Assembly: GCF_000009705.1 (NCBI RefSeq) | Contig: NC_003272.1 | Location: forward strand, 4,260,001 to 4,292,000 | Length of the DNA stretch: 32,000 nucleotides | Direction: 5' to 3' | DNA from: Nostoc sp. PCC 7120 = FACHB-418 | Lineage (GTDB): Bacteria; Cyanobacteriota; Cyanobacteriia; Cyanobacteriales; Nostocaceae | Shown here: one piece after another, positions 1-32,000 of the stretch | How positions within the stretch are numbered: the stretch's first letter is position 1 | Layout of the letters: each line of letters opens with the position of its first letter | Notes under the pieces: generated by a model | Databases searched by the model: none | Told to the model about the DNA's origin: nothing | Seen by the model: the letters and a program-made list of their open reading frames with translations, nothing else | Translations under genes and position numbers: made by a program

Positions 1-1441
1 GGGCTTCTTCCTGTAACAATAAATCATAGCCTCTAACTAAATGCCGCAGTTTCTCTAAACGTTCATAGCGTTTTGTCACCAATTGCGGGTCATCTTGCCA
101 GTGAATAGCTACAGTTACGAGGTAAGTCTGCAAAAGCATATGACCGAGTTTTTTCGCCTTGGTCGCCAAGTAATAGGAATTATAATCGTTGGCTTCAATG
201 AGTAATGGCAGGCGGTCAACTACTTCCAACCCATACCCTTTTACCCCGGCAATTTTCCGGGGATTATTAGTAATCAGGCGAATCTTTTTCACGCCCAAAT
301 CCATAAGCATTTGCGCTCCCATGCCATAATCACGCAAGTCTGCGGGGAAACCCAAGCGCTCGTTAGCTTCCACTGTATCCAGTCCCATATCCTGTAAAGA
401 ATAGGCTTTAAGTTTGTTAATTAAGCCAATTCCTCGTCCTTCTTGCCTTAGGTAGACAACCACACCTTGACCAGCAGTTTCAATCATTTTCAAGGCAGCT
501 TGTAACTGCATCCGACAATCGCAGCGTAAAGAACCCAACGCATCACCTGTTAAACATTCTGAGTGCATCCGCACCATCACAGGTTCATCTCGAAAGTTCT
601 CAGGATTGCCCTTGACAATGGCGACGTGTTCTGTATTGTCGAGGGTGTGGCGATAGGCGTAGATGTCAAACTGACCGAATTGACTGGGTAGTTTAGTGAC
701 TACTTCACGATATACCAGGCGATCGTGTTGCAGGCGATAACTAATTAAATCAGCAATACTAATAATTTTCAGGTTGTGGTGTTTGGCATATTCAATTAAC
801 TGTTGTAATCTCGCCATTGAACCATCGGGGTTTTGAATTTCACAAATCACCCCAGCCGGGTACAATCCAGCCAAGCGAGATAAATCAACCGCCGCCTCTG
901 TATGCCCTGCGCGTTTCAGTACTCCGCCAGCTTTAGCCCGTAAAGGAAAAATATGACCAGGACGACGCAAATCTGAAGGTTTGGTGGCTGGGTTGAGTGT
1001 AATCTGAATTGTTCGCGCCCGGTCTTCGGCTGATATACCAGTAGATACTCCCAAATGGGGGCTAGCATCAATACTGACAGTAAAAGCTGTCTGGTTGGGG
1101 TCGGTGATATTTGTCACCATCAATGGTAGATCGAGTTCATCGAGGCGATCGCCTGTCATTGCTAAACAAATCAACCCTCTTGCTTCCACCGCCATAAAAT
1201 TAATCATGTCAGGTGTGGCAAATTGGGCAGCACAAATCAAATCGCCTTCATTTTCTCGATTTTCATCATCTACCACTACAATGGCACGACCGGCTTTTAA
1301 ATCTGATAAGGCAGCATCAATAGAATCAAACATAAACTTTTCGGTTGAAGAGGCAAATATCTGAGGAACAACACCCGTGCCAGGGTTCTCCCCGTTCAGG
1401 GGATTAGTTGAGGACTGCTGTGTATTTTTAGGTTGTGACAC
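1..1441 (-). CDS. ribBA: Bifunctional 3,4-dihydroxy-2-butanone-4-phosphate synthase / GTP cyclohydrolase II (RibBA). The 3' end runs off the left edge.
   Basis: Absent from the supplied ORF track because it is open to position 1. My minus-strand translation gives [33 protein letters not shown]... (DHBP synthase), then ...[24 protein letters not shown]...[11 protein letters not shown]... (GTP cyclohydrolase II), then an extra C-terminal region still open at nt 1. Start is GTG 1441 (in frame) or ATG 1333. Confidence 0.9.
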
Positions 1442-1775
1442 AGAGGATTTTGAGCCAGGGATAGTAAATTTTCTTAACAATTTCTTATTCTAAATTGTAG
1501 CTCGTTTATACGGCGGAGATATAGACTAGCAATGTTTTGATAACGAGGAGAAATTTATGTCGCTAAAATTGGGGTTTAATACTAGAGTCCCTGAGTGCTG
1601 AGTTCTGAGTACAACACTAAGGACTAGAGATTATGATCTTTGGCTCAAAACTCTGCACACTGCTCAACCCCAGCTACCACTAACGGAACTCAGTATACAT
1701 AACTCATCACTCACCATAAGTTCTATAGTTAATAGCTGATCACAGATTAACCAAAAACGGATAAGGATTTGAAAA

Positions 1776-2834
1776 ATGGGCAATTTTGGACGCGTACCCG
1801 TTGGGATTGTTGGCGCGTCAGGCTATGGTGGGGTACAGTTAGTCCGATTACTGATGGATCATCCAGAAATCGAACTAGTTTATTTAGGTGGTGAGAGTAG
1901 TGTAGGTAAATCTTTTGCATCTCTCTACCCCCATTTAGCTCATGCAGTTAAATTATCAATTGAAGAAGTAGACCCAGAAGTGATTGCGCGTCGCTGTGAA
2001 GTGGTGTTTCTCTCGATGCCAAATGGTCTGGCTTGTCAAATTGTGCCAACATTGTTGGAAAAAGGCTGTAAAGTACTGGATTTGAGTGCAGACTATCGAT
2101 TCCGTAACTTGACAACTTACACCACTTGGTATGGTGTGGAAAGGAGCGATCGCACTACAGCCGACACCGCCATATATGGTTTACCTGAACTTTACCGCGA
2201 TCGCATCTCCGAAGCCCAATTAGTCGGCTGTCCTGGTTCCTACCCCACCGCTAGCCTCTTAGCATTATCGCCACTGTTAAAACAAGGTTTAATCGTCCCC
2301 GAAACTGCTATTGTTGACGCTAAATCTGGTACATCTGGCGGCGGGAGGGAAGCTAAAACTTATCTATTACTAGCAGAAGCAGATAATTCTCTCGCCCCTT
2401 ATAGTGTCGTCCGTCACCGTCACACCCCAGAAATCGAGCAAATTTGTAGCGATTTGGCGGGTCACGAAGTTACAGTCCAATTTACGCCACATCTTGTCCC
2501 TATAGTACGGGGAATTTTGGCAACTGTATACGCTACCCTGCGCGATCCTGGTTTAGTTGGAGATGATTTAACTACTATTTATACAGCCTTCTACCGTAAT
2601 TCTCCCTGGGTAAAAGTTTGTGAAAGCGGCATTTATCCGCAAACAAAATGGGCTGCGGGCAGCAATCTTTGTTATATCGGTGTAGAAGTTGACCCGCGTA
2701 CTGGCCGGGTAATTGTCATGTCAGTAATTGACAACCTGATCAAAGGCCAAGCGGGTCAAGCAATTCAGTGTCTCAACATCATGATGGGTTGGGATGAGAC
2801 ATTGGGTTTACCAAAAATGGGGTTTTATCCGTGA
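1776..2834 (+). CDS. argC: N-acetyl-gamma-glutamyl-phosphate reductase
   Basis: 352 aa. N-terminal Rossmann motif [11 protein letters not shown], active-site region [10 protein letters not shown]-terminal [14 protein letters not shown] typical of ArgC. Confidence 0.95.
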
Positions 2835-2876
2835 TTGGGGATCGGGTATTGGGTATTGGGTATTTAGTATTGAGTA
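2835..2876. repeat. STRR-type heptamer tandem repeat (TTGGGTA-like, 6 units)
   Basis: ttgggga tcgggta ttgggta ttgggta tttagta ttgagta, starting 1 nt after the argC stop codon. Confidence 0.85.
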
Positions 2877-2895
2877 ATGAAAGAGGATTTAATTT

Positions 2896-2941
2896 GTCCC
2901 CAGTCCCCAGTCCCCAGTCCCCAGTCCCTAATCCCCAGTCC

Positions 2942-2944
<3 letters not shown>
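2896..2944. repeat. STRR1-type heptamer tandem repeat (GTCCCCA, 7 units), roughly complementary to the 2835-2876 block
   Basis: gtcccca x4, gtcccta, atcccca, gtcccta. The last unit contains the eno stop codon (cta = TAG on the minus strand). Confidence 0.85.
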
Positions 2945-4279
<1,335 letters not shown>

Positions 4280-4495
4280 TCAACCCAATCGCTAGCATAG
4301 GCGCTGAGGCGACTTATCGGCTGAGATTAAATGAAGATTTCCAAAGATTGGGTAAATCTATGCCAAATGCACGGACTTTGGATTTTGAATTATTTTTTGG
4401 TCAATAGTCAATAGCCAACAGTTAGTAGTCAATTTTTTAACTGGAGATAATTATTGAACCGAGTAAAATCGATTACAGTGAAATGAGGAATACTC

Positions 4496-5338
4496 ATGAA
4501 ATTTACTTTAAAGGCGATCGCTTTTTTTACTGGTCTGGCTATGTTCGGGGAAGCGGCAAATGCTGTCCAACTACGTCTACCCCAGCAGTCCCTCAATCAT
4601 GCTACCAGCATTAGTCAAGCTACAGAACCGTTAGATTTATCTTTGCTGGCGAAAAGTGTTACCAATCTCTTACAAAGCGATCGCTATCAAACTGATTCTC
4701 AGATAGAATTTAAAGTCGGCAGTAAAGGTACTGAGACGACAATTTACCTCAAAAGCAAAATGATTACCCAGTCAGGGAAAAAGTTTCGGGCTGAAGTTGC
4801 TTATACAAAGCCAGGAGAAGCTGCCAAAACTGGTAATTTAGTTATTTCTGACGGTAAACAGGTGTGGATTTATCGCTCCGATTTGCAACAATACTCCGTT
4901 ACTTCCTATCAAGATTTTAAAGATTCCAGCGACTGGATTTTAATTGGTATCTCTTCCTTTGTTTTTCTAGATTTTCCAGAGGAAGATAGAAAAGTTGTTG
5001 TTGATGGTAACTTATCAGATAAAAACGTTTTGACATACCTTGGCTTGGCTAGTAATGGCGAACTCAAGGGAGAAACACGTACATTTGATGGACAAACAGC
5101 TTATGTGTACGACTACAAAGACCCAAAAGACGGATTTACACTAAGCGCCTTCGTCAATCCTGAAACAGCTAGTCTCAGCCAGGTGCAATTAGCTGGCAAA
5201 TCAGACGATTTAGATATTCTCTTAACCGAAAAAATCTTAAGTAAAACAGTCAATCCTGTTATTAATGCCAATACTTTCCGTTTTTTACCACCTAGAGGTA
5301 CTCAAAGAGTGAAAACACTGTCTATTAGTCCTGTGTGA
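4496..5338 (+). CDS. Hypothetical secreted protein (signal peptide; possibly a LolA-like fold)
   Basis: 280 aa. N-terminal MKFTLKAIAFFTGLAMFGEAANA signal-like sequence. AGGAAT 8 nt upstream of the ATG. No catalytic motif recognised; the fold assignment is only an impression. Confidence 0.6.
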   Translation: MKFTLKAIAFFTGLAMFGEAANAVQLRLPQQSLNHATSISQATEPLDLSLLAKSVTNLLQSDRYQTDSQIEFKVGSKGTETTIYLKSKMITQSGKKFRAEVAYTKPGEAAKTGNLVISDGKQVWIYRSDLQQYSVTSYQDFKDSSDWILIGISSFVFLDFPEEDRKVVVDGNLSDKNVLTYLGLASNGELKGETRTFDGQTAYVYDYKDPKDGFTLSAFVNPETASLSQVQLAGKSDDLDILLTEKILSKTVNPVINANTFRFLPPRGTQRVKTLSISPV

Positions 5339-5343
5339 AATGA

Positions 5344-5378
5344 GTGGGGATTGGGGATTGGGGATTGGGGACTGGGGA
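5344..5378. repeat. STRR1 heptamer repeat (TTGGGGA x5)
   Basis: gtgggga ttgggga ttgggga ttgggga ctgggga, 6 nt after the stop of the 4496-5338 ORF. Confidence 0.85.
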
Positions 5379-5389
5379 TGAAATTTACT

Positions 5390-5423
5390 CCCTATACCCC
5401 TAAACCCCTAAACCCCTACACCC
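5390..5423. repeat. CCCCTAAA-type short tandem repeat, inverted relative to 5344-5378
   Basis: ccctata cccctaaa cccctaaa cccctaca ccc. It overlaps the last ~8 codons and the stop of thiD. Confidence 0.8.
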
Positions 5424-6245
5424 ATCATTTTGTAACAACGGAAAGAAATGTCCTACTGGCCCTTGCCCTTGCCCAATATTGAGGGAGTAAGTAAGTGCAG
5501 TAGTGACATATTCCTTTGCTTGGGTTACAGCTTGGTGTAAATTTTGACCTTTGGCTAGATTGGAGGCGATCGCAGCTGATAAAGTACAACCAGTACCGTG
5601 AGTATTTTTGGTATCTACCTGCTTGGTTGTCAGAGTTTCTAGATGTTGTCCATCAAACCAAATATCCACACCACGGGCATTTCCCTGCATCCCTCCACCC
5701 TTGACTAACACAGCTTTTGCTTTTAAATTGCGGTGAATTACTTGAGTTGCTGCCCTCATATCATCTAGGGTATTTATCGATAGACCACTTAAAATCTGGG
5801 CTTCATACCTGTTGGGTGTAATTATCGCCGCCAGAGGGATTAGTTGCTGGCGTAGGGTCTTGATAGCATCATCATCAATTAATTGCGCCCCAGTCCGTGA
5901 AACCATTACCGGGTCAACTACTAAGTTGTTTATTCCTAAAGCTTGCACTTGCTGGGCAACAGTAGCGATAATTGCTTGATTGAGTAACATTCCCGTTTTC
6001 GCCGCCTGTACACCAATATCCTCTACAACGGCTTGTATTTGGGCTGCAACTGCCTCCGGTGCCATAGCATCAAATCTGGCTACTCCCAAGGTATTTTGTG
6101 CCGTGACGCAGGTTATAGCGCTAGTACCGTGGACACAATGAAAGGCAAAGGTGCGTAAATCAGCTTGAATTCCCGCACCACCGCCGCTATCGGAACCGGC
6201 AATGGTTAATGCAACAGGAACCCTGGATATTGTTTCAGCATTCAT
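5400..6245 (-). CDS. thiD: Hydroxymethylpyrimidine / phosphomethylpyrimidine kinase
   Basis: 281 aa. VALTIAGSDSGGGAGIQADLRTF and THGTGCTLSAAIA motifs are typical of ThiD. Confidence 0.92.
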   Translation of the reverse strand: MNAETISRVPVALTIAGSDSGGGAGIQADLRTFAFHCVHGTSAITCVTAQNTLGVARFDAMAPEAVAAQIQAVVEDIGVQAAKTGMLLNQAIIATVAQQVQALGINNLVVDPVMVSRTGAQLIDDDAIKTLRQQLIPLAAIITPNRYEAQILSGLSINTLDDMRAATQVIHRNLKAKAVLVKGGGMQGNARGVDIWFDGQHLETLTTKQVDTKNTHGTGCTLSAAIASNLAKGQNLHQAVTQAKEYVTTALTYSLNIGQGQGPVGHFFPLLQNDGCRGLGV

Positions 6246-6254
6246 AAGCGCGGA

Positions 6255-7889
6255 TTACTGACGTGATGGTAGTTGCTTGGCTACTGCTGCCAAAGGGTTT
6301 GGTTGAGGGTTTTGGGGTCTAGTTTGGGGTATAACCGTAAGATAAGGCTTAAGTGCAGTATCATCTACCCAACCAGAGTAATATTTTACCTTGGTAGATT
6401 TTGCAGACAAGTCGAGTAATTCTAAATCACCGCGCATGGTATTCCAATTGATAGGAACCTCCGGTTGCAGTTGACCAGAACCAATACCCCTTGGGCCACC
6501 ACCAGATAAATTCAGAGAAACTTCATCAAAGCCGCGTACAAAACGTTCTCCGTTCCAATTCCACTCAAAACCAGGCCAATCAACGGATATTTTTCCTGGT
6601 GGTAGAGAACGCGGAAACTGATAAGTACTTGCGCCTTCTTTTAACTCCACAGTGAAGCCTGGGGTATATCTCACTTCATAACGTCCCTTTTGAGTCTGAT
6701 AGTTGACGGGACTCCACCATAAAACCTCTATATCATCCCCGCCAGATAGAGAAGCGACTGGTGTTTTATTGGTCAAGGCGCTGTAAATTGGTATTTGCTG
6801 GGGTAGTTTAGCCATTGCGGCAAATCGCCAACAATTCCAACTTTCAGGATTATCCGCAGTTTCCCACTTAACTTGACAAACACCGTTGGCGGTACTAACC
6901 CAAAGTTTGTCATTTTCTAATCTGAGTTTGTCAGGAATTGCCCCGACAATTGGGCTATTATTGACAGTGTAACCCGTTAAAGAACCTGTATTGGGATTTT
7001 GTGAATCTGGGCGATAAGCTACCAACCCTTGAGCAGGAATGTAGAGATTTCCTTCACCACTAATATTAGTACCCATCCAGAATGTAGGATTATTAGCGTC
7101 GCCAGTAATTGTTAAGTCAGTAATTTGAGTAGACCAGAGTGATTCTGGTTGAATGATGTTAAATTTATCGGTTTTAGGGTCATAACTGACAATAGTCGCA
7201 ATACCGTTATTGCCTTCGCCTTGTTCAAAAGCAACTGACCACCAGATGCGCGCGTTGTGAACACTAGCAGATGTAATTCGGGGGAAACCCAATTGATTTC
7301 CTGTGGCAGAATACCCCGCTTTGACTGCAATTTCTTGTAAGTCTTTTAGTGTATATAAGGTTTGTCTTTGGGGATTTTTGTCGTTGGGGTTAATTAACTC
7401 AAATACAACCGCATCTTTTGCAGGGTCTGTTACATCCGGTCTAGAAATATTATTGTTTTCTCCCAAGGTGAACTGTGGTTGTCTAACAACTCGATACTGA
7501 TATGTTTTACCTTGGAAATCAATATTTTTAAATTTTGGATTTACCAATTCTTGTGCAAAGTCCGCGTAGTTATTTTCTGGTTGTAGTTCCTTAGACAAAG
7601 TCCCAGATTGCACTGTCCAATTATTATTACTGCGACAGAAAACAAAATCCTGTTCTAAAGCCTGGAACTTAACTGTATCACCATCAGCTACAATATTGCG
7701 GATGTGAAAATCAAACCTATCGTAGAAGCCTTCATTTGTATTGGATGCAGGTAAGGAAACAACTTGCGCCTGGGGACATTTTTCTGGTTTGGGATTAATA
7801 CTATTTGCCGCTTGAGAATTGCTCTCAATGCTTGCAGCACAAGCATTTAGCAAGAAAATAATACCAAAACCTAGAATATTGGCTCGCAT
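6255..7889 (-). CDS. Hypothetical lipoprotein / secreted protein
   Basis: 544 aa. N-terminal hydrophobic segment with a lipobox-like LLNAC. 9 nt upstream of thiD on the same strand (likely co-transcribed). No domain recognised. Confidence 0.65.
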   Translation of the reverse strand: MRANILGFGIIFLLNACAASIESNSQAANSINPKPEKCPQAQVVSLPASNTNEGFYDRFDFHIRNIVADGDTVKFQALEQDFVFCRSNNNWTVQSGTLSKELQPENNYADFAQELVNPKFKNIDFQGKTYQYRVVRQPQFTLGENNNISRPDVTDPAKDAVVFELINPNDKNPQRQTLYTLKDLQEIAVKAGYSATGNQLGFPRITSASVHNARIWWSVAFEQGEGNNGIATIVSYDPKTDKFNIIQPESLWSTQITDLTITGDANNPTFWMGTNISGEGNLYIPAQGLVAYRPDSQNPNTGSLTGYTVNNSPIVGAIPDKLRLENDKLWVSTANGVCQVKWETADNPESWNCWRFAAMAKLPQQIPIYSALTNKTPVASLSGGDDIEVLWWSPVNYQTQKGRYEVRYTPGFTVELKEGASTYQFPRSLPPGKISVDWPGFEWNWNGERFVRGFDEVSLNLSGGGPRGIGSGQLQPEVPINWNTMRGDLELLDLSAKSTKVKYYSGWVDDTALKPYLTVIPQTRPQNPQPNPLAAVAKQLPSRQ

Positions 7890-8049
7890 AAATTGTCCCC
7901 CTGCAATTGCATACTCTTGCTGTTAATTAGCCTAAATATTAACTACGCGATCGCCTGATAAATTTTCTGAATTATGCTTACAAATTTATTTATGCCTTTG
8001 TATTTGAAGCAGAAATATAAAAACTTATATTTTTACATCCCATTAATGA

Positions 8050-8481
8050 TTAATTTTGTTCCCCAGGCAATTTGTGTAAGACCCTTTGCAAAAACTTACC
8101 CCATTCTGTGGCTAAAGGAATTTCGGTAAACGGAACTAACACCGAACTAGCAGACTCAGCAAAATTAAACTTGAGTTCAATAGAACGACCTTTTTCTGGT
8201 GGTGCTTCTATGTCTACGACTTCATTATTTACCACCAGTTGAATCTCTTGCACATCAAGTAGAGAAAAAGTTTGGAGTTGAATTAAACCCTTGGCTGTAG
8301 GTTTACCCCAAGTAATATCGTTACCTTTTTGACCCAATACGGCGTAGATATCATACTTGGCACGATCAAATTGTTCTGCCCAAATACGATAGGCTTCGAC
8401 TTTTTGATATTCCTTTGACCCTTGCCAAGCTAACCAGAAAAAGATAATTAACAGTGGCAACCAGAAAAGACCACGTTCCAT
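8050..8481 (-). CDS. Hypothetical membrane-anchored protein
   Basis: 143 aa. Single N-terminal TM segment (LFWLPLLIIFFWLAW). No motif recognised. Confidence 0.55.
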   Translation of the reverse strand: MERGLFWLPLLIIFFWLAWQGSKEYQKVEAYRIWAEQFDRAKYDIYAVLGQKGNDITWGKPTAKGLIQLQTFSLLDVQEIQLVVNNEVVDIEAPPEKGRSIELKFNFAESASSVLVPFTEIPLATEWGKFLQRVLHKLPGEQN

Positions 8482-8607
8482 TGTTTAAATATTCCTATGT
8501 GCAAGATTTAACTACAAACATTTAAGTAGATTACAAAGTACACCAATCAGGGACGCAGATAGGTTATCGTAGTGAGCAATAACTGGCAAAAAGCGTGATG
8601 AGTTGAT

Positions 8608-10455
8608 ATGAGAAGACTTATATTATTGTGCTTGTTTGTCATCGGGCTGGTATCTGCTGTATTTGGTTTCCTGAGTTTTCAGGGACTAGCAGCTAAAGGC
8701 GAATTCGAGACAATTTTGTTAGATTTTCGAGAAGATATTCCAGCCGAGGTGATCAAACAGGATTTACAAGCGATCGCTCAACAATACAACGTTACACCCC
8801 AATTAGATAATAAATTCTCAGAACAAGATCATGTTTATATTATCAAAGGCGATCGCCAGCGACTCAAAGCGTTGCAAAAATCTTCCTTTGCTAAAGCCAC
8901 AGAAATTATTGAGCCGAATTATATCTATAGGCTAACTCCACCAGCCAAACCGGTTTGGTTGGGAGAAATCTTAGGAAGCGAACAAGGCCAAGAGTTTAAC
9001 CCCTCCTTAATTGGCCCCAACGATGAATATTACAGCAAACAGTGGAACCTCCACAAAATTGGTGTAGAAGGTGCATGGACTCAAACCAAAGGTAGCGGCA
9101 TAACTGTAGCCGTCATCGACACTGGTGTTACCCAAGTACGTGACTTAAAAGAAACCAAATTTGTTCAAGGTTACGATTTCGTCAACGATAGAGTAGAAGC
9201 CACAGATGACAACGGACACGGTACTCACGTCGCCGGTACAGTCGCCCAAGCTACCAACAATAAATATGGGGTAGCTGGAGTAGCTTACGAAGCCAGCCTC
9301 ATGCCCTTAAAAGTCCTGAGTGCTTACGGTGGCGGAACCGTTGCTGATATTGCCGAAGCCATTAAATTTGCTGCTGACAAAGGCGCAGATGTCATTAATA
9401 TGAGCTTGGGTGGCGGTGGTGAAAGCCAATTACTCAAAGATGCTATCAACTATGCCCATAACAAAGGCGTAGTCATTATTGCGGCTGCTGGTAATGAAAA
9501 TGATAGTTCCGCCTCCTACCCCGCCCGTTATCCCCATGTGATTGGTGTTTCCGCCTTTGGCCCCGATGGCGAAAAAGCCCCCTATTCTAACTTTGGTGCT
9601 GGCGTTGATATTTCTGCCCCTGGTGGGAGTGACGCAGGTGCAATTCTGCAAGAAACCATCAACGAACAAGGCGAAGGCGTGTTCCTGGGACTCCAAGGAA
9701 CAAGCATGGCTGCACCCCACGTTGCTGGTGTCGCTGCTTTAATTAAAGCTAGTGGCGTCAAAGAACCAGACGCAATTTTAGAAGTACTCAAACAATCGGC
9801 GCGGGTGATTCAAGACGATGGCTTAAACTACTACGGTGCTGGACAACTCAACGCCGAAGCCGCAGTTAAATTAGCCGCCCAAGGACAAATCAGCTTCCAA
9901 GATTTCTTCCGTTGGTTGCGAGATAACGGCTATCTCAACCCCCGTTTCTGGTTTGATGGCGGTGCTGTAGCACTATTGCCAAAAATATTAATGGTGGTTG
10001 GTTCCTATCTATTAGCTTGGTTTTTACGGGTCTACTTACCCTTCCCTTGGAGTTGGTCTTTATCCAGTGGCTTGATTTTTGGTAGTTCTGGTCTATTCTT
10101 CCTCAAAGGAATCTATATATTCGACCTACCCCAATGGCCATTCCGAGTTTTGGGTAGTTCCATTCCCGAATTAGGTAACACCTTACAGGGAAGCAGTGCT
10201 TTAAACCCCGTGTTTGCCAGTGTATTGATTCCGATTTTGTTAATAGCATTGCTATTAGGTCATCCCAGTTGGAAATGGTTTGCCATCGGTTCAACTTTAG
10301 GCGTAGCGGCTTGTTTAACAGTCAGTGCGGTTTTAGACCCAGTAGTTTGGGGACTAAATGATGTGAACTTAGCGCGTATATTCCTAATTATCAACGCCTT
10401 ACTTTGTTATGCACTCGCTCGTTTAGCATTGAAAAACGAAGAGAAAACAGCATAG
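8608..10455 (+). CDS. S8 (subtilisin-family) serine peptidase with a C-terminal polytopic membrane domain
   Basis: 615 aa. Catalytic triad motifs: AVIDTGV (Asp codon 9118-9120), HGTHVAG (His 9217-9219), GTSMAAPHVAG (Ser 9703-9705). N-terminal signal/anchor. About 170 C-terminal residues form several hydrophobic helices. Confidence 0.9.
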   Translation: MRRLILLCLFVIGLVSAVFGFLSFQGLAAKGEFETILLDFREDIPAEVIKQDLQAIAQQYNVTPQLDNKFSEQDHVYIIKGDRQRLKALQKSSFAKATEIIEPNYIYRLTPPAKPVWLGEILGSEQGQEFNPSLIGPNDEYYSKQWNLHKIGVEGAWTQTKGSGITVAVIDTGVTQVRDLKETKFVQGYDFVNDRVEATDDNGHGTHVAGTVAQATNNKYGVAGVAYEASLMPLKVLSAYGGGTVADIAEAIKFAADKGADVINMSLGGGGESQLLKDAINYAHNKGVVIIAAAGNENDSSASYPARYPHVIGVSAFGPDGEKAPYSNFGAGVDISAPGGSDAGAILQETINEQGEGVFLGLQGTSMAAPHVAGVAALIKASGVKEPDAILEVLKQSARVIQDDGLNYYGAGQLNAEAAVKLAAQGQISFQDFFRWLRDNGYLNPRFWFDGGAVALLPKILMVVGSYLLAWFLRVYLPFPWSWSLSSGLIFGSSGLFFLKGIYIFDLPQWPFRVLGSSIPELGNTLQGSSALNPVFASVLIPILLIALLLGHPSWKWFAIGSTLGVAACLTVSAVLDPVVWGLNDVNLARIFLIINALLCYALARLALKNEEKTA

Positions 10456-10536
10456 AAAGGAGTGGGGTAAGAAAGTAGATAAGTATTACGCCCTCTTACC
10501 CTCCTCATTTCCCCTATTCCCAAATCCCCAACTTTT

Positions 10537-10770
10537 ATGAGTATTACAGTCACAGGCAAAATCGAACGCCGTAATCTTGGTACTGGCGCATGGGCGCTAG
10601 TCTCAGATGACGGCGTTACTTACGAAATTCTCAGAGGCGCGGACAAAGAATTACTCAAGGCTGGACAAAAAGCCAAGGTAAAAGGACAGGTACGCGAAGA
10701 TGTCATGACTATCGCCATGATTGGCCCTGTCCTAGAGGTGAAATCTTTTGAAGTTCTAAGTGATGAGTAA
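10537..10770 (+). CDS. Small hypothetical protein
   Basis: 77-aa ORF with a balanced composition. No SD sequence and no motif recognised. Confidence 0.45.
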   Translation: MSITVTGKIERRNLGTGAWALVSDDGVTYEILRGADKELLKAGQKAKVKGQVREDVMTIAMIGPVLEVKSFEVLSDE

Positions 10771-10828
10771 TGAGTGTTGAGTGAACTATCTCCCTCATTC
10801 CTCTCATTTCCCCTACACCCCTAAACCC

Positions 10829-11146
10829 CTAACTACTACTGGAATCAAGAACCTGCTGTAGACGAGTTCTAAATTCACCTTTGGGATGACCTCCTTTAAC
10901 TTCACCTTTGATGTTGAATTCTCCTTCGGGAGACTCGCAGATAATATAAGTAGGCCATCCCATTTCGGATTTATCGGGATACTGAGTCAGCAAAATCTTG
11001 CGATACTTGCGATAAGTCGCCGTATCCTGCATTTTGACATCAATAAATTGTAAGCCCAGTTCTTCAGCCACTTTTTGGTCATAGAAAGCCATTTTGTGGC
11101 AGATGCCGCACTCTTCGGAGGAAAACTTAATGACAGCTAAACTCAT
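10829..11146 (-). CDS. Thioredoxin-fold protein (CxxC)
   Basis: 105 aa. CGIC redox motif near the N-terminus (SSEECGICHKM). Size and pattern fit a thioredoxin-like protein. Confidence 0.7.
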   Translation of the reverse strand: MSLAVIKFSSEECGICHKMAFYDQKVAEELGLQFIDVKMQDTATYRKYRKILLTQYPDKSEMGWPTYIICESPEGEFNIKGEVKGGHPKGEFRTRLQQVLDSSSS

Positions 11147-11423
11147 GTAGCTCTGTGTCTCTTGTTGATGTAGCCAATATTCTTCAGCATAGCGCTTAGG
11201 CTACAGACATTAAACTGTTATAGGTGTAAAAGTAAAATTTCTAGAGAAAAATTAAAATTTTGAGAGAATCTAGACATGAGCGCCTAGATATGCTCTCTCT
11301 GCACAAAAATCATAACTACTTGTGAACTAACATATAGAAATCAACTAGATTGATGGTAGAGTATACCAACGCATCACTCAAATAGGGTATTTTCTATCAA
11401 ATTCTAGAGCGATCGCAGTCGCA

Positions 11424-11466
11424 AAATAAGTAATCGAAAGGGTAGCATTTTTTAGATTACTTATTT
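11424..11466. repeat. 12-bp perfect inverted repeat (hairpin with a 19-nt loop)
   Basis: aaataagtaatc (11424-11435) and gattacttattt (11455-11466). It lies between the thioredoxin-like gene start and the sRNA array. Confidence 0.6.
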
Positions 11467-11643
11467 AATTGAAAAATAACAAAAGTAAGTTATAATTCCT
11501 AAGACTCAAGAAATTCTGGTCAAAAGATGGTGACATTCATCCCAATAGTACTCCATCCGCGCTAGAATATAACTCCAATCTTGAGCTAAACTGTAGCCCT
11601 AAGCAACTACCAATCCATAGGGCAAGCAACCTAAAGGTTGATG

Positions 11644-11766
11644 AAAAAAAGCTCCTACTTACTTTAACCAAACAGGGAAGTTAGTTATCAAGGTGCATCT
11701 ACCAATCACCAGTTAGTCTTAACCAAACTAGGGAGTTAGTTATTGAGGTGCATCTACCAATTAATT
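11644..11766 (-). ncRNA. nsiR1: NsiR1-like dimer: two diverged bodies (11711-11766 and 11644-11710) behind one TCCGGA promoter (11789-11794)
   Basis: Both bodies keep the GGTAGATGCACC core. The upstream body has a 6-bp hairpin and no U tract. The downstream body has no promoter of its own and ends in U7 (A7 at 11644-11650 on the plus strand). Confidence 0.6.
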
Positions 11767-11832
11767 GTTCTATTTTGAATTACAGTCTTCCGGATAAATT
11801 GCATCAAAGGTATGCTGTGGTTCATTTCCAAT

Positions 11833-11898
11833 AAAAAACCCCTAGTGGTGGCAGCCAACTAGGGGAGTTAGTTATCAGGGTGCATCTACCAATTAATT
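11833..11898 (-). ncRNA. nsiR1: NsiR1 copy (diverged terminator loop)
   Basis: TCCGGA at 11921-11926, 22 nt, then AATTAATTGGTAGATGCACCCTGATAACTAACTCCCCTAGTTGGCTGCCACCACTAGGGG + U6. Confidence 0.8.
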
Positions 11899-11960
11899 GT
11901 TCTCTGATTCAACAGGATGTTCCGGATGAAATTGTCACAAATGAAGTTGCTTTTTTTTAC

Positions 11961-12029
11961 AAAAAAAGCCCTTACAAGTGGCAGCCACTGGGGAGAGTTA
12001 TTTATTAGGGTACGTTCATCAAAATAATC
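11961..12029 (-). pseudogene. Degenerate NsiR1-like unit (no TCCGGA, core mutated)
   Basis: The A7 + gcccttacaagtggcagccactgggg terminator-like part is retained. The body reads gggtacgttcatcaaaataatc instead of gggtgcatctaccaattaattg. It abuts a T8-AC-A7 palindrome (11949-11969). Confidence 0.55.
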
Positions 12030-12097
12030 GGTTTTCCATCAGCAATCAGATATTTTCAACAATCTTATGATCAAAGAAGTTACTGATTGCTAAACAT

Positions 12098-12166
12098 AAA
12101 AAAAGCCCCCAGTCGGTGTTAGCCAGCTAGGGGAGTTAGTTATCAGGGTGCATCTACCAATTAATT
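12098..12166 (-). ncRNA. nsiR1: NsiR1 copy (consensus body)
   Basis: TCCGGA at 12189-12194, 22-nt spacer, 62-nt consensus body, hairpin CCCCTAGCTGG/CCGACTGGGGG, U7. The unit 12098-12230 is identical to 12628-12760. Confidence 0.85.
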
Positions 12167-12230
12167 GTTCTACCCATATTCACTCAATTCCGGATGAATC
12201 TGCACGATTATGCTGGCTATTTATGAACAT

Positions 12231-12299
12231 AAAAAAAGCCCCCAGTCGGTGTTAGCCAGCTAGGGGAGTTAGTTATCAGGGTGCATCTACCAATTAATT
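12231..12299 (-). ncRNA. nsiR1: NsiR1 copy (consensus body)
   Basis: TCCGGA at 12322-12327. Identical body. U7. Confidence 0.85.
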
Positions 12300-12363
12300 G
12301 TTCTATCCATATTCACTCAATTCCGGATGAATCTGCACAATGATGCTGGTTATTTATGAACAT

Positions 12364-12431
12364 AAAAAAGCCCCCAGTCGGTGTTAGCCAGCTAGGGGAG
12401 TTAGTTATCAGGGTGCATCTACCAATTAATT
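12364..12431 (-). ncRNA. nsiR1: NsiR1 copy (consensus body, U6 tail)
   Basis: TCCGGA at 12454-12459. Identical body. A6 tract at 12364-12369. Confidence 0.85.
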
Positions 12432-12495
12432 GTTCTATCCATATTCACTCAATTCCGGATGAATCTGCACAATGATGCTGGTTATTTATGAACAT

Positions 12496-12563
12496 AAAAA
12501 AGCCCCCAGTCGGTGTTAGCCAGCTAGGGGAGTTAGTTATCAGGGTGCATCTACCAATTAATT
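12496..12563 (-). ncRNA. nsiR1: NsiR1 copy (consensus body, U6 tail)
   Basis: TCCGGA at 12586-12591. Identical body. A6 tract at 12496-12501. Confidence 0.85.
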
Positions 12564-12627
12564 GTTCTATCCATATTCACTCAATTCCGGATGAATCTGC
12601 ACGATTATGCTGGTTATTTATGAACAT

Positions 12628-12696
12628 AAAAAAAGCCCCCAGTCGGTGTTAGCCAGCTAGGGGAGTTAGTTATCAGGGTGCATCTACCAATTAATT
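12628..12696 (-). ncRNA. nsiR1: NsiR1 copy (consensus body)
   Basis: TCCGGA at 12719-12724. Identical body. U7. Confidence 0.85.
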
Positions 12697-12760
12697 GTTC
12701 TACCCATATTCACTCAATTCCGGATGAATCTGCACGATTATGCTGGCTATTTATGAACAT

Positions 12761-12829
12761 AAAAAAAGCCCCCAGTCGGTGTTAGCCAGCTAGGGGAGTT
12801 AGTTATCAGGGTGCATCTACCAATTAATT
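12761..12829 (-). ncRNA. nsiR1: NsiR1 copy (consensus body)
   Basis: TCCGGA at 12852-12857. Identical body. U7. Confidence 0.85.
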
Positions 12830-12893
12830 GTTCTATCCATATTCACTCAATTCCGGATGAATCTGCACGATTATGCTGGCTATTTATGAACAT

Positions 12894-12962
12894 AAAAAAA
12901 GCCCCCAGTCGGTGTTAGCCAGCTAGGGGAGTTAGTTATCAGGGTGCATCTACCAATTAATT
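12894..12962 (-). ncRNA. nsiR1: NsiR1 copy (consensus body)
   Basis: TCCGGA at 12985-12990. Identical body. U7. The upstream flank diverges after 13012. Confidence 0.85.
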
Positions 12963-13027
12963 GTTCTATCCATATTCACTCAATTCCGGATGAATCTGCA
13001 CAATGATGCTGGTTACTCGGTAATCAT

Positions 13028-13075
13028 AAAAAATCCCTAGTCCATATTTGCAAACTAGGAAATTAATGATGAGAC
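13028..13075 (-). pseudogene. Degenerate NsiR1-like remnant (terminator-like hairpin only)
   Basis: A6 + tccctagtccatatttgcaaactagga keeps a CTAG-containing hairpin. The GGTAGATGCACC core and TCCGGA are both absent. Confidence 0.45.
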
Positions 13076-13183
13076 TTTTTTACAAGTTAGACAAAATACT
13101 TATTCATTAAGGTCTGTCTTAGGGAATTGGTAAATTTTCCCTGCCCAAGACAGTAGAATAATCTAAGTATATGCTAGTTATAG

Positions 13184-13250
13184 AAAAAACCCCCAGTGGC
13201 TATCAACCAACTAGGGGAGTTAAAGATCAAGGTGCATCTACCGTTAAACT
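13184..13250 (-). ncRNA. nsiR1: NsiR1 copy proximal to hetF (diverged; probably the published NsiR1.1)
   Basis: TCCGGA at 13273-13278, 22 nt, then AGTTTAACGGTAGATGCACCTTGATCTTTAACTCCCCTAGTTGGTTGATAGCCACTGGGGG + U6. The promoter motif lies ~100 nt from the first possible hetF start codon, on the opposite strand. Confidence 0.8.
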
Positions 13251-13379
13251 GTTCTGGGCAGATGCTAACCAATCCGGATAAAGTTGTAGATGTAGAACCA
13301 GCAAAACCTTTGAGTGGAGAAACATTCAATGGCTTGCTGCATCTAGATTTACAGAAAAAATGGAAATCGAATTGAAACT

Positions 13380-15908
13380 TTGGCGTTTCAAGCTAGATTT
13401 AGGAGGCAGATAGGAGAAGTTGTGTCCCAGGAATTTCACATTTCTGTAACCCCAGTAGGGCAGAATGACTACTTGGTGCGGACGGAAGAAGTCGCGCCTG
13501 GGGTACCTTTGGCAGAAGAACTGGTGACATGGCCTGTAGCTGATTGGTTGGCGGCGGCTGGGCATTTGATGAATGACCCATTGAAATCAGTTTTACAGGG
13601 AGATGCGTTTCTTTCTATGGGGCGGGAAAGTGCGATCGCCCGCAACTCTGTTAATTTAGTAGCATTAGGTCAACAACTTTATAATGCACTGTTTCAAGGT
13701 ACTCTCAGAGATAGCTTGATTACAGCCCAAGGTATTGCTCAAAACCACCAACAAGTACTACGTTTACGGTTAGGTCTCAAGGATACTAGGTTAGCACGTC
13801 TGCCGTGGGAAGTGATGCACGCAGGCGATCGCCCCCTAGCAACAGGCCCTTATATTGCTTTCTCTCGTTACCAAAGCGGGATTTCACCCGTGTCTCGTTT
13901 GTCTTCGTCCAACAGACTCAAGCTGTCAGAAGATGGCGTTGTGAGAGTTTTAATGATCCTCGCATCACCCACAGATCAAGCAAGTTTGGAGCTACTGAAA
14001 CAAGAATCTATTCGACTGCAAGCAGAACTGCATCGTCAGCTACCCAGATCAATCGAAGGTGGTAATTATCTCCCAGAAATTGATCTCACCCTACTCAACC
14101 AGCCAGGGAGAGAAGAAGTAACCCAGGCTTTAGAACAAGGAAGATATCATGTTTTACACTACTCCGGTCATAGCAATTTAGGCGCGAACGGGGGTGAAAT
14201 TTATTTGGTCAGTAGCCGGACTGGCTTAACAGAAACCCTCTGTGGCGACGATTTAGCGGGTTTGTTGGTTAACAATAATATCCAAATGGCGGTGTTTAAC
14301 TCCTGTTGGGGTACCTACACCGCGAGCTTTGATAATAGTGGTGACACAGGAGAACGCAACCTTACAGATAGCTTAGTTAAGCGGGGTATTCAAAGCGTTT
14401 TGGCAATGTCGGAACGTATTCCTGATGAAGTGGCGCTGACTCTCACACAATTGTTTTATCGAAATTTGAGTCAAGGATATCCTGTAGATTTATGTGTGAG
14501 TCGGGTACGTCAGGGATTAATTTCTGCCTATGGTTCACACCAGCTTTACTGGGCATTACCAATTTTATATCTCCAACCGGAATTTGACGGTTTCCTTAAC
14601 CCTAGAGTTTCTGCGGCTACAAGTGTTGGTTCGCTGGATGAATATAGTTCATCTTTAGCAGCAAATACCGCATCTACTTACTCTGGTGTGCTGGATGATG
14701 GGGAAATGTCTTTACCGATTGAGGATATGATCCCCTCTGCTTTGGTGCATGACTCTTCAGGAGTGGACTGGTTAGGGGAAGAAACTTGGGGCGATCTCGT
14801 GGATGAGATTGAGTATGATGACCCAAGTTATGCAGAAGATTCGGCTTTTGTTTCTGATATATTTCGCCAACTAGATCAGCAAAGTATAGGTGATGAAGAA
14901 CCTGAAGTACCTCCAGAAGTTGGAAAATCTTTGCAAGGTAGTCATCTAGAACGGCCAATTGCGACTGCACCACGGGAAGATTTCTCCAGGATTCCACCTC
15001 CCGCAACTAATCATACTGCTCAAAACCTGAACCAAGACTTAGAAAATTTCCGCCTTCTTGCATCGAGAAATCGTGTCCGTCGCAAGCGTTGGCAGATTTT
15101 CGGGATGATTGGGCTGGGTGCGATCGCCACTATACTGATTTTTAGTTGGTGGCAAAGTCGCCAGACAACAGTAGTACGCGACATACCCCCCATTCCCAAC
15201 CCATCATTACCCGTGGAGACTCAGCCCCCAACAGATTTACGGGAAATGTCTACGGGAATGGTGACAGCTACAGCTACAGAAAAATTGAATCAAGGTGATT
15301 TAGATTCTGGACTAGCAGCTGTAGAAGAATTACTCAATCGCAACGCACTACAACCTGCCCAAACAGCATTACAATTAATTCCTTCCAATCAAGAAAAACA
15401 GGCATCAGTTAACTTCCTCAAAGGAAGATTAGCTTGGCAGTCTATCCAAACGGGAGATAAAAAATACAGTATTGATGATGCCCGTCGTTATTGGGAAATA
15501 GCGGTGAAAGCTAACCCAAACTCACTTTTATATACCAATGCTTTAGGGTTTGCTTATTATGCTGAGGGTAATATCAATCGAGCCAATGACTCTTGGTTTC
15601 AAGCATTAAATCTAGCACTAGAGCAAGAGAGCGCTGCTGATACTGTCGAAATTTCCCCTACCGCAGATGTGCCGATTGAGGCTTTACCGGCATATGCTGG
15701 TTTAGCATTGGGGATGTATAAAAATGCCCGTGATTTACCTCCCGATAAGCAGGCGCAATATATGAATGAAGCCCTCAAATTGCGGCAAACAGTTTTAGAA
15801 AAAGATCCCATCAATTTTCAGCTAGACGAATTGAGCAAAAATTGGCTATGGACAGAAAATAGTCTACGAGACTGGCGATCGCTTCTGCAACAAAAAAGCC
15901 CCAAGTAG
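13380..15908 (+). CDS. hetF: HetF, CHAT-domain (caspase-like) protease required for heterocyst differentiation. N-terminal CHAT domain, one TM segment, C-terminal TPR-like region.
   Basis: Caspase-hemoglobinase dyad contexts: HVLHYSGHS (His codon 14169-14171) and AVFNSCWG (Cys codon 14304-14306). TM segment WQIFGMIGLGAIATILIFSWW. Location directly next to the NsiR1 array. Start is uncertain: TTG 13380, GTG 13422 (GGAG 5 nt upstream) or ATG 13569. Confidence 0.88.
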   Translation: MAFQARFRRQIGEVVSQEFHISVTPVGQNDYLVRTEEVAPGVPLAEELVTWPVADWLAAAGHLMNDPLKSVLQGDAFLSMGRESAIARNSVNLVALGQQLYNALFQGTLRDSLITAQGIAQNHQQVLRLRLGLKDTRLARLPWEVMHAGDRPLATGPYIAFSRYQSGISPVSRLSSSNRLKLSEDGVVRVLMILASPTDQASLELLKQESIRLQAELHRQLPRSIEGGNYLPEIDLTLLNQPGREEVTQALEQGRYHVLHYSGHSNLGANGGEIYLVSSRTGLTETLCGDDLAGLLVNNNIQMAVFNSCWGTYTASFDNSGDTGERNLTDSLVKRGIQSVLAMSERIPDEVALTLTQLFYRNLSQGYPVDLCVSRVRQGLISAYGSHQLYWALPILYLQPEFDGFLNPRVSAATSVGSLDEYSSSLAANTASTYSGVLDDGEMSLPIEDMIPSALVHDSSGVDWLGEETWGDLVDEIEYDDPSYAEDSAFVSDIFRQLDQQSIGDEEPEVPPEVGKSLQGSHLERPIATAPREDFSRIPPPATNHTAQNLNQDLENFRLLASRNRVRRKRWQIFGMIGLGAIATILIFSWWQSRQTTVVRDIPPIPNPSLPVETQPPTDLREMSTGMVTATATEKLNQGDLDSGLAAVEELLNRNALQPAQTALQLIPSNQEKQASVNFLKGRLAWQSIQTGDKKYSIDDARRYWEIAVKANPNSLLYTNALGFAYYAEGNINRANDSWFQALNLALEQESAADTVEISPTADVPIEALPAYAGLALGMYKNARDLPPDKQAQYMNEALKLRQTVLEKDPINFQLDELSKNWLWTENSLRDWRSLLQQKSPK

Positions 15909-16127
15909 AGTACGGGAAGATGAGAGATTGGGGAGTGGAGAGTAACTGACAACTGAAGCATATAAAGATTTCATGAAGTGCAGGCTGGATAGTCGCTATT
16001 GTGAAAATTTGTAAAAGTACTTTGGGAAAACTAAATATGGGAATACTGCTTTTTGAGTAATTGGCTGAACTGTAATTGTTCGGAATGGAAAGTAGCAAAA
16101 ATACCTGAGGGCTAAAGGAACAAAATT

Positions 16128-17504
16128 ATGCTCGCTAATCAAAGCGTGAAAAACGGTCATGATTTGAGCCTGAAATTAGATTCTACGTTACAAGAATTAC
16201 CTGTGTGGGATGTTGAGGTGGAAATTCATCTTCCAGGTAACAAATTGATTAGCTTTTTTGAGCATGAGCCTTTATTGCCAGGAGTCATTTTAACTGATAA
16301 TCAGAAATTTGTAGGGATGATTTCACGACAGCGATTTTTTGAGTGTATGAGTCGTCCTTATAGTTTTGGCTTGTTTTCGATGCGCCCGATTGAAAGTCTC
16401 TACAATTTTCTCCAAGCACAAATTTTTATCTTTCCTGCCCATAAGTTAGTAACAGAAACTACTCAAGAAGCATTGCAGCGATCACCTCAATTTGTCTATG
16501 AACCAATTTTAGTGAAAAGTGCATCGGGAAAGCATGAGGTACTCGATTTCCATCAGCTGCTTTTAGCTAACTCCCAAATTCATGCTCTCACCCTAGAAAA
16601 ACTACAACACGTCAAAAAACAATCCCGAATAGCTAAGGCAGGATTTCGTGACCTGCAAAATAACTATACTCAACTATTGCAAAATGAGAAAATGGCGGCT
16701 TTAGGTCAGTTGGTCGCAGGTATTGCTCATGAAGTTAATAATCCCATCAACTTTATTGCTGGTAATCTTGTCCATACTATTGACTACACTCAGCAATTAC
16801 TCAACCTCATCAATTTATACCAACATAATTATCCCCATCCTGTAGAGGAAATTACAACTGCGATCGCTGAAAGTGAACTGGGCTTTATTAGCCATGATTT
16901 ACCTAATCTACTAACTTCTATGCGGAGTGGGTGCGATCGGATCGTACAAATTATTCGCTCTTTACGCAATTTCTCTCGTCTGGATGAATCTGATAGAAAA
17001 CTGGTGGATATTCATGAAGGTATTGATAGCACTTTGCTGATTTTACAAAGTCGGCTCAAAAACCCAAACATTACTCACCCTATTAACGTTATCAAAGAAT
17101 ATGAGAACCTGCCTTTAGTTGATTGCTATGCTGGTTTACTCAATCAAGTATTTATGAATCTTCTCAGCAATGCTATTGATGCTTTGGAAGAAGCTATAGT
17201 CAAATATTCAGGAATGGTAACCAAGCCACAAATTATCATTCGGACAGAAATTATAGATGATCAGCAAGTAGTAATTCGCATTGCTGACAACGGGATAGGA
17301 ATCCCAGAAGAGGCAAAACAGCGATTGTTTGACCCATTTTTTACGACTAAGCCTGTAGGTAAAGGTACTGGTTTAGGTTTATCTATCTGCCATCAGATTA
17401 TCGTTGAGAAACATGGTGGACAGATGGATTGTATATCTAGTTTAGGAAAAGGAGCCGAGTTCATTATTAAAATTCCACTCAAATTTAAAGTAGTCGGCAA
17501 ATGA
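16128..17504 (+). CDS. Sensor histidine kinase (soluble; uncharacterised N-terminal sensor domain)
   Basis: 458 aa. H-box [15 protein letters not shown]-box [10 protein letters not shown]1 DNGIGI, G2 GKGTGLGLS. No TM segment seen. No response regulator adjacent. Confidence 0.9.
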
Positions 17505-17588
17505 ATCAAGATTTTTACACAGAATACTTGCGTATATTGACTAGACCGTGTCAGGATCAATCTGCATGAACCAATAAAGTAATATCTT

Positions 17589-18044
17589 ATGAGAAAAAAA
17601 TGGGCAGTTAGCCTAATACTGCTGACAACTTTGGGAAATTTAGCTTGGTCATGGAGTGCTAGGGCTAATTTTAATGGCAAGCTGACTGTGGAAATTGATG
17701 GGTTAAAAAACAAACAAGGACAAGTTTGCGTCAGCATATTTACTAGTAGCCAAGGATTCCCCGGTGACCGCAAACGGGTATTCGATAGGCAGTGTACTCA
17801 GATTAACGAAACACCATTAAAACTTACTTTTAACAACTTAAAAGCAGGAACTTACGCTGTAGCAGCCATTCAAGACTTGAATGGTGATGGCACTCTTAAT
17901 CGCAATGACTTAGGTATGCCTGTTGAACCCTTTGGATTTTCACGTAACCCAGAAGTTCGCACCAGCGCCCCCAAATTTGGAGATGCCGCTTTTATTTTGG
18001 CAGGCCGCAACACTACTATTCAAGTCCAGATGAAAAAGTTGTAA
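17589..18044 (+). CDS. DUF2141-family secreted protein
   Basis: 151 aa. Signal peptide. DLNGDGTLNRNDLGMPVEPFGFSRNP resembles the DUF2141 signature (assignment from memory). Confidence 0.65.
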   Translation: MRKKWAVSLILLTTLGNLAWSWSARANFNGKLTVEIDGLKNKQGQVCVSIFTSSQGFPGDRKRVFDRQCTQINETPLKLTFNNLKAGTYAVAAIQDLNGDGTLNRNDLGMPVEPFGFSRNPEVRTSAPKFGDAAFILAGRNTTIQVQMKKL

Positions 18045-18053
18045 ATGAGGATT

Positions 18054-18740
18054 TTAACGAGAATCTTCTAGAGTACTGTCTGCTAGGCTTTTTTTATCTA
18101 CATTCCGCATTCTATTCATCTGAGTTAGGGCATACCTTGCTGTTGCCTGGACTTCAGCATCAGGGTCATCTAGGGCATGAGCTAACATCTGGCTCATCTG
18201 AGCCATCATGTCATAGACGCGAGTTAAATCACGAATTGCGTTTTGTCTAACTTGTGGGCTTTCGTCCTGCATGGAGACGGCAAAAGCCTTGTTGATTGGT
18301 TTGAGTGAACGGACGTTAATTTCTGATAAAGCAGCCAAAATTAAGTTCCGTTGTTGTGAATCGGCATCAATCAACATATTGACGAGTGGTTGAATTGCAC
18401 GCGAATCGCCCTGTTGTCCTAAATCCCAGATAGCTTTGTGTCGTTTTGTGGGGTCAGTACTACGTAAATCTTGAACTAACTCATCCACAATGTTGAGTTT
18501 AGCAAGACGTGAAGTTGTTTCTATGGGCATCACCGTCGCGGGGAATGATGCTGGCGCTGTTTGGGAAACGCTGGCTTGAGCAGTAGTTTCCTGATAATTA
18601 GATGTGTGTGCTAACTCTTGTAAAACTGGTGCAATGGGATCTTGCTGATTGGCACTTAAAGCTTTTTGTGGCGCTGTTTTGAGTTGCTTCTGTGGTTTTT
18701 TTGGGGTCAAACCGCCGTAATAAATATAAGATTGCGCCAA
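18054..18740 (-). CDS. HEAT-repeat (PBS-lyase HEAT-like) protein. Possibly the 3' portion of a frameshifted gene (see findings).
   Basis: 228-aa ORF starting only at a TTG that lies inside the TM-coding part of the upstream ORF. Contains HEAT-like repeats (DPTKRHKAIWDLGQQGDSRAIQPLVNML..., SPQVRQNAIRDL..., DPDAEVQATARYAL). Confidence 0.65.
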   Translation of the reverse strand: MAQSYIYYGGLTPKKPQKQLKTAPQKALSANQQDPIAPVLQELAHTSNYQETTAQASVSQTAPASFPATVMPIETTSRLAKLNIVDELVQDLRSTDPTKRHKAIWDLGQQGDSRAIQPLVNMLIDADSQQRNLILAALSEINVRSLKPINKAFAVSMQDESPQVRQNAIRDLTRVYDMMAQMSQMLAHALDDPDAEVQATARYALTQMNRMRNVDKKSLADSTLEDSR

Positions 18741-19224
18741 TAGTTCCTAAAGTTCCTAAGCCCAATATTGACCACCAAAGAAAATCTCTAAAGGCTGAAT
18801 TAGAGTTATTGGTGGTTGTGACGGGAGCTTCAGAAGATGAGGCGACAGCTAGTTTATTCTGATTATCTATCAAGGCTGTTTGTAAAATTCTCTTAGTGGC
18901 TAGATCCGCCACCCCATCAACTCTACTAAACACCTTAGCTTGCTGAAATTTTGCTACAGCCTTTTTTGTACTGTCTCCGTATTTTCCATCAGCAATGCCA
19001 CTGTAATATCCTAACTGCTTTAATTGCGTTTGTAGTGTTTGCACATCCGGCCCTTGACTACCTGGCTTCAGAACAACTTGCCCAATCGTCGAAGTGGAAC
19101 TGACTTGTGCCACTTCTAATTTTTCAGGTGCGAAGTTGGTTGTAGCTGTACTGGCTTGAGTTGAGTAAAAACCCACACAAGAAAAACAGGTAAGTATGAA
19201 AATTGAGGGGTAGTTTAGCCTCAT
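18598..19224 (-). CDS. Peptidoglycan-binding-domain protein with signal peptide and TM segment. Overlaps the HEAT ORF by 143 nt.
   Basis: 208 aa. PG_binding_1-like LKPGSQGPDVQTLQTQLKQLGYYSGIADGKYGDSTKKAVAKFQ. TM segment LWWSILGLGTLGTIGAILYLL. The last 32 residues after the A7 tract look non-protein-like. Confidence 0.65.
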   Translation of the reverse strand: MRLNYPSIFILTCFSCVGFYSTQASTATTNFAPEKLEVAQVSSTSTIGQVVLKPGSQGPDVQTLQTQLKQLGYYSGIADGKYGDSTKKAVAKFQQAKVFSRVDGVADLATKRILQTALIDNQNKLAVASSSEAPVTTTNNSNSAFRDFLWWSILGLGTLGTIGAILYLLRRFDPKKTTEATQNSATKSFKCQSARSHCTSFTRVSTHI

Positions 19225-19462
19225 ATTAAAAGTTAGAGCCTGAATGTGTTTTTAAAGTTATCGGGGAATTGATAACCTAAATGTGTGTAAGTACTAATTT
19301 TTATTTTGACGCAAAAATCTAACCATAGTTGCTAGTAATATACCTTATTTTGTCTAATTATTTTATTTTTTCTTCTGATTCAGGTGATCCAAAAATTCAG
19401 ATTCTTCTGTCTTCACTTGCTCTGCAAACTCAGCGATTGATGATTTTTTATGGGCAAGTGTC

Positions 19463-20533
19463 TCAGGGTAGAGTTTCTGGCTCAGACTCTCTAACTTTTA
19501 CAGTTAAGGGATTGAGCTTTTTCGCAGTTGCTTCTGCGAGTATTGGCTGGGATTTTGCAGATATTTCCTCCATGACAGATTGTTTGTTCTGTCCTGCCAG
19601 GTTATCACGCTGATTTATGAGGTAGATGCTGATTAAAGTGAGGAATACTCCTACCCATTGCAAAGTACTGAGAACTTCGGAGAGTAAGAGATGACCGAAT
19701 AACAGGGCAAATATGGGAGTAAGGAAGGTGAGGGAACTGAGGCTGGTAAGACTACCACTAGAAGCGAAGTAGAAAAATAATCCGTAGGCGATCGCACTGC
19801 CAAAGACGGTAGCATAAGCTAAAGCCAGCCATTCCGAACCTACCAGGTTTTCCCATTGTTGAGATTCTACGACTGAGGAAATCCCCCACAATGGTAACCC
19901 ACCAATAATCATGTGCCAGCCTGTAGCCGTCACAGGGTCAACATAGCGGGTTACGAATCTAATTAATACCGTTCCCACTGCCATCGACAAAGCCGCTAAC
20001 AGCATTAACCATTCACCACTAGCAAACAGGTTTTGCCAGTTGCCAATTGTCACCTCTGCACCTGTACCTAGTAAACTGAAAATCCACTCATCAGGTAAGC
20101 CAATTAAACTAATTCCTGTGACTCCCAGACCTAATCCCAGCCATCCCCATAAACCAATCCGTTCTTGAAATAGCCACAGCGACAGCAACGCCACCGCTAA
20201 AGGTTGGGAGTCAATCATGACTGAACCTAACCCTGCACTGGTACGGACTAACCCTTCAGCTAAGAACCCTTGAAATAAGGTTCCATCCACTAGCCCAAAT
20301 AAGGAAATCCATAACCACGCTTGCCAACTATTGGGCTGGGGTCTACCTGACAGTGCGGCGGCAATTAAAATTAACACTCCCGCCGGTAGCAACCGCACTC
20401 CCGCCAAGAAAAACGGTGTGGTGTGGGGCATAACTCCTTTCATGGCTACCATTGCCGTCCCCCATAAAAAAAATGGAGCAATTAGCAGTAGAGGGGCTAT
20501 GGGAAATTTGGATGCACTGAGTTTCAGTTGCAT
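19463..20533 (-). CDS. DMT-superfamily (EamA-like) transporter
   Basis: 356 aa. About 10 hydrophobic helices in two similar halves. Hydrophilic C-terminal tail. Confidence 0.8.
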   Translation of the reverse strand: MQLKLSASKFPIAPLLLIAPFFLWGTAMVAMKGVMPHTTPFFLAGVRLLPAGVLILIAAALSGRPQPNSWQAWLWISLFGLVDGTLFQGFLAEGLVRTSAGLGSVMIDSQPLAVALLSLWLFQERIGLWGWLGLGLGVTGISLIGLPDEWIFSLLGTGAEVTIGNWQNLFASGEWLMLLAALSMAVGTVLIRFVTRYVDPVTATGWHMIIGGLPLWGISSVVESQQWENLVGSEWLALAYATVFGSAIAYGLFFYFASSGSLTSLSSLTFLTPIFALLFGHLLLSEVLSTLQWVGVFLTLISIYLINQRDNLAGQNKQSVMEEISAKSQPILAEATAKKLNPLTVKVRESEPETLP

Positions 20534-20737
20534 GGTGTTGGTGATGCCTTTGGTTTACAGATGCAGAGATTACTTTAACCAATTCTACCCAATTGTGTCT
20601 TTTTGTGAAGGAAATAATACTTAGGGATTTGGTCATGGGTAACAGGTAACAAGTAATTGGGAGAAGATTTTTAGCTATTACCTATGACCCATTACCTATT
20701 ACCATTTCCTGAATTGATCACCAGCAACGTAGCTTGT

Positions 20738-22390
20738 TTAGGAGAAATTAGGAAGTAAGTTTTTTTCCAAATGGGTGAGTAATTTCACACCAAATTCTGC
20801 TTCAAAGACTGCTTTTTTGTAGTCTAAACTCCAGAGTTCTAAGGCGCAATTATCATCGGGTCGAGATGGATAGATGAGCAAATTAAACTGCTGGAAGTGG
20901 TGATAATAATCACATTTGATTTGAGCGATCGCTCCAATTTGTCGCCGATCTAATGCTACTGCCAATCTTAACAGCGCACTTAATTGGCTCACGGCTTGCC
21001 GATGCTCTTTACTCAACAGGTTCCGGAAATTTTCATGCTTTTTCTTGGGTGGTGATTTGCGGTGATACCGGGCTAAATTGGCAATGATTTCGATCTCGGT
21101 TTCGTTGTAACCGAGTAGTTCACTATTGCGAATGAGATAGTAGGAATGTTTGTGGTGGGATGAATGGCTGACATGATGACCGCAGTTGTGTAAAATTGCC
21201 GCCGCCCAAAGTAATCGCCGTTCGTTGCTGCCCCAGTGGTGTAGTAGTCCTTGGGTTTGGTCAAATAAACTCAGGGCAAATGTAGCTACGCGATCGCTAT
21301 ACTCTAAGTTAACTTGATACTTACTTGCTTGTTTAAGGACACTACGCTGGCGAATCGAACTTTGAAACCGCAATCTGTCTTCAATTAAGCCGTGGCTTAA
21401 CATCCAGTCAACAATTACCCCTTCCCGTAGTGCGCGACCACAAGCGGTTAATGACTCCACACCCAACAGGGTCATGGCTTCTTGTAAGATGACAGCGCCG
21501 GCGAGTATGACTTCAGAGCGTTTTTCGGGCATTCCGGGGATAGCGGCTCTTTCGGCATTTGTCATTCTCCGCAGGCGATTTACCCACTCTCGCAAGTCTT
21601 TGAGAGTGAATTGATAGCCGTTGAGGGTAGAAGGGACTGTACCAGATTTTTCCCGCGCATGAATCATAGCGATGGTTTCAATAGTGCCAGAAGTGCCAAT
21701 TAAACGGGGAGATTCGCCAAAATTCAGGTTAGCTAGCACTTCCTCTACAGAACGTTCTAACATTCCCCTGGCATAGGCTTGCAGGTATTGAAACTCAATA
21801 TTGCTGATGGGATCTGTGGTGATTAACTCGCTCGTGAGTCGTACCGCACCAACTTTGGTGCTGGTGAGGGTGCGAGGTTCTTGAGTATCACCTAAAATCA
21901 ACTCCGTAGAACCACCACCAATATCAATAATCAGGTGCGGTTGGTTATGAAATTCCATCCCCGACAAAACACCAAGGTAAATGCGTCGTGCTTCTTCTTG
22001 ACCAGAAATCAAGTCAACGCTTAAACCCAATTCCGTTTCTATCTGGTGTAAAAAATCTTTACCATTGGGCGCTTCCCGCACCGCACTAGTCGCCACAGCA
22101 ATTAATGTTTCCGCGTTGGCAGTTTTGGCAACTTCTTGAAAGCGCTTCAACGTAGCGATCGCTTTTGCCATGACCTCTGGTTTTAACTCCCCAGTGGCAA
22201 TATTGCGATCGCCCAGTCGCACGGTTTCTTTTTCTCTGGAAACAATGCTAAAAGCTGGTAGTGTCGGGTCAATCTTTACCACTACCATGTGCAGAGAATT
22301 GGTTCCCATGTCAATGGCAGCAATAATCCGGTGTTGCTGAACTGGTTGAGTGCTGACACTCTCCCAGCTAGATGAAACTAAATTCACCAT
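20738..22390 (-). CDS. ppx: Exopolyphosphatase / guanosine pentaphosphate phosphohydrolase (Ppx/GppA) with a C-terminal HD domain
   Basis: 550 aa. ASKHA-fold motifs IAAIDMGTNSLHMVV and IIDIGGGSTELI. HD region LHNCGHHVSHSSHHKHSYYLI. Confidence 0.9.
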   Translation of the reverse strand: MVNLVSSSWESVSTQPVQQHRIIAAIDMGTNSLHMVVVKIDPTLPAFSIVSREKETVRLGDRNIATGELKPEVMAKAIATLKRFQEVAKTANAETLIAVATSAVREAPNGKDFLHQIETELGLSVDLISGQEEARRIYLGVLSGMEFHNQPHLIIDIGGGSTELILGDTQEPRTLTSTKVGAVRLTSELITTDPISNIEFQYLQAYARGMLERSVEEVLANLNFGESPRLIGTSGTIETIAMIHAREKSGTVPSTLNGYQFTLKDLREWVNRLRRMTNAERAAIPGMPEKRSEVILAGAVILQEAMTLLGVESLTACGRALREGVIVDWMLSHGLIEDRLRFQSSIRQRSVLKQASKYQVNLEYSDRVATFALSLFDQTQGLLHHWGSNERRLLWAAAILHNCGHHVSHSSHHKHSYYLIRNSELLGYNETEIEIIANLARYHRKSPPKKKHENFRNLLSKEHRQAVSQLSALLRLAVALDRRQIGAIAQIKCDYYHHFQQFNLLIYPSRPDDNCALELWSLDYKKAVFEAEFGVKLLTHLEKNLLPNFS

Positions 22391-22539
22391 CTAGTCTTCT
22401 CTCTGTATTCAGGATGGATGGTAATGAATGATGTGTCGGGGTAGTTGGCACTGATATTATGTTGCAACACACTTAATTCTCAGGTTGAGCGTAGTTGGAA
22501 CTACCTGAACTTAAGTATATTCACCCTGCTGCTGACAAG

Positions 22540-22581
22540 TTCAGTGACTATTTAACTAAATTTAGTTAAATAGTCACTGAA
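22540..22581. repeat. 42-bp perfect palindrome in the ppx/ubiA divergent intergenic region
   Basis: ttcagtgactatttaactaaa | tttagttaaatagtcactgaa. The arms are exact reverse complements with no spacer. Confidence 0.95.
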
Positions 22582-22641
22582 GATTATGTCTTTACAAATA
22601 TCAAATAACGCTATTCTATAGATGTAAAGATGTGTGAAGTA

Positions 22642-22671
22642 GGGACTGGGGACTGGGGATTAGGAACTGGG
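22642..22671. repeat. STRR1-type heptamers (GGGACTG / GGGGATT)
   Basis: gggactggggactggggattaggaactggg. Inverted relative to the 22713-22782 block. Confidence 0.8.
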
Positions 22672-22712
22672 AAGAGTAGAAAGAAACAGGATAGTCATAG
22701 GTAATCTACATC

Positions 22713-22782
22713 GATCCCCAATACCCAATACCCAATACCCAATACCCAATCCCCGATCCCCAGTACCCGATCCCCAATCCCC
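22713..22782. repeat. STRR1-type heptamer array (CCCAATA / CCCCGAT, ~10 units) abutting the ubiA ATG
   Basis: gatcccca atacccaatacccaatacccaataccc aatccccgatccccagtacccgatccccaatcccc, followed directly by ATG 22783. Confidence 0.85.
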
Positions 22783-23655
22783 ATGCTAGAAACTCACCAA
22801 GAACCCATTTGGCTGACAATTTTCCGTCTTTTGCGGTGGCACAAACCAGAAGGACGATTAATTTTGATGATTCCGGCACTTTGGGCTGTGTTTTTGGCGG
22901 CGGCTGGTAAACCCCCTTTGCCTTTGGTGGGGGTAATTGTTTTGGGTACTCTAGCTACCAGTGCGGCTGGATGCGTGGTTAATGATTTGTGGGATCGGGA
23001 TATTGATCCAGAAGTGGAGAGAACGCGCGATCGCCCTTTAGCAGCTCGGACTCTTTCTATAAAAGTTGGTATTGCAGTTGGTATTATAGCGTTATTTTGT
23101 GCGGCAATTCTCGCCTATTACCTGAACTCCTTGAGCTTTTGGTTATCTGTGGCTGCTGTGCCTGTAATTTTGCTTTATCCGGGTGCAAAGCGAGTGTTTC
23201 CTGTCCCGCAGTTGGTTTTGTCCATTGCTTGGGGTTTTGCGGTGTTAATTAGCTGGAGTGCAGTAACACAAAACATTTCTCAAGCAACTTGGTTACTGTG
23301 GGGGGCAACCTTACTCTGGACATTGGGATTTGATACAGTTTACGCCATGAGCGATCGCGAAGATGATCAACGAATTGGGGTTAATTCCAGTGCCTTATTT
23401 TTTGGTGATTATGCTCCTTTAGCTATTGGCATTTTCTTTTTAGGCACAATTATTTGCCTAACTTGGTTGGGTGTTGCCATCCACCTACATCTAGCATTCT
23501 GGATTACCTTAGGAATCGCTTCAGTTGGTTGGATTTGGCAGGTTTTACGTTTAAGACAGCCACAATTGCCCAATCCTGCTTATGGTGAGATGTTCCGGCA
23601 AAATGTCTGGATTGGTTTTATTGTACTGGCTGGGATGATATTCGGTTCTTTGTAA
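22783..23655 (+). CDS. ubiA: UbiA-family 4-hydroxybenzoate polyprenyl(solanesyl)transferase (plastoquinone pathway in cyanobacteria)
   Basis: 290 aa and polytopic. First Asp-rich motif NDLWDRDID. Second motif YAMSDREDD. Confidence 0.88.
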   Translation: MLETHQEPIWLTIFRLLRWHKPEGRLILMIPALWAVFLAAAGKPPLPLVGVIVLGTLATSAAGCVVNDLWDRDIDPEVERTRDRPLAARTLSIKVGIAVGIIALFCAAILAYYLNSLSFWLSVAAVPVILLYPGAKRVFPVPQLVLSIAWGFAVLISWSAVTQNISQATWLLWGATLLWTLGFDTVYAMSDREDDQRIGVNSSALFFGDYAPLAIGIFFLGTIICLTWLGVAIHLHLAFWITLGIASVGWIWQVLRLRQPQLPNPAYGEMFRQNVWIGFIVLAGMIFGSL

Positions 23656-23765
23656 GGAAGGGTATAGGGGTGTAAGGGTGTAAGGGGTTTAAAAATTGAC
23701 ATCCTCACTTACACCTTATACCAATCTCTTATTGCGAAAATAACAGGGTAAAAGGCTGATTATTT

Positions 23766-23789
23766 CGTAGGATGGGCATTACCCACCAC
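23766..23789 (+). repeat. Small dispersed palindromic repeat (SDR-like), left copy
   Basis: cgtaggatgggcattacccaccac. Matches the reverse complement of 25108-25131 at 21 of 24 positions. Confidence 0.7.
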
Positions 23790-23885
23790 TGGCTGATTGA
23801 GAAGCTGCAAGATGTTAGCCTATACCCTTGTCCAAACCCTTGATTTTTCATTTTCATACGTAAGTCCTAATAACTTCACACTCAG

Positions 23886-23918
23886 AAGGACAAAGCAATG
23901 CTGTGTCCTTATTTTTTT
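23886..23918 (+). terminator. Rho-independent terminator-like hairpin + T7
   Basis: aaggaca (23886-23892), 11-nt loop, tgtcctt (23904-23910), then attttttt. It lies 230 nt downstream of the ubiA stop. Confidence 0.6.
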
Positions 23919-24081
23919 ACGTATTCCTACTGAATAATCTTTACCTGAATTTTATAAAAAAGCAGTATTTTCCGTACTTTTAAAAAGTTTTTATCAAAAT
24001 ATCTGCGATCGCCTCCGAAATATTACGAATATAGTTTAGTAGTTGGGTATATAGCTATAGAAGTTAGACTCACCCAACTCT

Positions 24082-24684
24082 ATGAAGCGATCACTTACAT
24101 TGGGTCAGAACCCATCGCACCTAGTCAAAATCACGATGATAGTTTTATTGTCTCTTGGCAGCGTTGGTGTTGTTGGGGGAAGTTTCTTTATAAGAAAAGC
24201 TTTTATCACTACTAGCCAGTCGGAAATAGTCACAGATACATCACGCTACAAAGAAATACGTCATCAACTTTGGTCTAGTCAGGACGACATTAAACACTTT
24301 CCCTCAGAAATACCGGCTGGAGTCAAAAATGAGCGCCTAGCCTATGCTCCAGGAAGTTCACAAACTGGTAGCTACTTCCAAGTAAGGCTGAAAAAGTCAC
24401 CAGAACAGATTCAACAGTTACTCGACCAGTACCGCAAACTGGCTAAACATCAATATAGAGGTGGTGACACAAACATTCACGCCAATTTACCCAATGGTGT
24501 ACCAACTACGTTTTTCTATACCAGTGAATCTGCTGCCGAGTCTTTCCCACCTTCCTATGAAATACTTGTTTTAAATGCAAAGGATAAAGGTAGGCCTGGT
24601 TTTAAGTGGAATCACGGTGATAGCTATGGCGTGGCTATTGATAGTTCTGCTTCAGAAATTATTTATTGGGCTGAAAAATGGTAA
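24082..24684 (+). CDS. Hypothetical membrane-anchored protein (orphan, in an AT-rich segment)
   Basis: 200-aa ORF. One TM segment (ITMIVLLSLGSVGVVGGSFFI). No SD sequence and no recognised domain. Confidence 0.5.
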   Translation: MKRSLTLGQNPSHLVKITMIVLLSLGSVGVVGGSFFIRKAFITTSQSEIVTDTSRYKEIRHQLWSSQDDIKHFPSEIPAGVKNERLAYAPGSSQTGSYFQVRLKKSPEQIQQLLDQYRKLAKHQYRGGDTNIHANLPNGVPTTFFYTSESAAESFPPSYEILVLNAKDKGRPGFKWNHGDSYGVAIDSSASEIIYWAEKW

Positions 24685-24708
24685 TTGGTAATTTAATTTC
24701 TCCATTGG

Positions 24709-24921
24709 CTAATCATGGAAATTATTTGGGTTTAAATCAACAGGAAAAACAAAAAATTCTTTGTTTGCTTCAATTAGTGTTTTGTGATGAAGGTCAATTG
24801 CCTTTGATAAATTGCAATACTTAATCGGTACCCAGATTCCGTCGCTGAGAAAATATATGACAACCCGATGATTTAGGTATTGATCCAACGGAAGTGGAAT
24901 TTGCCAGTTTGAATTCAACAT
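24709..24921 (-). CDS. Small hypothetical protein (weak call)
   Basis: 70-aa ORF convergent with the 24082-24684 ORF. AT-rich. No motif. Confidence 0.3.
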   Translation of the reverse strand: MLNSNWQIPLPLDQYLNHRVVIYFLSDGIWVPIKYCNLSKAIDLHHKTLIEANKEFFVFPVDLNPNNFHD

Positions 24922-25107
24922 CTAATTCTTAAGGATGATATAACACATGATTTGTTTTATTCTTCCTCATACTATTGGCATAAAGCTAATGTTTTAGACT
25001 ATCTGTAGTTAGGTTACTTAATATGACAAAAGTTAGAAGTTTATTTGATTAGGTTAAATATTTAGTGGTTATCTATAATCTGCAAATCATGATAAAAGAC
25101 TAATTTT

Positions 25108-25131
25108 GTGGTGGGCATTGCCCACCCTACG
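25108..25131 (-). repeat. Small dispersed palindromic repeat (SDR-like), right copy, inverted
   Basis: gtggtgggcattgcccaccctacg. Core GTGGGCATTGCCCAC is itself palindromic. Confidence 0.7.
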
Positions 25132-25424
25132 ACTACGACGATAAAAAATAATGATAAAAGTTTGGTGTAAAGTCTTCAGTAAACAAGTTGATGGAATAAC
25201 TCCAGAAAAAACACTGTGACGATTCAAAAACTTGATGGAAGTGCAGTTATATATTTTATTGGCACAAATTTCACTAGAATTACTTTCTATGGTTCGCTGA
25301 GTCTTGACAACAATCAGCGACAATAGCAAAAGCCAAGAAAATAGTGTTTGTAGTCAGCACTTGAGTGCTGAGATAAATTAGAAATAAAGTGCCGACCACA
25401 AACTAAAATACTTCTAGAATATTA

Positions 25425-27068
25425 CTAAACAGAACAACTTAACTCACCAGCTTTTTGTGTAAAGCGGCGATTTTCTCGGTAATCTACAGGACAATCAATC
25501 ACAGCTGGTACATCTTGCGCTAAGGCTTCTTTGAGTACGGGAATTAAATCTAAAGCTGATTCAACTCTGTAACCTTTTAAGCCCATACTTTCGGCTAATT
25601 TGACAAAATCTGGATTGCCGAAATGTACAAAAGATGATTGTCCTTTACCAAATTGATTTTCTTGTTTCCATTCAATTAAACCGTAGCCGCCATCATTGAA
25701 AATTAAGGTGACGAATGGTGTACCAACTCGTAGGGCTGTTTCTAATTCTTGGCAATTCATCATAAAGCCACCGTCACCAGTAGCGGCGACAACTTTACGG
25801 TTAGGATAAACGAGTTTTGCAGCCAAAGCACCAGGAATAGCAATACCCATTGCGGCAAAGCCATTAGAAATAATACAGGTATTAGGGCTGTGGCAATGAT
25901 AATGACGGGCTATCCACATTTTATGAGCGCCGACATCGGAAATTACGATATCATCGGGCCCCATTACTTGCCGTAAGTCATAGATCAACTTTTGTGGCTT
26001 AATCGGATAACCATCATCATTGGCATATTGTTCGTAATCTTCCCGAATATTGCCTCTTAAGCTGATAGCATAAGGATTAGGTTTGCCTTGTCTATCTGCT
26101 ACTTTTAATATTTCTACTAGAGAATCAGAAATATCACCAATAACGGATACATTAGGGATATAGCTACTGTCAATTTCCGCCGAATCTGCACCAATATGGA
26201 CAATAGGAATTTTGCCTTCTGGGTTCCATTTTTTGGGTGAAAATTCGATCAAATCATAACCAATAGCAATTACTAAATCTGTATTATCAAAACCGCAGGT
26301 AATGAAATCTCTTTGTTGCAATCCTACTGACCATAAGGCTAAGGGATGAGTGTAAGGAATCACACCTTTACCCATGAAAGTATTAGCAACAGGGATATTC
26401 ATTTGGGTAGCAAATTGGGTGACGGCATCACTAGCTTTAGCCCTAATTGCACCATTTCCCACTAAGATTAAGGGATTAACAGCTTGAGAAATAGCGGCGG
26501 CGGCGGCACGAATACTGGCGAAAGATGCGTATGTTTTCTCGATATTGTCTTTCTGCAAAGGTTTGCCCTCTACGGGCATAGCGGCAATATTTTCTGGTAA
26601 ATCTATGTGAACTGCCCCTGGTTTTTCGCTTTGCGATCGCTTGAAGGCTTTACGCACTACTTCGGGTGTAATACTCGGTCGGACAATCTGTTTATTCCAC
26701 TTAGTTACAGGAGCAAACATCGCCACTAAATCTAGATATTGATGGGATTCGATGTGCATTCTATCGGTTCCCACTTGTCCAGTAATCGCCACCAAAGGCG
26801 CACCATCCAGGTTGGCATCAGCCACCCCAGTCATGAGATTTGTCGCCCCCGGCCCCAAGGTGGAAAGACATACGCCGGCTTTTCCTGTCAACCGTCCGTA
26901 AACATCTGCCATGAAAGCTGCACCTTGTTCATGACGGGTTGTAATAAATTGAATAGAGGAATGTTTAAGCGCTTCTAAAACGTGTAAGTTTTCTTCGCCT
27001 GGAAGTCCAAAAACATATTGTACCCCTTCATTTTCTAAACACTGTACTAACAGTTCTGCTGTATTCAT
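25425..27068 (-). CDS. Thiamine-diphosphate enzyme of the acetolactate-synthase family; most likely 2-oxoglutarate decarboxylase (2-OGDC)
   Basis: 547 aa. ALS-like N-terminus (NTAELLVQCLENEGVQYVFGLPGEE). ThDP/Mg motif GDGGFMMNCQELETALR...NDGGYG. Immediately downstream of an SSADH gene on the same strand, as in the Synechococcus PCC 7002 A2770/A2771 pair. Confidence 0.8.
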   Translation of the reverse strand: MNTAELLVQCLENEGVQYVFGLPGEENLHVLEALKHSSIQFITTRHEQGAAFMADVYGRLTGKAGVCLSTLGPGATNLMTGVADANLDGAPLVAITGQVGTDRMHIESHQYLDLVAMFAPVTKWNKQIVRPSITPEVVRKAFKRSQSEKPGAVHIDLPENIAAMPVEGKPLQKDNIEKTYASFASIRAAAAAISQAVNPLILVGNGAIRAKASDAVTQFATQMNIPVANTFMGKGVIPYTHPLALWSVGLQQRDFITCGFDNTDLVIAIGYDLIEFSPKKWNPEGKIPIVHIGADSAEIDSSYIPNVSVIGDISDSLVEILKVADRQGKPNPYAISLRGNIREDYEQYANDDGYPIKPQKLIYDLRQVMGPDDIVISDVGAHKMWIARHYHCHSPNTCIISNGFAAMGIAIPGALAAKLVYPNRKVVAATGDGGFMMNCQELETALRVGTPFVTLIFNDGGYGLIEWKQENQFGKGQSSFVHFGNPDFVKLAESMGLKGYRVESALDLIPVLKEALAQDVPAVIDCPVDYRENRRFTQKAGELSCSV

Positions 27069-27153
27069 TTTGAATTAATTCCTTATTTGCGAAAGAGTCA
27101 ATAGTCAGTTGTCAGTAGCAAAGAATAAACAACTAACAACTGACAAAAACAAC

Positions 27154-28521
27154 TTACTTAACCCAAACGGTTTTAACATTAACGAACTCGTGTATGCCTT
27201 GAATGCTTAATTCTCGGCCATACCCAGAACGTTTTATGCCTCCAAATGGTAGTCTGGGGTCGGATTTTACTAAACCATTAATAAATACTGCGCCTGCTTC
27301 AATTTCGGAAATCAGGCGATCGCGTTCTTGGTCGTTATTTGTCCAAGCACTTGCACCTAAACCAAAGGGTGTAGCATTAGCCAGTTGAATTGCTGTATCG
27401 ATATCTGGGACACGGAATAACAACGCCACTGGGCCAAAAAATTCTTCTTGGGCAATGGGCTGATCAACTGGGATATCTATGATAATTGTGGCTGGGTAAA
27501 AGTTGCCAGGACGATCTGCTAAAGGATAGCCACCGGTCAAGACTTTGCCGCCACTTTTAACGGCAGTTTGTACTTGTTGGTCTAAATCTTGGAGGATATC
27601 GGGGGTTGCTAGTGGCCCTAAGTCTGTGTCTGGATGTAAGGGGTCGCCAATTTTTAGCGCTGTGAATTTTTCTAACAGCAACTTTTCAAATTGATCGGCG
27701 ATCGCTTCTGCCACAATGAAGCGTTTCGCGGCAATACAAGATTGTCCGTTATTTAACATCCTTGCTGATGTAGCTGTAGCGGCGGCTGCTTCTACATCAG
27801 CACTTTCTAACACAATAAATGGGTCACTTCCCCCCAATTCCAAGACTGTTTTTTTAATTTGTTTTCCCGCCGCCGCCGCTAGAGATGCGCCGGCTGGTTC
27901 GCTTCCGGTTAAGGTAGCAGCTTTTACTCGCTCATCAGCGATTAAATCGGCAACTTTCGCTGCACCGATTAATAGAGTTTGAAATACACCTTTAGGAAAA
28001 CCTGCCCGGTGGATAATATCTTCGATGGCTAAAGCGCACTGTGGTACATTCGATGCGTGTTTGAGTAAGCCCACATTACCCGCCATGAGTGCGGGTGCAG
28101 CAAAGCGGAACACTTGCCAGAAGGGAAAATTCCACGGCATGACTGCCAAAATTATCCCCAAGGGCTGATAGCGGACAAAGCTATGACTAGCATCAGTTTT
28201 TACACTGACATCAGCCAGAAAATCGGCGGCATTTTCCGCATAGTAGCGGCAAACAGCAGCACATTTTTCGACTTCGGCAATGGCTGCTTTGTAAGGCTTG
28301 CCCATTTCCAAAGTCATTAACTTCGCAAAGTCAGCTTTTTCTTGCTCCAGTATATTTGCGGCTGCTTGCAGAGCTTGCGATCGCTCTGCAAAACTCGTAT
28401 GACGGTACTTTTCAAAAGCCTGGTCTGCCAAATCTAATTTAGCGGCAATTTCTACATCGTTAAGCGGCTCAAAGGTTTTGAGCGTTTCCCCAGTGGCGGG
28501 ATTGATGGTGGCGATCGCCAT
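27154..28521 (-). CDS. gabD: Succinate-semialdehyde dehydrogenase (aldehyde dehydrogenase superfamily)
   Basis: 455 aa. ALDH catalytic Glu context VLELGGSDP and Cys context NNGQSCIAAKRF. N-terminus MAIATINPATGETL is typical of the SSADH subfamily. Confidence 0.85.
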   Translation of the reverse strand: MAIATINPATGETLKTFEPLNDVEIAAKLDLADQAFEKYRHTSFAERSQALQAAANILEQEKADFAKLMTLEMGKPYKAAIAEVEKCAAVCRYYAENAADFLADVSVKTDASHSFVRYQPLGIILAVMPWNFPFWQVFRFAAPALMAGNVGLLKHASNVPQCALAIEDIIHRAGFPKGVFQTLLIGAAKVADLIADERVKAATLTGSEPAGASLAAAAGKQIKKTVLELGGSDPFIVLESADVEAAAATATSARMLNNGQSCIAAKRFIVAEAIADQFEKLLLEKFTALKIGDPLHPDTDLGPLATPDILQDLDQQVQTAVKSGGKVLTGGYPLADRPGNFYPATIIIDIPVDQPIAQEEFFGPVALLFRVPDIDTAIQLANATPFGLGASAWTNNDQERDRLISEIEAGAVFINGLVKSDPRLPFGGIKRSGYGRELSIQGIHEFVNVKTVWVK

Positions 28522-28647
28522 TGCCTAACCTCCCGTTTAAAAATAGCTTGAGGTAGCTTCTTAGTGTTACACATATTTTCCCAAGGAGGCTACCACCCAA
28601 ATTTTAATCTTTTGGACAAAATTTAGTTGCTATATTTAAAAGCTTGC

Positions 28648-31600
28648 TCAACGAGTGAGAATTGGTAAAGTGATAACAAACTCAGTCCCTGCACCGAGTT
28701 GAGAATTTACAAATAGTGAACCATTGTGTTTTTCTATGACAATTTGACTGGCGATCGCTAGTCCTAGACCTGTACCTTTACCAACGGCTTTCGTAGTAAA
28801 TAAGTGGTCAAATATTTTCTGTTTCACTTGTTCACTCATGCCAATCCCATTATCGGCGATGATGATTTTAACTTGGTCATTGTGGACTGAGGTGGTAATT
28901 GTAATTTGCTTAGGATGAGTTTTTATCTCCTCAAAAGTTTGTCCTTTGTTTGCTGCTTCTAATGCGTCAATAGCATTGGCGAGAAGATTCATAAACACCT
29001 GGTTTAATTGCCCAGGAAAACATTCAATTTGAGGTAAATTCCCGTAATCAGTGATCACCTCAATGGCGGGACGTTGTTCATTAGCTTTGAGTCGATGCTT
29101 AAGAATGAGAATGCTACTGTCTATACCTTCGTGGACATTAAAGCGTACTTTATAGTCTGTATCGGCGCGGGAGAAAGTTCTTAAGCTGGTGCTGATATTT
29201 TTTAGTCTGTCGCCAGCCATCACCATTGCATCTATCATCTTCGGCAAATCTTCTAAGCTATAATCTAAGTCAATTTCTTCAGCGTGATTAATAATTTCTG
29301 CACTTTTGTGGGGGAAATTGGCTTGGTATAATCTGAGATGTTCGGCAATATCGGCAATTGTGGGTTTAGCTTGTTCTAAAGTAGCGGCAATAAAACCTAA
29401 AGGATTATTCATTTCATGGGCTACTCCAGCCACTAAATTACCCAAAGCAGACATTTTCTCGCTTTGGATAATTTGTAACTGAGCTGTTTGTAAATCTTGT
29501 AATGCTTGTTGAGCTTTTTGATAAAGGCAAGCATTTTCTAGAGATATAGCTGCTTGAGAGGAAAGTAAGTTAATTACTTGCAAGCGTTCTAGGGTAAATA
29601 CTCCGGAGGTAATTTGATTCTCCAAATATAAAATGCCTACTAAATTGCTTTGTTTAATAATTGGCTGACATAATACACTTTTCGGTTGATGTTTGAGGAG
29701 ATATTGATCTATTAGCCCAGGAATATCTATTTGATAATTATCGATTACTAGAGTTTCTAGGGTATTTTTAGCGTAATTAATAATTGTTCCAGGGATATGT
29801 TGACAAGTATCAATTGGTTCTGAAAGTAGAATGTTTTGAATTTTTCCTTCTGGTTTGTTCTCATAACTAATAAAAGTAATTGCCCGAACATACCAAGCAT
29901 TATCTTGGGGGAGGATTAAAACAATCTTTTTAGCTCCAGAAATTTCGAGGATAATTTTCGTCAAATTGACAATTAATTCTTCTAAGTCGATGGTGCTGGA
30001 TATGGCTTGAGCAGCTTTGAGGACAGAAGTAAAATCTAGGATATCAGAAATACTAGTGCTACTTGTGCCGGCAGTGTCAGTTGAGATGGCGATGGTGCTG
30101 CGGTTAATCGGTGCAATAGTTTCTAAGGGATTAAAGTTGAGTTGTCGCCGTTGCAAGATGGGTTTAAGCAGTTGGGGGTAGAGTTTTTCTAAGTCATCAA
30201 TTTTAGCTTTTGCGCCCCAACGTGCGTAACAATAATAGGCTTCCTGCATATATATCTGGGCAACTTTGTCTTTGCCCCAGTCCAGGTAAAATGTAGCTGC
30301 TAGCTCATTGCTGAGTGCTTCTTCTTGAATATAGTGGTATTTTTTGGCTCCGGAGATAGCGCGATCGTAATATTCAATTGCTGAGGTTTTTTCACCCAAA
30401 ACTCGATATCTTTCTGCTGCCACTAAATCAAGCTTATGCTGGTGATTCATGGGTGCATATTGCGCCCATTGGTGTAACTTGGCTTGGTTTTCTGCAACGT
30501 ACTGTAATGTGGCTGATACCTCATCTGAATTTTGTCTCAACTGTGTTAGAGCAATCAGAGAATCATAGAGATAAAATACGGGTTCACAGAATAGTCCAGC
30601 CGCAGCCATTAAATGATCTCTAATCTCAATGGTAATGCTTTTCGCTATCTCAATTTCGCCAAACAAGTAGCACAGCATCAGCTTGTACAAAGAGAAAATA
30701 TACAACCCATACCCATCATTAGCAGCCATTAACAGAGGTATAAATTCTGGCTCTTGCAAGGCTTCCCCAGACAAGATGCTGGGATGGGCTGCAAAACCAA
30801 GTAAATTTAGTGTAGATTGCCAATAAATGCGGACATAATTGGCTGTTGTCACTTGATTGAGTTGCCCCAACTCATGGCAGTAGGCGCGAGCATCTTCTTG
30901 TAAAGTGGCAAGGTGCTGACCACACCAAAAAGAATGGCTACAAAAATTGTGGGCATGATGACCGGCAAACTCTAGGTTGCCCACTTCTAGAGCGATCGCA
31001 TAGCCTTTTTGCAAGAGTGGTAAAATTTCTTGGACATGAGATTTGCGTTGTAAAATATACAATGCCAAAATGAGCAAAACTTGGGGTTGAATCGCCTTAG
31101 CATCCACTTTCGACACTATTTGCAGTGCTAGTTGACCAAACTCTGTTGCTGTATCCACATCTTGCAAAACATTACACAGCAGCACACCATAAGTACTATA
31201 GATATACCCTGTAGCTGGTGTATTTCCGTATTGGATGGATATTTTGACTAACAGCAAAGTGATTAATGGGAACAGGGGAGAGCCGGAGAGGTAAGCCACT
31301 GTCATGATGCTACTGGCAATCTGGACAATGGCAACTTTCTCCTCATCTGTGATGATGGGTAGGTGAACCAAATCTGCAATTGCTCTGTCACCAATCAGTT
31401 CCCTAATCTCTTGGATTTCCTGTTGAATAACTGCTGGTGTGGGTGCTTCAGCAAAGGTTACCCCCAACTGTTGTAAGATTTTTTGGGCGATCGCAATTGC
31501 TTCGGCAAATTTATTCTGGGAGATATAAGCTTGAATCCTAATGCGGTAAACGTTAACCTGTTCAATTAAAGTGTGCGCCTGGGTGGTAACAACATTAATG

Positions 31601-32000
31601 AACTGTTCCATCTGTGCAAATTCACCGCGCAGAGAAGCGACTTCCGCCGCAAATTCATGTAGAGTCAAGGCGATTTTATACTGGCGCTGCCAAGCATTCT
31701 TGCCCAACAATGACAACCCCACGGCGATATATTCATGAGCCGCTTGATAAGCTGTGGCACTCCTAGCTTTACGACAAGCAGTAAGATTGAGTTGTGCTAA
31801 TTCATCTCGTTCTGTTTGTTGGGTAATTAAAGCAATTCCGTAATTGAGTTGATTGACCAGTGCAAAAATTCGCTCTTCTCTAGCGACTGGGGAAATCTGT
31901 TTTAACAGCAGTTGTCCGATTTGGTAATGAGTCGCTTGTTTTTGGTCTTGGGGAATCAAAGAATAAGCAGCTTGTTGGACGCGATCGTGTAGGAATCGAT
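28648..32000 (-). CDS. C-terminal ~1117 aa of a giant multidomain sensor kinase (AAA/TPR-like region, GAF, HisKA, HATPase_c). The 5' end lies beyond the right edge.
   Basis: The track ORF starts at TTG 31959, but the frame stays open to nt 32000 (RFLHDRVQQAAYSLIPQDQKQATHYQIGQLLL...). That motif occurs in the ATPase/TPR part of Ser/Thr-kinase-histidine-kinase fusion proteins. GAF-like segment around LDFTSVLKAAQAISSTIDLEELI. H-box AGVAHEMNNPLGFI. N-box NLLANAIDA. G-boxes DNGIGM and GKGTGLGLA. Confidence 0.85.
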   Translation of the reverse strand, partial: RFLHDRVQQAAYSLIPQDQKQATHYQIGQLLLKQISPVAREERIFALVNQLNYGIALITQQTERDELAQLNLTACRKARSATAYQAAHEYIAVGLSLLGKNAWQRQYKIALTLHEFAAEVASLRGEFAQMEQFINVVTTQAHTLIEQVNVYRIRIQAYISQNKFAEAIAIAQKILQQLGVTFAEAPTPAVIQQEIQEIRELIGDRAIADLVHLPIITDEEKVAIVQIASSIMTVAYLSGSPLFPLITLLLVKISIQYGNTPATGYIYSTYGVLLCNVLQDVDTATEFGQLALQIVSKVDAKAIQPQVLLILALYILQRKSHVQEILPLLQKGYAIALEVGNLEFAGHHAHNFCSHSFWCGQHLATLQEDARAYCHELGQLNQVTTANYVRIYWQSTLNLLGFAAHPSILSGEALQEPEFIPLLMAANDGYGLYIFSLYKLMLCYLFGEIEIAKSITIEIRDHLMAAAGLFCEPVFYLYDSLIALTQLRQNSDEVSATLQYVAENQAKLHQWAQYAPMNHQHKLDLVAAERYRVLGEKTSAIEYYDRAISGAKKYHYIQEEALSNELAATFYLDWGKDKVAQIYMQEAYYCYARWGAKAKIDDLEKLYPQLLKPILQRRQLNFNPLETIAPINRSTIAISTDTAGTSSTSISDILDFTSVLKAAQAISSTIDLEELIVNLTKIILEISGAKKIVLILPQDNAWYVRAITFISYENKPEGKIQNILLSEPIDTCQHIPGTIINYAKNTLETLVIDNYQIDIPGLIDQYLLKHQPKSVLCQPIIKQSNLVGILYLENQITSGVFTLERLQVINLLSSQAAISLENACLYQKAQQALQDLQTAQLQIIQSEKMSALGNLVAGVAHEMNNPLGFIAATLEQAKPTIADIAEHLRLYQANFPHKSAEIINHAEEIDLDYSLEDLPKMIDAMVMAGDRLKNISTSLRTFSRADTDYKVRFNVHEGIDSSILILKHRLKANEQRPAIEVITDYGNLPQIECFPGQLNQVFMNLLANAIDALEAANKGQTFEEIKTHPKQITITTSVHNDQVKIIIADNGIGMSEQVKQKIFDHLFTTKAVGKGTGLGLAIASQIVIEKHNGSLFVNSQLGAGTEFVITLPILTR

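What the first reader, a model, noticed from the sequence alone, without database searches (positions are those of the whole stretch)
11644..13278. Tandem array of self-contained sRNA transcription units (NsiR1) filling the gap upstream of hetF
Seen in sequence:
- The 2.2-kb ORF-free gap contains about 13 head-to-tail units.
- Ten units have the same minus-strand architecture: TCCGGA, exactly 22 nt, a conserved ~62-nt body (consensus AATTAATTGGTAGATGCACCCTGATAACTAACTCCCCTAGCTGGCTAACACCGACTGGGGGC), then U6-7.
- The 3' half of the body folds into an ~11-bp GC-rich hairpin. The hairpin is kept in the diverged copies (11833, 13184) even though the arms and loop differ.
- The GGTAGATGCACC core is invariant in 11 bodies.

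Established knowledge:
- This matches the published NsiR1 array of Nostoc/Anabaena: about 12 repeats upstream of hetF, each with its own promoter and terminator, expressed early in prospective heterocysts.
- TCCGGA at -35 is the DIF1 motif of heterocyst-specific promoters.

Inference: each unit fires independently, so the array amplifies sRNA dosage. This is by far the most unusual structure in the window, but it is already described.
Basis: partly seen in the sequence, partly recalled or inferred. Interest (0 to 1): 0.85.

Follow-up and report, generated by a model that had tools for sequence, protein, structure and literature searches.

The report
NsiR1 small-RNA gene array beside hetF

Summary
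On the minus strand of 11644-13278 there are 13 NsiR1-like bodies in 12 repeat slots of about 133 nt. Ten reach the Rfam NsiR1 gathering score (44.5-75.6 bits against 39). Ten carry TCCGGA exactly 36 nt upstream of GGTAGATGCACC; no shuffle of the window gives one such match.

The gene on the other strand is hetF (NCBIfam equivalog, 1405.9 bits). Published PCC 7120 NsiR1.1 and NsiR1.4 oligonucleotides match the window base for base. The published layout also fits: 12 copies, copies 3-9 identical, hetF start site 256 nt upstream of the ORF inside repeat 2.

All 80 related hetF loci carry such an array on the opposite strand, with 3-14 copies.

Three corrections:
- The tenth TCCGGA unit has no terminator of its own and runs into a second body.
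- Slots 2 and 10 lack both the promoter motif and the 5' core.

The array does more than raise dosage. The hetF-proximal copy lies antisense to the hetF 5' UTR and is a conserved, distinct subtype.

Verdict: already known; low interest.

The parts
13182..13278 (-). Slot 1 = nsiR1.1. TCCGGA at 13273-13278, CAGAACA -10 region, RNA 13243-13182. Lies fully inside the hetF 5' UTR, antisense to it.
   Evidence: Rfam 58.3 bits; R1 71.9 bits; fold -18.6 kcal/mol; identical to published NsiR1.1 oligo 833; TCCGGA spacing.
13028..13085 (-). Slot 2, a degenerate unit. It keeps a terminator-like hairpin (13034-13061) and a U-run but has no TCCGGA and no GGTAGATGCACC. The hetF promoter lies in this slot.
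   Evidence: Rfam 22.6 bits, below gathering; R1 23.7 bits, E=0.0014; terminator scan; fold; 'TSS of hetF is located in nsiR1.2' (PMC8406250).
12894..12990 (-). Slot 3, NsiR1.4-type unit: TCCGGA 12985-12990, RNA 12955-12894.
   Evidence: Rfam 75.6 bits; identical to published NsiR1.4 oligo 835.
12761..12857 (-). Slot 4, NsiR1.4-type unit.
   Evidence: Rfam 75.6 bits.
12628..12724 (-). Slot 5, NsiR1.4-type unit. Promoter spacer variant GGGTAG.
   Evidence: Rfam 75.6 bits.
12495..12591 (-). Slot 6, NsiR1.4-type unit with a U6 tail.
   Evidence: Rfam 73 bits.
12363..12459 (-). Slot 7, NsiR1.4-type unit with a U6 tail.
   Evidence: Rfam 73 bits.
12231..12327 (-). Slot 8, NsiR1.4-type unit.
   Evidence: Rfam 75.6 bits.
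12098..12194 (-). Slot 9, NsiR1.4-type unit. Last of the seven units with identical RNA bodies.
   Evidence: Rfam 75.6 bits.
11962..12021 (-). Slot 10, a diverged unit. 5' end UGAUGAACGUACCCUAAUAAAUAAC, weak hairpin, U7 tail. No TCCGGA and no AGAACA upstream.
   Evidence: R1 40.9 bits; not reported by Rfam even at E<=10; fold -8.7 kcal/mol, no better than shuffles; counterparts in 10 other genomes.
11831..11926 (-). Slot 11, a complete unit with a diverged hairpin: TCCGGA 11921-11926, RNA 11891-11831.
   Evidence: Rfam 71 bits; fold -16.8 kcal/mol.
11644..11794 (-). Slot 12, a composite unit. TCCGGA 11789-11794, then body 11759-11705 with no U-run, then a second body 11704-11644 with a weak hairpin and U7. 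It would give an RNA of about 116 nt if the first weak hairpin does not terminate.
   Evidence: Rfam 20.4 and 44.5 bits; R1 37.8 and 60.1 bits; sequence; folds; same layout in L001 and L003.
13154..13159 (+). TAGAAT, the likely -10 box of the hetF promoter. The published TSS (-256 from the ORF) maps to about 13166, 7 nt downstream.
   Evidence: Sequence; TSS position from PMC8406250. This mapping is my inference.
13166..13421 (+). hetF 5' UTR (inferred). It contains the full complement of nsiR1.1 and of its promoter.
   Evidence: Duplex energy with NsiR1.1 is -113 kcal/mol and with NsiR1.4 -61.7, against a shuffle mean of -28.
13422..15908 (+). hetF: GTG start, 828 aa, CHAT-domain protease and divisome protein.
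   Evidence: NCBIfam NF045509 equivalog 1405.9 bits; Pfam CHAT; public gene calls of 828 aa.

Best explanation
The region is the nsiR1 locus of Nostoc/Anabaena sp. PCC 7120, or of a near-identical strain. It holds 12 head-to-tail repeat slots of about 133 nt on the strand opposite hetF.

Ten slots carry a heterocyst-specific promoter: TCCGGA at -35 to -30, a 16-nt spacer, then a (T)AGAACA -10 region. Nine of those end in their own intrinsic terminator about 60 nt downstream, so each makes its own ~60-nt NsiR1 RNA starting at UGGUAGAUG.

Proposed sequence of events:
1. After nitrogen step-down, the NtcA/HetR cascade raises the ECF-type sigma factor HetZ in prospective heterocysts. HetZ reads TCCGGA-type promoters.
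2. All intact units then fire in parallel.
3. The seven identical central copies give a high dose of the NsiR1.4 isoform. This pairs with the alr3234 (hetP-like) 5' UTR and start codon and lowers that brake on commitment.
4. The hetF-proximal copy, NsiR1.1, is transcribed from inside the hetF 5' UTR on the other strand. It is perfectly complementary to that UTR and lowers HetF translation.

Shown here:
- the anatomy of the array;
- family membership;
- the identity of hetF;
- the antisense overlap, given the published TSS;
- conservation of the array in 80 genomes;
- the terminator structure.

Taken from the literature: cell-specific expression, the targets and the phenotypes.

Inferred: that sigma-HetZ itself reads these ten promoters.
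For: - **Family.** Ten Rfam NsiR1 hits at or above gathering; 13 hits with the model built here, all minus strand, none elsewhere in the window.
- **Promoter spacing.** TCCGGA-N30-GGTAGATGCACC 10 times, against 0 in shuffles.
- **hetF.** NCBIfam equivalog hit.
- **Identity.** Window sequence identical to published PCC 7120 NsiR1.1 and NsiR1.4 oligos.
- **Layout.** Seven identical central copies, five divergent peripheral slots, hetF TSS in slot 2. All match PMC9045159 and PMC8406250.
- **Conservation.** All 80 of 80 related hetF loci have NsiR1 hits, all but one of 586 on the strand opposite hetF. The proximal copy lies 177-185 nt from the hetF start in 75 of them. A further 280 of 280 covariance-model hits are on that strand.
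- **Promoter logo.** 259 distinct copies give aAaTTTATCCGGA-N17-tAGAACA.TTaAt|TGG. TCCGGA starts 35 nt upstream in 338 of 363. This is the -35 to -30 position reported for sigma-HetZ.
- **Terminator stem.**
  - On the model-fitted alignment 95.8% of cells pair, and four pairs change on both sides.
  - On the independent MAFFT alignment 83% pair.
  - Slid controls pair 26-70%.
- **Subtypes.** All 77 proximal copies have ACCTTGATCTT; 403 of 508 others have ACCCTGATAA.
- **Function.** PMC9045159, PMC4030482, PMC3141674.
Against: - No expression data can be examined here.
The best hetF relative in the species collection is only 93% identical, so 'PCC 7120' rests on oligo identity and layout.
- The -10 region reads TAGA, CAGA or GAGA, not the TGNA of the nine-promoter sigma-HetZ consensus.
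- NsiR1 is not mentioned in the main text of the sigma-HetZ paper.
- Slots 2 and 10 lack the promoter motif, although PMC8406250 says all 12 copies are induced.
- My fold of the hetF 5' UTR with the NsiR1.1 site blocked barely changes Shine-Dalgarno accessibility: 0.60 against 0.56. How binding 180 nt upstream blocks translation is therefore not reproduced here.
- Mutating the nsiR1.1 -10 box had little effect on a hetF transcriptional fusion.
Confidence: 0.95

Rival explanations
1. Pure dosage amplifier. On this view all copies are functionally redundant and the array exists only to raise the amount of one sRNA.
For: Seven copies have identical RNA bodies. Each has its own promoter. Copy number varies from 3 to 14 between genomes, as expected if only the total matters. 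L001, the closest relative, has 6 central copies where the window has 7.
Against: - The proximal copy is a distinct subtype in 77 of 77 genomes.
- Proximal copies are 93% alike across genomes but only 80% like their own array.
- Overexpressing NsiR1.1 or NsiR1.4 gives different phenotypes, and only NsiR1.4 lowers Alr3234 (PMC9045159).
- In 41 of 67 arrays no two bodies are identical.
Confidence: 0.2
2. The array acts mainly in cis on hetF. A cluster of strong heterocyst promoters, one firing head-on into the hetF 5' UTR, would lower hetF transcription by collision, or would act as a local sink for the sigma factor. The RNAs would be by-products.
For: nsiR1.1 and hetF transcription converge over 13182-13243. 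The position of the proximal copy relative to hetF is fixed within a few nt in 75 of 80 genomes. hetF reporter signal falls in mature heterocysts.
Against: - Replacing or deleting the nsiR1.1 -10 box changed a hetF transcriptional fusion very little (PMC8406250).
- NsiR1 expressed from another site, under the trc promoter on plasmid alpha, changes HetR level, commitment time and Alr3234 level. The RNA therefore acts in trans (PMC9045159).
- The RNA body and terminator are conserved, not only the promoters.
Confidence: 0.08
3. A neutral tandem repeat (satellite), a CRISPR-like array or a repeated small ORF, with no RNA-gene function.
For: It is a tandem repeat with a regular period. Mechanical ORFs of 51-59 aa cross it. 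A gene caller placed a 59-aa ORF at 13196-13375.
Against: - The whole unit repeats, with no unique spacers, so it is not CRISPR-like.
- The period of 132-133 nt is not a multiple of 3, so no reading frame can persist across units.
- The ORFs match no protein family.
- Promoter, 5' core and terminator are conserved as separate blocks, with a variable spacer between them, across genomes whose HetF is only 66-70% identical.
Confidence: 0.01

Closest known systems
NsiR1 array of Nostoc/Anabaena sp. PCC 7120 (Rfam RF02399; Ionescu et al. 2010 as cited in PMC4030482; PMC9045159)
   Same: Every feature tested matches:
- position and orientation relative to hetF;
- 12 slots, with seven identical central copies;
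- DIF1 promoters and a ~60-nt RNA with a terminator;
- sequence identity to published NsiR1.1 and NsiR1.4 oligos.
   Different: Nothing substantive. By sequence I count 13 bodies in 12 slots, because the last slot holds two bodies. Two slots have no DIF1 motif. The accessible papers do not spell out either detail.
[quoted passage not shown]
   Same: TCCGGA at -35 to -30, a 16-nt spacer to a non-TATAAT -10 region, T at +1, and heterocyst-specific activity.
   Different: The -10 region here is (T)AGAACA, not TGNA. Direct recognition of PnsiR1 by sigma-HetZ is not reported in the text I could read.
Multicopy 'sibling' sRNAs in other bacteria. Tandem PrrF1/PrrF2 of Pseudomonas aeruginosa, Qrr1-5 of Vibrio and LhrC1-5 of Listeria are named from my own knowledge. 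PMC9045159 names E. coli, P. aeruginosa, B. subtilis and S. meliloti cases in general terms.
   Same: Several homologous sRNA genes, each with its own promoter and terminator, whose effects are partly additive and partly diverged.
   Different: - Those systems have 2-5 copies, against 10-13 here.
- This array is conserved as an array across an order.
- Its copies are cell-type specific.
- One copy doubles as a cis-antisense RNA of the neighbouring gene.
Repeat-encoded RNAs processed from one precursor: CRISPR arrays and ToxI-type antitoxin repeats (own knowledge)
   Same: Tandem repeats that yield many small RNAs.
   Different: Here each unit has its own promoter and terminator, there are no unique spacers, and no processing enzyme is needed.

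Membership tests
Rfam RF02399 NsiR1 | Covariance-model score at or above the curated gathering score (39 bits). | tested here: met
   Ten hits of 44.5-75.6 bits, all full length (model positions 1-60) and all on the minus strand. Two further bodies score below threshold at 22.6 and 20.4 bits.
Rfam RF02399 NsiR1 | Tandem array directly upstream of hetF, transcribed away from it. | tested here: met
   hetF is identified by NCBIfam equivalog NF045509. The array lies 179 nt from the hetF start on the opposite strand. The same arrangement holds in 80 of 80 related loci.
Rfam RF02399 NsiR1 | An RNA of about 60 nt ending in a Rho-independent terminator hairpin and U-run. | tested here: met
   - Folds of -16 to -18.6 kcal/mol for slots 1, 3-9 and 11.
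- Main stem paired in 95.8% of cells on the model-fitted alignment and 83% on the MAFFT alignment, with changes on both sides.
- Slots 10 and 12 are weak.
- Transcript length itself was not measured here.
Rfam RF02399 NsiR1 | Sequence identity with experimentally studied NsiR1.1 and NsiR1.4 of PCC 7120. | tested here: met
   Oligos 833 and 835 in the supplement of PMC9045159 match window 13242-13204 and the central copies exactly.
Rfam RF02399 NsiR1 | HetR- and NtcA-dependent, heterocyst-specific expression early after nitrogen step-down. | not testable with these tools
   Literature only (PMC4030482, PMC9045159).
DIF1 / sigma-HetZ promoter class | TCCGGA at -35 to -30 relative to the transcription start. 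| tested here: met
   All ten units have TCCGGA starting 35 nt upstream of the U of UGGUAG, as do 338 of 363 copies in other genomes. The start site is taken from Rfam and from the published transcripts, not measured here.
DIF1 / sigma-HetZ promoter class | A -10 element TGNA placed 16-17 nt after TCCGGA, then N7-9 and T (consensus of PMC13342950). | tested here: inconclusive
   Spacing and the +1 T fit in 8 of 10 units, but the element reads TAGA (CAGA in slot 1, GAGA in slot 11). No unit matches the strict pattern. AGAACA at -12 to -7 is nearly invariant in 259 copies.
DIF1 / sigma-HetZ promoter class | Transcription depends on HetZ. | not testable with these tools
   Not reported for nsiR1 in the accessible text. 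The supplementary datasets are not held.
cis-antisense RNA of the hetF 5' UTR (NsiR1.1) | The sRNA gene lies inside the transcribed 5' UTR of hetF on the opposite strand. | tested here: met
   The published hetF TSS at -256 maps to about 13166, 7 nt after a TAGAAT. nsiR1.1 at 13182-13243 lies downstream of it. The TSS comes from the literature.
CRISPR array (considered) | Short identical repeats separated by unique spacers of similar length. | tested here: not met
   Whole 132-133-nt units repeat at 98% identity with no unique spacers.

The most novel reading that the evidence does not exclude
The array may be the output arm of a delayed negative feedback loop on the heterocyst sigma factor.

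- Sigma-HetZ reads TCCGGA promoters (PMC13342950), and all ten nsiR1 promoters have that -35 element.
- NsiR1 lowers HetF translation (PMC9045159).
- HetF degrades PatU3 (PMC9457339).
- PatU3 is the proposed anti-sigma factor of HetZ and also ties into cell division.

Together this gives sigma-HetZ -> NsiR1 -| HetF -| PatU3 -| sigma-HetZ. The loop would damp sigma-HetZ and help lock the non-dividing state once NsiR1 has built up.

On this reading the conserved two-class layout serves two arms. One arm is a position-locked cis-antisense copy; the other is a variable block of trans-acting copies. The first acts on hetF and the second on commitment. Neither the HetF-PatU3 paper nor the sigma-HetZ paper mentions NsiR1 in its main text. 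This is an inference from combining papers with the promoter anatomy seen here. It is not a result.
Probability: 0.25. Interest if true: 0.4.

Novelty: already known. Interest (0 to 1): 0.15.

Why it matters
[quoted passage not shown] The locus therefore matters to the field, but it was described in 2010 and its targets were worked out in 2020-2022. This check mainly confirms that the first-stage reader recognised a real, unusual structure from sequence alone.

It also adds several small refinements, based on 80 genomes:
- the exact RNA start;
- two promoter-less slots;
- a composite distal unit;
- a proximal subtype conserved across those genomes.

A practical point for genome users: 12 of 80 public hetF contigs end inside the array, so copy numbers taken from short-read assemblies are unreliable.

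Tried and rejected
- **RNAalifold on the MAFFT alignment of 125 copies.** It returned no structure, because the 3' arms are out of register. I instead named the structure from the reference fold and counted pairs. I then re-aligned the copies with a covariance model.
- **Simple terminator scan.** It flagged only the slot-2 hairpin. The NsiR1 stems have one-base interruptions that its rule excludes, so this is not evidence against terminators.
- **Folding the hetF 5' UTR with and without the NsiR1.1 site blocked.** Shine-Dalgarno accessibility hardly changed, 0.60 against 0.56. The test is inconclusive.
- **Conservation of the hetF promoter.** TAGAAT and its flanks align only in the closest relatives, L001-L004. 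Further out the fixed-offset windows do not align.
- **Viral contigs.**
  - The 18-nt pattern TGGTAGATGCACCYTGAT matched five IMG/VR contigs.
  - The model shows that only a 19-nt stretch at the 5' end matches, with no hairpin.
  - I treat these as chance matches, four of them with identical model alignments, and not as NsiR1.
- **Naming the source genome.** The species collection gave at best 93% HetF identity. Exact-protein look-up of the neighbouring histidine kinase found public contigs with the same gene order but gave no organism names.
- **Papers and supplements not held.** Mitschke et al. 2011 (per-unit start sites) is not held. The datasets of the sigma-HetZ paper are not held.
- **Other TCCGGA sites in the window.** Those at 21022, 29602 and 30349 lack AGAACA at the right spacing.
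- **CRISPR and coding readings.** Both rejected; see the rival explanations.
Full report
**1. What is there**

Read on the minus strand, 13278 down to 11644 is a head-to-tail array. Tandem Repeats Finder reports a 133-nt period, 7.0 copies and 98% matches over 12093-13015.

The Rfam NsiR1 model (RF02399, gathering score 39 bits) gives ten full-length minus-strand hits:

| Hit | Score (bits) |
|---|---|
| 13182-13243 | 58.3 |
| seven hits from 12098-12159 to 12894-12955 | 73-75.6 |
| 11831-11891 | 71 |
| 11644-11704 | 44.5 |

Nothing else in the 32-kb window reaches any Rfam gathering score. At a relaxed threshold two more bodies appear: 13026-13082 (22.6 bits) and 11705-11759 (20.4 bits).

I built a broader covariance model (R1) from 125 diverse copies and ran it over the whole window with filters off. 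It gives 13 hits with E<0.01. All are on the minus strand and all lie within 11646-13243. It adds a hit at 11962-12021 (40.9 bits).

GGTAGATGCACC occurs 11 times, only in the array and only on this strand. TCCGGA occurs 10 times in the array and 3 times in the remaining 30 kb. The composite pattern TCCGGA-N30-GGTAGATGCACC occurs 10 times, against none in 100 shuffles.

**2. Slot structure**

Successive TCCGGA motifs are 288, 133, 133, 133, 132, 132, 133, 268 and 132 nt apart. The array is thus 12 slots of about 133 nt. Slots 2 and 10 have lost TCCGGA.

- **Slots 3-9.** The RNA bodies are identical. The units differ only at a few promoter or spacer positions and in having U6 or U7.
- **Slots 1 and 11.** Both are complete but have diverged hairpins, which still fold at -18.6 and -16.8 kcal/mol.
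- **Slot 2 (13028-13085).** It keeps only a terminator-like hairpin.
- **Slot 10 (11962-12021).** It has a changed 5' end (UGAUGAACGUACCC...) and a weak hairpin.
- **Slot 12.** This slot is composite. A promoter at 11794 drives a body (11759-11705) that has no U-run and runs directly into a second body (11704-11644). That second body has no promoter of its own and only a weak hairpin.

**3. Where the RNA starts**

Rfam's model begins at UGGUAG. The T7 templates used to make NsiR1.1 and NsiR1.4 in vitro begin GGTAGATG (supplement of PMC9045159). The RNA is described as about 60 nt.

With +1 at the U of UGGUAG, TCCGGA occupies -35 to -30. That is exactly the numbering given for the -35 element of the heterocyst sigma factor HetZ (T-35 C-34 C-33 G-32 G-31 A-30; PMC13342950). 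AATTAAT therefore occupies -7 to -1 of the promoter.

A logo of 259 distinct promoter copies from 80 genomes reads aAaTTTATCCGGA, 17 variable bases, tAGAACA.TTaAt, then TGG. AGAACA at -12 to -7 is nearly invariant. This agrees with the report of a conserved, non-TATAAT, AT-rich -10 region in DIF+ promoters (PMC6133370).

It does not match the strict TGNA of the nine-promoter sigma-HetZ consensus. Eight units read TAGA, slot 1 reads CAGA and slot 11 reads GAGA.

**4. Neighbours and identity**

The plus-strand ORF starting with GTG at 13422 (828 aa) is hetF.
- NCBIfam equivalog NF045509 scores 1405.9 bits against a cutoff of 1200.
- Pfam finds a CHAT domain.
- Public gene calls have the same length.

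The published hetF start site, 256 nt upstream of the ORF and 'located in nsiR1.2' (PMC8406250), maps to about 13166. That is 7 nt after a TAGAAT at 13154-13159. The hetF 5' UTR therefore runs across nsiR1.1 (13182-13243) and its promoter on the opposite strand. Directional RNA-seq reported the same overlap (PMC3141674).

Several features match what is published for PCC 7120:
- the window's NsiR1.1 and NsiR1.4 sequences are identical to the published PCC 7120 oligonucleotides;
- there are seven identical central copies;
- there are five divergent peripheral slots;
- the hetF start site falls in slot 2.

The genome collection gave no 100% hetF match; the best was 93%, in Nostoc parmelioides FACHB-3921. 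The strain name is therefore an inference, though a strong one. The window has 32 HIP1 octamers (GCGATCGC) and 42% G+C, which fits a Nostoc genome.

**5. Comparative evidence**

All 80 hetF loci fetched carry NsiR1-like hits directly upstream of hetF, and 585 of the 586 hits are on the opposite strand.
- The 5' end of the proximal copy lies 177-185 nt from the hetF start in 75 loci.
- The 66 arrays not cut by a contig end have 3-14 copies.
- Twelve contigs end inside the array.
- With model R1, 280 of 280 hits in 459 kb are on that strand.

Support for the terminator hairpin:

| Alignment | Cells paired in the main stem | Slid controls | Both-sided changes |
|---|---|---|---|
| Independent MAFFT alignment | 83% | 27-61% | in every stem pair |
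| Model-fitted alignment | 95.8% | 26-70% | in four pairs |

Most of the variation is G-C to G-U or A-U, so covariation is modest but consistent. The 3-bp 5' mini-hairpin never varies, so nothing can be said for or against it.

**6. Two conserved subtypes**

Every proximal copy (77 of 77) has ACCTTGATCTT at positions 11-21. Among the other copies, 403 of 508 have ACCCTGATAA.

Proximal copies from different genomes are 93% alike on average. They are only 80% like the other copies of their own array. Non-proximal copies are about as alike within an array (84.5%) as between arrays (82.8%).

Rank 1 has an exact TCCGGA and an intact core in 77 of 77 genomes. Rank 2 has them in only about half, which fits the hetF promoter sitting in that slot.

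The proximal copy is thus an orthologous, position-locked gene. Its conservation could reflect its own function, the constraint of lying inside the hetF UTR, or both. The difference between the subtypes falls in the single-stranded stretch between the two hairpins. The accessible figure legend says that NsiR1.1 and NsiR1.4 differ at a few positions and that an alr3234-pairing region is marked, but the figure is not held, so I cannot say here whether the two coincide.

Seven identical bodies is at the top of the range seen. In 41 of 67 arrays no two bodies are identical. The nearest relative has six central copies where the window has seven. Both observations point to recent unequal exchange.

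**7. How it works**

Shown by sequence here:
- ten promoters with a fixed -35 and -10 geometry;
- nine with their own terminators;
- a perfect antisense overlap of copy 1 with the hetF UTR, duplex -113 kcal/mol;
- strong partial complementarity of the NsiR1.4 body to the same UTR, -61.7 kcal/mol against a shuffle mean of -28;
- slots 2 and 10 at chance level in the same test.

From the literature:
- PnsiR1 drives expression in single prospective heterocysts before any visible change (PMC4030482).
- NsiR1.1 inhibits hetF translation.
- NsiR1.4 binds the alr3234 5' UTR across the start codon and lowers Alr3234.
- Overexpressing NsiR1.4 advances commitment by about 3 h, and depleting NsiR1 delays it (PMC9045159).

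Inferred: that sigma-HetZ is the factor reading these promoters. It is shown for other TCCGGA promoters, but I found no statement for nsiR1.

Not reproduced: how pairing about 180 nt upstream of the start codon blocks translation. My constrained fold shows almost no change at the Shine-Dalgarno site.

A cis transcriptional-interference role is disfavoured. Mutating the nsiR1.1 -10 box had little effect on a hetF transcriptional fusion, and ectopically expressed NsiR1 acts in trans.

**8. Verdict**

It is the published NsiR1 array, so it is already known.

The comparative details are incremental. The feedback loop suggested by combining the HetF-PatU3 and sigma-HetZ papers with this promoter anatomy is a hypothesis only.

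Noticed in passing
window 11962-12090 (minus); also L001, L003, L005, L006, L007, L010, L018, L019, L066, L080: The slot-10 variant (5' end GATGAACGTACCCTAATAAATAAC, no TCCGGA or AGAACA) has counterparts in 10 other genomes. They share the upstream sequence CAGTAACTCC.TTGAT ... TACTGATTG. In four of them a one-mismatch TCCGGA sits 39 nt upstream instead of 35. It could be an old decayed copy or a variant with its own regulation. The simple promoter scan did not flag a sigma-70-type site there.
   Followed up: partly
window 13114-13159 (plus): An inverted repeat, CTGTCTTAGG / CCCAAGACAG (13114-13123 and 13144-13153, 20 nt apart), lies immediately upstream of the likely hetF -10 box TAGAAT and spans the -35 region. 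The stretch is conserved in the closest relatives L001 and L002. It may be an operator of the hetF promoter.
   Followed up: partly
L002, L008, L013, L017, L020, L021, L023, L033, L035, L052, L057, L059; also L082, L083: Twelve of 80 public hetF contigs end inside the NsiR1 array. Contigs of near-identical strains stop about 360 nt upstream of the fetched stretch. Short-read assemblies break at this repeat, so published copy numbers from drafts are probably too low.
   Followed up: partly
window 13196-13375 (plus): Automated gene calls in public assemblies place a 59-aa ORF here, inside the hetF 5' UTR and overlapping nsiR1.1. It matches no NCBIfam family. It is probably a spurious call.
   Followed up: partly
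window 11600-11640 (minus): Just beyond the last terminator the sequence GGATTGGTAGTTGCTTAGGG resembles the NsiR1 5' core ATTGGTAGATGC with one mismatch. The model does not report it. It may be the vestige of a further unit.
   Followed up: partly
window 11228-11268 and 10626-10669: Two short two-copy tandem repeats (periods 20 and 23) lie between the array and the flanking ORFs. The first lies upstream of the 105-aa minus-strand ORF 10829-11146, which has no family match.
   Followed up: no
whole window: There are 32 copies of the HIP1 octamer GCGATCGC in 32 kb at 42% G+C. From my own knowledge, this is typical of cyanobacterial genomes.
   Followed up: no
L086-L090 (IMG/VR contigs): Five viral contigs contain the 19-nt string TGGTAGATGCACCTTGATA, identical to the 5' end of 1.1-type NsiR1 copies (window NsiR1.1 itself begins CGG), but no hairpin follows. 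Four give identical model alignments. I judged this a chance match.
   Followed up: partly
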